Shown here: positions 1-64,000 of the stretch, in pieces
Position numbering within the stretch: the first letter of the stretch is position 1
Layout: the number at the start of each line of letters is the position of its first letter
Source of the DNA: Promethearchaeia archaeon
Lineage (GTDB): Archaea > Asgardarchaeota > Lokiarchaeia > Sigyniarchaeales > SOKP01
Direction of reading: 5' to 3'
Assembly (NCBI GenBank): GCA_029856045.1
Contig: JAHQWG010000016.1
Coordinates: 384,001-448,000, forward strand
Length of the DNA stretch: 64,000 nucleotides
Translations under genes and position numbers: made by a program
The notes under the pieces: model-generated
The model's database searches: none
What the model was told of the DNA's origin: nothing
What the model saw: only the letters and a program-made list of their open reading frames with translations

Positions 1-570
1 AACTGCACCAGACATCTTTCCATATTGAATTCTCTCTCTCACTTGTTTAAGACGATCTAAATGCCTACTAAATTCATAAGCCCAAATCCCAAATCTCATA
101 CCGAATGTAGTTGGTGTAGCATGTTGGCCGTGAGTTCGACCTATACAAATTAATTCTTTTTTCTGTTCTGCAAGATTTGTTAAAGTTTTTAAAATTTTCA
201 AAATTGATTCTTCCAAATAATTTAATGCTTCTTTTATTTGAAGGGCTGTTGCAGTATCCTCTGTATCATAACTAGTAGCACCTAAATGGATATAATTTCC
301 GGCATTCCCTTCACACTGTTCTTCAAGTGCTTTAACCATTGCCATTAGATCATGATGAATCTCTTTATCAATTTCTTTAACTCTCTCAACCTTTACAAAT
401 TGAATCTTGGCTTTACGTTCAATTTCCTCTGCTGCATTGGCTGGAATATTTCCTAATTTTGCATGAGCTTTAGCTAACGCAGCCTCCACTTTTAACCAAT
501 ATTGCAATTTACTTTCTTCACTAAAGATTTGTGATATTGGTGTATTATATCGAATGAATGGATTTTCCAT
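1..570 (-). CDS. purB: Adenylosuccinate lyase, 5' part (runs off window edge)
   Basis: Not in ORF track. Manual minus-strand translation from ATG at 570: MENPFIRYNTPISQIFSEESKLQYWLKVEAALAKAHA...HLGATSYD...GRTHGQHATPTTFG, typical of the ASL family. Confidence 0.92.
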   Translation of the reverse strand, partial: MENPFIRYNTPISQIFSEESKLQYWLKVEAALAKAHAKLGNIPANAAEEIERKAKIQFVKVERVKEIDKEIHHDLMAMVKALEEQCEGNAGNYIHLGATSYDTEDTATALQIKEALNYLEESILKILKTLTNLAEQKKELICIGRTHGQHATPTTFGMRFGIWAYEFSRHLDRLKQVRERIQYGKMSGAV

Positions 571-738
571 TTTATTTCCACGAAAAATTTCTATTTTTCT
601 TTTAATTTAATTAAATATTACGCTTTAAAAAAAATGATAATTATTTACGTCGTAATAACTTAATAAATATTTTAATTCGAATTTAGATTATATTTTATAA
701 GAAGTTATGAAAATATTAAAGGAAAATGGTTAAGGGAG

Positions 739-1392
739 TTGCCTAAGAAAGAACTTAAAAAAATGAAAATTGACGAGATAACTCAATATTTCATGAATAA
801 AACTACAAAACAAAATATGAAACTTATTAGAGCAATTGATCACCTTATCATTGAGAATTTTGAAGAGTTTGAAAAAGATTTAAAATACGTTATTGAGAAC
901 AAAAAAGAAGAAGAAATTAAGAGAGTATTTGAATCAAAAATCTGGAAAAGCAAGATGATGTTCTCTAAAGCAGATAGAGTATTAGTATTTAATAGAATTA
1001 ATAAAATTAGAGACCTGGGCGAGATTTTAGCACGAAAAATGCTTCTTTACCGAGTTGTATTTCCAGATGAGCAATTTAAGAATAATATAAAAGAAATTCT
1101 TGAATTACTAAAAACCGTCTTTCTTGATTTAGCTTCAGCCGTAAAATCGATTGGAAAAGATTTAGAACATTCATATGAAGTGTCTCAAAAAATAAAAAAT
1201 GAACATTTAGACCTTAGGAATAAGGCATGGGAACTTTTAAGTAATTTATATAATTATGAAATGGATTTTATCAGTCGAACATTTTTATATTTAAAGGATT
1301 TAATTGAGGGTATCGTATTTTTAGCTGATGAGGCAGAAAATTTCGCAGGATATCTGCAATTTTTAGCAACTAAATACTTAATTTTTGAATAA
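739..1392 (+). CDS. DUF47/PhoU-like phosphate transport regulator (divergent)
   Basis: All-helical 217 aa protein overlapping the PiT gene start; C-terminal ADEAENFAGYL resembles the DUF47 'D..E..AD.I' motif. Confidence 0.6.
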   Translation: MPKKELKKMKIDEITQYFMNKTTKQNMKLIRAIDHLIIENFEEFEKDLKYVIENKKEEEIKRVFESKIWKSKMMFSKADRVLVFNRINKIRDLGEILARKMLLYRVVFPDEQFKNNIKEILELLKTVFLDLASAVKSIGKDLEHSYEVSQKIKNEHLDLRNKAWELLSNLYNYEMDFISRTFLYLKDLIEGIVFLADEAENFAGYLQFLATKYLIFE

Positions 1393-2440
1393 TCAGCCTA
1401 ATTGGAGGATCAATTTTTTGGAATTAACTTCAATATTAGTCATAATTTTAATAATTATGGGTTTATCCCTGGCATTTTCTATTGGTGCTAACGACGAAAC
1501 TCTATCTGCCTTAGTTGGTGCTAATATTACTAAATTTAAAATAGCATTAATTATAGGGGGAATTGCTACTGGAGCTGGGATGATTTTTTTAAGTGGAGGG
1601 GTGGGTAAAATGGTTGGAGAAAATATTCTCGGGGAGGGGATAGAATATACTACTTTTATGTTATTATCTGTTTTGATAAGTAGTATAATTTGGTTGATTA
1701 TTGGGAGTTTCTCTGGAATACCTTTGAGCTCTACACATAGTACCATAGGAAGTATATTTGGGGTAATAATTGTTTTTTCTCTTTTTCAGGGGGACGTTGA
1801 CCCAACAACCGCTCTCAATTATGAAAAATTAAATAGTGTTGTCATAAGTTGGTTCTTATCTCCATTATTTGGTTTTCTCTTTACTTTTATTTTTTTCAAA
1901 ATTATCTCCAAATTTTTTTTATCACGTTTAAAAGGTATGAATCAAATTGAAAAATCAGAAAAAAATTTTTCATGGTTATTACTAATTGCAGTTGTTTTTG
2001 CTGAAATTTGGGTTGGGGCTAATTCTGCAGAATGTATTGGAATTTTTCATGCACTTTGCAGTAATGGTTCATTAACTTTAGCAGAAAAAGATTTTTTCGT
2101 TGTGATTTGTGGAATTTTTGTCTTTCTGGGAATTTTTATTGCAGGAAGATATGTAATAAAAAATTTAGCCAGCCAAATGACTGATGCACGACCATGCGAG
2201 AGTTTTATCATTCAAATATCATCATCGATAATTTTAATGATATGCACCTTAATGTCTTTACCAATTTCACACAGTCATGTTATTGTATTTTGTATTTTAG
2301 GTTTAAACGCAGGTCAAAAACGTGAAGTGGATTATAAAGGTTTAGGGAAAATGACAATTTACTGGGTTTTAACTTTTTTCATAGCCGGTATTCTTGGCGG
2401 TATTATATATTTTGGATTTTTATCAGTAAGCTTAATATAA
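1385..2440 (+). CDS. PiT-family inorganic phosphate transporter
   Basis: GAND signature, GIPLSSTHSTIGSIFG, second repeat GANS and LPISHSH; many TM helices. Confidence 0.93.
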   Translation: MNNQPNWRINFLELTSILVIILIIMGLSLAFSIGANDETLSALVGANITKFKIALIIGGIATGAGMIFLSGGVGKMVGENILGEGIEYTTFMLLSVLISSIIWLIIGSFSGIPLSSTHSTIGSIFGVIIVFSLFQGDVDPTTALNYEKLNSVVISWFLSPLFGFLFTFIFFKIISKFFLSRLKGMNQIEKSEKNFSWLLLIAVVFAEIWVGANSAECIGIFHALCSNGSLTLAEKDFFVVICGIFVFLGIFIAGRYVIKNLASQMTDARPCESFIIQISSSIILMICTLMSLPISHSHVIVFCILGLNAGQKREVDYKGLGKMTIYWVLTFFIAGILGGIIYFGFLSVSLI

Positions 2441-2529
2441 AAAGGAAAATGATTTAATTGAGTGATAAAATTATTTATGAAAGAGTTTATTTATATTAAA
2501 AATGTGAAAAGGAAAAAAAAGGGGAAAAA

Positions 2530-3207
2530 ATGGGTTATCTAATTGAATATTTCAAGCAACGAACCGCTGAAAATGCAATAAAAAAAGCAAATACTCATGC
2601 AAAAACGGCTCAACAATGTGTATTTGAATTAAAAAAAGGTTTGTATGCTCTTTTAATTGAAAGTGATTATGATAAAGCAGAAGAAATATTTAAAAATGTA
2701 GATCAAATTGAGAGTGATGCTGATGCTATTAGGAGAGAAATATTAGAAGATATTTCAAAAGGTGAATTAAATCCTAATATCCGTATGGATCTCTCTCATT
2801 TAGTTAAAAGAATCGATAATATCGCAAATTGTTCAAATGGGGTTGGTAGGCGTATTAGTGTAATATCAAGAGAATTTTGGGAAAATTGCAGTCAAGAATC
2901 AAAAGATTATATGCTTCAAATAATTGATACAACCGTAGAATGTGCAGAACTTTTGGATGGTCTCCTAACTGCTCTGATTGAGTCCCGAGAAAAAGTTAAA
3001 GATATTGCTATTCACATCAATAAATTAGAACATGAAGTTGATATTTTAAATCTTAAACTGAGAGAAAGTCTTCAAAAAACTGACTTTAAAATAAACATTT
3101 TTACTGGTTTTTTAATTGCCAATACACTTAATATTTTAGAGGCAATATCGGATTCGATTGAAGAAGTCGCAGATTATATATTACTTTTAACAGTTTCAAA
3201 AAAATAA
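2530..3207 (+). CDS. DUF47 (TIGR00153-type) phosphate transport regulator
   Basis: IESDADAIRREI, LEHEVD and ISDSIEEVAD motifs; adjacent to PiT. Confidence 0.88.
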   Translation: MGYLIEYFKQRTAENAIKKANTHAKTAQQCVFELKKGLYALLIESDYDKAEEIFKNVDQIESDADAIRREILEDISKGELNPNIRMDLSHLVKRIDNIANCSNGVGRRISVISREFWENCSQESKDYMLQIIDTTVECAELLDGLLTALIESREKVKDIAIHINKLEHEVDILNLKLRESLQKTDFKINIFTGFLIANTLNILEAISDSIEEVADYILLLTVSKK

Positions 3208-3273
3208 TTTGGAAAATTATAAATCCATTACTCTTTTTAAATTATTAAACATCTCTGTTCTATTAATAATAAA

Positions 3274-3492
3274 ATGGTTTATAGAACGAAATATTTCTTC
3301 TTTAGATGCATCAATTGTGGAGAATGGTATTATACTACAAAAATTATTAAGAGAAAAAAATGCATCAAATGTCATAAATCATTTTCCTTTGAAAAAGCTT
3401 CAAAATTTTTTCAAAAATGTTCCATAAAAGAAGCAATTTTATTAATTCAACGTCTAAAATCAAAAGATAAAGAATTAACAAAGTTTCATTAA
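3274..3492 (+). CDS. Small Zn-ribbon protein (DUF1922-like)
   Basis: FRCINCG and KKCIKCH CxxC pairs in 72 aa. Confidence 0.7.
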   Translation: MVYRTKYFFFRCINCGEWYYTTKIIKRKKCIKCHKSFSFEKASKFFQKCSIKEAILLIQRLKSKDKELTKFH

Positions 3493-3619
3493 TTTTTTTG
3501 TTCTAAATCTTAAAAAAATCACTTCTTAATCGATTTATTAAATATATAAAGAATGTAAATGTAAATTAAATTAAACAAAGGCAAAATTTTAAAAACAGAA
3601 ATTGTATTGATAATTTAAC

Positions 3620-5032
3620 ATGGAGTCTCCTAAACCTTTGGAAAGCAATTTAATTTCCAAATTAACAAAATTAGCTACTAAAAAAAGAATTGAATTTTGG
3701 GACATTAGAGTAGCATCTAGTTCTGGAACATTATTAGAATTTACTAATGGAAAAAATAAAGAAGTATCATATTCAAATATAAAAGGTGCAGGCATCAGAG
3801 CTTTTATCAATGGAGGTTGGGGGTTTTCTGTAAAACAAAATATATCTGATAGCTCAATAATAGAAGGATTAAATGAGGCCATAAAATTAGCTCTCTTTGC
3901 TGAACGATATTCAAAATTCAAATTTAAAATTAAAGAATATGATTTAATTAGAGATAAATATACAACCAAATTAAAAACACCTCTCAAGGATGTAGACATT
4001 GAACAAAAAATAGATTTTGCTTTACAAATTGAAAAGGATGCACATGATTTTGATCCAAGAGTTATCAATACAAATTCTTTATATACTGATGGAATAATAA
4101 ATTCTCTTCTTATTAATTCATTTGGAAGTTCAATTGAGCAATCTATTTCAATTTTGAGAATTTTTTCTATTGTTTATGCTAAGGAAAACGGAAATTTGCA
4201 GAGAAATTTTGAATCAATTGGTGGCATTGGAGGGTATGAATTAACTAAAAAAGCTGATAAAATAGGAATTAAATCAGCGAAAAAAGCAATTAAATTATTA
4301 TCAGCTAAACCAGTTAAAGGAGGAAAATTCACAGTTATTATGGACCCAAAATTAACAGGAGTGTTTATTCATGAAGCATTTGGACATGCATGCGAAGCAG
4401 ATTTAGTTATTGCCAAAGAAAGCATTTTAGAAGAAAAATTAGGAGAAAAAGTTGCATCTGAAAATATTTCTATTATTGATGATCCAACTCCAAGTGATAT
4501 GGCTCTATTTGGCTCCTATAAATTTGATGATGAAGGTATAGCTGCAAAACCAGTTCAATTAGTAGAAAATGGCGTTTTAAAAACATACCTTCATGATTTG
4601 GAGAGTGCAAGTAGAATGAATGTATCTCCTAATGGGCATGGTCGTGCTTCATCATATTCATCTAAACCGCAAGCAAGGATGGGGGTTACATACCTTAAAG
4701 AACATGATTGGAAATTAAATGAAATGATCGAAGACACAAAAAATGGTGTTCTCTGTGAAAATTGGAAATATGGATATACAAACCCGGCAACAGGAAATTT
4801 CCAATTTAAAACTCGGAATTGTTATAAAATTGAAAATGGAGAAAAAACTGAATTAATGCGAGATGTTGGATTATCAGGTTTAATCCTTGAGATTTTAAAT
4901 AGGGTTTCAGCTATTGGTAATAAAATAGAATATAGTGATGGTGTTTGTGGAAAAGGAGGACAACGTGTTAGAAATTGTACTGGGGGTCCTTACCTGCGTG
5001 TTGAAGATGTAGTTATGGGAGGTTTACAATAA
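3620..5032 (+). CDS. tldD: TldD metalloprotease subunit
   Basis: HEAFGH Zn motif, FDDEG, NGHGR, CGKGGQ Cys ligand. Confidence 0.93.
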   Translation: MESPKPLESNLISKLTKLATKKRIEFWDIRVASSSGTLLEFTNGKNKEVSYSNIKGAGIRAFINGGWGFSVKQNISDSSIIEGLNEAIKLALFAERYSKFKFKIKEYDLIRDKYTTKLKTPLKDVDIEQKIDFALQIEKDAHDFDPRVINTNSLYTDGIINSLLINSFGSSIEQSISILRIFSIVYAKENGNLQRNFESIGGIGGYELTKKADKIGIKSAKKAIKLLSAKPVKGGKFTVIMDPKLTGVFIHEAFGHACEADLVIAKESILEEKLGEKVASENISIIDDPTPSDMALFGSYKFDDEGIAAKPVQLVENGVLKTYLHDLESASRMNVSPNGHGRASSYSSKPQARMGVTYLKEHDWKLNEMIEDTKNGVLCENWKYGYTNPATGNFQFKTRNCYKIENGEKTELMRDVGLSGLILEILNRVSAIGNKIEYSDGVCGKGGQRVRNCTGGPYLRVEDVVMGGLQ

Positions 5033-5034
5033 AA

Positions 5035-6420
5035 ATGATAACAAAAAATAATTTTCCAAAAGAAAATAACGTTCTTTTTAATAGAGGCAAGTTTGGATTA
5101 AGAATAACTGAAAAATATGACAAAGTAAAATGTTCTGAAATTTACGTTCAAAAAACAGATGCTTTTGAAATAGGATTAGAAAAAAATTCGATTAAAGACT
5201 GTAATAAATCTGAAAGTTGTGGATTTTCGGTAAGAGTTTTTGATAAACGGGGTTCATTAGGTTTTGCATATGCTAATGATATTTCTAGTAAAATAATCGA
5301 AAAAACCATAAATAATGCTGTAAAGATGATGAAAGTAGGTCCTCCAAATGATGAATTTAAGGATTTACCGTTTCCTAAAAAATCTAATTCCAAAGTAACA
5401 GGAATTTATGACAAAAACATAAAAGATCTTGAATTTGAAACACCGTTCGATTTAATTAAAGATATGATAAAAATTTCCTCTGACGATTCTCAAGTTGTAA
5501 CTCAATCTGGGGATTTTTCCTCTCTTTATACTTATTATTACGTATTTAATTCAAATGGAATTGAAATATCTTCTAAAGAAACAGCGGCTTCTTTAACATC
5601 ATCGATTGTAGTTAAAAATAATGGGAAAAATGAGACTGGAAATGGCTTTCATTGGCAAATAGAAAGAAAATACAAGGATTTAGACGCAATTAAAGTTGTA
5701 AATAAAACACTCCAAATGGCTAAAATGAATTTAAATAGGATTAAAATTGAAACGATGAACGTCCCTCTTATATTAACTCCAAAAGGAGTAATCAGTTTAA
5801 TATTAAATCCAATTGCTTCAGCAATAAATGCTGATACATTTCAGTACAACAGAAGCTTTCTTGTAGGAAAATTAAATAAGAAGATTGGTTCAGATTTGTT
5901 AAATATTGAAGATAATGGTTTAATTAATGGAGCTGTAGGGTCTTCAGAATTTGATGCTGAAGGTGTCCCATGTCAAAATAAAAAAATCTTTGAAAATGGA
6001 GTATTTTTATCTTTACTTCATAATAGTTTTACCGCTGGAAAAGATAATGTGGAAAGTACTGGAAACGCGCAGAGAAATTCTTTTTCCTCAACACCTAATA
6101 TCGGTTCAACTAACTTATACTTCAATCCCGGAGATTATAAAACGCAAGAATTATTTGAAGATATAAAAATTGGAATTCTCTTAGATTATACTGGTGATTC
6201 TCCCAATTTAGCAACAGGTGATTTTAGTGGATTAATTTTGAATGGAAATATTATCCGAAATGGAGAAATTCAAGAATCTCTGAATGAAACAATGGTAGGA
6301 ATTAATATCTTGGATCTTTTTAATAGAATAGAGAAAGTGTCCAATAAACTTGAAGTTTATGGCTCAAAAAATGCTCCTTATGTAAAAATAAGTAATGTTC
6401 AAATTTCTGGATCCAAATAA
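5035..6420 (+). CDS. pmbA: PmbA/TldE non-catalytic partner
   Basis: FDAEG, STGNA and TGDFS motifs, no HExxxH; starts 2 nt after tldD. Confidence 0.9.
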   Translation: MITKNNFPKENNVLFNRGKFGLRITEKYDKVKCSEIYVQKTDAFEIGLEKNSIKDCNKSESCGFSVRVFDKRGSLGFAYANDISSKIIEKTINNAVKMMKVGPPNDEFKDLPFPKKSNSKVTGIYDKNIKDLEFETPFDLIKDMIKISSDDSQVVTQSGDFSSLYTYYYVFNSNGIEISSKETAASLTSSIVVKNNGKNETGNGFHWQIERKYKDLDAIKVVNKTLQMAKMNLNRIKIETMNVPLILTPKGVISLILNPIASAINADTFQYNRSFLVGKLNKKIGSDLLNIEDNGLINGAVGSSEFDAEGVPCQNKKIFENGVFLSLLHNSFTAGKDNVESTGNAQRNSFSSTPNIGSTNLYFNPGDYKTQELFEDIKIGILLDYTGDSPNLATGDFSGLILNGNIIRNGEIQESLNETMVGINILDLFNRIEKVSNKLEVYGSKNAPYVKISNVQISGSK

Positions 6421-6435
6421 ATTAGATCTAAATAT

Positions 6436-6969
6436 CTAAATTTCTGTTACTTTAAGTTTAATAAATAGAATATCAACATAAATCTCTAAATTATTTTCAA
6501 TTTTCCATAATTCAAAAATAATTGTTTTATTTAAGCCCACATTAGAAAAAGAAATATTTTGAGCATCAGAAATCCATTCATTGCCATGTTGAAGTGTAAT
6601 ATTTGGTAATTTCCTAATTAAGGTACCATTGGATCCCGAGTCTTTATTAATCCAAGTATTATTATTTCCTTTAAGGATATGGATTGAAAAAGAAAAATCT
6701 GTCTTTAAATAATTACCTACAGTTGCGTATAAGGTAATATTTTTACTTTTCTTTACTTGCGTGGGATAATCTTGGGCATATCCATCTGAATTTAATAAGC
6801 CGTAGGTATAATAACCTGGTTCGACCTTAATTATTTCATAAATAATAAAACAAGAAGTTAGAATGATTCCAATTAATAAAATAATTCTGGTGATTTTTAC
6901 AAGATTTTTCCGTTCTTGATTTGAATTATTAAGAGAATTTTCCTCTTTTATATTTTCTTTATTCTTCAT
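6436..6969 (-). CDS. DUF1616-like membrane-anchored protein
   Basis: One TM helix then LLNSDGYAQDYP and IIFELW; ATG at 6969 preferred over the track start 6993 because it reduces overlap. Confidence 0.65.
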   Translation of the reverse strand: MKNKENIKEENSLNNSNQERKNLVKITRIILLIGIILTSCFIIYEIIKVEPGYYTYGLLNSDGYAQDYPTQVKKSKNITLYATVGNYLKTDFSFSIHILKGNNNTWINKDSGSNGTLIRKLPNITLQHGNEWISDAQNISFSNVGLNKTIIFELWKIENNLEIYVDILFIKLKVTEI

Positions 6970-8026
6970 TTTCAATGCTTTTAAACCATTCAATTGTTTT
7001 CCTTAATCCTTCTTTTAATGGAGTAGTCGGTTTCCATTTTATAAGTCTTTCTGCTTTTTCTAAAACAGGACATCTCCTTACGGGATCATCAATGGGTAAT
7101 GTTTTATAAGTAATTTTTGAATTAGAATTCGTAAGTTCAATAATGAGTTCGGCAAGTTCTAATATTGTTAATTCATTATCATTTCCTAAATTGATAACTT
7201 CTCCATTTGCAGCATTAAAATGAACTGCTTTTAACAATCCTTCAACTTCATCTACAACATATGTAAATGATCTAGTTTGTGATCCATCACCAAACACAGT
7301 AATATCTTCATCTTTAAGTGCTTGATGAATAAAATTGGGAATAACGCGTCCAAATAAAGCACCATAGCGAATCCTCGGACCATAAGTATTAAAAATCCTA
7401 ATTATTTTAGCTTGTATTTTATGTTGCAATTCATATGCTTTAATAAATGCCTCACCTGCTCTTTTTGACTCATCATAACAACTACGAGGTCCAACAGGAT
7501 TTACATGTCCAAAGTATGTTTCGGGTGTTGGTACTGCACTGTCTGGAGGATTTCCATAGATTTCACTTGTGCTAGTGTAAAAGAATATTGCGTTATGTGC
7601 TTTTGCTATACCCAAGGCATTCATTGTTCCTAAAGTATTACTTTTTAAAATCGATATGGGAAATTTAGTAAATTCGAATGGCGATGCTCTCGAAGCCATA
7701 TGCATTATTATATCTATTTTTTCGATATCTCCTACACAAATACCTATAGGATGATTAGTAAGTCCGAAATATATCGGTTTTGAAATATCATGATTCAGAA
7801 ATCTAAAATTTTTTGTATTCATTAGATGATTTATATTGTCAAAACTACCTGAAGATAAATTATCTAAACAAATACAATATGCCCCTTGCTCTACAAGCAC
7901 ATCGCAAACCCACGAACCTAAAAAACCAGCGCCTCCAGTTACTAAAATTATTTTATCTTTAAATTTAATACTTTCTTTTTCTAAGCGTTTAATTATCTCT
8001 TGAATTTCGTTTTCATGATCATACAT
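6959..8026 (-). CDS. UDP-glucuronate decarboxylase (UDP-xylose synthase)-like SDR
   Basis: TGGAGFLGS, STSEIYG, GPRSCYDESKR, RIFNTYGPR, GDGSQTRSF. Confidence 0.9.
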   Translation of the reverse strand: MYDHENEIQEIIKRLEKESIKFKDKIILVTGGAGFLGSWVCDVLVEQGAYCICLDNLSSGSFDNINHLMNTKNFRFLNHDISKPIYFGLTNHPIGICVGDIEKIDIIMHMASRASPFEFTKFPISILKSNTLGTMNALGIAKAHNAIFFYTSTSEIYGNPPDSAVPTPETYFGHVNPVGPRSCYDESKRAGEAFIKAYELQHKIQAKIIRIFNTYGPRIRYGALFGRVIPNFIHQALKDEDITVFGDGSQTRSFTYVVDEVEGLLKAVHFNAANGEVINLGNDNELTILELAELIIELTNSNSKITYKTLPIDDPVRRCPVLEKAERLIKWKPTTPLKEGLRKTIEWFKSIENEE

Positions 8027-8099
8027 ATAAAGTCCCGAAATTTTCCCTTAAATTGTTAATAAAAATGTTTTGAAATAAAAAAAGCTTTAGGCTAAAAAA

Positions 8100-8699
8100 T
8101 TAAATTGAATTATCTTTTTTTTCTCCACAAAATTGGCAATAAATTAGCTCTTTTGGATAATAATTTCCACAAAATTTGCATTTCATTAAAGAATTTTTTA
8201 AAATCTCTTTACCCAGCATTACAAAGATTGATTCAACATGGTATCCCGTTTTAGAACTACATTCAATTACTTTTCCTTGAAAATTATATCTATTATAAAA
8301 ATCCGAAATATCTTTGTTAGAAATCTGTCTAATTTCTTCCAAATCAAGTTTGGATCCAATTAATAATTTAGTATTAGGAGGATTTGGGCTATTATCAATA
8401 ATCTCAAGCCAATCAATTAAATCATCCAATGATTCTCTATTCGTAATGTCATATAAAATTAATGCCCCCGATGCACCGCTAACATATGACGGAAAAAGGG
8501 TTCGAAATTTCTCTTCTCCTGCAAAATCCCAGATATTTAATAAAATAATACTATCTTCAACTACAACTTTCTTCGTCTCAAAATCAACCCCTATTGTTGA
8601 TTGCGTCCCTATATTAAATTTCCCAGTACAGAATCTTCTGATTAGGCTTGTTTTACCTACTGCTTTTGCTCCCGCAACCACTATCTTAAATTTAATCAA
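8100..8699 (-). CDS. Rab-like small GTPase with C-terminal Zn ribbon
   Basis: GAKAVGKTS (G1), TIGVDF (G2), WDFAGEE (G3), SKLD (G4), SSK (G5); tail CKFC...CQFCG. Confidence 0.9.
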   Translation of the reverse strand: MIKFKIVVAGAKAVGKTSLIRRFCTGKFNIGTQSTIGVDFETKKVVVEDSIILLNIWDFAGEEKFRTLFPSYVSGASGALILYDITNRESLDDLIDWLEIIDNSPNPPNTKLLIGSKLDLEEIRQISNKDISDFYNRYNFQGKVIECSSKTGYHVESIFVMLGKEILKNSLMKCKFCGNYYPKELIYCQFCGEKKDNSI

Positions 8700-8820
8700 T
8701 GTGAAATTTTAATTTTCTTTTTTTAATACAATTTCGTTATAAATAAATAAAATCAATTAATATATTATTTTTTATTAAAATTGATAAATTTAATAGAAAT
8801 ATCTATAATTTGAATTATAA

Positions 8821-11160
8821 CTATTTTGATTCCACTTTATCATTTTGATACTTAAAATTTGCGATTTTATATATTTCCTGTGCTAATTTCTTTCCAATAT
8901 TTGGAGTTTCCATTAGGTCTCCAATATCAGCATTGAAAATTTCCTTTATTTTATGGAATTTTGATAACAAACTTTTTGCTCTTAAATAATTAATCCCCGG
9001 AACTCCAGCAACAATAAATTCTAATAAACGAGATATTTTTAATGGTGCTTTTTCAAATCTTAATTTAAATTCTTGCTTTTTTTCAGATTGTTCTTTCTTA
9101 GCTAAATAGTAAAGTGTTTTAGCAGTTTCTCGAGAATCCTTTGTTTGATAGATGTAAATACCCATGTTAATCATTACAGAAAAAAAAGCACCATATATAG
9201 CATTTTCGCTTAGATTTGAAGAAATAATTGGATTTTCACCTTCGAGAATTAAAATTGGTCGATAAAAATTTTGTGATAAGTCTTTTAATTCTTTAAAAAA
9301 ACGTCCATCTTTTATTGAATCTGAAAAATCTTTAGTGCTTTTTCGTTCAACCCCGACCTTTTTTGAAATGATATAATCCGCTACTTCCAAATTCTGGAGC
9401 TTTATTTGAACTCCATATAAAGATAAAGTTCTAACTACTGAAGAGGCTGTTTCACGATTATCCACATAAATAGTATATTTTTCTGCTCCTCTTATTGGAG
9501 TAACCGATTCTGAATCTAAGGAATTTTCCAAACCATTATTTTTTTTTTGTTCAATATCTTTGATAAAATCCATTAAATCCTTTTTCTTTTCATACTTTAA
9601 ATTTTTCATTCTTATCAAACTCTCTTTCATTTTTTTTTCTTTTGCTAATTCCGCCCAATAATAACCTTCATCTCGGGTGTCCTTTGCGATCAATATTACT
9701 ATTTTTCCTGCTTTTTGCCTTCCCGTACGCCCACGTCTTTGAATTGATCGAACGACACTTGGAGTCATATCATAAAAAATTACTAAATCACATTCTGGTA
9801 TGTCAAGTCCTTCTTCACCAACATTAGTCGAGACTAATACATTATAAATTCCTTCTTTAAACTTATCAAGTATTTCTAATTGATTTTTCTGAGACAGACC
9901 CTTATCTCGTCCTTTCGTTTGTTGACCTACAAATTTATGAATTTGAATAACGTCATCTTCACCGAAATAATTAATTATATTATTAACTGAGTCTCGATAT
10001 TGTGAAAAAACTAAAATCCTCGAATTCTCATTTAAAGAAATTTGTTCAGATAATAATTCCTTTAATTTCTTCATCTTTGGATGAATTATTCCTTCTGAGA
10101 TTAGCTTTCGTGTTAAATTAATGGCTTTTTTGAAATCTCGATTTTGAAATAACTCATTAAGTGATTTTGAACTCTTATTATTTTGAATATTTTCCTCATT
10201 TTTGGTAAAATAATGCTCTAGAGCTTTAAGACCCTGTGTCTCCAGTAATTCAATCATATGGGATAAGCGTAAAGCATTTGCTACCATCTTTTTTGCATTA
10301 AACATAGCGAATTTCTCATTATCATCAGTTGTTTGAGAAATCTTTAGATCAATTTCTTTATTTAATCCCAGTATTTTAAGACGGGATATATTTCTGATTA
10401 CTTCGCTTTCAATTAAGTTCTGATTTTTTAAGAATTTATAAGTTTCTTTTAATTTCTTTTCTAAAATATTTAAAATTTCTAAGAAATCTTCAGGTAAATC
10501 AACTTTCATCCATATAATATCAACTTTTTGAATATAAGGTTTAACATCTTCATCCTTCTCTGTCCTAATCTCGATTTTATCGATAAATAAATTCTCTTTT
10601 ATTATATTAATTTTCTCTTCAGTCGCCCCCGGACTTGCCGTTATTCCTAAGATTTGTCTATTTCCATCAAGACTCATATATTTTTGAGCAATAAACGTAT
10701 AAGCATAATTCCCTACTGCTCTATGACATTCATCAAAAATGATTAAAGAAACATTACTGAGAGAATAGTTATTTGAAATTATATCATTTTGAAGAACTTG
10801 TGGTGTGGCAAATAATACTCGCGTGTTATCCCATTCTTTTTTCCTATTAGCAGGAGATATCGCACCTGTAAACATTACCAATTTTTCTTCAGGAATTCTT
10901 GTCGATTCTATAAACAAATTCCTATGCTGATTTACCAGCGGTTTGGTTGGAGCAAGAAATATTACTTTTAAATCTTCAAATTTCGATAAATTATAAATGG
11001 CAAGCATTAAAGCAATAATTGTTTTCCCTAATCCAGTAGGAATAATTACTAAACAATTAGAATTAATACAACTTATAAATACGTTTTCTTGATATGCTCT
11101 TCTAATAACTTTATTTTCTTTTATAAGTGGATGGTCTATATAGATTACATTATCATTCAT
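8821..11160 (-). CDS. hef: Hef helicase-nuclease (FANCM/ERCC4)
   Basis: PTGLGKT, DECH, QRRGRTGR, ERCC4 VDNRE/ERKS..DF, tandem HhH. Confidence 0.95.
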   Translation of the reverse strand: MNDNVIYIDHPLIKENKVIRRAYQENVFISCINSNCLVIIPTGLGKTIIALMLAIYNLSKFEDLKVIFLAPTKPLVNQHRNLFIESTRIPEEKLVMFTGAISPANRKKEWDNTRVLFATPQVLQNDIISNNYSLSNVSLIIFDECHRAVGNYAYTFIAQKYMSLDGNRQILGITASPGATEEKINIIKENLFIDKIEIRTEKDEDVKPYIQKVDIIWMKVDLPEDFLEILNILEKKLKETYKFLKNQNLIESEVIRNISRLKILGLNKEIDLKISQTTDDNEKFAMFNAKKMVANALRLSHMIELLETQGLKALEHYFTKNEENIQNNKSSKSLNELFQNRDFKKAINLTRKLISEGIIHPKMKKLKELLSEQISLNENSRILVFSQYRDSVNNIINYFGEDDVIQIHKFVGQQTKGRDKGLSQKNQLEILDKFKEGIYNVLVSTNVGEEGLDIPECDLVIFYDMTPSVVRSIQRRGRTGRQKAGKIVILIAKDTRDEGYYWAELAKEKKMKESLIRMKNLKYEKKKDLMDFIKDIEQKKNNGLENSLDSESVTPIRGAEKYTIYVDNRETASSVVRTLSLYGVQIKLQNLEVADYIISKKVGVERKSTKDFSDSIKDGRFFKELKDLSQNFYRPILILEGENPIISSNLSENAIYGAFFSVMINMGIYIYQTKDSRETAKTLYYLAKKEQSEKKQEFKLRFEKAPLKISRLLEFIVAGVPGINYLRAKSLLSKFHKIKEIFNADIGDLMETPNIGKKLAQEIYKIANFKYQNDKVESK

Positions 11161-11313
11161 TTGATTTACTCCATATTACATAGCCGACTCTTTTTTGCTA
11201 TTTTGCTACTGATAATTCCTTATTTATAAAATAAAAAAAATTACACTCTACTCGATTAATATAAAAAGAATGAGGATCTAAAAAATATTTCATAATAACT
11301 CACTAATAATGAT

Positions 11314-11417
11314 TAGGCGAGGGGGAATTCGAATCCCCGATCTCTACGGTCTGCCCATTAATCTAAAATTAAAGTAATTGTGAGCGTAGCGCGCTAACCG
11401 GGCTATGCTACTCGCCT
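11314..11417 (-). tRNA. tRNA-Val(CAC) with a 29-nt intron at 37/38 (intron 11350-11378)
   Basis: Acceptor AGGCGAG/CTCGCCT plus A73; anticodon stem CTACG/CGTAG; T-arm GGGGA-TTCGAAT-TCCCC; spliced loop CT-CAC-AC; CTCA pairs with intron TGGG. Identity depends on intron placement. Confidence 0.8.
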
Positions 11418-11500
11418 ATAAATAAAAAATTAAATATATAAAAAAATAATAAACCAAAAAAGATAAATTTGATTTATTTTTAAATTTAATATTAACCTAT

Positions 11501-11818
11501 TTGAGGTCTCATTTTTTGTCCACCCCTAATGAAGTCGGAAAATTACGTAAAAAATATAAAGATGTACGTAAAAAAATCAAAATAGGTTCAATTTTTCTTA
11601 CAAGATTTGAAAAAGCAAGAATAGTAGGAGCTAGAGCTTTACAGATATCGTTTGGAGCGCCAATTCTTATTATTCGACCCAAGGAAGTTATAGATCCAAT
11701 CAAAATTGCTCAGTTAGAACTAGAATCCGGTATCCTCCCCTTAACTTTACGTAGAAGACTTCCAAATGAAGAATATCAAGATATTCCCATTAACTGGCTA
11801 GTTATTAAGAAAAGTTAA
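11501..11818 (+). CDS. rpoK: RNA polymerase subunit Rpo6/K
   Basis: LTRFEKARIVGARALQIS and LPLTLRRRLP. Confidence 0.95.
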   Translation: MRSHFLSTPNEVGKLRKKYKDVRKKIKIGSIFLTRFEKARIVGARALQISFGAPILIIRPKEVIDPIKIAQLELESGILPLTLRRRLPNEEYQDIPINWLVIKKS

Positions 11819-11851
11819 TTATTTTTTTTTAATTGATCATTTAAAACAAAA

Positions 11852-12367
11852 TTACTGAACTCTGTATTTTCCTCTCTCTGTTAGGTAGTAAACATCATTT
11901 TCTGCAATTCTTTCCTTAATCACATAACCTTTCTTTATTAAACCATTTAAAATGTTTAAAAGATCATCTTTTGTAAACGGTTCAATTCCTAAAGGAATTC
12001 TACTCTGATTTGCAATTATTGCTATGCGTGTTAAAAACATTCTTTTATCCATTATTGATTCAAGTATGGTTAACTCTTCGTTAGATAACTTTTCAAACTG
12101 ATCATGCTCCAAAAGTCGATCTTTTAATACTTTAGATAAATCTTGAACATCCTCATCAACTTCTTGTTTTTTTATCTCAACATGAGATAATTTAACTAAA
12201 TCTTTGGCTACTGGAATTTTTTTCTTTATATCTTGATTTTTCTTCTCTTTCCTTATTGTATTATCCATAAATCCATGTTTCTTTAATTTTTCTTTATCGT
12301 TCTCTTTATTCTTCTCTTTTTCATCTTTTTCAAAATAATGCAAATTTTTCAAACCTTTTAATAACAA
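11852..12367 (-). CDS. Hypothetical protein with C-terminal winged helix
   Basis: Lys-rich N-terminus; LIKKGYV...YYLTERG winged-helix wing. Confidence 0.6.
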   Translation of the reverse strand: MLLKGLKNLHYFEKDEKEKNKENDKEKLKKHGFMDNTIRKEKKNQDIKKKIPVAKDLVKLSHVEIKKQEVDEDVQDLSKVLKDRLLEHDQFEKLSNEELTILESIMDKRMFLTRIAIIANQSRIPLGIEPFTKDDLLNILNGLIKKGYVIKERIAENDVYYLTERGKYRVQ

Positions 12368-12441
12368 TTAAAAAATTTTAATTTTTATTATATTAAAATT
12401 ATCTTAATTTTTAAAATTTAAAATATCTCTAATGAAAAAAT

Positions 12442-13020
12442 ATGAAAAAAAAAATAACATTGCCAAATAGATGTTCTATTATTTTAAAACATGCAAACCT
12501 TGAAGATGTTGATGGTGTTTGGAAAAATTTTAATACTGTTATAGATGAAGGAATCTATTTACCAATATTCGAAAAGGTGTGTGATGTTGAAAAGGAATCG
12601 TGGTATGAAGATATAAAATTGGGAAGAGATTTATGTGTTGTAGCTCAAATTCCTAATGCAAAACCTCCAGATAATATCGCAGGGCAATGTGAAATCACAG
12701 ATCCCGAATGGGATGCAGCGGCACATCATGTCGGAATTTTAGGAATCATTATAAGAGAAGATTTTAGGGGATTAGGACTTGGAGAGATATTAATTGATTA
12801 TGCAATACGTGAGTCAAAAAAAATAAAAGATAAGGCAAAAATTATTTTATCTTGTTTTTCCACTAACTCTAAAGCTATAAATTTATATAATAAATTAGGA
12901 TTCAAAAAAATTGGAGTTAGAAAAAAGCAATTTTATATGAATGATCAATTTTACGATGAGGTTTTAATGGAAATTTTTATTGAAGATTATTTAAAGGATA
13001 AAGAAAAAACCATTAAATAG
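12442..13020 (+). CDS. GNAT acetyltransferase
   Basis: FRGLGLG motif A and NSKAINLYNKLGF. Confidence 0.88.
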   Translation: MKKKITLPNRCSIILKHANLEDVDGVWKNFNTVIDEGIYLPIFEKVCDVEKESWYEDIKLGRDLCVVAQIPNAKPPDNIAGQCEITDPEWDAAAHHVGILGIIIREDFRGLGLGEILIDYAIRESKKIKDKAKIILSCFSTNSKAINLYNKLGFKKIGVRKKQFYMNDQFYDEVLMEIFIEDYLKDKEKTIK

Positions 13021-13085
13021 ATACAATTTATCTTATTAAACTCATTATTCAAAAATGATTAAAGAAATAATAGAATAAAAATTTT

Positions 13086-16000
13086 TTAGGTTTCTATTAT
13101 AGGTAAGGTAAAATAAAATTCAGCTCCTTTATCCTTTCCTTTTGAAGTTCCCCATATTTTTCCACCATGTGCTTCCACAATCCCTTTTGAAATATAGAGC
13201 CCAAGTCCTAACCCCTTTTTTCTATCGATATGATCAGCACTCTCTTTCTCAATTACTTCAAACTTTTTAAATAATCTTCTAATATCACGAATACTTAACC
13301 CTTTACCCTCATTTCTAATTTTAAATAAAAATTGGTCTTTTACCTTTTTGGCTGAGATCTTAATATTACCATCATTCAGAGTGTATTTTACAGCATTTGA
13401 GAATAAATTAGAAAAGACCTCATAAATTCTATTTGCGTCAACTCTCAGATATAAATCTTTTTGAACATCTATTATGATGTTTATGTTTTTCTCCTTCAAT
13501 TCAAAACTTAGCTCTTCAAGGCAATTTTCAATAATATCATATAAATTCTTTTTCTCTAGAGTTACTTCCATTTTTTTTGCATCAATTATCATTACATCTA
13601 ACAATTGCTCTATTAAAAGATTTAATCGTTGAGAATTTTTTTGGATAAGTAATACATCTTTCCTGATTTCAAAATCCAAATCTTTATGGTGAGTTAAAAT
13701 ATAATCTGTATATCCAGTGATAGAAATCATAGGAGTTTTCAATTCATGAGCTGCAATAGTAATAAAATCGTTTTTTAACTCATCCAATCTCTTTAATTCA
13801 ATATTCTGTTTTCTTAATTTTTCTTCCGCCTGCTTTAACTTGCTAATATCGTCAAAAGCACTCAATATCCGAATAGTTTTCCCTTCTTGATCTAATGTTG
13901 GGACTAATTTATATCTTAGAAATACAAATTTCTCCCATTTCGTAATATATGGGCGTTCAGAACTGATTTGTCGACCTTCATTTATACATTTTTCAAAATC
14001 ACCCGAAATACCAGCCCTCATTAATAGAGGAAAGGTTAAAAGATTAATCTGTTTAGTGGCTTCTTTAGAAGGAGAACCAAGAAGTTCAACGGCATTTTTA
14101 TTCACATTAAGAATTGTTCCATTGACATCACAAGTCAAGATTCCTATAGGTGCTTCATCAAAAAGAGTTCTATATTTTTCTTCTGATTCTTTTAATTTAT
14201 CTTCTGCTAATTTGCGTTCGGTAATATCTCGTATGAAAATTGCAACTCGATTTTTAGTAAAAAAGAGAAATCGTGCTTCATAATACTGAACTTCATCTTT
14301 TATAGGAAGACTATATTCTAAAATTCGTGGTTGTTTCGAACTTATAGTCTTTGATACATATTCTTTAACCATTTTTCCAAGTTTAAAAGGTAATATATCA
14401 CTCAGTTTTTTACTAAGAAACTGTTCAGGAGGAATAAAAAAATCTTCCCTTTTTCCACGATAATCTATTATGGTAGTTTTCTCATCAACAAGAAAGAACA
14501 AATCTGGAATTGACTCAAAAATACGCCTAAATTTTTTTTCAGATTTTTCCAATTCTTTAGTCCTTTCAACTACCTTATATTCCAATTCTCTATTTAATTT
14601 TTTTAATTCCTTCTCAGCTATTTTCCTATCTGTAATATCTTGAAGTATAATTTGGATAAATCTTTTCTCACTTAAGGTGACCAAAAAATTGTGCAAAATT
14701 ACCCATACTAAAGAATCATCTTTAATATAACAAGGAATTTCGATTGGAGGGGGGTTTATATCTTCTAATATCCTTTTAATTCTGTCTTCGAAAAAGGTTT
14801 TGAGTTCAGTTATCTTAAATAATGATAAAATTTCTTTATAATTTTTACCAATAATCTCTTCTTTTTTAATTCCATATAATTTTTCAATAGTAGAATTACA
14901 TTCCATAATGTTTCCTTTTGTATCCGCTAATAAAATCGAAAAAGGCGAATTGTTAAATAAATGGCGATATTTTTCTTCAGATTCTTTTAATTTTTGTTCT
15001 GATTTTTTTCTTTCATTAATATCCCGAGCAAGACCAGAAAAACCAATTTTACTTCCTTTAGAATCCATTTTTAAATAAAAAGAACTTTCGATAAATCTTT
15101 TTTTTCCATTTTTACTTATAATTTCAGATTCAAAAATAGATTGAGGAAGTTCATATTCATAGACTGAATTGAATTTTTCAAAAACTTCTTCTACTTTCTC
15201 CTTATCTGTAAATTCGAGATAATTCATTCCTATTAATTCATCTGCTGAACATCCTGTAAATTCACATGTCATATTATTGAAAAAAGTAATATTTCCCTTA
15301 AGATCTAATTCAAAATAAGCTTCTTTAATATTTTCAAGAATTTCTCTATATTTCTTTTCAGATTTTTTCAATTCTTGAGTTCTTTTGCTTACCTTTAATT
15401 CTAATTCTTCATTTAATTTTTTTAAAGATTCTTCCGATTCTTTTAATGCTTGTTCTATTTTTTTACGTTTTAGCGAATTTCCAATAATTTCAGAAAAAAT
15501 TTGGAGTAAAGCAAAATCATCATCATTCCATGCTCCAGTATCTCTAACGTTATCAAATCCAATAAATCCTGAGAGTTTTTCCCCAATAGTTAAAGGAAAA
15601 ACTAGAAGCGATTTAACATCTTGAATTTTAAGAATTTCTTTTTCGGTTGCTGCTTCTAAAGGAATTTTTAAAACATCTGTGATGTGAATATATTCACCTT
15701 TCTTGAGTTTATCCATCCACCATGGAAACATTTCTAAAGGTAGATCTTGAAGGGTATCAATTTGTGAAGATACTCCTTCCGTACACCATTCATGTGAATT
15801 ATTCATAGTTTTATTATCTTCAGAAAATAAAAAAAGATAGCTACGGCTTGCTTTACTTAACATGCCCATATCACAAAGCGAAATATTAATAGCATCATTA
15901 ATATTTGAAGTACCAACAAACCGAGAAGATATTCTAGATATAATTCTTTCAAATTCTAATTTACGCTTGATTGATTGCTTCGCTTTCTCTTTTTCAGTAA

Positions 16001-16757
16001 TATCTATTAGAGTTATAAAATCTGCAGGCTTTCCTTGATATAAAATTGATTTAGAATATACATCAACCCATTTTAATTTTCCAGATTTTGTAAATATTCT
16101 ACAAGAATAACGAGATTCAAGATCTAAATCTCCCATCTGTTTCTTTTTTGCTTGTTTCATTATAAATGGTAAATCTTCTGGATGTAGGAGTTTAATAAAA
16201 TCGTTAATTGACCATCCTATTATCTCTTGAGGAGAATATTCTCCCATTTTTGCTAAAGTACTATTAACATATTTTAAAACATCATCTTGAAGAATAACAA
16301 TTCCCATTAATATTTGTTCAGTAATTATTCTGAATTTTGATTCTGATTCTTTTATTTTTTTCTCTGTGTTCATTCTTTCGGTAATATCAGTTGCAAAACC
16401 CAAAATGCCAAAAATTTCTCCATTTTTTTTTAATGGAATTCCATAGGTTTCAACATATATAAAATCACCATTTTTTACTTTAAGCTTAAATTTGGTACGC
16501 TTAGATTGTTTTCCCTTTTCTTTAAGTTCTTTAATAGTGTTAAATGCATTTGCTATTTGATCCTTATCAATTAAATCTTTAAATGAGAGATTTGGAATAT
16601 CTTCTATTTTATATCCAAGCGTTTCTAACGCAATGTCATTTGCATCAAAAAAATTTCCTTTTAAATCATGAGCATAAATTAAATCTAAAGAATTCTCAAA
16701 TAACGCTTTATATTCTTTCCTAATCTCAGCTTCATCATATGCCATTTTTATCCTCAA
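13086..16757 (-). CDS. Cytoplasmic multi-PAS/GAF histidine kinase
   Basis: About six PAS repeats (DITERK-type ends), a GAF domain, H-box AAHELKTP, NLFSNAVKYT, GLGLGL; no TM helices. Start may be the ATG near 16745. Confidence 0.92.
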   Translation of the reverse strand: MRIKMAYDEAEIRKEYKALFENSLDLIYAHDLKGNFFDANDIALETLGYKIEDIPNLSFKDLIDKDQIANAFNTIKELKEKGKQSKRTKFKLKVKNGDFIYVETYGIPLKKNGEIFGILGFATDITERMNTEKKIKESESKFRIITEQILMGIVILQDDVLKYVNSTLAKMGEYSPQEIIGWSINDFIKLLHPEDLPFIMKQAKKKQMGDLDLESRYSCRIFTKSGKLKWVDVYSKSILYQGKPADFITLIDITEKEKAKQSIKRKLEFERIISRISSRFVGTSNINDAINISLCDMGMLSKASRSYLFLFSEDNKTMNNSHEWCTEGVSSQIDTLQDLPLEMFPWWMDKLKKGEYIHITDVLKIPLEAATEKEILKIQDVKSLLVFPLTIGEKLSGFIGFDNVRDTGAWNDDDFALLQIFSEIIGNSLKRKKIEQALKESEESLKKLNEELELKVSKRTQELKKSEKKYREILENIKEAYFELDLKGNITFFNNMTCEFTGCSADELIGMNYLEFTDKEKVEEVFEKFNSVYEYELPQSIFESEIISKNGKKRFIESSFYLKMDSKGSKIGFSGLARDINERKKSEQKLKESEEKYRHLFNNSPFSILLADTKGNIMECNSTIEKLYGIKKEEIIGKNYKEILSLFKITELKTFFEDRIKRILEDINPPPIEIPCYIKDDSLVWVILHNFLVTLSEKRFIQIILQDITDRKIAEKELKKLNRELEYKVVERTKELEKSEKKFRRIFESIPDLFFLVDEKTTIIDYRGKREDFFIPPEQFLSKKLSDILPFKLGKMVKEYVSKTISSKQPRILEYSLPIKDEVQYYEARFLFFTKNRVAIFIRDITERKLAEDKLKESEEKYRTLFDEAPIGILTCDVNGTILNVNKNAVELLGSPSKEATKQINLLTFPLLMRAGISGDFEKCINEGRQISSERPYITKWEKFVFLRYKLVPTLDQEGKTIRILSAFDDISKLKQAEEKLRKQNIELKRLDELKNDFITIAAHELKTPMISITGYTDYILTHHKDLDFEIRKDVLLIQKNSQRLNLLIEQLLDVMIIDAKKMEVTLEKKNLYDIIENCLEELSFELKEKNINIIIDVQKDLYLRVDANRIYEVFSNLFSNAVKYTLNDGNIKISAKKVKDQFLFKIRNEGKGLSIRDIRRLFKKFEVIEKESADHIDRKKGLGLGLYISKGIVEAHGGKIWGTSKGKDKGAEFYFTLPIIET

Positions 16758-17058
16758 ATTTATTTTTTTTTTGATTAAATTTTGGCTCTATATTCTTTAG
16801 TAATATGATTATTTTTTTATTTTATTGCTATCCTACACATTTAAAAAAAATTGAGAAACTAAACAAAAAATTTTAAATTACTTCTATTTTATTATCGATT
16901 AAAGTGTTTTATCATCAATTTGACAGAAATAAATAAAGATTCTAAGAGATTAGTCAAAATTCATAGAAAGAATATAAAATTAATTGGAAAAAATCTATTT
17001 TATTAAATATGAATTTTAAATAAAAAAAGGTAGAAAAAAAAGAATTTTTTTCGATTTT

Positions 17059-18201
17059 TTAGAAACATCGATGTATTACTTGAGGTCCCATCTCTTTATA
17101 TTCTCGACGAGTCACCCACATTCTGTGAAATGTTTTGAGCGACGCCAAAATGGAGCCACCAATCCATACACTGTACATTCGTTCTGGGGGCGCTATAATT
17201 TTAACGTCAACGCTTTCAGGAATTTGTTCTTTTATCTCCTTAGTCAATCGTTCTTTTAACCCTGGATACATTGTAGAACCACCGGAAAGAACGATATTTC
17301 CATAGAGATCTCTTCTTAAATCGACATCACATTCAGAAATTGAACTCACTATGATATCATCCAGAGGTTCTAATTCTTTTCCAATTACAGATGGATTAAA
17401 GAAACATTCTGGTGCAAGGAATCTCTCAACTCCAACATTAATTGTTTCCCCATCGGGTAACATATAGGATTTTTCCATACCTGCTACTTTCTTGGAAAGC
17501 ATCATTTCCTTTTCTGGATCGACAGCTACATAGCATAATTTCTCTTTAATGTCTCGTACAATTTCTTTTTCAGCAGAAGTTGTAAATGCATAACCTTTTT
17601 GTCTTAATAATCTTTGTAGGTAATTAGTAATATCTCTACCTGCAAGGTCAATTCTTTGAATTGCATGGCTTAATGCGAATCCTTCGAATATTGGGACAAC
17701 GTGTGAAACACCATCTCCAATATCTATAACGCATCCAGTGGTACGACCAGAGGCATAAAGAGATAACACTGCTTGCATAGCAACATATAACGCAGGGACA
17801 TTAAAGGTTTCAAACATAATTTCAGCCATTTTTTCTCTATTCGGTCTTGGGTTTAATGGTGCTTCGGTTAAAAGCACTGGATGTTCGCTAGGATCGATAC
17901 GAAGATCAGTATAAAAGGTATAATGCCATATTTTTTCCATAGCGGTCCAGTCTTCAATAATACCATGTTCGACAGGAAACATTAATTTGAGGACACCTTT
18001 GAGTTGTAATGCTTCTTCCCCAATATAATACTCTCTAGTATAGTGCTCTACATCCGTCATTATACTTTCATATTTAGGATATCCTATAAGCGTTGGAAAC
18101 ACGGATCGTGGCTGATCTTCTCCAGCAAAACCATTCTTTGAAATACCAGTTCCATTATCTACGACCAAGGCTTTAGCGGAAAGAAAATCTTCTTCAGACA
18201 T
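17059..18201 (-). CDS. Asgard actin (Lokiactin-type)
   Basis: [62 protein letters not shown]-terminal HRCF. Confidence 0.97.
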
Positions 18202-18619
18202 TGTATTTTACCAATTTATTTTTATTTAATATTTATTTTTATTCTTAATATAAAATTACATATATTTTTGGCTTTATAATTTTATATTTTTTAAGTGGAT
18301 ATTTTCACATTTTTTTATTAATTAACTTAAAGTTAATTTATATATGCTATTTTTTATATTTATATGTTTTTATCTGATTCGATATTAAATGAATGCTTTA
18401 TGGTTCAGAGATGAGGAAATTATTACCACATATTGAAAAAATTCTTAGAGTTTATTGATTTATGTTAATACAAATATCTCAATTATTAGATAAAAAAATC
18501 TAAAAAAATTTAAATGTTAATATTTAATGAATTTCTAAATACTAGAAATATTAATGATAATTTCTCAATATATGACAATGAGAAAAAATAAACTTTAACT
18601 AATTAAAAGGAAGTAAGTT

Positions 18620-19522
18620 ATGTTAACAGGAATTCATTTTCTTCTGACCTATGCCTGCAATTTTGAATGTGATCACTGTTTTTTGTATTGTGGACCGAAT
18701 TCAGAGGGAACATTTACACTTAAGCAAATAAGGAACGTTCTTGATGAGGCAACCAAAATTGGGACGATAGAACGGATTTATTTTGAAGGTGGTGAACCAT
18801 TTCTTTACTATCCGCTTATGGTTGAGGGGATCAAGATTGCACGTAATAGAGGATTTAAGGTTGGCATAGTTACAAATTCATATTGGGCAACATCTATTGA
18901 AGATGCCTCACTTTGGCTTAAAATAATCCGAGATCTTGAAGTTTCGGATTTCAGCGTTAGTGATGACTTATTTCATTTTAAAGAAGATAAAGAAAATCCC
19001 GCTAAAATAGCTTTCAAAGCTGGGAAGAAACTGAATTTGCCTATGAGTTCGATATCTATTGAGGAACCTACTGTTGAAGTTGAAATGAACAAGGAACAGG
19101 AAAAAGGAACACCAGTTATCGGTGGAGGTGCTATGTTTAGAGGAAGGGCTGTCGAAAAGTTAATTGAAGGATTACCTCTAAGATGGTGGGAAGAATTTAA
19201 CCAATGCCCTTATGAAGATTTAAGAGATCCTGGGAGAGTTCACGTTGATTCATTTGGAAACGTCCATCTATGCCAAGGATTGAGTTTAGGTAATATGTGG
19301 GAAACACCCTTATCACAGTTGATCAAGAAATATAATGCTGATTCACATCCAATCTGCGGACCTTTAATTAGAGGAGGTCCTACCCAATTAGTTAAGGAAT
19401 ATGATATTAAACATGAAGATAAATATGTTGATGAATGTCATATGTGCTATCTTGCTCGTTTAGCGTTAATAGATAAATTCCCAGAATATCTTACTCCAAG
19501 ACAGGTATACGGATTAGAATAG
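18620..19522 (+). CDS. Radical SAM protein with C-terminal Cys cluster
   Basis: CNFECDHC (CxxxCxxC), EGGEPF, C-terminal CHMC. Confidence 0.9.
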   Translation: MLTGIHFLLTYACNFECDHCFLYCGPNSEGTFTLKQIRNVLDEATKIGTIERIYFEGGEPFLYYPLMVEGIKIARNRGFKVGIVTNSYWATSIEDASLWLKIIRDLEVSDFSVSDDLFHFKEDKENPAKIAFKAGKKLNLPMSSISIEEPTVEVEMNKEQEKGTPVIGGGAMFRGRAVEKLIEGLPLRWWEEFNQCPYEDLRDPGRVHVDSFGNVHLCQGLSLGNMWETPLSQLIKKYNADSHPICGPLIRGGPTQLVKEYDIKHEDKYVDECHMCYLARLALIDKFPEYLTPRQVYGLE

Positions 19523-19616
19523 GAATCACAAAAGTGATTTAATCATAATACATTGTTGTTATGCATAACTTTTAATGATAATGAGAGAAAGAAACATAGT
19601 TTTTAATATTAAAAAC

Positions 19617-20753
19617 TTAACGAGTAATCATCAACTGCTCTAACTCTTCTCTCATTTTTTTAATTTTAGGTTTTTCAAAATGCTCTCGAGCTGGACTCAA
19701 AATATCAATTATCTTATTTGCAATGCCATTTTTTAGGTCGAGAGGATGAATTTTTTTATCTAAAAATGCATCTTCCAATTCTTGGTAGGAAAAAAATTCT
19801 ATATCGCCACCATATTGCGCAGACCTCTCGATCAGAAAATGAGAGTCTTTTTCTCTGAAGAAAATTGATTTTGCCCAATCTAAAATTGGATTAAATGTTA
19901 TATTACCTTCAGGACAGAATGCAGATTGTATTTTATTTTTTATTTCTTGAGGGCTATCATGAATGAAGACAGCTGATTTTGGTACCGATTTGCTCATTTT
20001 CATTTGAGCCCATAATTCTTGCAGTTGAAATTCATCTGAAACTGGCCATATTAGTGGTTTTTGTAACCCTAAGATTAAATGATGATGGACGCAAATAGGC
20101 TTAATTTTATCGCCAGTTGTATTCACTAGGTTATTCTTCTTCATTTTCATTGCAACGTCTCGAGCAATCACATGAGCTTTTCTTTGGTCATAACCGGCGT
20201 GAGCAAAATTAATATTTTGGATAAAAATATCAGCAACTTGCATAGCTGGGTATAATAATTTTGCGAAATCAATATTTTCTCCCATTTTCCTCCCCATTAT
20301 TGTAATGCTCCTTTGCATTCGGTTTAAAGTTGTATTTTTACAAACATCGATGACTGTTTCCCAATAATTATCGTTGTAATGATATAACTCTGTGCCAAGC
20401 GCGAAATCAACCTTATCTGGGTCAGCTCCAACGCACAGTAAGCTTGCCTTTAACCCTTCTTTAAAATATCCAACTGCAACTTCCTTAATTTTTTCCATAT
20501 CACCTCCCAATTTGTCGTTGATATAACTATGCCAATCAGCTAGGAAAATTGAGCATTTTATTCCAGCATCCAAAAAATCTTTAATTTTACCCATACAGAT
20601 AAGCCCAGTTCCTAAATGAATCTTTCCCGAAACTTCGAAGCCAATATAGTGATTTAGGGGGATCCCTGTTCCAAGATAAAGTTTTAAATCGTCATCAGTA
20701 AGTACTTCTTCAGTCCCTCTTTTAATTAAGTTAAATTTTTCTTCAACGTCCAT
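19617..20753 (-). CDS. tyrS: Tyrosine--tRNA ligase (archaeal/eukaryotic type)
   Basis: YIGFEVSGKIHLG, YPAMQVADI, GYDQRKAH, KMSKS. Confidence 0.96.
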   Translation of the reverse strand: MDVEEKFNLIKRGTEEVLTDDDLKLYLGTGIPLNHYIGFEVSGKIHLGTGLICMGKIKDFLDAGIKCSIFLADWHSYINDKLGGDMEKIKEVAVGYFKEGLKASLLCVGADPDKVDFALGTELYHYNDNYWETVIDVCKNTTLNRMQRSITIMGRKMGENIDFAKLLYPAMQVADIFIQNINFAHAGYDQRKAHVIARDVAMKMKKNNLVNTTGDKIKPICVHHHLILGLQKPLIWPVSDEFQLQELWAQMKMSKSVPKSAVFIHDSPQEIKNKIQSAFCPEGNITFNPILDWAKSIFFREKDSHFLIERSAQYGGDIEFFSYQELEDAFLDKKIHPLDLKNGIANKIIDILSPAREHFEKPKIKKMREELEQLMITR

Positions 20754-21017
20754 ATTAGGAAATAAAAAACCCCTCTTTAATTATTTTATTAATAACATGG
20801 GTTTAAAGCAAGTAACTTTTAACTCCATTCTAATGGAGATTCTCTAATATTTTAAGATTACTTTTCTAAAACAATGGATATAACAATATTTCAATCTAAA
20901 TTAGATGTTATTAATCCAATCCATAAAAAACTTTAAATTGTTGATAAATAAAAATTATTTAATTATCTGAATTCAATTAAATAAAGTGATTAAAAACCAA
21001 AATCAAGTGAATAAAAT

Positions 21018-21725
21018 ATGAGTGTAAAAACATTTTTCGAAAATCTTTGCTTATTTGTGGGTGGAACTGTTTTAATCTTAGGAAATATATATCACGATGT
21101 TATGTTTATTACTATAGGTTCATTAATGGGAGTGATTTCTCTTGTTCTAGCAATATTGATAACAATTGAAAAGAAAGATGAGGAGAATCTCACGGAAAAG
21201 ATATATTATAATGCTCTTAATTATCTCTATATCGTTGGAATAATTTTAACTATTGGATTCCCTATTGCAGATCCTACAGTACAACGACTCTTATTTGATG
21301 TCGCATTGACTATTGCTACATTTATGATTCTTATTTTTATATGGAATATTTTATATTTTAAATATAGCTTTATGAAAATTGATATAGCAGACACAGATTT
21401 TCGAGATCCAACTAAAAAAATATTACTTCCTAGATTCCTTCTTGTATCATTACTCTTAGGCTTTATACTCGGAGGTATCAATTTCGTTATAAAATTTTTA
21501 TATACCTCTATTTCTGTTAGTACTGGTTCAAGCGACACAGCTTTCAAGATGTCAAGTTATATTTTACTTATAGTAGTGGCAGTATTTGTTTTAATACTAA
21601 TCTTTTATCAAAAATTCCAGAAAATGGGCGAAAAAATTAAAGAGAGTAAAAAGGAAAAACCCAAGAAACCTACAAAGAAAAAGCAAGAATCCAAAAAAGA
21701 AACACCTCCTACTCCAGAAAAATAA
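21018..21725 (+). CDS. Hypothetical multi-pass membrane protein with Lys-rich tail
   Basis: About six hydrophobic segments; KKEKPKKPTKKK tail. Confidence 0.7.
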   Translation: MSVKTFFENLCLFVGGTVLILGNIYHDVMFITIGSLMGVISLVLAILITIEKKDEENLTEKIYYNALNYLYIVGIILTIGFPIADPTVQRLLFDVALTIATFMILIFIWNILYFKYSFMKIDIADTDFRDPTKKILLPRFLLVSLLLGFILGGINFVIKFLYTSISVSTGSSDTAFKMSSYILLIVVAVFVLILIFYQKFQKMGEKIKESKKEKPKKPTKKKQESKKETPPTPEK

Positions 21726-21762
21726 AAACTATAAAAGAAATAAAATTAGAAGAAAATCCAAG

Positions 21763-22398
21763 TTATTTTTTATTTATCTTTATAATTGAAAGAACTTCCT
21801 TTATCTCTTCTAAAAACTTAGTTTCATTGCGAAATAGGATTCCAATCATTCCAATTTGTTCAGCCACTTTAACATTTTTTCTGTTATCATCAATGAAAAT
21901 GCATTCACTCGGCTTATAATTTATATGCTCTAATATATATAAAAATATTTTAGGGTCTGGTTTTATCATTCCAAGTTCATATGAGTAAAAAACTTGGTTA
22001 AAATGTTCTCGGAAGTCTATTATATTTTTTGCAAGAAATTCTACATGCAAGGGGTTGGTATTTGAAAGAGCAAAAACATTATACTTCTTATCTTGTTTTA
22101 TTTTTTTTATAAAATCAAGAAGCTTATAGTTAAGTGAATCAAAAATGCTATTGAACATATTAAAAAATTCTTCTTTACCTACATCTTGAAATTGAAATCT
22201 TTTTTTCGCTTCCCAATAAAAATCTTCTTTAGAAAATAAGCCCTTATCAAATTTTTCGATTGGCTCCCATAGATCTTTATAAATATTAATCTCTTTATTG
22301 TCTGATACTGGGAGTATTTTCTTGTAAAAATCTCTCATATTCAGATTAACAATAACGTTGCCAAGATCAAAAATTAAAGCCTTGATTGTGTTGTTCAT
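21763..22398 (-). CDS. HAD-family phosphatase
   Basis: FDLGNV, LSNT, KPDPKIF, FIDD. Confidence 0.9.
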   Translation of the reverse strand: MNNTIKALIFDLGNVIVNLNMRDFYKKILPVSDNKEINIYKDLWEPIEKFDKGLFSKEDFYWEAKKRFQFQDVGKEEFFNMFNSIFDSLNYKLLDFIKKIKQDKKYNVFALSNTNPLHVEFLAKNIIDFREHFNQVFYSYELGMIKPDPKIFLYILEHINYKPSECIFIDDNRKNVKVAEQIGMIGILFRNETKFLEEIKEVLSIIKINKK

Positions 22399-22500
22399 AT
22401 TTAAATAAAGTAAAGAATGAAAGGATTAAAATATTCTTTTTAAAACAATGTAGTAAAAAAATCTTGCCTTTATGTCTTAGAAGAACAGCGATAAATAAAA

Positions 22501-23013
22501 TTATGCACGTATAATTACCTTTACTAACCCTTTTTTGCGTAACTTTTCCATCATTTGTTCTATTTCTTCAACAGACTTTTCAGCAATCGCGGCAACCTGT
22601 TCTAACGAGCTGTTTCCATCACAAATCTTCAAAACTTTATATTCTTCGGGAGTGAGCATTCCAAATTGTATTGAAATCTCTGAAACTTCTTTAACAACTA
22701 TTGGAATTCGAGCACCTACACCACCGTAAGATTCAGTAGCTGGAGCTTCACCAAAAAATGCTTTGGCTCCTGTGATCTCATATTTATCATTTATATAAAT
22801 ATGGATATTATGTTCTTCCCCAGATCTATCATCTGGATTATCGAGATCCGGTTTTGAATTAACATGTGGATAGCGCTTAGTATAAATACCAGTTTGAAGA
22901 CCATTGTGAATTTCTTCTTTATCAATCGTCAAAGGGACCATTTCTTGACATATATCACACCAGACCCAGGCCTCTATCAGTTTAAAATATTTTTTTACTT
23001 TATTTATAGGCAT
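22501..23013 (-). CDS. Hypothetical protein: CxxC N-terminus plus C-terminal winged helix
   Basis: WCDIC; LTPEEYKVLKICDGNSSLEQVA...LRKKGLV. Confidence 0.7.
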   Translation of the reverse strand: MPINKVKKYFKLIEAWVWCDICQEMVPLTIDKEEIHNGLQTGIYTKRYPHVNSKPDLDNPDDRSGEEHNIHIYINDKYEITGAKAFFGEAPATESYGGVGARIPIVVKEVSEISIQFGMLTPEEYKVLKICDGNSSLEQVAAIAEKSVEEIEQMMEKLRKKGLVKVIIRA

Positions 23014-23235
23014 AATTAAACCAATATATCATATAAATTAAATAAATATTACTACATTTTTAGAGCACAGATAATATAATAAAAATAGTTTTGTTAGAAT
23101 TTAAATATTAAATCATAATTTATGTTCGGCATGTAATAATCGAAAATCCAGAAAAAATTGAAGACCTATATTTTTTAATTATTAATCTCATTTCATACTT
23201 AATAAGATTAATAATAAAAATAAGGAAGATCTACG

Positions 23236-24120
23236 ATGCCAAAAGCAAAGGTAAATAATATAGAGATTGAATATGAGACAATCGGGGACCCAATTTCAAA
23301 ACCGTTGTTATTGATAGCCGGACTGGGAAGCCAGATGCTTGCTTGGTCGGATGAGATGTGCGAAAGTTTTGCAAATCGTGGCTTTTTTGTCATAAGATTC
23401 GACAACCGAGATATTGGCTTGTCAACAAAACTTGAAGATGCAGGTATGCCGGACTTTATGGAGATTAATGCTGTCTATGCCAGTGGAGAAATACCCAAAT
23501 TACCATACACTTTAGAGGATATGGCTGGTGATGCCATTGGTGTCTTGGATGCTCTGAATATTGATAAAGCACACGTTTTCGGTGCTTCTATGGGTGGAAT
23601 GATAGCACAGATTATAGCATATACCCATCCATCTCGGGTGCTATCTCTCACAGTAATTATGAGCACAACTGCAAATCCCGAACTACCTCCTTCGAAGCCA
23701 GAAATCTTAATGCAATTCTTTGCACCTGTTTCTTCAGAGCGCGAGGCATATATTGAAGAAATGGTCAAGCGCGATAGTCTCATTCACGGCACTTTTGCTT
23801 ATGATGAAGATCAATCAAGAGAGTATAGAACAAAGGAGTATGATCGCAGTTATTATCCTGAAGGGGTAGCGCGCCAATTAGCAGCAATGGCTGTTCCTGG
23901 CAATATTAAACCCAAAATTTCAGCAATACGAGCGCCTACGCTTGTTATTCATGGGAGTGAAGATCCATTTAACCTTGTTGAAGCGGGCAAAGATATCGCA
24001 GCAACGATACCTGGAGCAGAATTATTGATCTTGGATGGAATGGGGCACATTTTTCCCCGTGAAGTCTTACCACGAATTGTAAACGCATTAGTCGCAAATA
24101 GCAACAAGATTGGTAATTAG
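23236..24120 (+). CDS. Alpha/beta hydrolase (esterase)
   Basis: FDNRDIG, GASMGG, HGSEDP, GMGH catalytic triad. Confidence 0.92.
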   Translation: MPKAKVNNIEIEYETIGDPISKPLLLIAGLGSQMLAWSDEMCESFANRGFFVIRFDNRDIGLSTKLEDAGMPDFMEINAVYASGEIPKLPYTLEDMAGDAIGVLDALNIDKAHVFGASMGGMIAQIIAYTHPSRVLSLTVIMSTTANPELPPSKPEILMQFFAPVSSEREAYIEEMVKRDSLIHGTFAYDEDQSREYRTKEYDRSYYPEGVARQLAAMAVPGNIKPKISAIRAPTLVIHGSEDPFNLVEAGKDIAATIPGAELLILDGMGHIFPREVLPRIVNALVANSNKIGN

Positions 24121-24241
24121 AATAGTTTAAAAACTATTTAGTTAAAAAAAACTTTAATAATATTAATAAATAGATTCTAATCTCTTCCAATCTAGATTAT
24201 AGTTTATTAGAATAATCTTTATTGATGTAAATATAAATTTA

Positions 24242-24418
24242 ATACTTAATTCGGAACTCGAGGCGTCAAAAATTCGTCTACTTGAATATGAAAGCAAAGA
24301 AGTATTTGATCAATTTGGTGCACAGTCCATAAACTCGTGCATTAAAGCGAGGGTGTGATATCCAGGTGATACGAGGGAAAGGGACTTAAAGCTTGCGAAA
24401 TTATTTATGTCGTTATAA
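24242..24418 (+). pseudogene. Remnant of an ATP-grasp acyl-CoA synthetase (AcdB/SucC-like N-terminus)
   Basis: Manual translation ILNSELEASKIRLLEYESKEVFDQFG...KARV*YP resembles 'LLEHEAKE.L..YG...IGYP'; internal TGA, no start codon. Confidence 0.5.
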
Positions 24419-24471
24419 ATAGATTCAAAAAAATAAAATATTAAAGTTATAGATAATTTTTTTAAATGATT

Positions 24472-24633
24472 ATGGAACAATGTTCATGTTGCGGTAGAAA
24501 AATTACTCCATATGAAAACGCGGTTCATTTCCCATGTCCAAATTGCGGAGACGTAACAATTTGGCGTTGTGAAAAATGTAGAGAAGCGGGTAACAGTTAC
24601 ACTTGCATTAAATGCGATTTTCTTGGCCCTTAA
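24472..24633 (+). CDS. Small Zn-finger protein (HVO_2753/DUF1610 family)
   Basis: Not in ORF track. MEQCSCCGRKITPYENAVHFPCPNCGDVTIWRCEKCREAGNSYTCIKCDFLGP; four CxxC, at the usual position upstream of EF-1beta. Confidence 0.92.
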   Translation: MEQCSCCGRKITPYENAVHFPCPNCGDVTIWRCEKCREAGNSYTCIKCDFLGP

Positions 24634-24720
24634 TTAACTATAAATAATATTTATTATGTAACATTAAAATTTATCAAACTTACTCATATAATATTTAAAT
24701 TTTAAGAAGGTTATAAGGAA

Positions 24721-24990
24721 ATGGGAAAATTTTATGTTGGAATAATTGAGGTAATTCCAGAGGGTATTGATGCTGATTTTAATAAAATCGTAGAAGAATT
24801 AAAAAAAAGACTTCCTGAAGATGCTTCACTTGTAAAATATGATCAAATCCCGATCGCTTTTGGATTGGAAAAATTGAGAGTACAGGTAAAATTCCCAGAA
24901 GAAATGGGTTCAGCCGACTCAATTGAAGAAGATTGGGTTCAAATTGAAGGAATTCAACGTGTAGAAACAATTTTGATTTCAAAGGCGTGA
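24721..24990 (+). CDS. ef1b: Elongation factor 1-beta
   Basis: PIAFGL motif, 89 aa, gene context. Confidence 0.92.
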   Translation: MGKFYVGIIEVIPEGIDADFNKIVEELKKRLPEDASLVKYDQIPIAFGLEKLRVQVKFPEEMGSADSIEEDWVQIEGIQRVETILISKA

Positions 24991-25025
24991 AAGTTAAACG
25001 TTCTCTACAAACACTTTTTTTATAT

Positions 25026-26876
25026 TTATACTATTCTTTTAAACATCTTATCAAGCTCTCTAAAGGAAATTACTCTAAACGTGGGCCTTCCATGTGCGCA
25101 ATGATATGGGTCTTTGCATTTTGATAGATCTATAACCAACCTTCTAATGTCTTTCGTTGTGAGATAATCCCCTCCCCGAATGCTTTTATGACATGCAAGA
25201 TAATTGATAATCCCCTCTTCAGATTCGGAGAAACTTTGCTGTTTTCCCATATATGCGATTTCCTCGATCATATCTTTAAGCACATCTAGTTTGGGGAGCT
25301 TTTCAAAAATTGCTGGTATCGCCCTTAAAATAAAAGTATTCCCTCCAAATTTTTCTAATTCGAATCCAAATTTATTTATTTCGTTTAAATGTTCTTTTAA
25401 AAAAAAGGATTCAGCTGGAGAGATATTAATTTTTAAGGGAGAAATTAATTGCTGTTTTTGAACTTTCGAACCTCTATATTGATTTAAAAACTTTTCTTTC
25501 ATAATACGTTCAGAAGCTGCATGTTGGTCTATAATCAATATTGCCGGGTTACCATTCTCATCCTTACTTTCAAATAGCACATATATATGATTACTCAATT
25601 GTCCTGTTCTGGAGATAAATCGCATCTTAGGTAGAGTTTTCGTGATAATTTCAAATTTTTCTTCAAATTTACCCTCGGACGTTAGTTTAGTTTGTATCAT
25701 TTCCTTCGATTTTGCTGAATCGATAATGTTTGAACCAGATTGAAAATTTAATAGTTGTTCTTTCGCTATTATAGATTGATCATCTATATTAACTGTAATA
25801 TTTTTTAAATCAGATTGAATTTCCTCTTTCTCTTTGTCAATAAATGTTTCCAACGGTTGTGTAATTATTTCCTCCTTTTTTGGTAGGAATAACTCATCCA
25901 AATGAGCCTTTAATGCATTTTCTATGAATGGAAATAAAATTTTTTCATTATTAAAGCGAACAGTCATCTTTTGGGGATGAATATTAAAGTCTACAAAAGC
26001 AGGATTTATATCCAAATTTAAAATAAAGAATGGAAACCTCCCAACCATTAAGAAACCTTTATACGCATCCTTAATTACTTCAAAAAATTTATCAGATACA
26101 ACATATCTCTTATTAAGAAATAAACTGGAACTATTTCTTTTTTTTTTCGAAATTTCTGGGTCGCCTAGCAAGCCGGACAATGCAAATAGCCCATCCGGAT
26201 GGATATAATCGATTGGATACATTTTTTTCGCAGTTTCTTTTCCATATATATGGAAAACCATATCTTTTAAATCATCTGAAGATGGACAATTAAGAATATC
26301 TAAATCATTGTGTTGATAAACAAAATGAATTTGAGGATAACCTAAGACATATCTAGTGATTACATCGGTAATATGACCAAGTTCCACCCTGTTAGTTTTT
26401 AAAAATTTTTGTCTCGCAGGAATATTATAGAATAGATTTTTTACTTTAATATTCGTTCCGACAGGAGCTGAAATTTCCTTTTTTTCAATAACCGCCCCGC
26501 CATGAATTACGATGGTCGGACTTAAATCATCATTTTTAGTGTGTGTTATTAATTCTACTTGTGAAACTACTGCGATACTACTAAGAGCTTCTCCCCGAAA
26601 TCCTAATGTTGTTAGAGTATCTAAATCTTCAAATTTCTCAATTTTTCCGCTTGTATAACGATCAAAAGCGATTTCTACATCCTCTTTTTCAATACCGCAC
26701 CCATCATCAATTACTTGAATTAAACTTTTTCCAGCATTTTTAATGATAATCTTGATGTTCTTTGCGCCTGCATCAATCGAATTTTCCACCAATTCTTTAA
26801 CAACAGAAGCAGGGCGTTCAACAACTTCTCCTGCAGCAATTTTTTCGAAATCAATTATTTTTTTTATTCGCCGCAT
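25026..26876 (-). CDS. mutL: DNA mismatch repair endonuclease MutL
   Basis: AAGEVVERPASVVKELVENSIDAGA, GFRGEAL, DQHAASER, CAHGRP. Confidence 0.97.
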   Translation of the reverse strand: MRRIKKIIDFEKIAAGEVVERPASVVKELVENSIDAGAKNIKIIIKNAGKSLIQVIDDGCGIEKEDVEIAFDRYTSGKIEKFEDLDTLTTLGFRGEALSSIAVVSQVELITHTKNDDLSPTIVIHGGAVIEKKEISAPVGTNIKVKNLFYNIPARQKFLKTNRVELGHITDVITRYVLGYPQIHFVYQHNDLDILNCPSSDDLKDMVFHIYGKETAKKMYPIDYIHPDGLFALSGLLGDPEISKKKRNSSSLFLNKRYVVSDKFFEVIKDAYKGFLMVGRFPFFILNLDINPAFVDFNIHPQKMTVRFNNEKILFPFIENALKAHLDELFLPKKEEIITQPLETFIDKEKEEIQSDLKNITVNIDDQSIIAKEQLLNFQSGSNIIDSAKSKEMIQTKLTSEGKFEEKFEIITKTLPKMRFISRTGQLSNHIYVLFESKDENGNPAILIIDQHAASERIMKEKFLNQYRGSKVQKQQLISPLKINISPAESFFLKEHLNEINKFGFELEKFGGNTFILRAIPAIFEKLPKLDVLKDMIEEIAYMGKQQSFSESEEGIINYLACHKSIRGGDYLTTKDIRRLVIDLSKCKDPYHCAHGRPTFRVISFRELDKMFKRIV

Positions 26877-26891
26877 AAATAATTACCTCTA

Positions 26892-29639
26892 TTAATCATT
26901 AGATTCAATATCTTCTATTTTTTTCTTTATTTCACTCAATTTCTCTATTGCTTTTAGTGGAGTAATATTGTTAATATCGATATTATTAATAATCTCAAAT
27001 AATCTTTTATATTCTTCATTTATTTCATGTTTTATTTTCAAAATTGGCTTAAAAAATGATGTTTGTACAGTTTTTCCAGATTTTTTTATTTCTTTTTTCC
27101 TAAGTCTAGGAGTCTCCTTTTTTATATTATTTCCATTTCTAATTGTTTCTCTAAAAGTATCATTTTTTTCTATCTGTTCAAGAACCTTAAAAGCTCTTAC
27201 AATCGTATCTTCTGGAATACCAGCAAGTCGTGCAATATGTATGCCATACGATTTATCTGTACTTCCTTCTTGAACTTTTCTAATAAATGTTATATTACTT
27301 TCCTCATCTTCCTTTATATCTAAATGATAATTTTTTACTCGAGGAAGTTTAATTTCGGTAAGCTGATGAAAATGCGTAGAAAATAAAGTTTTTACTTTCA
27401 TGGAATGTAATTTTTCTAAAGTTGCTATTGCTATTGCACCTCCATCTGAGGATGATGTCCCCCTCCCTAACTCGTCAATGATTATAAGGCTTTTTGGAGT
27501 AGAATAATTAAGGATTTTTGCAGTTTCGTTCATTTCTATCATGAAAGTGCTTAATCGTCTCGCAAGGTCGTCTGAGGCTCCAATTCTTGTAAAAATTCTG
27601 TCAATAATCCCAATTTCCGCCGATTTTGCTGGGACAAAACTCCCCATTTGTGCAATCAAACAAATTAATGCCACTTGTCTTAAAAATGTTGATTTTCCTG
27701 CCATATTCGGTCCTGTGATTATCAAGATTTGTTCTTTCTCCGTATCCATATAGCAATCATTTGGTATAAATGGTTCTGAAAAATTAATCTGTTCGACAAT
27801 AGGATGACGCCCATCTTTAATAATTATCTTATCATCATCTCGTATAATCGGTCTGCAATAATCATATTTTTCTGCAATTTCAGCAAAAGTACATAATACA
27901 TCAATCATTGCAATTGATTCAGAAACGTTTCCAATATCAACAGTGTGCATAATTACTTTCTCTCTTATTTCTGAAAACAGTTGATACTCCAAATCATTAA
28001 TTGATTCCTCAGCTGTTATAATTTTTTCCTCCCATTCATTGAGTTCTTTACTTTTATATCTTACAGCATTTTTTATAGACGACCTTGATATAAATTCTTC
28101 GGGAAAATTTCTAATTTTGGATTTTGTAGCATTAGTAATTTCTATAAAATATCCTAAAATGTTATTATGCGATACCTTAATCCCTGTTTGTATTGCAAAA
28201 CGTCGTTTTAACGATTTCTCAAATTTTAACATCCAACTTTTTCCATTATTGATTATGTCTCGATATTCATCGACTATTTGATTATAACCTTCTTTAATTA
28301 TTCCACCTTCTTTTATGGTAGTTGGAGGATTTTCTGCAATGGAATTCTTAATTAAGTCTCGAATTACTGAAAAATCTTTAATTTTTTTTAAAAAACTTTC
28401 TAATTCTGGAGTTTTTCCTTTTTTCAACAAATCTATAATTTCTGGAATTATTTCGAGTGAATTTTTCAAATTTAATAAATCTCTCGCATTTGCAGAACGA
28501 GAATAATTAATCTTATTAATAATTCGCTCAAGATCCCCCATTTTCTCAAGTCTATCCCGAAGATCAGACCTTAAAAAAACATCATCCTTAAATTTTTGAA
28601 CGATTTCTAATCGTTGGTTAATTTGATCTTTATTTATAAGTGGTTCTACAATAATTTTAGCTAATAAACGACCACCCATAGGCGTTTGAGTATGATTAAA
28701 AATGGAAAAAAGAGTTGCATCTTTTCCTCGGTCCCTAATATTCCTTAATAGTTCTAAATTTCTCTGAGTAGAATAATCTAAATTTAATACGTCCTTTTGT
28801 TTAATAACCTTAATTTGAAAAATATTTGGTATAATATCTCTTTGAGTTTCCTTTAAAAATGCTAGTAAGCCACCAGAGGCTTGCACTGCTATTTGTAAAT
28901 ATTCTAAATCAAAAGGTTCAAGATTACTCAAATTAAAATGCTTAACAATTATGGAATATCCATTTTCATATTCAAAAACATAATCTTGAAATTCTTTTAT
29001 TATACATTTACTAATATCTTTAATTTTTATTATGAAATCCTCATCTTGATAAAGATTAGAGGGAACAATTAACTCAACTGGACTATATCGAGAAAAAATC
29101 GCTAAAAGATCTTCCTCAGCAATACCTTCTTTTGATTCAAATTGAGTGGTTGAAAATTCTCCAGTTGATAAATCGGCAAATGCAATCCCATAGCCTTTTT
29201 TACCTTTAAAAATCGAAGAAATGTAATTATTCTCATTTGTTTTAAGCATATCCGATTCGATAATTGTTCCAGGTGACATTATCCTCACTACACCTCGCTT
29301 GACAATTCTTCCCCTCGCATCTGCTGGGTCCTCTAGCTGCTCCACAATAACAACAGTTTCTCCTAAATTCACAAGATTTTTAAAATAATTTCCAGAGTGA
29401 TGTGGAACACCAGCTAATGGATAAGAGTCTTTTCCTCCAAATGTTCTTCTTGTGAGCGTAATACCTAATAATTTTGAAATTCTAATTGCATCATCATAAA
29501 AGAACTCAAAAAAATCTCCCATCCGATATGCAACCAACTGATTTGAATATTTGGATTTAATATCGTACCAATGACGCATCATAGGCGTAAGTTTATTGGG
29601 GTTTAAGTCCTTGTAAGAACTCATTGAGAAGTATATCAC
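26892..29639 (-). CDS. mutS: DNA mismatch repair protein MutS (MutS1)
   Basis: TPMMRHW, GDFFEFF, TGPNMAGKST, DELGRGTS, SYGIHIARLAG. Confidence 0.97.
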   Translation of the reverse strand: MIYFSMSSYKDLNPNKLTPMMRHWYDIKSKYSNQLVAYRMGDFFEFFYDDAIRISKLLGITLTRRTFGGKDSYPLAGVPHHSGNYFKNLVNLGETVVIVEQLEDPADARGRIVKRGVVRIMSPGTIIESDMLKTNENNYISSIFKGKKGYGIAFADLSTGEFSTTQFESKEGIAEEDLLAIFSRYSPVELIVPSNLYQDEDFIIKIKDISKCIIKEFQDYVFEYENGYSIIVKHFNLSNLEPFDLEYLQIAVQASGGLLAFLKETQRDIIPNIFQIKVIKQKDVLNLDYSTQRNLELLRNIRDRGKDATLFSIFNHTQTPMGGRLLAKIIVEPLINKDQINQRLEIVQKFKDDVFLRSDLRDRLEKMGDLERIINKINYSRSANARDLLNLKNSLEIIPEIIDLLKKGKTPELESFLKKIKDFSVIRDLIKNSIAENPPTTIKEGGIIKEGYNQIVDEYRDIINNGKSWMLKFEKSLKRRFAIQTGIKVSHNNILGYFIEITNATKSKIRNFPEEFISRSSIKNAVRYKSKELNEWEEKIITAEESINDLEYQLFSEIREKVIMHTVDIGNVSESIAMIDVLCTFAEIAEKYDYCRPIIRDDDKIIIKDGRHPIVEQINFSEPFIPNDCYMDTEKEQILIITGPNMAGKSTFLRQVALICLIAQMGSFVPAKSAEIGIIDRIFTRIGASDDLARRLSTFMIEMNETAKILNYSTPKSLIIIDELGRGTSSSDGGAIAIATLEKLHSMKVKTLFSTHFHQLTEIKLPRVKNYHLDIKEDEESNITFIRKVQEGSTDKSYGIHIARLAGIPEDTIVRAFKVLEQIEKNDTFRETIRNGNNIKKETPRLRKKEIKKSGKTVQTSFFKPILKIKHEINEEYKRLFEIINNIDINNITPLKAIEKLSEIKKKIEDIESND

Positions 29640-29805
29640 TAATTTCCTTAATTATTTACCTAATTAAAATATAATTTCTTAATTTAAATAAAATATCTCC
29701 GTTAAATTTTAATGATTTTTATTAAGATGATAACATAATACAAAGCTTTTTTTTAGATTTTAATTCTTTTTAATTAAAAAATGATTAATAGAAGAAAGTT
29801 ATTTT

Positions 29806-30639
29806 ATGAAGCATTTAGAAAGTGAATTTGAGGGTATTAAAGGATTAAAAATATATTATCAAGCATGGTTTCCAGAAACTCCTAAGGCTGTTATTCAGAT
29901 TGTACATGGATTTGGTAGTCATTCTGATAGATATTTGAATGTTGTAAATGAGTTAGTTCCAATTGATTATGCAATTTATGCTGATGATCGTAGAGGTCAA
30001 GGTAAATCCGAAGGAAAAAGAAATTATGCAGATTCTCTTGATCAGTATGTAGAAGATGAAAAATTGTTATATGAAATAATAAAAAAACAACATCCTAATT
30101 TACCAATTTTTATGCTGGGTCACTCTATGGGTTCATTTATTGCGGTATATTTCACAAAGAAATATGAAAATTTGTTAAATGGTCTTATCCTTTCGGGCAC
30201 AGGTACAAAAGCTGGCAGAAAAGTAAGTAGATTTTTAAAATTTATTGCTAAACTCTTCTCAAAAATTGCGCCACATATGAAAATAAGTACAGGACTTGAT
30301 GCAAAATTACTCAGCCACGACCCTGAAGTAGTAAGAAATTACGAACAAGACCCCTATGTTCATAAAGATAAAATTTCTATGAGACTTAGCTTTGAGGTGT
30401 TAAAATATTTCAATGAAGTTCAAACATTTGTGAATACTTTTAAACTTCCATTATTAGTTCAATGTGGCTCAGAAGATAAATTAACCGCAGGAACAGAAAT
30501 TCTTAAAGACATATTTAAAATGGAAGATAAAACCATTATTATTTACGATGGTTTATATCACGAGGTTTATAATGAAGTAGAAGAAGATCGGGAAAAGGTC
30601 TTAAAAGATCTTAGTGATTGGTTAGAAAAACATGTTTAA
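29806..30639 (+). CDS. Lysophospholipase/monoacylglycerol lipase
   Basis: VHGFG, GHSMG, HEVYNE. Confidence 0.9.
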   Translation: MKHLESEFEGIKGLKIYYQAWFPETPKAVIQIVHGFGSHSDRYLNVVNELVPIDYAIYADDRRGQGKSEGKRNYADSLDQYVEDEKLLYEIIKKQHPNLPIFMLGHSMGSFIAVYFTKKYENLLNGLILSGTGTKAGRKVSRFLKFIAKLFSKIAPHMKISTGLDAKLLSHDPEVVRNYEQDPYVHKDKISMRLSFEVLKYFNEVQTFVNTFKLPLLVQCGSEDKLTAGTEILKDIFKMEDKTIIIYDGLYHEVYNEVEEDREKVLKDLSDWLEKHV

Positions 30640-30703
30640 TATATTTTCTTAAGGTGCGAAGTAAAAGTTAAAAAATAAAATAAGAAAAAATATATTTAAT
30701 AAA

Positions 30704-31549
30704 TTATAGATGGTTATTCAACCATTCTTCCATATCCTTAAAAACTTTATGCCGCTCTTTCTCATTCCACAATTCGTGTAAAAATCCCTCATATGAAATG
30801 AATTTTTTGTCCTCAATTTCTAATTTCTCGTAAAATTCTTTTGTCTTTTCAAGATCGACGATTTTATCGTTGCCAGCTTGCATTATTAAACAAGGAACTT
30901 TCAATTTATTAACATTTTTAAGTGGATATTTCATACCTTTTTCCATTACGCCATAAGTTGTTGTCGTAATCGCAACCAACTTCTCCTGATCTTCAATATG
31001 CTCTTTCAAAATCTCTGGATCATTGGTTAAATCTTCCTGCACTAACTCAATAGCTACTTGTGCTTTTGGAGCAATTTTCACTAATAGTGGGAAAATGGCT
31101 TTAGCAATTTTTTGAGTAAGATTCAATTTTAATGCTAACCCTAGTTCTGGAGATGATACCAAAACTCCAGGAAGTTCAGGATGCTCTATCGCATATATTA
31201 AAGATAATGCTCCTCCAAATGAATGCCCTATTAAAAAAACTTTTTTTTCTCCTGCCTCTTTCTTAATCAAATCAAAAAAGATTTGAATATCTTGCTGGAT
31301 ATGGTTTAAAGATTTTATATGTCCTTTCAGATCTCCTGCATTTCTCCAATGTCCCCTTAAATCAAATGAATATACTGCAAAACCTTTTTCGATGAAATAT
31401 TTAGCAGGTACAGCTATTCTATCTGAATGTGTACCCCATCCATGCATTGCTATTAAATATGCCTTAATCTCTCCAGAATCGGGTAACCAATATTGATAAA
31501 ACATCTTCCGTTGTTCAAATCCTTCAAAATAACCTGTTTCATTTTTCAT
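30704..31549 (-). CDS. Lysophospholipase/monoacylglycerol lipase
   Basis: MHGWG, DLRGH, GHSFGG, HELWNE. Confidence 0.9.
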   Translation of the reverse strand: MKNETGYFEGFEQRKMFYQYWLPDSGEIKAYLIAMHGWGTHSDRIAVPAKYFIEKGFAVYSFDLRGHWRNAGDLKGHIKSLNHIQQDIQIFFDLIKKEAGEKKVFLIGHSFGGALSLIYAIEHPELPGVLVSSPELGLALKLNLTQKIAKAIFPLLVKIAPKAQVAIELVQEDLTNDPEILKEHIEDQEKLVAITTTTYGVMEKGMKYPLKNVNKLKVPCLIMQAGNDKIVDLEKTKEFYEKLEIEDKKFISYEGFLHELWNEKERHKVFKDMEEWLNNHL

Positions 31550-31708
31550 AACAAATCACAATTAATTGGTAATTTTATAATATTAGATATCTTTAATTTA
31601 ATTTTATTTATTATTATCAGTAAATTTTTAATTTATTTTTTTATTATTCTTAAAGAAATTACATTAAATTATTAAATTTCTTAATATAAAAAAGAGTACC
31701 AGAAAGAA

Positions 31709-32305
31709 ATGTCGGATGTAGAAGAAATAACCGAAATTGCTATCTTCGGTAGAGGAGGCCAAGGTTGCGTATTAGCCTCCCAAATTATTGTAGAAGCAGC
31801 CTATTTAAGCGGAAACTATAAAGATGTTGTTGCATTTCCATCATTTGGAGCTGAACGCAGAGGAGCTCCAGTTCAGGCATTTGCTCGTATCTCAAAAAAT
31901 AAAAAAATTTGGACTCGAGCACAAATTCAACGTCCAGATATTGCCATTGTTTTAGATGAGACGGTCATAACTCCGGATATTATTAAAAATATTAAAGAAA
32001 ATGGAATATTAATAATTAATTCTGAAAAAACACCCGAAGAATTAAAGAATTATTATAATATCACTAATAACATAAAAATTGCATCTGCAAATATCAATAA
32101 ATTTTGTATTGAAAGAGATCTGTATTTAGAAGACATTCCCATTGTTAATACTCCCATTTTAGGGGTTTTAACAAAGGCTTTAGATTCAATTGATTTGGAA
32201 TCCATGATAAAAGCTATAATAAAAGTAATGGGGATAAAAAAGGGAGAATTTAACAGTTCTCTTGCTGAAGAGGCAGCAAAACTTACTATGCTCCTCAATT
32301 TTTAA
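31709..32305 (+). CDS. porC: Pyruvate/2-oxoacid:ferredoxin oxidoreductase gamma subunit
   Basis: GRGGQG and FGAERRGAP. Confidence 0.9.
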   Translation: MSDVEEITEIAIFGRGGQGCVLASQIIVEAAYLSGNYKDVVAFPSFGAERRGAPVQAFARISKNKKIWTRAQIQRPDIAIVLDETVITPDIIKNIKENGILIINSEKTPEELKNYYNITNNIKIASANINKFCIERDLYLEDIPIVNTPILGVLTKALDSIDLESMIKAIIKVMGIKKGEFNSSLAEEAAKLTMLLNF

Positions 32306-32393
32306 AATAAATCATTAATATTGGCTATAATTTAAGTTAATATTCCAATTATTAAAAAAAAATCGTAAAATAAAAAGATAAAAAGGGAATAAC

Positions 32394-32690
32394 ATGGTTG
32401 AAAAAAAAGATTATGAAATAATTTTAGCTTCAGTTCAGAAACCAGTTGTGGGAGAAGCTGGTAAAACAGGTTCTTGGAGTAGATTCAAGCCAAAAATCGA
32501 TCTTGAAAAATGTCTTGTTGTGAAAATGAATAAAGATGTTTGTCATTTTTGTTGGCTGTATTGTCCCGAGCCTATTATAAGCAGAACGATCCCTCCAAAA
32601 ATCAATTATGAGTATTGTAAAGGTTGCGGGATTTGTGCAGAAGTTTGCCCGCCTAAAGCAATAAAAATGGTGGAGGAGAGTGAATTGTGA
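32394..32690 (+). CDS. porD: 2-oxoacid:ferredoxin oxidoreductase delta subunit
   Basis: KTGSW, CHFCWLYCP, CKGCGICAEVCP. Confidence 0.9.
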   Translation: MVEKKDYEIILASVQKPVVGEAGKTGSWSRFKPKIDLEKCLVVKMNKDVCHFCWLYCPEPIISRTIPPKINYEYCKGCGICAEVCPPKAIKMVEESEL

Positions 32691-33943
32691 CAAGCGTGGA
32701 AGAATATCAAATTATGACCGGAAATCATGCAGCAGCTAATGCATGTAAAGGTGCTAGAGTTCAAGTTGTAGCAGCATATCCCATCACACCGCAGAGTCCA
32801 GTCGTTGAAAAAATTTCATTTTTTATAGAAAATGGGGAGTTAAATGCGCGTATGGTTAGAGTAGAATCAGAACAATCTGCTCTCACCGCATGTGTGGCGG
32901 CATCTGCCACAGGTGTTCGAGTGTATACTGCAACATCTTCTCACGGATTATTATTAATGTATGAGATTTTATGTTGGGCGGCAGGAAATCGCTTACCTAT
33001 TGTTATGAATATTGCTATGAGATCTGTTGGAGCACCATGGTCTGTATGGACTGATCACCAAGATGCATTCACAGTTAGAGATACTGGATGGATACAAATG
33101 TTTTGTGAAGATAATCAAGAAATTTATGATACTAACCTGCAAGCATATAGAATTGCAGAAGATCCCAGTGTTTATGTCCCAACTTTTGTAAATTATGATG
33201 GATATATATTATCCCATACTTCTATGTTAGTTAAATTGGAACCCCAAAAAAAAATTGATGAATTTTTACCCCCATTGAAGCATCATCTTAACTTAGGAGA
33301 TATGAATATTGTAAAGGGGGTTTGTCCTGTTACAACTCCACATATCGTTAAAAGAGAGGAGGGAACTGCACCTGGGTATTATGAATTTCGATATTCACTT
33401 CAACGCTCTATAGAACATTCTATAAATAAAGTTAAAGAAGTTCATGATTTATTTGCAGAAAAATTCGGTCGTTCCTACGGAAATGGAATTTATAAAACAT
33501 ATAGAGCAGAAGATGCCGAGATGTATATTTTTGCAGTTGGTTCTGTTGCTTCAGAATCACGTTTAGTTATCGATAAATTGAGAGAAAAAGGCATAAAAAT
33601 TGGACTTATAAGTTTAAAATTATTCAGACCTTTTCCCACTAAATATCTTCGAGAACTTTTTAAAGATGCAAAACTAATAGTAGTGTTCGATAGAGATATC
33701 GGTTATGGTTATGAAGGAATTCTCTGTTATGAATTGAAGAGTGCATTGTACCAATCGAAAAACAGACCATTTATAAAAGGATACATTGTAGGACTAGGCG
33801 GTAGAGATATAATTACTAGTGATCTAATCGAGGGAGTTTATAGAGCGATTAATTTGGGGAAAAAAAATGAATATTCTGAACAAACGGAATTTATTGGATT
33901 AAAGCTTGATGAATTAGATTTCTTACAAAAGGAGGTAAAATAA
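32687..33943 (+). CDS. porA: 2-oxoacid:ferredoxin oxidoreductase alpha subunit
   Basis: AYPITPQS, VESE, TATSSHG, GLGGRD. Confidence 0.93.
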   Translation: MTSVEEYQIMTGNHAAANACKGARVQVVAAYPITPQSPVVEKISFFIENGELNARMVRVESEQSALTACVAASATGVRVYTATSSHGLLLMYEILCWAAGNRLPIVMNIAMRSVGAPWSVWTDHQDAFTVRDTGWIQMFCEDNQEIYDTNLQAYRIAEDPSVYVPTFVNYDGYILSHTSMLVKLEPQKKIDEFLPPLKHHLNLGDMNIVKGVCPVTTPHIVKREEGTAPGYYEFRYSLQRSIEHSINKVKEVHDLFAEKFGRSYGNGIYKTYRAEDAEMYIFAVGSVASESRLVIDKLREKGIKIGLISLKLFRPFPTKYLRELFKDAKLIVVFDRDIGYGYEGILCYELKSALYQSKNRPFIKGYIVGLGGRDIITSDLIEGVYRAINLGKKNEYSEQTEFIGLKLDELDFLQKEVK

Positions 33944-33946
33944 AAA

Positions 33947-34870
33947 ATGGCTGATAAAGTTAAATTATACGACATTCCTGAAGAAGAATTTTTACTGCCT
34001 GGTAATCGTATGTGTTCTGGTTGTGGATTATCACTTATTTATCGCACAGCTTTAAAAGCTCTAGGTCCCAATACAATTATTACAGTTCCTGCCTCATGTC
34101 TTACGGTGTTGCATGGGATGCAAGGATTTACAAGTGTTGATAAAATATCAGTGCTTAATACACCCTTCGCTACTGTAGCAGCAAGCGCAAGTGGAATCGA
34201 GGCAGCCTTGGAAGCTATGGGAAAAGATGATAAGGTTACTTGTGTTGCATTCGCGGGTGATGGAGGGACTACGGATATTGGAATTCAAGGTTTAAGCGGA
34301 GCAGCTGAAAGAAAAACTAATTTTATTTATGCTTGCTATGATAATGAAGCTTATATGAATACTGGTGTTCAGCGTTCTGGATCAACTCCTTATGGTTCAA
34401 TTACTACAACAACTCCAATATATGGAAAAACAGAACATAAAAAAAATATGCCAAAAATTTTAGAAGCCCATGATATTCCTTATGTTGCAACTTCTTGCGC
34501 AGCTTATCCATTAGATATTTATGCAAAATTTAAAAGAGCTAAGGAAATTAAGGGAACAAAATATATCCATATTTTATCTCCTTGCCCACCAGGTTGGGGT
34601 TTTTCCACAAAAGATACGATTAAAATAGGAAAATTAGCTGTTGAAACGGGATTTTGGCCATTATATGAGATTGAAAATGGAAAGTTCTTATTATCTAATC
34701 CAAGTAAAAGACTTTTAGATCCAGCAAAGAGAAAACCAATTGAACTGTATTTATCCGTTCAAAAGAGATTTAAAAGATTAAGCAATGAACAAATAGAAGA
34801 ATATAAACGATATATTAATCAATCATGGGAATATATTAAAAGTAAAAATATAACTACACAATTTCTTTAA
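33947..34870 (+). CDS. porB: 2-oxoacid:ferredoxin oxidoreductase beta subunit
   Basis: CSGCG and GDGG...DNEAYMNTG TPP-binding motif. Confidence 0.93.
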   Translation: MADKVKLYDIPEEEFLLPGNRMCSGCGLSLIYRTALKALGPNTIITVPASCLTVLHGMQGFTSVDKISVLNTPFATVAASASGIEAALEAMGKDDKVTCVAFAGDGGTTDIGIQGLSGAAERKTNFIYACYDNEAYMNTGVQRSGSTPYGSITTTTPIYGKTEHKKNMPKILEAHDIPYVATSCAAYPLDIYAKFKRAKEIKGTKYIHILSPCPPGWGFSTKDTIKIGKLAVETGFWPLYEIENGKFLLSNPSKRLLDPAKRKPIELYLSVQKRFKRLSNEQIEEYKRYINQSWEYIKSKNITTQFL

Positions 34871-34907
34871 AATTTTAATTATAACAATTTAATTACAAAT
34901 CCTATAC

Positions 34908-35684
34908 ATGAAAATATTCATTTTTGATGAAAATTTAGAAAATTGGATTGAAGAAGAAACCACCCTTTTACTTCATGATCTTGCAATATTTTTAGACGAG
35001 AAGAATAAAATTGTGTATTTATGGCAAGGTCCAAAATCAAAGAAGAAAAAGAAGGAGTTTGGTCTTAAATCACTATCATTAATACAAGAGAAGTATCAAA
35101 ATTTTAAACTTGAAATTTTAAAAGATACTATTCCACCAGAAATTCAAAAGCAATTAATGAACTTATTGAAAAAATATGGTAAAAAAGAGAAAATAATCTT
35201 AAAGAGAACCATTTATTTAAAACTTTATCTGATACTAGGACTAATTGGGACTATTCTCTCATTTATATATTATCTTAACCTATTATCGTCATTATTATGG
35301 GTTCAAACAAATGGAAGCTTACAAATTAATGCACAAATATATGATAGGTGGATTTTAACTTCTCAAATTTTAATTATCATTTTTCTCCTTTTTTCTATTG
35401 GAAATCAAGTTCTATCCTTGATAATAAACCGCCTTATATTAATTATAATAGCAGCAATTGGAGTTATAATGTCCATAGGCTTTCTAATATATATCTCCCA
35501 AGGAATATTTCTTTTCTTATTTCAATCTGGCTCGACTACAACAATCTATTTAATTTCCCAAAATGATTTAAGAATATTTTTATTAATAAATTTTATTGGA
35601 ATTATAATTTTTGTATGCCCTACTATATACTCCATTTTCTGGATATATAAATATTCTAAATTGAGAGAAAATAAAAAATTATAA
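34908..35684 (+). CDS. Gelsolin-like domain fused to four TM helices
   Basis: LLLHDLAIFLDEKNKIVYLWQGPKS resembles the gelsolin core, as in FIADLGDKMYIWQGASS of the gene at 57990; followed by four hydrophobic segments. Confidence 0.65.
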   Translation: MKIFIFDENLENWIEEETTLLLHDLAIFLDEKNKIVYLWQGPKSKKKKKEFGLKSLSLIQEKYQNFKLEILKDTIPPEIQKQLMNLLKKYGKKEKIILKRTIYLKLYLILGLIGTILSFIYYLNLLSSLLWVQTNGSLQINAQIYDRWILTSQILIIIFLLFSIGNQVLSLIINRLILIIIAAIGVIMSIGFLIYISQGIFLFLFQSGSTTTIYLISQNDLRIFLLINFIGIIIFVCPTIYSIFWIYKYSKLRENKKL

Positions 35685-35909
35685 CATTTATTAATAGCCA
35701 TATTACTTCTCAATTCAAGATTTCTGAATCTTAAACTGTTTAATTTCAATTTATTATTCGAGGTACTTATAATAATTCAATTATAATTCCATTTTACCAT
35801 TTCCATATTTCTTATAATGTGATTTCTTGAATTCAAGAATAGGTTTATAAATACTAAATTATTTTGAATTATCAAATAATTTGAAAACTAACGGCCCTAA
35901 ATTTAGATA

Positions 35910-36182
35910 TTAAATACTTTTACCACATTTAGGGCAGAATTTTTCATTTTTTTTGACAAGTATTTTACATCTTGGGCAAATTATATATTTTTGACGATTT
36001 TCCTGAATTATTTGCTTAATATCTTCTCTAAGAAAAATTACAGTAATAATAAATGCAATTAGAACTATAAAAACAAACAATAATATTGAGTCAAATGTAA
36101 AAAAGGGTAAAAGAGAAAATGCTGAAATAATTACAATACACCAACACGTAAATATACATCTATTACCTTGAATACTTACCAT
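35910..36182 (-). CDS. Small 2-TM protein with C-terminal Zn ribbon
   Basis: Hydrophobic N-half; CPRC...CPKCG. Confidence 0.7.
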   Translation of the reverse strand: MVSIQGNRCIFTCWCIVIISAFSLLPFFTFDSILLFVFIVLIAFIITVIFLREDIKQIIQENRQKYIICPRCKILVKKNEKFCPKCGKSI

Positions 36183-36205
36183 TTATATTCCTTCTGAATA
36201 TTATA

Positions 36206-36796
36206 TTAATCAGATGATGCATCTTTAATTACTTTTAAATTTTTTCCACAAACGCTACAGAAACCTGTATATGTCTTTTGTTTTGCCCCACAGTTTGGAC
36301 ATATTTCTAAACTTTTCTTTTGGGTTTCTTCAAAAATAGCTTCTTTGGATTTTATAATATTAATTTTAAATGGATTTTTTTGATTTAATGGATCTTTAAT
36401 AACGATTATTCCAGTTTCTTGTATCTCTATATATTTATCTAAATTCTCCGGGTGATTTTCAATATTTAAATAATATTTAAGCCTAATACTTCCGCTAATT
36501 AAAAAAATAATGATTATAGAAACTGATATTAAGTAATTTATTAGAATTGTCGCTATAAATGTAATTAATGTTATTATAAAAATACAAAAAAAAAAAATTG
36601 TACTTATTCGATATTTGTTTGAAATGCTTAAAAATTCATTGTATTTTTTAATACAGGATTCACAAACAGAAAAATTAATTTGATAAGATTGAATATTTTC
36701 TTTACCTAAATTTTTCATAATCGATATTTCTATTAAATTGACATTTGATTTTTTACACCTATAGCACTTATTTAATAATTCTGGTATATTTATCAT
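36206..36796 (-). CDS. 2-TM protein with N- and C-terminal Zn ribbons
   Basis: CYRC/CESC, TM hairpin, CPNCG/CSVCG. Confidence 0.72.
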   Translation of the reverse strand: MINIPELLNKCYRCKKSNVNLIEISIMKNLGKENIQSYQINFSVCESCIKKYNEFLSISNKYRISTIFFFCIFIITLITFIATILINYLISVSIIIIFLISGSIRLKYYLNIENHPENLDKYIEIQETGIIVIKDPLNQKNPFKINIIKSKEAIFEETQKKSLEICPNCGAKQKTYTGFCSVCGKNLKVIKDASSD

Positions 36797-36838
36797 TTTA
36801 TTGTTTCACTTAAAATATAACTAATAAAAATGCAAACA

Positions 36839-37255
36839 TTATACTTTTTTTCTCTCGTTTTTTTGAGACCTTAACCAAAGTTGTTTACAGTAACTACCAA
36901 ATTTATTTGCACGTTGTTTTAAAGAATTTTTTGATTCAAAATTTGAATTTCTAATAACTTTAAACTCCAACGCATTAATGTACGATGCACCAAATTTAAA
37001 TACACATTTATTGAAAGATTTTAATTTTATTTCATGAACTGTATTCCACGGATTAAAAGTTAATCCTATTTTTCTTTTTGTAGGAAGAGTCATCGCAAAT
37101 CCTGATTTTGTAATTATAATATGAGATTTCCATTTTTGGGTTCCGCACCATACAATTCTGGTTACTTTGCTTAATGTACTGTATAATATATCATCTTCTT
37201 CTGGAATAACTTCAGAAAGATTGCTATAATCTATTGGTACATAAATTTCTGCCAT
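36839..37255 (-). CDS. Hypothetical protein (possibly PH-like fold)
   Basis: Clean 138-aa ORF with a beta-rich pattern and terminal helix; fold is a guess. Confidence 0.6.
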   Translation of the reverse strand: MAEIYVPIDYSNLSEVIPEEDDILYSTLSKVTRIVWCGTQKWKSHIIITKSGFAMTLPTKRKIGLTFNPWNTVHEIKLKSFNKCVFKFGASYINALEFKVIRNSNFESKNSLKQRANKFGSYCKQLWLRSQKNERKKV

Positions 37256-37661
37256 TTTTATTTTTCACTTTATATTACACTGACATTTTAAATTCTAAAT
37301 AAAAATTATAGAATTAATAGATAAACGCTTGATTGTAAAAATTAATTTTTTTTTTGTTAACTAATTTTAAGTTAAAACTATTTAAACATTACGCTATGAT
37401 TATAATAATTAAGAAAATAGAAATAACTTTAGATACTGGGAAAAGAAACGCAAATTTCATATATTTAAAGAGAAAATATTTATTTTTTTAATAAATATGT
37501 AATCTTTAATTTCTAAATCTTATAAGAAGCATAATTTATTGCAATTTTTAATGATAAAAATCTCTTAAATAAATAATTGTCCACAACTTAACAATAAATT
37601 GTTTTATAAGTATTATTTTAATTGATTATATTATCTAACATAATTAAAGAGAAACTAAGGT

Positions 37662-38534
37662 TTGGAAGTAGCTAAAATTATAAAATCAATGGAAAAGGAA
37701 GATTTCCGCGTATTAAGAGCGATTGAACGGGGTATGAGAAGAGCTGCCTCCGTAAAAATGAGTGATATCTGTTTTTTTTCTAAATTGAAAATGGAGGAAG
37801 TTTTATTCCGTCTCAATAAAGTTCATAAAAATAATTTAATAATTCGTGATTCGACAGGTGAGATCAGTTATAAATTAAATTCAATTGGGTATGATATGCT
37901 TGCTTTTCATATTTTAGTTGGACAAGGAATAATCTCTCAACTCGGGGTAGAGATTGGGAAAGGAAAAGAAGCAGATGTATATAAGTGCATAAACGATGAT
38001 AATGAAGAAATGACTATGAAAATTTTTAGAATAGGTCGGACAAGTTTCCGAAAAGTAAAACAATTGAGAATATTTGTCGGTGAAAGACGCCATTTTTCCT
38101 GGCTTTACATTAATCGACTTGCTGCTATGCGAGAATATGAAGCCCTTTCAAAAATAGCTCCATTAGGACTTAATATTCCAAAACCGATTGGTATCAATCG
38201 TCATATTATAATAATGGAATTTATTGAAGGAACAGAACTTAATAATCTCATCGATATAGAAGATCCGGTATTTATTTTTGAAGATATAATTAATCAAATA
38301 AGTATTATTTATAAAAATGCGGGTATAATTCATGGAGATCTCGGAGAATTTAATGTCTTAATAAATTCTGAAGGCGATATTTTAATAATAGATTGGCCAC
38401 AGTGGGTCCCCAAGAGCCATCCTAATGGATTATCAATTTTAAAAAGGGATATTGAAAATATATGTTCATTTTTTAAAAAGAGATTTAATGTAGAGAGTAA
38501 TGCTGAAGAAATTTTAAAATCGATTATCTCTTAA
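37662..38534 (+). CDS. rio2: RIO2 Ser/Thr kinase
   Basis: N-terminal wHTH, GKGKEADVY, RIGRTSFR, HGDLGEFN, IDWPQ. Confidence 0.95.
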   Translation: MEVAKIIKSMEKEDFRVLRAIERGMRRAASVKMSDICFFSKLKMEEVLFRLNKVHKNNLIIRDSTGEISYKLNSIGYDMLAFHILVGQGIISQLGVEIGKGKEADVYKCINDDNEEMTMKIFRIGRTSFRKVKQLRIFVGERRHFSWLYINRLAAMREYEALSKIAPLGLNIPKPIGINRHIIIMEFIEGTELNNLIDIEDPVFIFEDIINQISIIYKNAGIIHGDLGEFNVLINSEGDILIIDWPQWVPKSHPNGLSILKRDIENICSFFKKRFNVESNAEEILKSIIS

Positions 38535-39086
38535 AATAATCCAATCTTCGCATTTATTATCATGAATATAATTTAAATCCTGAAAATGTGATTGAAATAA
38601 TTTTTTAACTTCATTTAAACTGAAGTTTTTTTTTAAAATCGTAATGGCTAATAATCCGTTACTTTTAAAAACCCGAATCAACTCTTCAATACCTTTATTA
38701 ATATTAGCTAGATTTTGAAATGTGGTAATCGAAATAAAACCTGTAAAAAGATTCCTTTTAAATGGAAGATTTTCAATATCTCCTAAGATTAAACAAGATT
38801 TTTTTTGTTTTTCTTTTGCACTCTTTAGCATATTAAAAGATATGTCTAAACCAATTAATCTAATATTTCTTGTAATCTTTTCTTTATTGAGGTAATCTAA
38901 AAATAAATTTGTTCCACAACCTGCATCTAGATAAATTCCGCTTTTGAAAACAAGATTTTCAATTAATAGCTTGAATTTATAATTTTGAATTATTTTATAT
39001 CGGTTATCATAAATTTTGGCAGAAGAATTATAATCCTCAATAATCTTTTTCTTCTTATCCAATTTTTTTGCTTTCAAAATTCTCAT
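38514..39086 (-). CDS. Class I SAM-dependent methyltransferase
   Basis: LDAGCGT, GLDIS, GDIENLPF. Confidence 0.88.
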   Translation of the reverse strand: MRILKAKKLDKKKKIIEDYNSSAKIYDNRYKIIQNYKFKLLIENLVFKSGIYLDAGCGTNLFLDYLNKEKITRNIRLIGLDISFNMLKSAKEKQKKSCLILGDIENLPFKRNLFTGFISITTFQNLANINKGIEELIRVFKSNGLLAITILKKNFSLNEVKKLFQSHFQDLNYIHDNKCEDWIILRDNRF

Positions 39087-39212
39087 TCTAATTGAAATTT
39101 ATAACGTAAAAAAACTAAAAAGATTTTAATTTAAGAGTATTTTTTAAAAGTATATAATTATATTTAATATTGTTTTTAATCAAAGAGAAAAATTATCAGG
39201 TAAATTAATAAA

Positions 39213-39449
39213 ATGGAACGAGACCCACTCAAAATTCTAGAAAAGGCAGTAAATTCCGTTATTCTACTAAGATTAAAAGACGGAACGGAATACCGAGGTA
39301 AAATGAAAGAAATTGACTCTTATATGAATATGATAATAGAAGATGCCACAGAATTTATGGATGGAACAGCTGTAGCCAAATATTCTGAGATCTTCATAAG
39401 AGGTAATAATCTATTGTTCATTAAACCAGATGCGTCTGAAATATTATAG
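39213..39449 (+). CDS. Sm-like (Lsm/SmAP) RNA-binding protein
   Basis: Sm1 LKDGTEYRG...DSYMN and Sm2 IRGNN. Confidence 0.95.
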   Translation: MERDPLKILEKAVNSVILLRLKDGTEYRGKMKEIDSYMNMIIEDATEFMDGTAVAKYSEIFIRGNNLLFIKPDASEIL

Positions 39450-39531
39450 ATTTAAATAATTTCTCTAAAAATTTTAACTCATTTTTAATTAAATTTGGAA
39501 AATTTTAAAGTTTACTCTTATTTGGAACAAT

Positions 39532-39975
39532 ATGAAAAACAATTCACACTCTCAACCGTTGACTACTTTAGTAGCATATGGAACATTTATCACTAATAAT
39601 CTATGGAAAAATTATAAAAATGTTGAAGTATGTTTAATCAAAAATTATCGAAGAATATTACCCCCAGGGAATTGGTTTCCATACGTTTTGCCAGATAAAA
39701 ATGCAAAATTTTGGGGTTTGAAATTTGATGTTAATTTTGATCAATTAATTCAACTCGACACTTTTGAAGGAGTAAAATTAGGACTTTATTCTCGAATTGC
39801 AACTAAGGTTTTTCTTAAAAATGATATAGAAATAAGCGCAGATATTTATGTTCCAACAGAAAAAACAATTAAGCAGTATAATATAATATTAGATATTGAT
39901 GCAGAAGATAGATGGAAAAATGAGATAAAGAAATACCCAGAACTAATTGAAAAATTCCCAGAATTAATTCTTTAA
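39532..39975 (+). CDS. Gamma-glutamylcyclotransferase-family protein
   Basis: VAYGT and LDTFEG...YSR motifs. Confidence 0.8.
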   Translation: MKNNSHSQPLTTLVAYGTFITNNLWKNYKNVEVCLIKNYRRILPPGNWFPYVLPDKNAKFWGLKFDVNFDQLIQLDTFEGVKLGLYSRIATKVFLKNDIEISADIYVPTEKTIKQYNIILDIDAEDRWKNEIKKYPELIEKFPELIL

Positions 39976-39987
39976 TTTCTCATAAAA

Positions 39988-40347
39988 TTAATTTTGAATT
40001 ATTTGTATATTTTCTAATGGCACCCAACCACTTTTACCTCTCTTGTTGGTAACCCAAACCCAACCGCTTACTTCATATCTTATTATTAATTCTTCTCCAA
40101 TCTTTACGGTAAGTTCAGTTGCATTATAATTTCTGAGAGCCTTACATTTTTTATCATTTAACTTCTCAATATATTTTTCTGGAACCCATCCTCCTTTACC
40201 AAATTGGTTAATACACCATTGCCATTCTTTCCACTCGGTTTCTTTCACACCAATTGTTAAAATCTCACCTTTAACAATTATTAATGGATCAGAAAAAGCA
40301 GATTTATAATCTGATATTACTTGGCATTTAATTGCTTTCATTTTCAA
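39988..40347 (-). CDS. Tandem SH3-domain protein
   Basis: Two repeats ending GWVP; ALRNYNATELTVKIGE is SH3-like. Confidence 0.85.
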   Translation of the reverse strand: MKMKAIKCQVISDYKSAFSDPLIIVKGEILTIGVKETEWKEWQWCINQFGKGGWVPEKYIEKLNDKKCKALRNYNATELTVKIGEELIIRYEVSGWVWVTNKRGKSGWVPLENIQIIQN

Positions 40348-40393
40348 ATTAACCTAATTAATTAAGTTTGATTAAGGAATTTTATAAAAAAAA

Positions 40394-41284
40394 TCATTGT
40401 ATTATGAGTAACTTGACGCTCGTGCCCTCAATTAAAGCCATCGTCGCTTGATTAGGTGAAAATTGACCTCGATAATTATTTGAGGAAAAAATCGTTAATA
40501 ATCTACCATTAAAGAAGTATTGATAACCTTGAGGAGGAAATATTTCATGTGATCTAATTAAAGATTTAAAACCATAATGCTCCATAAATTCTTCAAATGC
40601 TTTATAACCATATTGTTTTATTCCCTCACCTCTGAAATTGTCTACAAAATAAGGAAATGCTTCAAGTTCTATAGGATCATTCCATATCATTTGAAAAACT
40701 TCATTAGAGATTTCAGGATCACTCATCAAATTTGGTTTTTTATCCAATTTTTTTAATTTATTGATAATTTCAATATCTTCAGGAATTCCCCCATGCACAC
40801 AAAATATTTTTTTATTAATTATGGCACAAATGGAGAGGGAGTTGTATAATTCTAAAAGATATTTAATACGTTCTGTATCACCAAATTTATTCATAAGAAC
40901 ATCCAAAAATCCATAATATCGGTTAACTTCAATAGTCTCATGGTTTCCCTTTAGCAAAAAATAACGTTCTGGCTCTGTAATTTTTAAACATAAAATAAAG
41001 CATAGGCATTCTAATTGATAAGGTCCTCGGTCAACAATATCTCCCAAAAAAAGAATCATTTCAGGTTTTATTTCATCTATTTTTTCTTTGATTTTAATTA
41101 AAGAGGGAAGGTTTCCATGGATATCTCCTATGATGAGAATTTTTTCTTGGGGAGATGATGCATTCAATTTTAATACATAAGGTTCCTTTTCAAATATAAT
41201 CTTGCTCTTTTCAATAATATCAATAAAGTCATTAAAGCTAATCTTTTTTGCAGAAAAAGGTGATTGAAGTATTTTTTTTATCAT
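40394..41284 (-). CDS. PPP-family Ser/Thr protein phosphatase (eukaryote-like)
   Basis: GDIHG, GDIVDRG, KGNHE, HGG, WNDP, IRSHE, TIFSSNNY. Confidence 0.93.
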   Translation of the reverse strand: MIKKILQSPFSAKKISFNDFIDIIEKSKIIFEKEPYVLKLNASSPQEKILIIGDIHGNLPSLIKIKEKIDEIKPEMILFLGDIVDRGPYQLECLCFILCLKITEPERYFLLKGNHETIEVNRYYGFLDVLMNKFGDTERIKYLLELYNSLSICAIINKKIFCVHGGIPEDIEIINKLKKLDKKPNLMSDPEISNEVFQMIWNDPIELEAFPYFVDNFRGEGIKQYGYKAFEEFMEHYGFKSLIRSHEIFPPQGYQYFFNGRLLTIFSSNNYRGQFSPNQATMALIEGTSVKLLIIQ

Positions 41285-41385
41285 TTTTAAAAATGACTCA
41301 AATTTAACGTGATTACATATTAATCTGATTTAAAAATAACGATTTATGGTTTTTATTTTATTTAAACAGTTGAATTTCTATTTTG

Positions 41386-42306
41386 CTATTCTTCTTCCTC
41401 AATCTCTCGTTTCATCCTTATTTTAAGTACTCTTAACGCAAAATTAATTACATCCCCAATATTGTTCCATTTTTTCTTTCCAACCTGCTCTTTCATCCAA
41501 TAGAACATATCTTGGTCTATAGGCGTAGTTAAATAAATAGGTTGCATTTCCCTTGTTTCTTCCGATTCGGCCTTGTTTAATAGCCAGGAAACAATATTTG
41601 AGATCAATTTAAAATTATCTTCAGCATTTATTCCATAAGAATCATGTAAGCTTGAAAACAAAGACATATTTGCTAAAGCTACAATCTTACCTGAACCATA
41701 ATGTCCTACTGCAATTACTGGTAATTCACTTACTGGTTCCTCAACCCAATCACTTCCATTGAAGTATTCATGCCATGAAGTATCTTTGGAAGAATAGGCA
41801 ATATAATCAACATCAATATTGTCTTTTTCAATTGATTTATCAATTGATAATGTGCAGCCATTAGAATGAATAATGCTTGAAATATCTCGTGTGATAAAAT
41901 GACTTTTAAAATCCCTTATTACTGGCCGGGAATTCTCAATAGAAAAATATCGCCCATCATATAAAGTATCATTATTAAATGTTATACCAAAATTTTTTGT
42001 TAGTTCTGATAAATTATTTTGATTCTCATAATCGCCACCTTGATCATTTAGAATTAATAAGCTTCCTCCATCATGAACATATTTAACTAAATCAGTAATT
42101 TCATCCGTTTCGATTAAAGATTCTGTAGGAACCCCAATAATAAAAACATCATATGTTGATAACTTTTCATAAGTTACACCAGCCTCGATTTTTCCAATCT
42201 TAAAATTTGAATCAAGTAAAAACTCCAAAAAGTCTGCAAATGCGGTCTCTTCAATTTTTAATTTATTATTATGAGATTCATCAAAACCTATATTGATATT
42301 TTTCAT
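41386..42306 (-). CDS. GIFT (IFT52/GldG/DUF4350-like) domain protein with probable C-terminal ribbon-helix-helix
   Basis: FDESH, YVHDGGSLLI, FGITFN, GSGKIVAL, DNFKLISNIVSWL; C-terminal strand-helix-helix. Confidence 0.65.
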   Translation of the reverse strand: MKNINIGFDESHNNKLKIEETAFADFLEFLLDSNFKIGKIEAGVTYEKLSTYDVFIIGVPTESLIETDEITDLVKYVHDGGSLLILNDQGGDYENQNNLSELTKNFGITFNNDTLYDGRYFSIENSRPVIRDFKSHFITRDISSIIHSNGCTLSIDKSIEKDNIDVDYIAYSSKDTSWHEYFNGSDWVEEPVSELPVIAVGHYGSGKIVALANMSLFSSLHDSYGINAEDNFKLISNIVSWLLNKAESEETREMQPIYLTTPIDQDMFYWMKEQVGKKKWNNIGDVINFALRVLKIRMKREIEEEE

Positions 42307-42392
42307 TTTTATTTGCCATTTCTTTATGACTTCAATATAAAAAACACTATTTTAAATTACCTTAAAAGATAATGTATGATGAAAATATTATT

Positions 42393-43631
42393 CTATTTAT
42401 TTTGACTTAAGATTGTAACGGAACATACAGTGTAGGCGCCACCCAAATTATGGGCTAGCCCAATCTCTGCGTCTGGAACCTGTCTTCCATCTGCTCTTCC
42501 TTGAATTTGTTTGGTTACTTCATAGAGCATACGGCAACCTGTAGAACCAATCGGATGACCAAAACTTTTAAGACCACCAGATGGATTAATCGCAGTTTCT
42601 CCATCCCAGTTAAACGTACCATTCTTCAATTCTTCAGCTGCTTGTCCTCTTTCACAAAATTGAAGATCTTGGCAATTTAATAATTCAGTAATTGTAAAAC
42701 AATCGTGGACTTCAGCGCAATCAATTTCTTTACGAGGATTTGTTATTCCTGCTTCTTTATATGCTAATTCAGCTGCTTTTCTGGTCGCTGGAAATGAAGT
42801 GAAATCGAAGTTCGGCCAATACCAAGGCATTCCTGTATAAACAGCTAATGCATTAGCTTTTACTAAAATATAATCATCTCCATGGGCATAACTCGGTGCA
42901 AGCTCTGGACTCGTTAATATCAATGCTGCTGAACCATCTGAAATAGCACAACAATCGTATCGACCCAAAGGATCTGCAATCATTGGAGCGTTTAAAACAG
43001 TTTCTAATGAAACTGGCCTTCTAAAATGGGCTTTAGGATGATGTGCTCCATTATCATGATTTTTTACTGCAACTCTCGCTAAATCTTCCTTGGTCCATCC
43101 ATAATCTTTAAAACTACGTGTAGCTGCCAGTGAAAATATCGCAGGGGCAGAAGGTCTTGGATAAATTGGATGACCAAATTTTCGAAATCCAGGTAAACCT
43201 CGGGAACCCTCATCCAATATTTTTTCAACACCGCATGCTAAAACTACATCATTAACACCTGAAGCGACAGCATTACATGCATTTCTAAATGCATCCATAC
43301 CTGAAGCACAATAATTTTCTACTCTTGTAATAGGTATTCCCCACAGTTTTAAAGCATCAGCAAAAGTTCCACCTGAAAGTCCAGTAAAATAATAATATAT
43401 TCCCATCCAAACTGCTTCAATCTCATCTCTTTTCACTCCAGCATCTGCCATTGCTTCATCGGTAGATTTAATCAATAAAGAAAATTGATTTTCATCCCAT
43501 AATTCTCCATATTTTGTTGCACCAACACCAATTATTGCAACTTTATCTCTAATACCTTTTATTACCATTTTTTTTTTCATTTTTTTAATAAAATTAAATA
43601 ATAAGACAAATTTTTTTGAAAGAATCACCAA
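42393..43631 (-). CDS. Thiolase (archaeal/SCP-x type)
   Basis: ENYCASG, EVHDCF, NPSGGLKSFGHPIG, AHNLGG; true start probably at MKKKMVIKG, downstream of 43631. Confidence 0.92.
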   Translation of the reverse strand: MVILSKKFVLLFNFIKKMKKKMVIKGIRDKVAIIGVGATKYGELWDENQFSLLIKSTDEAMADAGVKRDEIEAVWMGIYYYFTGLSGGTFADALKLWGIPITRVENYCASGMDAFRNACNAVASGVNDVVLACGVEKILDEGSRGLPGFRKFGHPIYPRPSAPAIFSLAATRSFKDYGWTKEDLARVAVKNHDNGAHHPKAHFRRPVSLETVLNAPMIADPLGRYDCCAISDGSAALILTSPELAPSYAHGDDYILVKANALAVYTGMPWYWPNFDFTSFPATRKAAELAYKEAGITNPRKEIDCAEVHDCFTITELLNCQDLQFCERGQAAEELKNGTFNWDGETAINPSGGLKSFGHPIGSTGCRMLYEVTKQIQGRADGRQVPDAEIGLAHNLGGAYTVCSVTILSQNK

Positions 43632-44017
43632 TCCTTGAGATGTTTTGTTAGAAATTTCAAAATGTAGGGTGTTACTTTTGTATTACACATTAACTTATCC
43701 AAATTACCTTGAAATTTAAATTTGCCCATCCTCATCGCAATAGTCGGGTCTATTTCTCCTTTAAATAATCTTCTCCAATTAGTCTCATTTGCCGAAATAT
43801 AACATTCAAAAGGTTTTTCGGATGGTCCACCAATGAACTCCACACTTCTAACTTTTCCGTGCCATAAATCATAATTTTTTTTTAATTTATTACCATCAGA
43901 TAAAAACTCTATTGTAATAGCTCCTTCCCAATCTTTTGCAGTTTTCCTATAACTTTCATTTTCTTTTAGATCTTCCATTATCTTTTTTGCAATTTCTTGG
44001 TTAGGAATTTCCACCAT
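43625..44017 (-). CDS. SCP2 sterol/lipid-binding domain protein
   Basis: GEIDPTIAMRMGKFKFQGNL; DLWHGK. Confidence 0.85.
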   Translation of the reverse strand: MVEIPNQEIAKKIMEDLKENESYRKTAKDWEGAITIEFLSDGNKLKKNYDLWHGKVRSVEFIGGPSEKPFECYISANETNWRRLFKGEIDPTIAMRMGKFKFQGNLDKLMCNTKVTPYILKFLTKHLKDW

Positions 44018-44121
44018 AACAGGTGCCGGTTTTATCTCATTTTGAACCTTTTTAATTTAATTATCTTATAGTTGAAATTATTAAAAAAGATTTATTTTAT
44101 AAAAAAATCAATTAATTTTAG

Positions 44122-46179
44122 ATGGAAAAAACAATATTTGAAAACTTCGATGAAATTCAAAAAAAAATCGAAGATTTTGAAAACCAACTTTCTAATAATA
44201 AAAAGAGTGGGAAACTTAAAGGAACTGTTTATACTCCAGAAATAATATGCAGATATATTTGTTTAAAAAGTATTCAATATCATATAAACACTATATTAAG
44301 ACAACAGGAAATCTCTAAATATCTCGATCTTATTAAAGAACCAAATTTTTCATCACTAAAATCATTATTAAAAGCTAATAATAATTTAACAAAAGTATTA
44401 AAAGATTTACTTAAATCAATAAGAATACTCGATCCCGCTTGTGGAACTGGCCGATTTTTAATATCAATGGCTAATATCCTCTTTCAACTATTTAAGATCT
44501 TAAATCCCGCTGAAGACCAATTTAACATAAAAAAATCAATTATTGAACGCAATTTATTTGGCGTAGATTTGGACACACAAGCCATTGAATTATGTCAATT
44601 ACGCCTAATAAACTGGGTTTATAATAGAAAAGCAACCCAAAAACATGATTTATTCAAAAATAATATAATTCTCGGCAATTTTTTGATTGAAGATAAAGTC
44701 GTTGATTTTAAAAAATTCGATATTATATTAGGAAATCCTCCATATATTGAAAATAAAAAAATGAAATCCTCCTTTAATAAGCAAATTCTAAAGCAAAAAT
44801 ATGAATCTGCTTATAAATTATATGATATTTCTATTTTATTTATAGAACAAGCATATCAATTATTGAAAAATAAAGGATATTGCTCTTTCATTATAACAAA
44901 TAAATTTCTTTCAGCTGATTATGGTCTAAAAATTAGAAATCTACTTATAAATCAAACAAAAATTCTTGAAATAGTAGATATTTCTTCATTAAAAATATTT
45001 AAAAATGCCTCAATCTATCCAATAATTATTTCTTTCCTAAAATCAAAAAATTTATTGAATTCTGAACATATAATCTCAATTAAAAATGCTCAAAAATTTG
45101 AAATCATCGAAGATTTTCTATTTAAAAGATTTCTTAGTAAAAAAATTATACAATCCAACATTAATCTAATTCCATCCTTAGTAATTCCGATTGTTGGTGA
45201 TTTTAATATTATAAATTACCTTATATCCAATTTTAAATCACTTGAAGAAATCTATATAAATTCAAAATTCATCTATAGACCATTCACTTTTACGAATTGG
45301 GCAAAATATCTGGACCTTATTGTGAATAAAAGACATAATGAAAAGGACCTTATATTGATCGGGACGAGCAATATTGGAAAATTCCATATTAAATTTAATA
45401 AAGAAATAAAAATTGCCAATAGACGTTTATTTATGTCATTTTTTCCTTATGATAAAACTTTTAATAGATTTTGGAGTGATCTTCAGAAACCTAAATTGAT
45501 TTTTAAAGAAATTGCGAAAGAAATGACAGTATTTTGCGATCTTGGTTATTTTATTAATATAACAGGGGCTTATATGCTTTTGGGAGAAGATCTCTCAGTA
45601 GAAAAGATATTTTCTCTCTCAGTTATTATGAACTCTAAATGTGTAGATTATATTTTTAAATCACTTTTCAGCTCCTTACATATGGCTTCTGGATACCTAC
45701 GCTTTAATGGAAGTTTTTTAAAGAGAATCCCCCTTCCTTCAAACATTCCCCAAATTTTCTCAAAACTAGGAAAATTACTTCACTTTCTACATCAATTAAA
45801 ATATGAAATTACTCAGGATCAACAATGCAACTGTATTCAAGAGGAATCTCTTAATAATATTGTTAAGTTCTTTAAGAAATTAATTGATTGTATGGTCTAT
45901 TATCTATATTTCTCCGAAATTATTCAGAAAGATAATATTTATTGCAATGAGATTTTAAAAATTATGAAAAATGGAAATATCTTTCCTGATATAATGGAAA
46001 TATTTCCTTATCGCAAAATAAAATCAAATAATTTTAGACAATTAATTACATTTAAATCGAAAAATATATTGGACCAGATTGTAAATCTTTATAATTTTTA
46101 CTCAAATTCAAATAAGCTTAATAATGAAATGACTCTAATCCTAAATCATAAGTGGATTAAACTAATTGAAAATGCATGA
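44122..46179 (+). CDS. Eco57I/TaqI-like N6-adenine DNA methyltransferase (gamma class) with TaqI-C-like domain
   Basis: VYTP, DPACGTGRF, GVDLD, GNPPY, then KLIFKEI...NS...YLRF. Confidence 0.88.
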   Translation: MEKTIFENFDEIQKKIEDFENQLSNNKKSGKLKGTVYTPEIICRYICLKSIQYHINTILRQQEISKYLDLIKEPNFSSLKSLLKANNNLTKVLKDLLKSIRILDPACGTGRFLISMANILFQLFKILNPAEDQFNIKKSIIERNLFGVDLDTQAIELCQLRLINWVYNRKATQKHDLFKNNIILGNFLIEDKVVDFKKFDIILGNPPYIENKKMKSSFNKQILKQKYESAYKLYDISILFIEQAYQLLKNKGYCSFIITNKFLSADYGLKIRNLLINQTKILEIVDISSLKIFKNASIYPIIISFLKSKNLLNSEHIISIKNAQKFEIIEDFLFKRFLSKKIIQSNINLIPSLVIPIVGDFNIINYLISNFKSLEEIYINSKFIYRPFTFTNWAKYLDLIVNKRHNEKDLILIGTSNIGKFHIKFNKEIKIANRRLFMSFFPYDKTFNRFWSDLQKPKLIFKEIAKEMTVFCDLGYFINITGAYMLLGEDLSVEKIFSLSVIMNSKCVDYIFKSLFSSLHMASGYLRFNGSFLKRIPLPSNIPQIFSKLGKLLHFLHQLKYEITQDQQCNCIQEESLNNIVKFFKKLIDCMVYYLYFSEIIQKDNIYCNEILKIMKNGNIFPDIMEIFPYRKIKSNNFRQLITFKSKNILDQIVNLYNFYSNSNKLNNEMTLILNHKWIKLIENA

Positions 46180-46214
46180 AGATTAAGTTAAAATTTGAAG
46201 AGATTCTTCTATTT

Positions 46215-47153
46215 TTAATAGTTTATAATTAAAACCTCTTTAATTTGCCCCCTACCCGAAGCATCTGAATTTATAGCTCTTTTTGCATGAACTGTTTTTA
46301 AATCATATTTTTTATACAAATCTAAAATAAATTCATTATACGAATTACTTAACATAACTTTACATCCACGATTATCTAACTCTTCATAAACTTTAAACAA
46401 TCTAACTTGATCTTCTTTATTAAAATTCTCTTTGGTATAACTAGTAAAATTAGCAGTGGCCGAAATTGGTTGATATGGAGGGTCAAAATAGATAAAATCA
46501 TCCTTTTCAGCTAATTCTAAACATTCCTTAAAATCTCCATTAATAATCTGAATATCTTTTAATACCGTATTTACTGCTAATAAATTTTCTTTGTCACAAA
46601 ATTTAGGATTTTCATATTTACCAAAAGGAACATTAAACTCTCCTTTACTATTGACTCTATATAACCCATTAAAACAAGATCTATTCAGATAAATCATACG
46701 AGATGCTCTTTCAACATCTGAGAGCTTTTTAAATTCCACAAGGTTTCTGTCAATACTTCGGATTTTATAAAAGTAATCTTTTTCGTTTTTATGTTTTTTT
46801 AAAGAATTAATTAATTCTCCAATTTTATTCTGAATTACTCTATAACAATTTATTAATTCTTCATTATTATCAATTAGGATTGCTTTATTAGGTAATAAGT
46901 AAAAAAACAATGCTCCTCCTCCAATAAATGGTTCTAAATATTTATTAAAATTTTTTGGAAGATATTTATTTATTTGTTCTAATAATTGTTTTTTTCCACC
47001 TGCCCATTTAATAAAAGGGTGTGGGACACCGACGATTTTCTTTACTTTTTTGTTTTTCCTTCTTATAAAATTTCGAAGTGAAACATCATTATCATTATCT
47101 TCCCCTAAATAATTAAAAATGTTTCTTTGAAATTTATTTGCTCTCAATGTCAC
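46215..47153 (-). CDS. Dam-family (D12 class) adenine methyltransferase
   Basis: PFIKWAGGK, EPFIGGG, FNGLYRVN, DPPY, LSNS. Confidence 0.93.
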   Translation of the reverse strand: MTLRANKFQRNIFNYLGEDNDNDVSLRNFIRRKNKKVKKIVGVPHPFIKWAGGKKQLLEQINKYLPKNFNKYLEPFIGGGALFFYLLPNKAILIDNNEELINCYRVIQNKIGELINSLKKHKNEKDYFYKIRSIDRNLVEFKKLSDVERASRMIYLNRSCFNGLYRVNSKGEFNVPFGKYENPKFCDKENLLAVNTVLKDIQIINGDFKECLELAEKDDFIYFDPPYQPISATANFTSYTKENFNKEDQVRLFKVYEELDNRGCKVMLSNSYNEFILDLYKKYDLKTVHAKRAINSDASGRGQIKEVLIINY

Positions 47154-47336
47154 TCTTATCTTTAAACTCTAATCGATAATAAAAACTATGTTTGTTCTCA
47201 TTATTAAATGAATCATCTTGAAAAATTTAAAGTGTTATTATAAAAATATGAAAATATAATTATGTAGAATTTTTAATTGTTTATTGAAAAGAAAAAAAAA
47301 TAAAAAAAAGATTTTTTAATTTTAAATTTCCAAAAT

Positions 47337-47795
47337 CTAATCGTATCTCTTTCTTGTGAATAAAAGCCAGAAGAACCCTACGCCACCTATTATTGTCGCA
47401 GCAATTGTTACCCAATTCGGCCAATATAAAATATCAAAAACACCAGGAACTGTAATCCAACGGATTATAGCAGAAACACCCATTAAGGCCATTATGCTAA
47501 GAACAACCAAAGCCGCGCCAAGAGCCCATTCTTCTTCTGAAAACATCCTTATACCTGCGATAAGGCACCAAAAACCAAGGACAGCCGATATTATCCCTTG
47601 ACCACCTAAAATGGCGAGAGCTGCTTCTGCATCAGGATTTGTTGCCCAATCACTTAACCAAGATGGAACATATATGCCGCCCCATGCCATGAACTCCAGA
47701 ACCGCTTTCAGTACAAAAATGATACCCAAAATGATCATTAATATATTTAGTAATTCATTTGAATCTTTTTCTTTTTCACTCATTTTAATTTCCAC
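47337..47795 (-). CDS. Hypothetical 4-TM membrane protein
   Basis: Four hydrophobic segments. Confidence 0.75.
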   Translation of the reverse strand: MEIKMSEKEKDSNELLNILMIILGIIFVLKAVLEFMAWGGIYVPSWLSDWATNPDAEAALAILGGQGIISAVLGFWCLIAGIRMFSEEEWALGAALVVLSIMALMGVSAIIRWITVPGVFDILYWPNWVTIAATIIGGVGFFWLLFTRKRYD

Positions 47796-47990
47796 TTTTA
47801 AATTTTTAATTAAAGAAATTTGTTTGAATACAAAAAAATGAACTTATGATTATAAAGTTATTTATTTTAAATCATAATATGAATTATATTAAATGGAGTA
47901 AATTCATACTTTAAAACATCTCATTTCCAAAAATGTAAATTTACTTGATTAAAAGGAAAGCCTTTATATAGTTAAATCAAACTTTTTAAT

Positions 47991-49268
47991 ATGGTTAGAG
48001 AAATACCAATTATTTTTGAAAGGTTTCCAAAATTAAAGGATAATATTCCTTGGATTGCTATTGGAAATTATCCGACTCCTGTTCAAAAAATGGAAAATTT
48101 AGGAAATAATTTAGGCCATAATTATTTATGGATTAAAAGAGACGATAAAAGTACAGATTTCTATGGAGGAAATAAAATCCGAAAATACGAATTTGTTTAT
48201 GGTAAAATTTTAAAAACAGGAAAAAAAATCGTTGCAACCGCGGGAGGAATAGGTACAAACCATGGATTAGCGGCTGTATTTGTTGGAAATCAATTTGGTT
48301 TAAAAACTCGATTATATTTATTTCCTCAACCATTAACGTGGCATGTTCAGCGATCATTATTATTATATCATCATCTTGGTGCAAAGATTATATTTGTAAA
48401 AGGTGTTTATAGATTAATACTTAGACTGCTTGGAGTAAGATTGTTTAAACGAAACTATTATCTAATGCTTATTGGAGCTTCACCTCTGTTGGGCATTGGT
48501 TCTTCCCTCGGAACATTAGGTTTTGTAAATGCAGTTTTTGAATTAAAAAAACAAATAGATGCTGGAGAGATACCTGTGCCAGATTATATCTTTGTACCAT
48601 GTGGTTCTACGGGGACTGCGGCAGGTTTAATTGCTGGATGTAAAATTGTTGGATTAAAAACAAAAATTAGACCAGTTAGAGTAGCTGATGCAATCGTAAT
48701 AAATACTAAAAATATTGCAAGAACTGCAAATAAGGTTATTAAACTTATGCGTAAATATGATAAATCTATTCCTGATATCGTAATAAATGAAAATGATTTT
48801 GATTTAGAGATAGGTTATTATGGCTCAAATTACGGTGTTAAAACTAAGCGTGGTCAGGCAGCTGTTGATAAAACTTACGAATTAGAAGGAAAACAGAAAG
48901 ATTTCAAAATTGAGACAACTTATACTGGAAAAACATTAGCAAAGATGATTGATTTTGCACAACAACCCGAAAACAAAGAAAAAGTTCTATTATTTTGGAA
49001 CACCTATAACTCAATCTCATTAGATGACCATTTGAAAAAGACAAATTTTGACTATACTCAACTTCCTAAAAAATTTCACAAATTTTATGAAACATCTTTT
49101 CAATGCTGGAGAATAAAAAACTGCTTAGAGCAAAAGAGGAAAAAATGTCCCGCTTACTTATGTGATGAATATCGATGTTGGAAAGTTAAAATATGCTCTG
49201 AACAAGAGAGAAAGAATTGCATAGCTTATAACCAATTAAAGGATATTATAAAGCTTGAAGATGTATAA
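47991..49268 (+). CDS. D-cysteine desulfhydrase/ACC deaminase-family PLP enzyme with C-terminal Cys-Trp repeats
   Basis: PTPVQ, KRDD, GGNKIRK, GSTGTAAG, YTGK; tail CWRIKNC...CPAY...CWKVKIC...CIAY. Confidence 0.88.
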   Translation: MVREIPIIFERFPKLKDNIPWIAIGNYPTPVQKMENLGNNLGHNYLWIKRDDKSTDFYGGNKIRKYEFVYGKILKTGKKIVATAGGIGTNHGLAAVFVGNQFGLKTRLYLFPQPLTWHVQRSLLLYHHLGAKIIFVKGVYRLILRLLGVRLFKRNYYLMLIGASPLLGIGSSLGTLGFVNAVFELKKQIDAGEIPVPDYIFVPCGSTGTAAGLIAGCKIVGLKTKIRPVRVADAIVINTKNIARTANKVIKLMRKYDKSIPDIVINENDFDLEIGYYGSNYGVKTKRGQAAVDKTYELEGKQKDFKIETTYTGKTLAKMIDFAQQPENKEKVLLFWNTYNSISLDDHLKKTNFDYTQLPKKFHKFYETSFQCWRIKNCLEQKRKKCPAYLCDEYRCWKVKICSEQERKNCIAYNQLKDIIKLEDV

Positions 49269-49359
49269 TTTTTCAGATTTCTATTTTATTTAAATTTAAA
49301 ATATGATTATAAAATCTAAAAATAAAATTTATTTCATAGTAAAAAATTAATGATATATT

Positions 49360-49659
49360 ATGGGTAAAAAAAAAAATGTAAAAGAAAAAGAAAAAATTGA
49401 TGACATTCCAGATCAAGATGAAATAAATTTAGAAGACTGGGACGATGATTTAGAAGAGCAAACCTATGAGGATCTGAGTAAAATTGAAGATGAGATGCTG
49501 GCAAATGAAACAGATAAAGAGATATCTGGGCGTTCAGCAAGTGAAATTGAAAAAATGTTGAAAGATACAATTTGCGTAAATTGTTCGGGAAGTAGTTCAA
49601 AGAGAAATTGTAAAATTAGAACTGACTATGGTTGTCCGCCGGATAAAGCCAACAAATAG
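49360..49659 (+). CDS. Small acidic protein with C-terminal four-Cys cluster
   Basis: D/E-rich middle; CVNC-x7-C-x7-CPP. Confidence 0.7.
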   Translation: MGKKKNVKEKEKIDDIPDQDEINLEDWDDDLEEQTYEDLSKIEDEMLANETDKEISGRSASEIEKMLKDTICVNCSGSSSKRNCKIRTDYGCPPDKANK

Positions 49660-49778
49660 AAATCTATAATGTTAATTTAAACCAACTTTAAAAAAATTAA
49701 AAAAAGATTCTTCAGAATTTATTTTTTTTTTATAGCTATTATTTATGTTTTTTTTAAGTTAAAATAATTTAAGGAACA

Positions 49779-50777
49779 ATGCTTTCGAAAAATCTTAAAA
49801 GAATAATATTAATTACTGTGGATTTTTTCTTTTCTGCTTTTATCTTTTATATCAATGCATCTTGGAAAAACCCTTTTTATACATGTTTTATATTATCCCT
49901 TATTACTTTTCTATTTGTATTAATTCCATTTGAAGTTTATTGGAGTTTCCGTGATATATGGTTTGATAGATGGAATAATATTAACTTAAAAAATATACAT
50001 GTGGAAAAAATAAGCATTTCTGTTGATGGGGGATCTTTATCTGGTGCAATATATCAATTGAAAATTTCTAATTCAACTCATTTATCTCAAAATAAACCCA
50101 TAATCATAATATCCCAGGGATTTTCAGATTTAAAAGAAGATTTAGAATATTTTTTCCTTCCAATCGTAAATTTTGGTTATCCAGTTCTTGCTTATGACGC
50201 TCGTGGTACTGGTGAATCTAAAAAAGTAGGAAAAAAAGCTGATATTAAGAATAGAATTAATGATTTTTTACATATTGTGAGATGGATTCAAAATAATGAT
50301 AAATTGGGCAATAAAGAGATTTATACAGCAGGATTTAGTATTGGTGCGTTGACCATTTTATGTGGAGGTTTTCCTTTAGAAGAAATTAAAAAAATATTTG
50401 CAGTATCTGCGATTGCTGACTTTAGAGAAAATATTCCTCGTTTTAATCCAATTGTGTGGCTTCGATATTTCTTTAAAGGAATACACCAATTTCCTAGTGA
50501 AGAGACCAATTTAACAATATCTCCTTATCATGTGATTAAAAAATATAAAGATCAAATTTTTTCAGGTTCTGAGGTTGAATGGAAAGAATTTACTAAAAAA
50601 GTGATGTTAGTTCATACAAAAAACGATAGAGTTGTAAAATTTAAGAATTTTATTAAAAACAAGGAAATTCTGTGTTTAAATGATAATAACACATTAGTTT
50701 TTAATAAGGGAGGGCACGTACTAAAAAAAAATGAATTAACACTTGTAACTTTGGCGTTAAATTTCTTTAAAAATTAA
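49779..50777 (+). CDS. Membrane-anchored alpha/beta hydrolase
   Basis: Two N-terminal TM helices; YDARGTGES, GFSIG, NDRVV, GGH. Confidence 0.85.
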   Translation: MLSKNLKRIILITVDFFFSAFIFYINASWKNPFYTCFILSLITFLFVLIPFEVYWSFRDIWFDRWNNINLKNIHVEKISISVDGGSLSGAIYQLKISNSTHLSQNKPIIIISQGFSDLKEDLEYFFLPIVNFGYPVLAYDARGTGESKKVGKKADIKNRINDFLHIVRWIQNNDKLGNKEIYTAGFSIGALTILCGGFPLEEIKKIFAVSAIADFRENIPRFNPIVWLRYFFKGIHQFPSEETNLTISPYHVIKKYKDQIFSGSEVEWKEFTKKVMLVHTKNDRVVKFKNFIKNKEILCLNDNNTLVFNKGGHVLKKNELTLVTLALNFFKN

Positions 50778-51939
50778 ATTTTACTGCCGTTTTCATCGTT
50801 TCTTTTACAATATCTATTATTTTATTAAAATTGTCAATTTTTTTATCAAAATAGACTTGACTACTTTTACATTTTTCAATTTCTTCAAAAAGGTTGAAAA
50901 ATTGTTTATCAAGTTCTAATTCAAATATAAATGTTTTTGGTCTTCGAGTAGAATGTCCCAAACATACAAAACATCCATGATCTTCCGGATGAAGAAATGC
51001 TGGTTGTCTTATATCCCACATGAAATCTTTCAATTGATTTTGAACTTTTTTTGCGATTGATCTGCAAAAATCACCACTCTTGTAATTATAAATGTAAGCA
51101 AAAGGCAATTTGTCTTTATTTTTCTTCCAAGCTTCTCTTAAATTATCTCTTAACTGTTCCCCTTGGTTAATAGTAATATTAAAATGGTGGTGATCTAAAT
51201 CTTTATGGGGTTTCACAAATAACGGTTCTCTTTTAGGTAAATCTTCTCTTTTTACGAGATATTCAACAATCCACATTTTATAATAATGCTCTAATTTATA
51301 GAAAGCATTTAAATTTTTAACCATATCCTCTGTAAATCTTCTTAATAATGATGTTTCATGAAAATCGATTAAATATATCTCGAGATCCCTCTCCCAATAT
51401 TTCTGAATAAAATTTTTAAAGACTAAAGCATTTTCCGGAATAATATATGGGTTATTATCCTCATCTTTCTCCCTAAAATTGGGAATAAAAGTCTTCCTCC
51501 AATATCTATTTAAATTGTCACCATTTCTCAAATAATAACCGGATTTATTATCAGATCGGGGGTTTAAGAAGCCATAAGGGTTCATTAATGGAAATAAAAT
51601 TATCATAGAATTTTTTAGTTCATTGGATATAAGGTCCTTATTTTTGGTAGAGGTTAATTCAAATAGATAAGATATTTGCCCAAAAAGCCCGCAATACTCA
51701 TTATGTTGAGATGCGACCATTATATATAGTTTTCTTAGTTGGTCTAAACTTTTTGGCTGATTAATAGTTAAAACTGGTATCTTACCATCTGATATTTTTA
51801 AATATTCAAGCTCAACAAAATCGGATTTATTAAATAATTCCAATTTATTAAAAATTTCATTTAATAATTTTTCTCTTTCTTGTGGAATTAAAAGTTTGTT
51901 TAATATATCCTTATCTATATAATAATTTGAATTATTCAA
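50767..51939 (-). CDS. M14-like zinc carboxypeptidase/deacylase (divergent)
   Basis: ASQHNEY (His/Glu Zn ligands, one residue shorter than HxxE), PLMNPYG, NLNRYW, IDFHET, FELE. Confidence 0.72.
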   Translation of the reverse strand: MNNSNYYIDKDILNKLLIPQEREKLLNEIFNKLELFNKSDFVELEYLKISDGKIPVLTINQPKSLDQLRKLYIMVASQHNEYCGLFGQISYLFELTSTKNKDLISNELKNSMIILFPLMNPYGFLNPRSDNKSGYYLRNGDNLNRYWRKTFIPNFREKDEDNNPYIIPENALVFKNFIQKYWERDLEIYLIDFHETSLLRRFTEDMVKNLNAFYKLEHYYKMWIVEYLVKREDLPKREPLFVKPHKDLDHHHFNITINQGEQLRDNLREAWKKNKDKLPFAYIYNYKSGDFCRSIAKKVQNQLKDFMWDIRQPAFLHPEDHGCFVCLGHSTRRPKTFIFELELDKQFFNLFEEIEKCKSSQVYFDKKIDNFNKIIDIVKETMKTAVKFNF

Positions 51940-53323
51940 TTATTTTACTCCAATCTGAAAAATTAATAATTTTATTATAAGTTTCAGTAATACTTTTGAA
52001 GAGCACACAGCCAATACAAAACATATCAACAAAATCCTCATCAGAGAGGTTTAATATGTCCCTAGTACTTGGTGATATTGCTAATGCACGATCTGCCTCA
52101 ATTTTTCCATCGTAACCACTTAAATTAACCACAAATTCCTGTTTATTCAATGTCCCTCCATAAGAATTACGTGCAATTCTAACTAAACCACCAATTGGAA
52201 TTATTTTCCCTTCTTTTTGACTCAAATAAATTCTAATATCAAAAGTGTGATTTCCATTTCTCCAATCAATTAAGGAAAAATTTGCCATTTCCATAATCGT
52301 ATAGGGATATGGATCTCGAATTTTAAGGAATTTTCCGAAAAATTCATCTTTACTTTTCTTAATAATATTTCTAAAATTCGAGGGATCTTCATCAGAACTA
52401 ATAGGAATAATACCTGCTCCACCAGATCCACCACTTGGTTTAATAATAAAATTTGTATTATAATTTTTAACAACAAAATCCATTTTTTTCAATAAATCCT
52501 CTTCATTCATTCCTTTACTAAACATCAGATATTTTACTCGATATTTTTCTAACTTACTTTTAGCAAAATATTCAGCTAAATAAGTTAAAGATTTATCATC
52601 TGTAATTAAAAAAATCGGATTAACAATAGCTGTATTTATTTTTCGAAAATCTTCTCTTACTAATCGTTTAAAATCTTCATCTTTTATCCTACGAGCAATT
52701 CCATCTCCGATTAATAAATTTACTTTTTGATCTTTATACATAACCCAATTATCTCTAAATGAGATATTCAAGGCTATATTTTTATAATCTGTGATAAAAA
52801 ATGCCACGTCTTCAGTAAAAAATCCTTTAAAATTTAATTCAGTATAAATATTGACGCTATATCCTATTTCTAATATTTTTTTTTTCAAATATTCTAATAG
52901 AAAAATCTTTTCATGAAGCAGCGCATCATCAATAGGCGTGCCAACTAAAATAAAGAGCTTACTATCTTCTCTTTTATTGTTTTTTAAGGAATTTTTTATG
53001 GCTTGTAAATATCCATCATATAACAATCCTTGTTGTTTAGGTGTTATGATTGAAAGACCTCTTGACGAGCCTCCATTCGTCTCAAGTATGAAAAATCTCT
53101 TACGCCCATTATTTTTTTCCACCATAAAATCAATAGCACCAGCATAAAACATTTCTTTCTCAATTAAATAATGTTCTTTTGACTTCTTTAATTTTTTTAA
53201 TGCCCTTTCTCTGATTTTATCGGCGTATTTATCATCTTGTGATTCTCTCAGTAATTTAAATGATATTAGATTTACACCAAAATATTTACCCAACTCAATT
53301 AAATCTGACTCATCTAATTTCAA
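51932..53323 (-). CDS. Circularly permuted ATP-grasp amino-acid/peptide ligase
   Basis: IDFMV...FFILETNGG at the N-terminus, then IKPSGGSGGAGI, FDIRIY, GGLVRIA, VVNLS; GGTGA SD upstream of the TTG start. Confidence 0.8.
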   Translation of the reverse strand: MKLDESDLIELGKYFGVNLISFKLLRESQDDKYADKIRERALKKLKKSKEHYLIEKEMFYAGAIDFMVEKNNGRKRFFILETNGGSSRGLSIITPKQQGLLYDGYLQAIKNSLKNNKREDSKLFILVGTPIDDALLHEKIFLLEYLKKKILEIGYSVNIYTELNFKGFFTEDVAFFITDYKNIALNISFRDNWVMYKDQKVNLLIGDGIARRIKDEDFKRLVREDFRKINTAIVNPIFLITDDKSLTYLAEYFAKSKLEKYRVKYLMFSKGMNEEDLLKKMDFVVKNYNTNFIIKPSGGSGGAGIIPISSDEDPSNFRNIIKKSKDEFFGKFLKIRDPYPYTIMEMANFSLIDWRNGNHTFDIRIYLSQKEGKIIPIGGLVRIARNSYGGTLNKQEFVVNLSGYDGKIEADRALAISPSTRDILNLSDEDFVDMFCIGCVLFKSITETYNKIINFSDWSKIIE

Positions 53324-53459
53324 TTTTCTTCACCAAAAAATTAAGATCTTATCTCTTAAAATTCGTTTTCTTTTAAGAACTTTCTATCCAAGTTTTTCTT
53401 CAAATAAAAATTTAAATGTTGAGATATTTGTCAATCTGTAAAGATTTGTCTATTAAAAA

Positions 53460-54092
53460 ATGCCATTAAAAAAAGAAAATAAAAATTGGTTAAAGCGTGC
53501 AATGAAATTAAAAATGTCACTAAGTTGTATTTCAGGTATCTTAGTTATCCTATTCTATTGTATCTTTACTTTTATTGCTATTACTTTATTTCCACTACCC
53601 TTGAATCCTATTGATAATTGGTTGAGTGATCTTGGCAATTCTGGCTATAGCCCTAATGGTGCTATATTCTTTAATATCGGTTGTATTCTAACTGGAAGTG
53701 CTTTATTTCCGTTTTATATAGGGTTACATAAATGGTATAGAGAAGAGAAATGGCAAAAATTCTTATTAATCATCACCCAAATAATCGGATGTTCTTCTGG
53801 ATTTACTGAAATAATGATCGGGATCTTTTCTGAAAATTTTCAACCTGAACATAGTAATTGGTCATACACATTTTTCACTTTAAACCTCATAGTCTTGGTT
53901 TTAGGAAGCATTGTATTATTTAATCATCCCGATTTTATTAAACCAATTGGATACTATGGGATCGGTGTTGCTGTAATTAATTTACTTTTCGTGTTCTTTA
54001 TTGTTACCCCTATATTAGAATGGTTTACGGTTTTGACCGCTTTAGGTTATGTCGGCTTAGTCGTCTATAACATGTACAAAATTATAGATTGA
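53460..54092 (+). CDS. DUF998-like membrane protein
   Basis: NWLSDLGN...FFNIGCILTG, multiple TM helices, ILEW. Confidence 0.75.
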   Translation: MPLKKENKNWLKRAMKLKMSLSCISGILVILFYCIFTFIAITLFPLPLNPIDNWLSDLGNSGYSPNGAIFFNIGCILTGSALFPFYIGLHKWYREEKWQKFLLIITQIIGCSSGFTEIMIGIFSENFQPEHSNWSYTFFTLNLIVLVLGSIVLFNHPDFIKPIGYYGIGVAVINLLFVFFIVTPILEWFTVLTALGYVGLVVYNMYKIID

Positions 54093-54230
54093 AATATTGA
54101 ACTTAATAGAGTTAGTAGACAGGACACAAGTAATTAACATTTAATTTTTTTTCCTTTTATTATTTCATTTCTATTTGTTTTTTAGTTGATCAGAATAATC
54201 GATTTAAAAAATAACATTTAGAAGGAGAAA

Positions 54231-54341
54231 ATTTACAGACCTTACATCATTGTTGACGAAAGAGAGCCCACCAGTATAAAAACCGAGTTAGAAAAAATCG
54301 GGTGCGATCTAGTAGTACCTATCTACCTAGATCAAGCTTAG
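54231..54341 (+). pseudogene. ERCC4/XPF nuclease-domain N-terminal fragment
   Basis: IYRPYIIVDEREPTSIKTELEKIGCDLVV* matches the ERCC4 start (compare Hef TIYVDNRETASSVVRTLSLYGV); SD-like GAAGGAG upstream; truncated after 36 codons. Confidence 0.5.
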
Positions 54342-54393
54342 AAAAATGATTCAATTAAATCTTGACGATAATTATATAAGAAAGACTCACGGA

Positions 54394-55635
54394 TTAGAGA
54401 TATAAATACCCTTGATAATTCCCCTTCACAGAAAGTCTTAAGCTGCCAATCACAATCTTTTTAATTTTAATTTGCTCCTTATAACTAAAATCCGAATACA
54501 AAAGAAAATATCGTTTCTCAGTATTTATATTAAAAAGAAGCCCTATATTAATTTGTTCGTTCTCTTCGGTTTTTAAAGCAACAATTACATAATGATAAGG
54601 TAATTTTACCAATTCTTCTAAATATAATTGTTTTTCGATAATTTTCTCATTTTCCAAGTCATAATCCTCTTTAATCAGAATTATCTCATTAAAAGGGACA
54701 GTAATTTTGCGAAATTTTTCAAAAACCATAGCAAATTGCCTTTGTCTTAAAAACCGGCGATCCTCTTTAGTTCTTTCAAAATAATAGTTATTAACTGCTT
54801 CTATTGAAAAGATTTTAGGTTTTGAACTGAGTTTTTTTATATCTTTCTCAATTTCCTCTAACTCTTCTACTTCCTTGTCTTTAAATATGATAACATAATC
54901 TGGTTGAATCATAGAACAAAAAAATTTTTTATAAAGTATACCAGTTTCTGTCTTGATCCAGCCATCTGTATCAATAAGAATGAACCTAGTTTCTTTATTT
55001 TCCTTGGAAAATTCTTCAATTAATTCTTTAGAATAGTGGGGTAAGATAAATTTCAAATCAGCTTTTGGAAAAGTAGAACCAATAAATTTTGTGTCTTTAG
55101 AAATAAAATCTTGAGTTGATAAAATATATGAATCTATCATTCCAATATTAATCGTTGTAGGAATATACATCTGCTGCTGACCTAAATCTGAATCTAAATA
55201 TCCTCCCTTTAACCCCTCTGCTAAAAGTTTATTGGCTAAATATTTAATAAGTGTCGTTTTCCCGCTGCTAAGACCTAATACCATTATTTTTGCTGGGGTA
55301 GTACTAGTTAATTTTTTCATATCTTCAATAATTTTATTAGAAATTCTAATCCAACTTTCTGGAATCGAATTATCCTCCAATTTAATAACCTGGTCTTCAT
55401 TCGCCACATAAATTTCAATCTCAGAATCTTCCAAAAATAATAAAGGATACCTTATACCGGTTGATATAATTATTACATTAGGATCTTTTATATTCGGTTC
55501 TAAAAGATCGATTTTTTCTCTTTTCTCTTTAACCTTTATAACTTTTCCAAAAATCTCAACTTCTCCCTCTAATAATGCTGCTTTAGAAGGTCCAGCCAAT
55601 AAAATAGATTGCCCTTTTTTGTATTTCTTTATCAT
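54394..55635 (-). CDS. Clp1/Grc3-family polynucleotide 5'-kinase
   Basis: LLAGPS N-domain, SGKTT, DSDLGQ, PTTI, IDTDGW, RRFLRQ. Confidence 0.88.
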   Translation of the reverse strand: MIKKYKKGQSILLAGPSKAALLEGEVEIFGKVIKVKEKREKIDLLEPNIKDPNVIIISTGIRYPLLFLEDSEIEIYVANEDQVIKLEDNSIPESWIRISNKIIEDMKKLTSTTPAKIMVLGLSSGKTTLIKYLANKLLAEGLKGGYLDSDLGQQQMYIPTTINIGMIDSYILSTQDFISKDTKFIGSTFPKADLKFILPHYSKELIEEFSKENKETRFILIDTDGWIKTETGILYKKFFCSMIQPDYVIIFKDKEVEELEEIEKDIKKLSSKPKIFSIEAVNNYYFERTKEDRRFLRQRQFAMVFEKFRKITVPFNEIILIKEDYDLENEKIIEKQLYLEELVKLPYHYVIVALKTEENEQINIGLLFNINTEKRYFLLYSDFSYKEQIKIKKIVIGSLRLSVKGNYQGYLYL

Positions 55636-55699
55636 GTTGTATCAAAAAATATTTTTGAATTACTTTAAAATAATAAATTAGAAGATAAAAATATAACTA

Positions 55700-56167
55700 T
55701 CATATTTTTAATTCAACCACTTTAAAAATTTCTTCAAATCCAAATTTAGTAAATAAACTCCTTACGTTTTCATCTAACTCCTTTTTAACAATGATTCTTA
55801 CAGAGTTAATATGGTTCTTTCTAAAAAAATCTATTGAGTACCTTATTAATTCTTCCCCTAAACCTTCTCCTCTATAATTTGGATCAACTATTAAGTTTGA
55901 AATATTTCCAAATAAAAATCCAAAATTTGTTTTTCTAATAGAAGCCAAAGCCATCCCTGCAACCTTGTTTTCCCTCTCGTTAATCGCAACTATCATTTCA
56001 TTCTTAACATCTTTCTTGAATTCCGCTATTAATGAGTGTTTCCATCTTTCCTCGTCAAATTCTTGATTTATTATTGAACATAATTGTTTCATAAGATTAG
56101 TAACTTCATCTGTATCTTTCTCCGTAAATGCACGAATTTGCATGATACTATATTTTTTTCCTTCCAA
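55700..56167 (-). CDS. GNAT acetyltransferase
   Basis: LIVDPNYRGEGLG and LFTKFGF. Confidence 0.88.
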   Translation of the reverse strand: MEGKKYSIMQIRAFTEKDTDEVTNLMKQLCSIINQEFDEERWKHSLIAEFKKDVKNEMIVAINERENKVAGMALASIRKTNFGFLFGNISNLIVDPNYRGEGLGEELIRYSIDFFRKNHINSVRIIVKKELDENVRSLFTKFGFEEIFKVVELKI

Positions 56168-56341
56168 TTTTTTATATATCTATATTGCGAAAATATCTAA
56201 TATTATTTTAATATTTCCTTTCCATTATTATTTAAATTCTTAGAATTTTAAGAAAAAGAATATATAGATAAACAATTTATATTTTTAACATAGATAAACT
56301 CAATAATGAATGAAATATCTCCCTTTCGTTGATAATACATT

Positions 56342-57526
56342 ATGGAAAAAAAAGAAAAAGATGATTCACTTTCAGATGCTCTATCCGCATTAGGTTGGAT
56401 AGAGGAAGAGGAAGGCATAGAAAGCAAGGAAGAAATGCCATCTTCTTTAGAAGATCAAGTTAAATTCTTACTGAAAAAAAAAAAAAAATTAGAAGAACAA
56501 AATTTAATGCTCAAAAATTATATTGAACAGTTGGATTCAAGCTTATCTACAGCTGAAAAACCTGAAATCCCCAACGATTTTGAGTCAAAAATTAATGGAA
56601 AAGATGAAATTATTTCTAAATTAACGGTGGAAAGAGATGATATCAGCAAAAAACTAAAAGAACAAAGAGAAAAAATCATTTCCTTGGACTTAAAGGTTGG
56701 GGAGCAAAATGATCTATTGATTGAAAAAGATAAGCAAATTAATGAGTTTTCCTTAAATATTAGCCAATTAAATGAAAAGGAAAATTTAATCAAGCAACTT
56801 GAAGCAAAAATTAAGGAATTTGAATTAGGAAAAAATGGTATCAGTGAATTCCAAGAAAAAATAAAACAACGAGATACTCAAATTCAAGAACTTCATCAAC
56901 AAATTCAATATCTTGAGAAAGACACAATTCAAAAATCCAAGTATGATAAATTAAAAGTACTTATAGACAAGAAAGATGAGATTATAACACAAAAAGAAAA
57001 AGCTCTTTTTGATAAGGAAAACTCTCTCAATAAAGCAAAAGAAGAAATTCAAGAATTAATGGGAAAAGTTAAAGAAACAGAAAAATTTCACGAAAGATTG
57101 GCGGAAAAAGGTGAAGAAATTGATTTTCTTAAAGGGGAAATAGCTCACTTGAATCTACAACTTGAAAAATCCAAATCTTTGCAAAATAAAATTAAAGAAT
57201 TTGAAGAGCAACTTATTAAACGAGAAAGAGAAAATGTAGAAATCACTAAATCAAGCATGGCAAAAGAAGAAATCGTGAAAAGAGTTGAACAAAAACTCGA
57301 ATTATCTCAAAAAGAGGCTGTAAAAAAAGATATTGAAATAGAAAATTTAAAAATTAATTTCGAGAAAGAATTAGAAGCATTAAAGGTTAAAGAGAATGGT
57401 TATCTGGATAACATCCAAATCCTTAAAATGGAAAATTCTCGCATGGAACAGGAATCTGGAAAACTAAAAGACGAAATTATTGAGTTAAAAAAGAAAATTA
57501 AAGTTCTACGTAGAGGTAGTACTTAA
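56342..57526 (+). CDS. Long coiled-coil protein
   Basis: About 350 aa of K/E/L/I heptads with almost no Pro; no ATPase motif, no TM helix. Confidence 0.8.
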   Translation: MEKKEKDDSLSDALSALGWIEEEEGIESKEEMPSSLEDQVKFLLKKKKKLEEQNLMLKNYIEQLDSSLSTAEKPEIPNDFESKINGKDEIISKLTVERDDISKKLKEQREKIISLDLKVGEQNDLLIEKDKQINEFSLNISQLNEKENLIKQLEAKIKEFELGKNGISEFQEKIKQRDTQIQELHQQIQYLEKDTIQKSKYDKLKVLIDKKDEIITQKEKALFDKENSLNKAKEEIQELMGKVKETEKFHERLAEKGEEIDFLKGEIAHLNLQLEKSKSLQNKIKEFEEQLIKRERENVEITKSSMAKEEIVKRVEQKLELSQKEAVKKDIEIENLKINFEKELEALKVKENGYLDNIQILKMENSRMEQESGKLKDEIIELKKKIKVLRRGST

Positions 57527-57574
57527 ATGATTTTTAATAAAAAAGAAAATGAATAAAAAGGATTTAAGATTTTA

Positions 57575-57832
57575 CTACTTTTCTCTCCACACACAGCCAC
57601 AACTCCCACAAGAATACCTCTTCCCCCAAATTCGAGGGTAATCGAGAACGATCACTTCTTTATCGACGGATTCATGGATCATGTGCTTAAGTTCCTCACC
57701 ACATTTAGGGCATTTTCGGCGTCCCTCTGGTTTTGGAATAGTTAAAATGTCAGAGAACTCTTCTCTTGGAGGGGTGGTTTCTGGTTCAGTTTCTTTTTCT
57801 GGTTCTTTATTTTCTTCAGACATTTTGGTCAT
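57575..57832 (-). CDS. Stand-alone Zn-ribbon protein paralogous to the gelsolin C-terminal domain
   Basis: KPEGRRKCPKCG...IHESVDK...DYPRIWG.RY.CG.CG..W.EK aligns with the tail of 57990-58979. Confidence 0.85.
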   Translation of the reverse strand: MTKMSEENKEPEKETEPETTPPREEFSDILTIPKPEGRRKCPKCGEELKHMIHESVDKEVIVLDYPRIWGKRYSCGSCGCVWREK

Positions 57833-57989
57833 TATTTTTTATTTTGTATAAATATGCAATATTTATATCAAAATCATATTGGTTTACATATTAATCTTTA
57901 TGGGATTAATGACATTTATCTTAATTAAAAAAATAAAAAGAAATTTGAAATAAATAAAAAACTTTATTGCAGAATGCTATTTCTTAAGG

Positions 57990-58979
57990 CTACTTCTCAG
58001 ACCATTCAGTTCCGCATTCTCCACAACGATATTTATGGCCATAAACCCTTGGGTAATCCATTATTATATTGGTCTTGTCAACACTTTCGTGAATTTTAAA
58101 TTTATTTTCATTTCCACATTTTGGACACTTTCTTCTTCCAGTGGGTTTCTCTATTCTTAAAATCCCAGTTTCAACATCCATTGCAGTTGGGGTTGGGGGT
58201 TCTTTTATGGGTTCTATTACCATTTCAGGCTCCTTTACTGGTTCAGGCTCAAGTTCCTTTATCGGTTCAGGCTCAGGTTCCTTCATCGGCTCAGATATCT
58301 CTTCTTTCTCTAATGCAGATTCTGCTGAAAATTGGACATGTTCATCGACAGAGGTTTCAACTTTTGCTTCGAAAATTTTCATAAATTCTAAATCGTCACC
58401 TTCTTCAAAAATAACTTCATTTTGTGATCCTGCTCTTTCAGCATCAAAATTTCTTGCCCATTGTCCGGCTTTTACTTTTTCTCTGACATTAGAACTCGCA
58501 CCTTGCCAAATGTACATTTTATCGCCTAAATCTGCAATAAAACAATCTTCAGAATTTAAACTCTCTTTTTTAAACGGTACTTGTATAAATTTCATGGTAT
58601 TTATATCTTCAAACTCTTCAGAAGAGACTCTATAGAGTGTATTTACATGTTCTCCCGCACCTGACCAATCACCAGTATCTACATCTTTGAGCATAGTTTT
58701 TGCTAAATTTTTATCTACTATTTTCATTCCTCCAACAAGTTGTAAAAACTCTTTTATCTCTTGACCTTGATCAAGAGTTATAATTTTTGCAGCACCACTT
58801 CTTTGCTCATCCAATTCTCTAGCTTTCATTGCTGCAAATGTTTTTTCATCTACCGAGCAATATTTACCAAGCCATATATAAATGGTTTTTTCATCATCAA
58901 CAATATAAGTGTCGCCAGAACTGAATACTGGCTTATTCTGCTCTTTTAATTCACCCTTAGCAACCATACAAATTTTCAT
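57990..58979 (-). CDS. Two-domain gelsolin with Pro/Glu linker and C-terminal Zn ribbon
   Basis: FSSGDTYIVD..TIYIWLG...DEK, DQGQE; LYRV, SLNSEDCFIAD..MYIWQG..SNVREK; EPEP linker; two CxxC. Confidence 0.92.
   Translation of the reverse strand: MKICMVAKGELKEQNKPVFSSGDTYIVDDEKTIYIWLGKYCSVDEKTFAAMKARELDEQRSGAAKIITLDQGQEIKEFLQLVGGMKIVDKNLAKTMLKDVDTGDWSGAGEHVNTLYRVSSEEFEDINTMKFIQVPFKKESLNSEDCFIADLGDKMYIWQGASSNVREKVKAGQWARNFDAERAGSQNEVIFEEGDDLEFMKIFEAKVETSVDEHVQFSAESALEKEEISEPMKEPEPEPIKELEPEPVKEPEMVIEPIKEPPTPTAMDVETGILRIEKPTGRRKCPKCGNENKFKIHESVDKTNIIMDYPRVYGHKYRCGECGTEWSEK
58195..58295 (-). repeat. Degenerate 24-nt (8-aa) tandem repeat in the gelsolin linker
   Basis: EPMKEPEP-EPIKELEP-EPVKEPEM-VIEPIKEPP; recurring ggttcaggctc. 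Boundaries approximate. Confidence 0.7.
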
Positions 58980-59102
58980 ATAAAAAATACCTCATAAATT
59001 TTAACTTATATTTTTCTTATGTTTCTTTCAATATATAAATTTATATCAAAAAAATGCGTTTAAAATTAAAAAGATAATTGTGTTATAGTAAATCTCAAGG
59101 AC

Positions 59103-60476
59103 TTATTGATATTCACTAATAGCTTTTTTGATTCTTAAGACAAATTCTGGAATCTTTCTAATATCTATTGAGCTATATGCGATTCTGAAGCCGTTAATTC
59201 CTTCATTAGTTTTTTCTATGGGAATTACTCCAATTTTGTATTTTTTTAGCAACAATTCAGCAAAATCAGTCGCGTTGATGGACTTTAAATTGACAAATAG
59301 AAAGAAACCACCGCGATTAGGATCAATCGAAAATTGGTCACTTTTAATTGTATTCAATTCTTGGTTAAGTAAAATATACCTTTTTTCCAACATTTTTTCT
59401 ATTTTTTTACGATGCTGTAGGGTCTTTTCAATTTCTTGACTTGAGAGTAAAGAGTTAAGAATAGTTTGGTATAAAATATTTGAATTTGAGATTGTGCTTC
59501 TTATAAAACCTGAAAATTTATTTTCTATTTCAACTTTTAACTGTTCTAATTCAAGATCAGTTTTGATCCAATTTTTATGTATTCCTATAGTTAGTGCCCC
59601 TATTCTCCCTCCATACATTAATAATTCTTTAGTTATTCCATCTAACTTGATTGGAATGATATTTTCATCCAATTGAAATAGATCATAAAATAATGAGGTT
59701 TTTATTGCGTTTATATCAAAAGTATATCCTTCATAGGCATCATCACAAAAAATAATTAACGGTTTTTTATTTTGGACTACTATTTTTTTAAATAAATTTA
59801 TTAAATCAATACCCTCCTTTCTAGTTGGAATATATCCCGTAGGATTGTTTGGAATATTCAGAATTAAAATTATTTTATCTTGTACCCTTAATACATCTTG
59901 CATTGCTTTTTCTAAGCTTTTTAAATCAATACTATCTTCTGAGAAATAGTTAAAAGATTTTATTTTTGCACCAATGTTTTTTTCTATGATATTATCATAA
60001 TTTCCCCAACGTTTATTTGGCAAAATGATGTATTCATTCTGATTTAAGAACATGCTACAACATGTAAAAATCCCATGAGTAATCCCAGGTGTAAATAGTG
60101 TTAAAGTCAGATATTTTTCGAGATCTTTTAATGATTTCTTTTTGTTATCATCTAATTGCGATTTTTTAATAACCCAATCTTTCCATCTCTTTCTACTATC
60201 AGTTAAGCCAGGAATAGAGGCATAAGGTACGACATTAGTAATATCAGTATTGAAAAATTGTTTTATATTTTGTAGATAACAAGGAACCCATCGATCTCCT
60301 CCAGCCTCAATAAAATCTTTTTCAAAACCAAATACTGCTCCGATTGTTCCACTTATTTCTGCTTCTTTTTTTGCTCTTTCAGTCCAATAAAAAATACTTC
60401 TTGGTAAGAAAATCCTTTTTCCAACTTCAGAAAATGCCTTATAAATTGGAGTATTTTTAATTGTTTCAAATTCCAT
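59103..60476 (-). CDS. Class I/II PLP-dependent aminotransferase
   Basis: WGNY, NIPNNPTG, DDAY, DGITKE...GGRIG. Confidence 0.9.
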   Translation of the reverse strand: MEFETIKNTPIYKAFSEVGKRIFLPRSIFYWTERAKKEAEISGTIGAVFGFEKDFIEAGGDRWVPCYLQNIKQFFNTDITNVVPYASIPGLTDSRKRWKDWVIKKSQLDDNKKKSLKDLEKYLTLTLFTPGITHGIFTCCSMFLNQNEYIILPNKRWGNYDNIIEKNIGAKIKSFNYFSEDSIDLKSLEKAMQDVLRVQDKIILILNIPNNPTGYIPTRKEGIDLINLFKKIVVQNKKPLIIFCDDAYEGYTFDINAIKTSLFYDLFQLDENIIPIKLDGITKELLMYGGRIGALTIGIHKNWIKTDLELEQLKVEIENKFSGFIRSTISNSNILYQTILNSLLSSQEIEKTLQHRKKIEKMLEKRYILLNQELNTIKSDQFSIDPNRGGFFLFVNLKSINATDFAELLLKKYKIGVIPIEKTNEGINGFRIAYSSIDIRKIPEFVLRIKKAISEYQ

Positions 60477-60634
60477 AATTAGCTATTCTTAGTAAGAGCA
60501 AAGTTATAAATTTTTTTTTAAATAGAAAATCCTTTATGGTTCTGTGAAGAAAATGAAAAGAAAAACAAATAAGTAAAATATGCTTATTTTTGAAAGTGCG
60601 TATTTTTAAATATATGCAAATCTAAATTATTCTT

Positions 60635-61246
60635 ATGGAAAATCAAGATTTAGATGAATTAAATAAAAAGATAAAAGAACAGTTTGATAAAATTACTGAA
60701 AACTTTAATAATCTTTTTGAAATAAAGAAAGTTAGTGAAGAGATTGAAACAAGTGATGTTAAACAAAAAGACCAAGAAGCAGGTGCGAAATCAGGAGACT
60801 TTACGAAGGTAGATATTTCAAAAAATTTTGAAGGAGAATGGAATAATTTTATATCTGGTATTCAAAACGGATTTGGAGCTTTAAAAAAAACTACGGAAGA
60901 GCAATCCAAATCTTTTTTAGAACAATCAGAAGAAAATAAAAATAAATTTAATCAATTCTTTAAAAATTTGAAAAGTAAATGGGATACACAAATTAATACT
61001 TGGCAAGATGAATTTAAGCATAAGCAAGAAAAAAATAAACTTGATTGGGAAAACAAATTGCAAAAAATTAAAGGGGACTATGATAACTGGAGAGAACAAC
61101 AAAAACAAGAATTTAAAGAAGGAGTGAGAGAATTTTCTAGAGCAAGTATAAAAGCAAGTTATCAGTTTTTAATATTTATAATACCTATTCTTATTGTTTT
61201 GATTATTATTATTTATGCAGTAGGTTCTTTATTCCCCCCACGCTAA
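60635..61246 (+). CDS. Tail-anchored amphipathic helical protein
   Basis: W/F-punctuated K/E/Q helices and a single C-terminal TM helix. Confidence 0.75.
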   Translation: MENQDLDELNKKIKEQFDKITENFNNLFEIKKVSEEIETSDVKQKDQEAGAKSGDFTKVDISKNFEGEWNNFISGIQNGFGALKKTTEEQSKSFLEQSEENKNKFNQFFKNLKSKWDTQINTWQDEFKHKQEKNKLDWENKLQKIKGDYDNWREQQKQEFKEGVREFSRASIKASYQFLIFIIPILIVLIIIIYAVGSLFPPR

Positions 61247-61378
61247 AATTAGGAAAATTCTTTGATCTTTAAGCCAAGAATTTAAATTTTTATTCTAATT
61301 TAAAAAACCTACTATTCAGTTATTATCTCTCTCTCTCGATAAAAAAAGCGTTTTGAAAGGAAAAATTTTTTAATTAGG

Positions 61379-62440
61379 TCAATACCAAAAAGGGTTCAAA
61401 ACAAAAATTATCATTAAATAAGCCAAACCACAAGCTGCGATTGATAAATAAAATACTAATAGATTATTATCAAAAATAACCCTTCTTTTAATAAATTTTA
61501 GATCTAAATTAATTGTAAAGAATTCTTTAGTTTTTAAAATCCCATAAAAAATTAAAGGTTGGAAATATCTAATAAAAGGAACACTAAAAAACATAAATGA
61601 GACCATTGCAACAATGGAAACAAATGTTATTTCTATAGGATCGGCTTTTTTTAATCTGAATATTAAAAAGAAAATAGATATAATTGCAATTGGAAGAATC
61701 TTGATATAAATAGGAGCAAATCCCACACCGGTATTCTCCCAATAAAGATAAATATTAATATAATTTTCCCAGAATAAAAAGGGTAAAATTAAAAAGCTAA
61801 ATAATATCGGAACAACTGATATTAAAAAAATTTTCATTTCTCTCCAATCTTTTTCAAAAAGATATTTTAGAAAGAAAAAAGCTACAGCAGGTAAAGGATA
61901 CCATTTTGAAACAATTGATAATGATAGAAAAAAGTAAAATATATATCGATACTTTATTTCTTTCTTGGGATAAAATATCAACGATAAAAATAAAAAGATA
62001 AAAAAGAAAGAGTCCGTAATATGGTACCCACAATTATCTAAACTAAATACATTATTTAAAAATAAAAAGGGATTTATTAAAAACAAACCAAATACATATT
62101 CTTTTTTTGGTATTTTAAAACTCTTAATAACAAAATAAAACATCAAGGTAATTAACATATCAAAAAGAAATGCCCAAAAAGCAAACACTTCAACAGATCC
62201 AAATGATAATACAATAAAAATCTCTAATAAAATCATAGATAATGGTGGATATACATACAAAGGAATGAAATTTAATTCAACATCTCCCCAACCTCTTGAT
62301 GGATCTATAACGTGTACATAATAATAGTAGATTAACATGAATATTCTTATTGCAATTCCCGTAAATATAAAAATTGGAGCCTTATAATCTAACAATTTTT
62401 CTAAAAATGATTTTTCTTCCAATTTAATTTCATTTTCCAT
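61379..62440 (-). CDS. GT-C-like polytopic glycosyltransferase (GT87/PIG-M-like)
   Basis: WGD...YVYPPL in the first loop, LINP, KWYP, about ten TM helices. Confidence 0.6.
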   Translation of the reverse strand: MENEIKLEEKSFLEKLLDYKAPIFIFTGIAIRIFMLIYYYYVHVIDPSRGWGDVELNFIPLYVYPPLSMILLEIFIVLSFGSVEVFAFWAFLFDMLITLMFYFVIKSFKIPKKEYVFGLFLINPFLFLNNVFSLDNCGYHITDSFFFIFLFLSLIFYPKKEIKYRYIFYFFLSLSIVSKWYPLPAVAFFFLKYLFEKDWREMKIFLISVVPILFSFLILPFLFWENYINIYLYWENTGVGFAPIYIKILPIAIISIFFLIFRLKKADPIEITFVSIVAMVSFMFFSVPFIRYFQPLIFYGILKTKEFFTINLDLKFIKRRVIFDNNLLVFYLSIAACGLAYLMIIFVLNPFWY

Positions 62441-62706
62441 TTATATTCCACCTAAATCGTAGATAATTTAATTTAATAAAAAATATAAATTTTTTAAATT
62501 AAAATAAATTATTCTTAAATGTTTTTAATTAAAAAGCTTACCAAATAGTTATAAGAAGGAAAAATATAATCGGTTTATGATTGATAATAATTTTTATAAG
62601 ATTTTTCTTATACAAATTATTTGATTCGTTTTTTAATTTATGAATTAATAAAATAAAAACATGATTTTTTAATTTTACAACAAATACAACAGAATGGCAT
62701 AAATTT

Positions 62707-63810
62707 TTGAAGACTTCAATTGTAGTTCCAATGTGGAATGAAGAAAAGCGGGTTGAAAAATCATATGATCAATTATATGAATATCTCTCTAAAAGTGATT
62801 TGGATATTCAAATCGTTTTTGCAACTAATGGATGCACAGATAAAACAGTTGATATTATTAAGGAATTAAAAAAAAAAGATTCAAATTTAATTCATTATGA
62901 CTACCCAGAAGCTATTGGAAAAGGTAAAGCTATACATCAAGCCTTCGAAATGGTTGAAACATCTTATGTTATTTTTATGGATTGTGATATTGCAACTGAT
63001 TTAAAACATGTACCGGAAGTTATCGAACATTTAGAGAAAGGAGCTGATGTTGTGATTGGCTCTAGAAAATTAGAAGATTCTGAGTGCAAAAGAGGTTTTA
63101 AACGTCGCGTTTTCAGTACCCTCTATAATACAATGGTTAGAACTTTTTTTAGGTCAAAGCTTAGAGATCATCAATGTGGATTTAAAGGTTTTCGAAGAGA
63201 ATCATTCTTGACCTCACTCAATGATATTGAGAGTTCTGGTTGGTTTTGGGATACAGAAATTTTAGTAAAAGCGCAAAGGAGAAATTTAAAAATTGTAGAA
63301 ATACCTGTTCATTGGGAAGATTTAGATGAACAATGGTCAAAGTTTAATCTCCTTGGGGATACAAAAAAGATGGCAGTAAATCTAATCAAATTTCGATGGA
63401 AACTGTTTGATCCATGGTTTCAGCAATTAATAAAATTTTTAATTGTTGGTGTAAGTAATACACTAGTCTCTATTTTTGTTCTCTGGCTGCTTGATTCCAC
63501 AATAGGTCGAGGCTTTTGGGGTTATCCATTTGCTTATCTTGTAGGAACTACTAACAGTTTTATATTAAATAAACTTTTTACATTTAAGAAAAAACGATTC
63601 ACGAAAATAACATTACTTCGATATTTCCTATATTTAGGGTTAGGAATTATTGCAGGAACGATTTATTCATTATCTGCGATTTTTCTCGAGGTTATTATGG
63701 GATTAAATTATATTTATGCAAGTTTTGGTGGAACAATAGTTCACTTTATAGTTCAATTTGTCTTTTACAAATTTATTGTTTTTAAAATGAAAGTAAAAAA
63801 ATGGGAGTAA
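62707..63810 (+). CDS. Dolichol-phosphate glycosyltransferase (GT2, Alg5/DPM-like) fused to a GtrA-like domain
   Basis: VVPMWNEE, GKGKA, DCD, IGSR, DHQCGFK, WFWDTE; C-terminal KFLIVG...NKLFTF. Confidence 0.88.
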   Translation: MKTSIVVPMWNEEKRVEKSYDQLYEYLSKSDLDIQIVFATNGCTDKTVDIIKELKKKDSNLIHYDYPEAIGKGKAIHQAFEMVETSYVIFMDCDIATDLKHVPEVIEHLEKGADVVIGSRKLEDSECKRGFKRRVFSTLYNTMVRTFFRSKLRDHQCGFKGFRRESFLTSLNDIESSGWFWDTEILVKAQRRNLKIVEIPVHWEDLDEQWSKFNLLGDTKKMAVNLIKFRWKLFDPWFQQLIKFLIVGVSNTLVSIFVLWLLDSTIGRGFWGYPFAYLVGTTNSFILNKLFTFKKKRFTKITLLRYFLYLGLGIIAGTIYSLSAIFLEVIMGLNYIYASFGGTIVHFIVQFVFYKFIVFKMKVKKWE

Positions 63811-63811
63811 C

Positions 63812-64000
63812 TTATTTTATACAATATCCTACTAAAGAAAGCCCAAATGGTAATTTAAAACCAGAATTTATCATTGCATTTTCTATTTTAAGAAATCTCA
63901 CAAAAATTTTTTCGAGTAAATATGGTAGATTAAAAAAATCCAATTTCGGTTCTGATTTTTTTTTCATTATTCTCATTAGTGATACTGGTAAAAATAATAA
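63812..64000 (-). CDS. C-terminus of a probable class I SAM methyltransferase (partial)
   Basis: Open frame to the window edge: LLFLPVSLMRIM...LKIENAMINSGFKLPFGLSLVGYCIK*, a tail typical of glycosylation-locus methyltransferases. Confidence 0.55.
   Translation of the reverse strand, partial: LLFLPVSLMRIMKKKSEPKLDFFNLPYLLEKIFVRFLKIENAMINSGFKLPFGLSLVGYCIK

Follow-up and report, generated by a model that had tools for sequence, protein, structure and literature searches.

Overlapping genes for a predicted circularly permuted ATP-grasp ligase and an M14-fold zinc hydrolase in an Asgard archaeon

Two overlapping genes in a 64,000-nucleotide stretch of a Promethearchaeia archaeon genome (GCA_029856045.1, JAHQWG010000016.1:384001-448000; hereafter the window) encode a predicted circularly permuted ATP-grasp ligase (gene 1) and a predicted zinc hydrolase of the M14 carboxypeptidase fold (gene 2), and the relatives of the pair suggest a pathway, as yet undescribed, in which a probable RtcB-like enzyme also takes part. 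Our best explanation, which we hold as a whole with moderate confidence, is that the two genes form a coupled cassette whose products would make and break a single amide bond, with a small metabolite as the likelier substrate, and that the pair is what remains of a larger module composed of the ligase, a hydrolase of the M14 or AstE/AspA type, an RtcB-like protein and, in some cases, HD and metallophosphoesterase proteins.

The first-pass annotation described two same-strand genes overlapping by 8 nt with a GGTGA Shine-Dalgarno-like element ahead of the first, and both reading frames and the element were recovered (Table 1). Every motif that it quoted was also located in the translations: IDFMV (residues 64-68), ILETNG (79-84), KPSGGSGG (295-302), FDIRIY (361-366) and GGLVRIA (378-384) in gene 1, and HNE (79-81), NPYG (120-123), LNR (143-145), DFHE (192-195) and ELE (340-342) in gene 2. 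These reading frames and motifs are not products of chance, because there are 373 database homologues of gene 1 and 184 of gene 2 (55-96% and 39-92% identity, respectively, among the matches listed) and the motif residues vary little or not at all across alignments of 38 sequences. The overlap is consistent with translational coupling, and at homologous loci the ligase and peptidase genes lie on the same strand with gaps of ~1-25 nt. Three codons ahead of the gene 1 TTG start there is a TGA, and in the genus of the source organism gene 1 lacks the first ~16 residues that are present in most homologues. At its 3' end, gene 2 overlaps a convergent alpha/beta-hydrolase gene (49779-50777, plus strand) by 11 nt. 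No signal peptide was seen in either protein sequence, such that both appear to be cytosolic, and a complex prediction for the two, run without controls, gave an ipSAE of 0.00, a value that counts neither for nor against their association.

Table 1. Coordinates of the gene pair and its main sequence features, counted from the first nucleotide of the window.
Feature	Position	Strand	Description
Gene 1 (ligase)	51932-53323	minus	463 aa, TTG start; predicted circularly permuted ATP-grasp carboxylate-amine ligase, unclassified family
Gene 2 (peptidase)	50767-51939	minus	390 aa, TTG start; predicted cytosolic zinc hydrolase, M14 carboxypeptidase fold
Gene 1/gene 2 overlap	51932-51939	minus	8 nt; gene 1 stop 51932-51934, gene 2 start 51937-51939
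GGTGA, Shine-Dalgarno-like	53330-53334	minus	6 nt upstream of gene 1 TTG; read from sequence, putative
Mg-binding D...E-x-N beta-hairpin, codons D65 to N83	53075-53131	minus	predicted from motif, model and alignment
KPSGGSGG, codons K295 to G302	52418-52441	minus	predicted ATP-binding lysine and glycine-rich loop, central domain
H79-N80-E81, variant metal motif	51697-51705	minus	CAT AAT GAG; HxE replacing HxxE of M14/AstE
Remaining M14 catalytic/substrate residues	50914-51510	minus	N144-R145 51505-51510, H194 51358-51360, E342 50914-50916

The structure model of gene 1 has the three-domain ATP-grasp fold, and the arrangement of its elements supports circular permutation. The D...E-x-N hairpin is C-terminal in classical ATP-grasps; in gene 1 it is N-terminal, where D65, E81 and N83 are invariant in an alignment of 38 homologues and strands 62-71 and 74-82 of the model form a hairpin region. 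Known permuted ligases align with the model over residues 2-454, whereas classical ATP-grasps align to residues 120-454 only and leave the N-terminal hairpin unmatched. The classical alignments end at chain residues ~230-303 (325 for TTLL6 and 616 for TTLL11), and for DdlB and TTL the aligned ranges stop ahead of what we take to be their own metal-binding hairpins. The K-P-x-G-G-S-G-G loop and D362-x-R364 are likewise invariant across the 38 sequences, and the roles of the K295 loop, D362-x-R364 and D65...E81-x-N83 were assigned by motif and alignment.

The RimK, LysX and ArgX enzymes are the sole classical family with significant sequence similarity to gene 1, and unlike gene 1 they are not permuted. 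Profile comparison with hhalign matches gene 1 residues 145-324 to the RimK-type enzymes found in the archaeal family of the source organism (Prob 69%, E 4.4e-5) and pairs KPSGGSGG with their KPxxGSxGxGV; the motifs in common are DK, KPxGSxGxG, DxR and E-F-x-x-N-x-x-G. When the gene 1 sequence is rotated, it can be aligned collinearly across 292 columns and every motif falls into register, including the N-terminal element against the RimK-type D...ExN. The rotation did not raise the hhalign score against these enzymes, none of the segment-only profile alignments (gene 1 residues 50-118, 1-118 and 330-463) was significant, and the isolated N-terminal hairpin segment was placed elsewhere on the RimK-type enzymes. 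The equivalence of the gene 1 hairpin to the classical Mg hairpin rests on fold and motifs, and the circular permutation proposed in the first-pass annotation is supported by both the fold comparison and the rotated alignment. The Pfam RimK model matches two other genes in the genome and not gene 1.

Members of the ligase family are sparsely distributed across archaea and bacteria, with one weak eukaryotic match, and no curated model or solved structure covers the family. The only ATP-grasp matches of gene 1 by hmmscan (E<=1) are to ATPgrasp_ST, YheCD and GSH-S_ATP, those to ATPgrasp_ST and YheCD being weak and in the central domain, and sequence searches of PDB chains with both proteins and their profiles returned nothing useful. 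Circularly permuted ATP-grasp folds have precedents in eukaryotic glutathione synthetase and the bacterial CP-ATP-grasps. Gene 1 resembles the eukaryotic-type glutathione and homoglutathione synthetases (2hgs, 3kal, 1m0w) in fold, at 10-16% identity, and the closest known systems include 3k1t (a Methylobacillus flagellatus 'putative gamma-glutamylcysteine synthetase', whose function is itself only putative) and the bacterial CP-ATP-grasp protein 3n6x, at 12-14% identity, as well as the glutathionylspermidine synthetase/amidase GspSA of E. coli with its homologues YgiC and YjfC. At E<=1, hmmscan gave gene 1 no match to PF03917, which was also unmatched in the whole-genome search, to GSP_synth, or to CP_ATPgrasp_1/2 (PF04174, PF14403) of the bacterial CP-ATP-grasps. 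The usual bacterial partners of the latter are also missing nearby, as the first-pass annotation had observed: none of ten neighbouring genes encodes an alpha-E, transglutaminase or NTN hydrolase domain. We note separately that a glutathione pathway is unlikely in this organism, as GCS2, Glu_cys_ligase, GSH_synth_ATP and PF08886 are all unmatched in the genome; neither type of gamma-glutamylcysteine ligase (PF04107, PF04262) is present, and the GshA-type ligase (PF08886) has no match anywhere at E<=10. PF03074 (GCS) likewise matches nothing in this genome, but it matches nothing in its control genomes either, and its absence carries no weight.

The identification of gene 2 as an M14 protein holds, given its fold and most of the catalytic residues. 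Its structure model has the carboxypeptidase A-type alpha/beta fold, and N144-R145 (in NLNR), H194 (in DFHET) and E342 (in ELE) occupy invariant alignment columns in the expected order; they were equated with N144/R145, H196 and E270 of carboxypeptidase A (CPA) by motif and order. The match to PF00246 has an E value of 3.3e-4 and scores 20.8 bits (20.9 bits in the genome search) against a gathering cut-off of 21.6 bits. Of 38 homologues, 37 carry the metal motif as QHNEYNG and the other has QQNEY, with H79 replaced by Q; given HxE in place of HxxE, and Q for H in one homologue, zinc binding and catalysis are not assured.

Gene 2 is the sole M14-like gene in the genome, which has no AstE-like gene by profile search, and M14 gene 2 is suggested to be a replacement for an AstE-type partner. 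Such partners adjoin relatives of the ligase in other lineages, and the metal motif Q-H-(G)-x-E-[WY]-N-G is common to them and to gene 2, although gene 2 is larger than AstE/AspA and one residue short in the HxxE motif. In a weak hhalign match (P 0.0019 over 86 columns), the gene 2 metal motif is aligned with the QHGxEWNG of these AstE-type partners; the Pfam comparison of gene 2 with PF24827 (AstE/AspA) falls below significance (E 0.15).

Among 201 Asgard genomes, the ligase is present in 38 of the 40 members of one GTDB family (Loki-type) and essentially nowhere else, and the peptidase is found in 28 of the 40, in every case as the next gene after the ligase; nowhere in the 201 genomes is the M14 gene separated from it. 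Conservation of the pair across Asgard genomes at large, as contemplated in the first-pass annotation, was not borne out, as it is confined to this family and one other Asgard MAG lineage. In that second lineage the ligase, an M14-like gene (E 1e-50 with the gene 2 family profile) and genes for Metallophos, HD and RtcB-like proteins lie on one strand in one operon. The peptidase is dispensable, as its count relative to that of the ligase indicates; at four inspected peptidase-negative loci the ligase is intact and no peptidase remnant is seen, and two other family loci carry stop-containing peptidase fragments. Loss of the peptidase beside an intact ligase implies that strict make-and-break coupling is not obligatory.

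Because synteny extends over more than 15 kb around the pair at every Loki-family locus examined, the fact that the two genes are neighbours within the family says little when taken alone. The syntenic block includes a Clp1-type kinase gene that lies next to the pair in all family loci, with a DUF998 gene on the other strand between the two in this window; Clp1 homologues also occur patchily in Asgard families without the ligase. It also includes a gene for a small, very acidic protein ending in a basic tail (49360-49659), which is on the strand opposite the pair and is itself paired with a different hydrolase.

Independent evidence for functional coupling comes from other lineages. At 16 loci from Hadarchaeota and Anaerolineae, a homologue of the ligase adjoins an AstE/AspA-type zinc deacylase in 12 cases and a second recurrent partner, A6, in 11, with the gene orders shuffled among the loci. 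The deacylases match PF24827 with E values as low as 1.4e-27 and the NCBIfam DoeB model at 2e-24; relatives of succinylglutamate desuccinylase, aspartoacylase and DoeB take the slot beside the ligase that gene 2 fills here. Across three distant lineages with differing gene orders, the ligase family is linked to zinc hydrolases that share one protein clan, and this independent pairing, together with the M14 gene always being directly downstream, upholds the coupling of ligase and peptidase proposed in the first-pass annotation. The Loki ligase clade nests within the Hadarchaeota/Anaerolineae-type clade (SH-aLRT 97-99, quick tree). More distant relatives of the ligase (group A3) have tandem paralogues in their contexts, where no M14 or AstE partner was found.

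A6 is a protein of ~400 residues that is probably RtcB-like. Its conserved motifs are PNxCGM, SNHF, MHxSG, NHQG and PHGGGY, and an hhalign comparison with 21 Asgard RtcBs (E 0.007, 252 columns) places four motifs and the C-termini in register. It matches NF007153 at E 0.005, the second-best match of its profile in the genome is the true RtcB gene (E 0.1), and there is no match of A6 to the Pfam RtcB model. The A6 gene of the source genome is unlinked to the pair, on another contig, and A6 is present in 83 of the 201 Asgard genomes, many of them without the ligase; its distribution is independent of that of the ligase. We note that this third conserved partner was absent from the first-pass annotation.

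If gene 1 works as RimK, GshB and glutathione synthetase do, it would convert a carboxylate to an acyl-phosphate and then attach an amino acid. Judged by motif, gene 2 retains both the general-base glutamate and the N-R pair that binds a free carboxylate at a C-terminus, and would most likely remove the same C-terminal residue that gene 1 adds, in which case the pair would make and break one amide bond. A small peptide-like or acyl-amino-acid metabolite is a more likely substrate than a protein tail, because the close fold relatives of the ligase are all metabolite ligases, because the AstE/AspA partners are N-acyl-amino-acid deacylases, and because there is a precedent in GspS, where a ligase and the amidase that undoes its reaction are joined. 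The GspSA hydrolase is a fused CHAP-type cysteine amidase, in contrast to the separate M14 zinc enzyme here. Weighing against this reading, the RtcB-like, HD and metallophosphatase proteins and the adjacent Clp1-type kinase are RNA-end enzymes, for which a simple metabolite pathway has no obvious need.

Protein tagging, in which the ligase would add one or more amino acids such as Glu to a protein C-terminus or acidic side chain and the M14 enzyme would trim them, is an unlikely alternative, although several features accord with it. RimK, TTL and TTLL add amino acids to proteins and CCPs trim them, and the tubulin-code enzymes TTL/TTLL and CCP (M14D) are likewise an ATP-grasp amino-acid ligase and an M14-fold peptidase for C-terminal residues. 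The ligase has a RimK-like E-F-x-x-N-L-S-G and the peptidase keeps the N-R pair; the central domain has its weak ATPgrasp_ST and YheCD matches, and one member of the wider ligase family matches the TTL Pfam model at 2.7e-5. The apparent cytosolic location of both proteins, the loss of the M14 gene from some genomes, which a dispensable eraser would allow, and the syntenic acidic protein are also compatible with tagging. However, nothing encoded beside the pair stands out as a target: the acidic neighbour is basic-tailed, on the other strand and beside a different hydrolase, and the partner in other lineages is of the AstE/AspA type, a family that acts on small N-acyl amino acids. The specific analogy to TTLL and CCP drawn in the first-pass annotation is not supported: gene 1 has neither a PF03133 match nor the non-permuted TTL topology, and gene 2 lacks the CCP N-domain. 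In CCPs a beta-sandwich precedes the catalytic domain, whereas the gene 2 model begins with helices at 10-36 and one hairpin, and the bacterial CCP-like structures 4a37, 3l2n and 4b6z align with gene 2 only from their own residues 78-110 onward.

The RNA-end enzymes noted above fit a different reading, in which the module, with its RtcB-like protein and phosphoesterases, acts on RNA ends or a nucleotide-linked substrate as part of an undescribed and horizontally mobile system; the pair might then attach an amino acid reversibly, with either an RNA-processing factor or a carboxylate or amine borne on RNA or a nucleotide as the acceptor. We regard this as doubtful, but if true it would be a new link of amide-bond ligation with RNA repair or processing.

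It is distinctly unlikely that the two proteins catalyse sequential steps of a biosynthetic or salvage route, with the peptidase freeing an amino acid, unmasking a carboxylate, or, like LysK following LysX in the LysW pathway, detaching a finished product from its carrier; LysK itself is an M20 enzyme and not an M14 enzyme. Further module enzymes (RtcB-like, HD, Metallophos) would be expected of a multi-step pathway, and operons of a ligase plus a peptidase acting on dipeptides exist, as in Staphylococcus aureus, where an L-amino-acid ligase adjoins the M20D carboxypeptidase HmrA (PMC9486568). The intact ligase in the four inspected peptidase-less genomes is nevertheless awkward for an obligatory step, and the window has no linked gene for a carrier protein or any other pathway component. 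Finally, although the long syntenic block and the genomes with a ligase and no peptidase could reflect inherited synteny alone, with functions unrelated, this is highly improbable in view of the same-strand overlap or short gaps, an M14 gene never apart from the ligase, and the recurrent linkage in distant lineages.

The preferred reading of a make-and-break pair extends a known theme, the pairing of an ATP-grasp ligase with a peptidase, and our search of the literature found nothing relevant on this pair or module in Asgard archaea. What is new is a ligase of a sparse archaeal and bacterial family, outside curated models and solved structures, that recurrently travels with carboxypeptidase-clan zinc hydrolases and also with a protein resembling a remote RtcB. 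These results lend no support to the idea that the system for glutamylating and tyrosinating tubulin had a forerunner in Asgard archaea. Identification of the substrate would reveal a metabolite or a type of modification not described before, and would give a function to a conserved RtcB-like family that is encoded in 83 of the 201 Asgard genomes sampled.

The analysis bears out the predicted folds of both proteins (gene 1, a circularly permuted ATP-grasp carboxylate-amine ligase, and gene 2, an M14-fold zinc hydrolase), the conservation of their catalytic residues and the genetic coupling of the two genes. The open reading frames and their 8-nt overlap lie on the minus strand exactly where the first-pass annotation had placed them, all of the motifs it quoted are present in the two sequences, and the GGTGA it reported before gene 1 is found 6 nt upstream of the TTG. 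Both are real genes, with 373 database homologues of gene 1 and 184 of gene 2, the named sources all being Asgard (Promethearchaeota/Lokiarchaeota-labelled) assemblies, and with motif residues that are invariant in 38-sequence alignments of each. In the window's genus gene 1 begins ~16 residues downstream of the start seen in most homologues; a TGA is found three codons ahead of the TTG.

Locations of the ligase, the peptidase, their neighbors and related loci (window positions unless a contig or locus is named)
Feature	Location	Strand	Remarks
Gene 1 (ligase)	51932-53323	minus	ORF 463 aa, TTG start
Gene 2 (peptidase)	50767-51939	minus	ORF 390 aa, TTG start
Gene 2 catalytic/substrate residues	N144-R145; H194 in DFHET; E342 in ELE		invariant in 38-sequence alignment
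Clp1-type P-loop polynucleotide kinase	54394-55635	minus	
DUF998 membrane-protein gene	53460-54092	plus	inserted between Clp1-type kinase and ligase in the window
Alpha/beta-hydrolase	49779-50777	plus	S15/S33/S9-like; weak UilS lactonase-like match
99-aa acidic protein	49360-49659	plus	C-terminal four-Cys knot (C-x2-C ... C ... C)
Eco57I/MmeI-type N6 methylase	44122-46179	plus	
D12-class Dam-like adenine methylase	46215-47153	minus	adjoins Eco57I/MmeI-type methylase
Operon of ligase relative P0243	L049:6001-12431		same strand: ligase, M14-like, 541-aa metallophosphoesterase, HD phosphohydrolase, A6
A6 (RtcB-like), window's genome	C44:20523-21731 (L028:8491-9735)		E 1.6e-134; among housekeeping genes on another contig
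A6, other genomes	L049:11223-12431; L009:7484-8683		

Gene 1 matches Pfam below threshold (ATPgrasp_ST, 1.5e-4; YheCD, 5.6e-3; GSH-S_ATP, 0.17), with no further ATP-grasp family at E<=1 by hmmscan, has weak RimK-related and glutathione-synthetase matches in NCBIfam, and matches no PDB sequence. A significant alignment (Prob 69%, E 4.4e-5) links its residues 145-324 to RimK-type enzymes from the same archaeal family. When the alignment is rotated, with residues 119-463 placed ahead of 1-118, it becomes collinear with these enzymes over its full length (6-462 against 7-303 of 304), and the DK, KPxGSxGxG, QE, DxR, E-F-x-x-N-x-x-G and D...ExN motifs are all in register. Rotation brings no gain in score and isolated segments give no significant alignment with the RimK-type enzymes, so the circular permutation claimed in the first-pass annotation, which we regard as established, depends chiefly on the fold and on the order of the motifs. 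At the sequence level gene 1 is not a member of any curated permuted family: whole-genome searches gave no match to PF03917 at E<=1 and none to PF08886, gene 1 included, at E<=10.

The first metal motif of gene 2 is Q-H-N-E-Y-N-G, that is, HxE and not HxxE, and profile comparison aligns it with the Q-H-G-x-E-W-N-G of AstE/AspA-type proteins; in one homologue Q replaces the H. No signal peptide was seen on reading the sequence. We also observe further invariant or nearly invariant histidines and cysteines (H250, H252, H317, H321, C323 and C292; H250, H317 and C323 are among the invariant ones) and a ~75-residue insertion between the distal zinc histidine and the catalytic glutamate, which could provide another site for metal or help to set specificity. 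A genome search showed gene 2 to be the only M14-like gene of the window's genome and found no AstE-like gene there.

The search took in genomes of 201 Asgard species. Of the 40 from the window's own GTDB family (here the Loki family), 38 carry the ligase; none of three from the sister family does, and elsewhere there is a single weak partial match. The peptidase occurs in 28 of the 40 and nowhere else, and is always directly downstream of the ligase. Conservation across Asgard is thus too strong a description. The four peptidase-negative loci inspected (L033, L034, L035 and L036, in genomes G065, G109, G174 and G171) contain, in this order, the Clp1-like kinase, the ligase, the convergent alpha/beta-hydrolase and the small acidic protein with no M14 remnant, and genomes G192 and G129 contain short, stop-containing pieces of the M14 gene. 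These loci indicate that the family has lost the enzyme more than once and that the peptidase is therefore dispensable, though the pairing is tight where it is present. Synteny around the pair exceeds 15 kb within the family, and adjacency there is consequently weak evidence by itself. The alpha/beta-hydrolase, whose hydrophobic N-terminal stretch may be a membrane anchor, overlaps the 3' end of gene 2 by 11 nt in convergent orientation and is syntenic in all Loki-family loci, with or without the M14 gene. The 99-aa protein, extremely acidic and probably disordered in its N-terminal two-thirds and with no Pfam or NCBIfam match, is kept upstream of it in all Loki-family loci inspected. The Eco57I-type methylase gene also belongs to the conserved synteny block.

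Pairing of the ligase with a zinc hydrolase recurs in distant lineages. Among 1.84 billion representatives, a profile search picked out 94 ligase relatives, none in a curated permuted family, their matches being weak ones to ATPgrasp_ST or YheCD, one to TTL and one to GSH-S_ATP. Members of one subgroup, at 30-40% identity, come from Hadarchaeota and Anaerolineae; in 12 of 16 such loci an AstE/AspA-type zinc deacylase (PF24827, up to 1.4e-27; NCBIfam DoeB model, 2e-24) flanks the ligase homologue, and in 11 of 16 it is flanked by A6, a conserved protein of ~400 aa. Gene order and orientation vary among the 16, some of which carry HD phosphohydrolases, metallo-beta-lactamase-fold genes or three U32 paralogues. 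Three Anaerolineae loci (L014:1377-4510, L024:1375-4512 and L015:211-1876) have two to three tandem Peptidase_U32 paralogues ahead of the A6-ligase-AstE cluster; RNA and quinone hydroxylases are among the members of the U32 family. P0243, the nearest relative from outside the Loki family, is encoded on another Asgard MAG contig that also encodes ubiquitin, E1 and E2; the M14-like gene of its operon matches the gene 2 profile at E 1e-50 and retains the QHNEYNG and DFHETS motifs, and the A6 gene matches at E 4e-156. In a quick maximum-likelihood tree, midpoint-rooted for drawing only, the Loki ligase clade is nested inside the Hadarchaeota/Anaerolineae-type group (SH-aLRT 97-99), which suggests that the module was inherited or acquired by the Loki family and later scattered. 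Full-length, very distant ligase relatives are also seen in a green alga (P0331, Tetrabaena socialis PNH11051.1) and a Cyanobacteriota MAG; some of this group are tandem paralogues, single members have GPP34 or metallo-beta-lactamase domain matches, and no M14 or AstE neighbor appears in the loci seen.

A6 is present in 83 of the 201 Asgard genomes, many of them lacking the ligase; in Hadarchaeota, Anaerolineae and one Asgard lineage its gene sits with that of the permuted ligase, but in the window's genome the two are unlinked. It has no Pfam match. Its conserved motifs (PNxCGM, SNHF, MHxSG, NHQG and PHGGGY) line up, one after another, with RtcB's metal-binding and GMP-histidine motifs; comparison by hhalign with 21 Asgard RtcBs has an E of 0.007 across 252 columns, the C-termini being aligned; apart from A6 itself, its profile matches just one gene in the window's genome, that of the true RtcB (E 0.1); and the RtcB family model NF007153 matches at E 0.005. 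From these several weak signals, A6 is probably a remote relative of RtcB.

A canonical glutathione pathway is unlikely, as no gamma-glutamylcysteine ligase family turned up in the window's genome, which is 100% complete, in the searches whose controls were informative; PF03074 had no match there, in a search whose control also matched nowhere. From its RimK/GshB-like motifs and GS-like and GspS-like fold neighbors, the ligase would convert a carboxylate to an acyl-phosphate and then add an amino acid, and the hydrolase, with its N-R pair and general-base glutamate, would cut off a residue bearing a free alpha-carboxylate; the pair would therefore make and break one amide bond. GspS, in which a ligase is joined to an amidase that reverses its reaction, is a precedent. 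The first-pass annotation had the anatomy right and its ligase/de-ligase idea is reasonable, while the likening to TTLL/CCP is unsupported. A small peptide-like or N-acyl-amino-acid molecule is favored over a protein tail as the likely substrate, because the ligase has only metabolite ligases as close fold relatives, because AstE/AspA, the other family that partners it, takes small N-acyl amino acids as substrates, and because of the GspS precedent. Literature searches, which did not extend to the main comparative amidoligase survey, turned up no description of the pair or module.

Finally, RNA-end enzymes recur beside the ligase: the RtcB-like protein, the HD and metallophosphatase genes and, adjacent here, the Clp1-type kinase, which lies directly upstream on the same strand in every Loki-family locus with an identified upstream gene. 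We consider this repeated company of RNA-end enzymes to be the most interesting thread.

Follow-up and report, generated by a model that had tools for sequence, protein, structure and literature searches.

The gelsolin gene of the Lokiarchaeal DNA stretch analysed here (64 kb, hereafter the window) encodes a protein of the Loki2DGel type that ends in a zinc ribbon (Zn domain), and the next gene encodes a free copy of this ribbon. We consider it fairly probable that the ribbon serves as a C-terminal docking tag and that the small gene, of 85 codons, is a partial duplicate that has been retained. The protein architecture and the docking idea have both been published before, and a preliminary description of the window had added the adjacency of the two genes. 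New in this study are the selection acting on the adjacent free gene, which is found in a single genus only, an operon that combines a Rab-like gene, a free Zn gene, and a seven-transmembrane (7TM) gene, a Rab-like+Zn fusion in the window's genus (g1), and the grouping of Zn domains by lineage.

A Loki2DGel-type gelsolin with a zinc-ribbon tail

The gelsolin gene occupies positions 57990-58979 of the minus strand in the ORF list and encodes 329 aa in a 2DGel-Link-Zn arrangement. Its core consists of the gelsolin domains D1 and D2 (residues ~1-205, 58365..58979, minus strand), recognized by Pfam and by the match to PDB 7WHG chain G (7WHG_G). The Gelsolin repeat family PF00626 is found in two stretches of the protein (E 1.8e-26), and a structure-sequence comparison matched gelsolin, villin, and 2DGel structures to residues 6-204. 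A WH2-like motif, LKDV, lies between D1 and D2 (residues 96-99) and aligns with LVDV of 7WHG_G; in Promethearchaeota gelsolins, this four-residue motif is either LVDV or LKDV. The core is followed by an acidic Pro/Glu-rich Link (residues ~206-272, 58164..58364, minus strand), delimited from the translation and with Tandem Repeats Finder, part of which is encoded by a 24-bp tandem repeat of 2.7 copies (58231-58294). The linker varies in length, and the gelsolin orthologues within the genus measure 315, 321, and 329 aa. At the C-terminus lies the Zn ribbon (residues 273-329, 57993..58163, minus strand), identified by its CxxC...CxxC pattern and a domain profile, and the stop codon follows at 57990-57992 (minus strand). 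The gelsolin with a Pro/Glu repeat linker and a Zn-ribbon tail that the preliminary description had recognized was thereby confirmed in each of its parts.

The whole protein is covered by its match to 7WHG_G (E 8e-116), which is entitled "Lokiarchaeota gelsolin (2DGel)", and the Zn-domain profile finds residues 275-335 of the same chain (E 3.9e-33). It is a full-length orthologue of Loki2DGel, which has been crystallised, and its architecture has already been described: Akil et al. (2022, Commun Biol; PMC9433394) reported Loki2DGel to consist of two gelsolin domains, a 69-aa Link, and a potential Zn-binding domain. Loki2DGel (KKK44901.1, PDB 7WHG chain G) and MKD1-2DGel likewise have two gelsolin domains, the WH2-like motif, a long variable linker, and a (CxxC)2 Zn domain. 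The earlier statement that eukaryotic gelsolins have no such tail was correct, but it overlooked the tail known from Loki gelsolins. Compared to Loki2DGel, the window's protein has a linker with PEP-type repeats whose sequence is not conserved, and its genus has a free copy of the ribbon directly downstream, in tandem; PMC9433394 is silent on genomic context. The Thorarchaeota proteins 1DGelX and 2DGel (Akil et al. 2020, PMC7444086) are further Asgard mini-gelsolins with or without non-gelsolin C-terminal extensions, but the Thor 2DGel is tailless and domain X of 1DGelX is a predicted coiled coil, not a Zn ribbon.

By analogy, the large gene would encode a calcium-regulated gelsolin that severs, caps, and sequesters actin, activities whose calcium dependence is shown biochemically only for the Loki and MKD1 orthologues (PMC9433394). 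What the C-terminal tails do in Asgard gelsolins is unclear according to the same paper, and a preprint of 2025 on Lokiarchaeum ossiferum still gives the function of these extensions as unknown.

An adjacent free copy of the Zn ribbon

The neighbouring gene (57575-57832, minus strand; ORF list and BLASTP) encodes a stand-alone Zn protein of 85 aa, made up of a Pro/Glu/Thr-rich lead of 28 residues (57749-57832, minus strand) and the Zn ribbon (57578-57748, minus strand). As the preliminary description had claimed, it is a paralogue of a short linker and the ribbon: 37 of 57 residues (65%) are identical to the gelsolin tail in an ungapped BLASTP alignment (E 1e-25), which is far past chance, and in the DNA alignment with the gelsolin 3' end the homology runs upstream of the ribbon into the linker. 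The stand-alone Loki Zn proteins reported previously (TFG08877.1, 64 aa; PMC9433394, Fig. 1e) also consist of one ribbon, which is 60-70% identical to the window's and has all signature residues. The window's copy differs from them in its length of 85 aa, its linker-like lead, and its position beside gelsolin and not in the Rab-like/7TM operon described below.

In the spacer between the two genes (57833..57989, minus strand; read from the sequence), an oligo-T tract follows the gelsolin stop codon and an A/T-rich, TATA-like stretch precedes the 85-aa gene at its 5' side. The spacer also contains the 12-mer TTTGATATAAAT (57861-57872), which recurs upstream of gelsolin (59039-59050) and has exactly two occurrences in the 64-kb window (0.2 expected). 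A sigma-70 promoter scan was disregarded, as it is inapplicable to an archaeon.

Orthologues of the 85-aa gene were found in the same-genus genomes G026 and G032, and only in g1 genomes does the gene stand in tandem with gelsolin. In the domain tree, the window-type 85-aa copies form their own genus-specific clade (support 100/98), and the rows nearest to them by tree path are the g1 gelsolin tails, with which the 85-aa protein also has residues in common. Together with the tandem position and the first 28 residues, which are linker-like in composition, this suggests that the 85-aa gene likely arose in the ancestor of the genus by a tandem duplication that took in only the 3' end of gelsolin, with part of the linker and the ribbon. 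The duplication is old, as synonymous sites between parent and copy are saturated. An origin from the tail is likely rather than proven, since the tree of the window's family (f1), based on ~55 columns, leaves the branching order of free copies and tails unsupported at the deep nodes.

The preliminary description had set against its own reading the case that the small gene is a partial duplication absent from relatives. The duplicate is indeed restricted to one genus, but it shows the signature of purifying selection, and free copies are present elsewhere in the genome in nearly all relatives. Across species, dN/dS of the 85-aa gene is ~0.12 at a dS of 0.68-0.73, the same as that of gelsolin (0.12-0.14), and in all three genomes the frame of 85 codons is intact and all cysteines and signature residues are kept. 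Judged by these substitution patterns, the gene is under purifying selection and retained as a working gene. That it is a non-functional remnant of partial duplication, as its confinement to one genus directly downstream of the likely parent might indicate, is hardly credible given a dN/dS of 0.12 at a dS of ~0.7, the intact frame in three genomes, and an A/T-rich upstream region of its own past the oligo-T tract.

The gene order around gelsolin is conserved across genera and comprises a 203-aa protein, an aminotransferase, 2DGel-Zn, and a convergent coiled-coil protein of ~400 aa. In the window, the last of these is a 394-aa protein without a Zn ribbon (56342..57526, plus strand), whose Pfam matches to coiled-coil families all remained below threshold. 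Its gene family (cluster 5) adjoins gelsolin in nine of the 11 gelsolin loci compared, the window included, and the 85-aa gene is inserted between the two only in G026, G032, and the window. Outside the window's family, the genome G054 of the MK-D1-like family (f2) has a 66-aa free copy tail-to-tail with gelsolin, convergent and ~150 bp apart. As the arrangement is tandem in g1 and convergent in G054, a free copy beside gelsolin arose at least twice.

Distribution, architecture, and predicted structure of the Zn domain

The Zn domain was found in 98 of 101 sampled genomes of the class, including all 84 of the window's family. A database search yielded 608 longer proteins with the domain, and nearly all of the best 120 are gelsolin fusions of ~335 aa. 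In a library clustered at 50% identity, 242 representatives match the domain profile, and other fusions, whose listing the preliminary description had envisaged, are indeed among them: the heads preceding the domain include gelsolin, Ras, TPR, LRR, many coiled coils, and a 6-TM protein, while most have no Pfam family. A genuine Ras+Zn fusion is among the representatives (Pfam Ras, E 2.2e-26). The position of the domain is nearly invariant: of the 150 best representatives in this library, 147 have at most 10 residues behind it, and all 131 first matches end exactly at the C-terminus. Several proteins of 181-249 aa that had been taken for other fusions (P0048, P0093, P0098, P0026, and P0081) are truncated gelsolins and not new architectures. 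The 6-TM+Zn protein (P0137) was rejected as a fusion with the 7TM family of the operon (hhalign probability 2.9%); its genomic neighbourhood was uninformative. The N-terminal head of the helical-head fusions in f2 resembles TPR or MIT helix pairs, with matches below threshold.

The window's own genome (3.34 Mb, 55 contigs) encodes four copies of the gelsolin-tail type (type A) and four of a sister type (type B), all of them C-terminal. The type-A copies are the gelsolin tail, the 85-aa gene, a 326-aa Rab-like+Zn protein, and a degenerate 69-aa copy, and those of type B end coiled-coil proteins, of which one carries a polyproline tract at its N-terminus. A comparison with hhalign showed types A and B to be homologous (97.5%, E 7.5e-12).

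All four cysteines are invariant in alignments of 11 (A1) and 45 rows (A2); in the 146 diverse representatives of a third alignment (A7), this holds for two of them, and the remaining pair is kept in at least 90% of the sequences. AF2 modelled residues 22-85 of the 85-aa protein (P0002) as an all-beta zinc ribbon, with moderate confidence (pLDDT 71.7). Fold searches with this model found only generic ribbons, those of TFIIS, Rpb9/A12.2, and NrdR, at noise level (Foldseek E at least 0.2, VIA Z at most 3.3), so that the structure of the ribbon gives no hint of its function. Searches for a Pfam family of the Zn domain returned ribbon matches below threshold only.

According to PMC9433394, the same Zn domain occurs at the C-termini of unrelated proteins, small Zn-only proteins exist, and the domain was proposed to bind a cellular feature or complex. 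A modular docking or localisation tag, as also put forward in the preliminary description, is therefore not a new idea, but it agrees well with the C-terminal position in 147 of the best 150 representatives, the variety of heads, and the common evolution of copies within lineages described below. A common docking tag is the best reading of the Zn ribbon that we can derive from these comparisons. The ribbon is a lineage-restricted module, of predicted C4 type, that a flexible tether holds at the C-terminus. Most probably, one conserved partner would dock all Zn-tagged proteins, and the free Zn proteins would occupy this site too, either competing for it or serving as adaptors.

Zn domains group by lineage

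The Zn domains group by lineage and not by host protein. In f2, the motif IHES is changed to IREV and DYPRVY to DYPVIY or DYPLIY, substitutions that are absent from the window's family and common to gelsolin-borne, helical-head-borne, and free Zn domains. The domain tree separates f1 and f2 with 100/100 support, and a single clade of all gelsolin tails was rejected (delta lnL 63, AU p 2e-13), a test that was framed after the sequences had been inspected.

This pattern stems either from gene conversion or re-derivation within the set of copies or from co-evolution with a single common partner. As gene conversion or repeated re-derivation could produce the clustering by lineage without a common partner, it counts against the docking tag; whichever cause applies, the Zn copies within a cell are kept equivalent.

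A Rab-like/Zn/7TM operon and its fusion in the window's genus

In the other genera, a free Zn gene of 64 aa lies elsewhere in the genome, in a conserved co-directional gene set. This operon encodes a Rab-like protein of ~200 aa, the Zn protein, and, last, a membrane protein of ~236 aa whose gene is present once or twice, and adjoins a divergent EamA transporter gene. At least 56 of the 84 same-family genomes show the order Rab-like/free Zn/7TM, with the genes on the same strand and little space between them. In at least 56 genomes, representing ten genera, the Rab-like gene lies upstream of the free Zn gene at a distance of no more than ~400 bp, and the membrane gene is found within 5 kb downstream, usually immediately, of at least 55 of the ~62 free copies listed. 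These counts were obtained by comparing coordinate lists by hand and are lower bounds. The f2 genomes still have gelsolin-Zn, but neither the Rab-like gene nor the Rab-like/Zn/7TM operon was detected in them, and a divergent free copy lies ~10 kb from the 7TM gene and is flanked by unrelated genes.

A profile of the Rab-like protein (A3) matches Rab12 best (E 1.6e-5), followed by Rab6, Arl3, and Rac1, over positions 10-179, and no Pfam match reached threshold. By this profile, the ~200-aa protein has the small-GTPase (G-domain) fold. Its P-loop and other G motifs are degenerate, with GSNYEKS in g1, GADGSGI in g4, and GSRNSGKE in g2 at the P-loop, and intact GxxxxGK[ST] and NKxD motifs are absent; with these degenerate motifs, we treat the protein as a Rab-like pseudo-GTPase.

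The membrane protein of ~236 aa was modelled with seven helices (AF2; pLDDT 89.2, pTM 0.87). The top 50 Foldseek matches of the model are all GPCRs (E from 8e-4, TMq up to 0.70), as are the top 50 in VIA by fold (Z 13.9-17.8), including ADGRL3 with an rmsd of 3.5 Å over 213 residues. The protein has no Pfam family, and a match to opsin was not significant (E 0.025). The 7TM protein is GPCR-like in predicted fold, and a common fold does not show a common function.

At the canonical locus of g1 (contig 9 of the same genome), a single 326-aa protein, encoded ahead of the 7TM gene, joins the Rab-like domain to the Zn ribbon through a ~75-residue linker. The fusion is kept in G032 (84% identity), and in G026 it is split across contig ends. 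The 85-aa gene would then have arisen in the one genus whose ancestral free copy had fused to its Rab-like neighbour. The loss of a free copy to fusion and the gain of a new, tail-derived one fit selection for the free form, and we infer from the gene content of g1 that keeping a free Zn protein may be selected for. Fusion may proceed by read-through into a downstream small gene, which would account for the constant C-terminal position of the domain and for the lack of homology between the linkers of different lineages.

Candidate partners of the Zn ribbon

If the ribbon is a common docking tag, its candidate partners are, in our order of preference, the 7TM/Rab-like module, Lokiactin filaments, other Zn ribbons, and nucleic acid. 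With the 7TM and/or the Rab-like protein as partner, the ribbon would connect actin severing, as well as coiled-coil scaffolds, with a membrane complex resembling a receptor. This is the candidate that we put first, tentatively and well short of expecting it to be right. It is favoured by the gene order conserved in at least 56 of 84 same-family genomes, by the Rab-like+Zn fusion of g1 as a Rosetta-stone link, by the Ras+Zn fusion among the database representatives, and by the confident model of the 7TM protein (pLDDT 89) with its uniform matches to GPCRs. Gene order by itself, however, is weak evidence of binding to the 7TM or Rab-like proteins. The Rab-like protein is only 23-52% identical between genera, compared to 60-85% for the Zn domain, and such a combination of a fast-evolving and a conserved protein is a poor fit for a tight pair. 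Furthermore, f2 has gelsolin-Zn although the Rab-like gene was not detected there and the free copy is remote from the 7TM gene, and in the g1 fusion the Zn domain again sits on a linker, of 75 residues, as if targeted elsewhere than to the Rab-like head. A complex prediction for the Rab-like protein, the 7TM protein, the free Zn protein, and zinc scored 0.13 against a mark of 0.32 and counts neither way.

Alternatively, the Zn ribbon could bind directly along the sides of Lokiactin filaments, with the free protein acting as a small actin-binding factor and the Zn-tagged gelsolin, coiled-coil, and membrane proteins all being associated with actin. Some of the heads are related to the cytoskeleton, namely gelsolin and the protein combining polyproline and coiled coil, and the very high conservation of the Zn domain suggests a highly conserved target. 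Yet PMC9433394 reports that the Loki Zn domain, taken alone, failed to co-sediment with rabbit F-actin, and fold searches with the Zn model found no likeness to known actin-binding folds. As Loki actins are only ~59% identical to rabbit actin, the negative sedimentation result is not decisive, and we rate side-binding to actin as unlikely.

Distinctly less likely is that the Zn ribbons bind one another and thereby cross-link the tagged proteins, the free copy being a chain terminator. Copies within a lineage change in concert, as would be expected of self-recognizing modules, and free copies lie beside gelsolin in two lineages in differing orientations. Against this, small C4 ribbons are usually monomeric binding modules.

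A nucleic-acid-binding ribbon of the TFIIS/Rpb9/NrdR type, with the free copies as small RNA- or DNA-binding proteins, is very improbable. The Zn domain is reported to have a basic pI of 7.8-8.8 (PMC9433394), and the TFIIS and Rpb9/A12.2 ribbons, its best though weak structural neighbours, are likewise C4 ribbons with a three-stranded sheet. In contrast to them, the window-type ribbon has a longer insertion between the knuckles (the DYPRVYGKKY hairpin) and no acidic catalytic loop, and the similarity is not significant. Moreover, the domain is borne by cytoskeletal or membrane proteins unrelated to transcription and not by nucleic-acid enzymes, and a GFP-tagged Loki tail was diffuse and non-nuclear in human cells, as reported in PMC9433394.

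The genomic context turns an unexplained tail into a short list of candidates, consisting of the Rab-like pseudo-GTPase, the free Zn protein, and the GPCR-fold protein, the first two of which are joined in the natural fusion. Should the tag link the operon proteins to gelsolin, it would reveal the means by which an Asgard cell directs actin severing to particular sites on the membrane. A broader and doubtful proposal is a Lokiarchaeal system linking membrane and cytoskeleton, in which the Zn ribbon would be the common plug and the 7TM, Rab-like, and free Zn proteins would form the docking site. Gelsolin, the polyproline/coiled-coil protein, and other Zn-tagged proteins would be recruited to this site, with the free Zn proteins governing how far it is occupied. 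If true, this would represent a receptor-linked route to local actin remodelling that is older than the eukaryotes.

Free Zn-ribbon proteins

A second case of a free Zn-ribbon gene adjacent to a gelsolin is found in G054, a genome of the MK-D1-like family, where the genes for a 66-aa free Zn-ribbon protein (L036:4401-4601, plus strand; local coordinates of the extracted locus, as for all L-numbers) and a Zn-ribbon-tailed two-domain gelsolin (L036:4751-5794, minus strand) are convergent and ~150 bp apart, an orientation that differs from that in the window. Contig 47 of the window's own genome carries a degenerate 69-aa free copy (L003:1477-1686, plus strand) that lacks the HES and W signature residues; two small overlapping genes (205 and 166 aa) lie downstream of it.

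Zn-ribbon proteins are also encoded in a conserved lokiarchaeal operon, in which the gene for a Rab-like pseudo-GTPase (~200 aa) is followed by those for a 64-aa Zn-ribbon protein and one or two 7TM proteins (contig 9 of the window's genome, L004:525-2472, minus strand; in other genomes L012:4790-6970 and L013-L021). The AF2 model of the 7TM protein (pLDDT 89) matched only GPCR folds, with Z reaching 17.8. The pseudo-GTPase and Zn-ribbon genes form a single fused gene with a 326-aa product in the window's genus.

Zn ribbons as C-terminal domains

Two fusions in the MK-D1-like family (L037:2477-3334 and L039:2529-3113, both plus strand) join a ~65-residue helical head, whose similarity to TPRs is sub-threshold, to the Zn ribbon by way of a long linker of charged repeats. 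P0137 (481 aa, L041:5001-6446) consists of ~6 TM helices, a charged linker, and a C-terminal Zn ribbon; its membrane part was considered as a member of the operon's 7TM family and rejected as unrelated.

A sister type of the ribbon, with the signature CPxCG..IKEVEDK..IYAKK.C.KCGYEF, occupies the extreme C-terminus of coiled-coil proteins encoded on other contigs of the window's genome (L006:1498-2367, minus strand; L005:1288-1650, L007:850-1632, and L008:805-1635, plus strand). One of these starts with a long N-terminal polyproline tract, which might bind profilin.

Genomic context of the gelsolin locus

The class I/II aminotransferase gene upstream of the gelsolin (window 59103-60476, minus strand) is a neighbour conserved across genera. 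Together with a Clp1-type P-loop protein (PF16575, 54394-55635) and a GNAT acetyltransferase (55700-56167), both also on the minus strand, it is otherwise unremarkable.

The 12-mer TTTGATATAAAT has just two copies in the 64-kb window (0.2 expected), both on the minus strand: one (57861-57872) precedes the start codon of the small gene by 29 nt, the other (59039-59050) that of the gelsolin gene by 60 nt. The copy preceding the small gene is present in the window's genome only, and that preceding the gelsolin is kept in two same-genus genomes. This 12-mer may be a promoter element common to the gelsolin and the small stand-alone Zn-ribbon gene.
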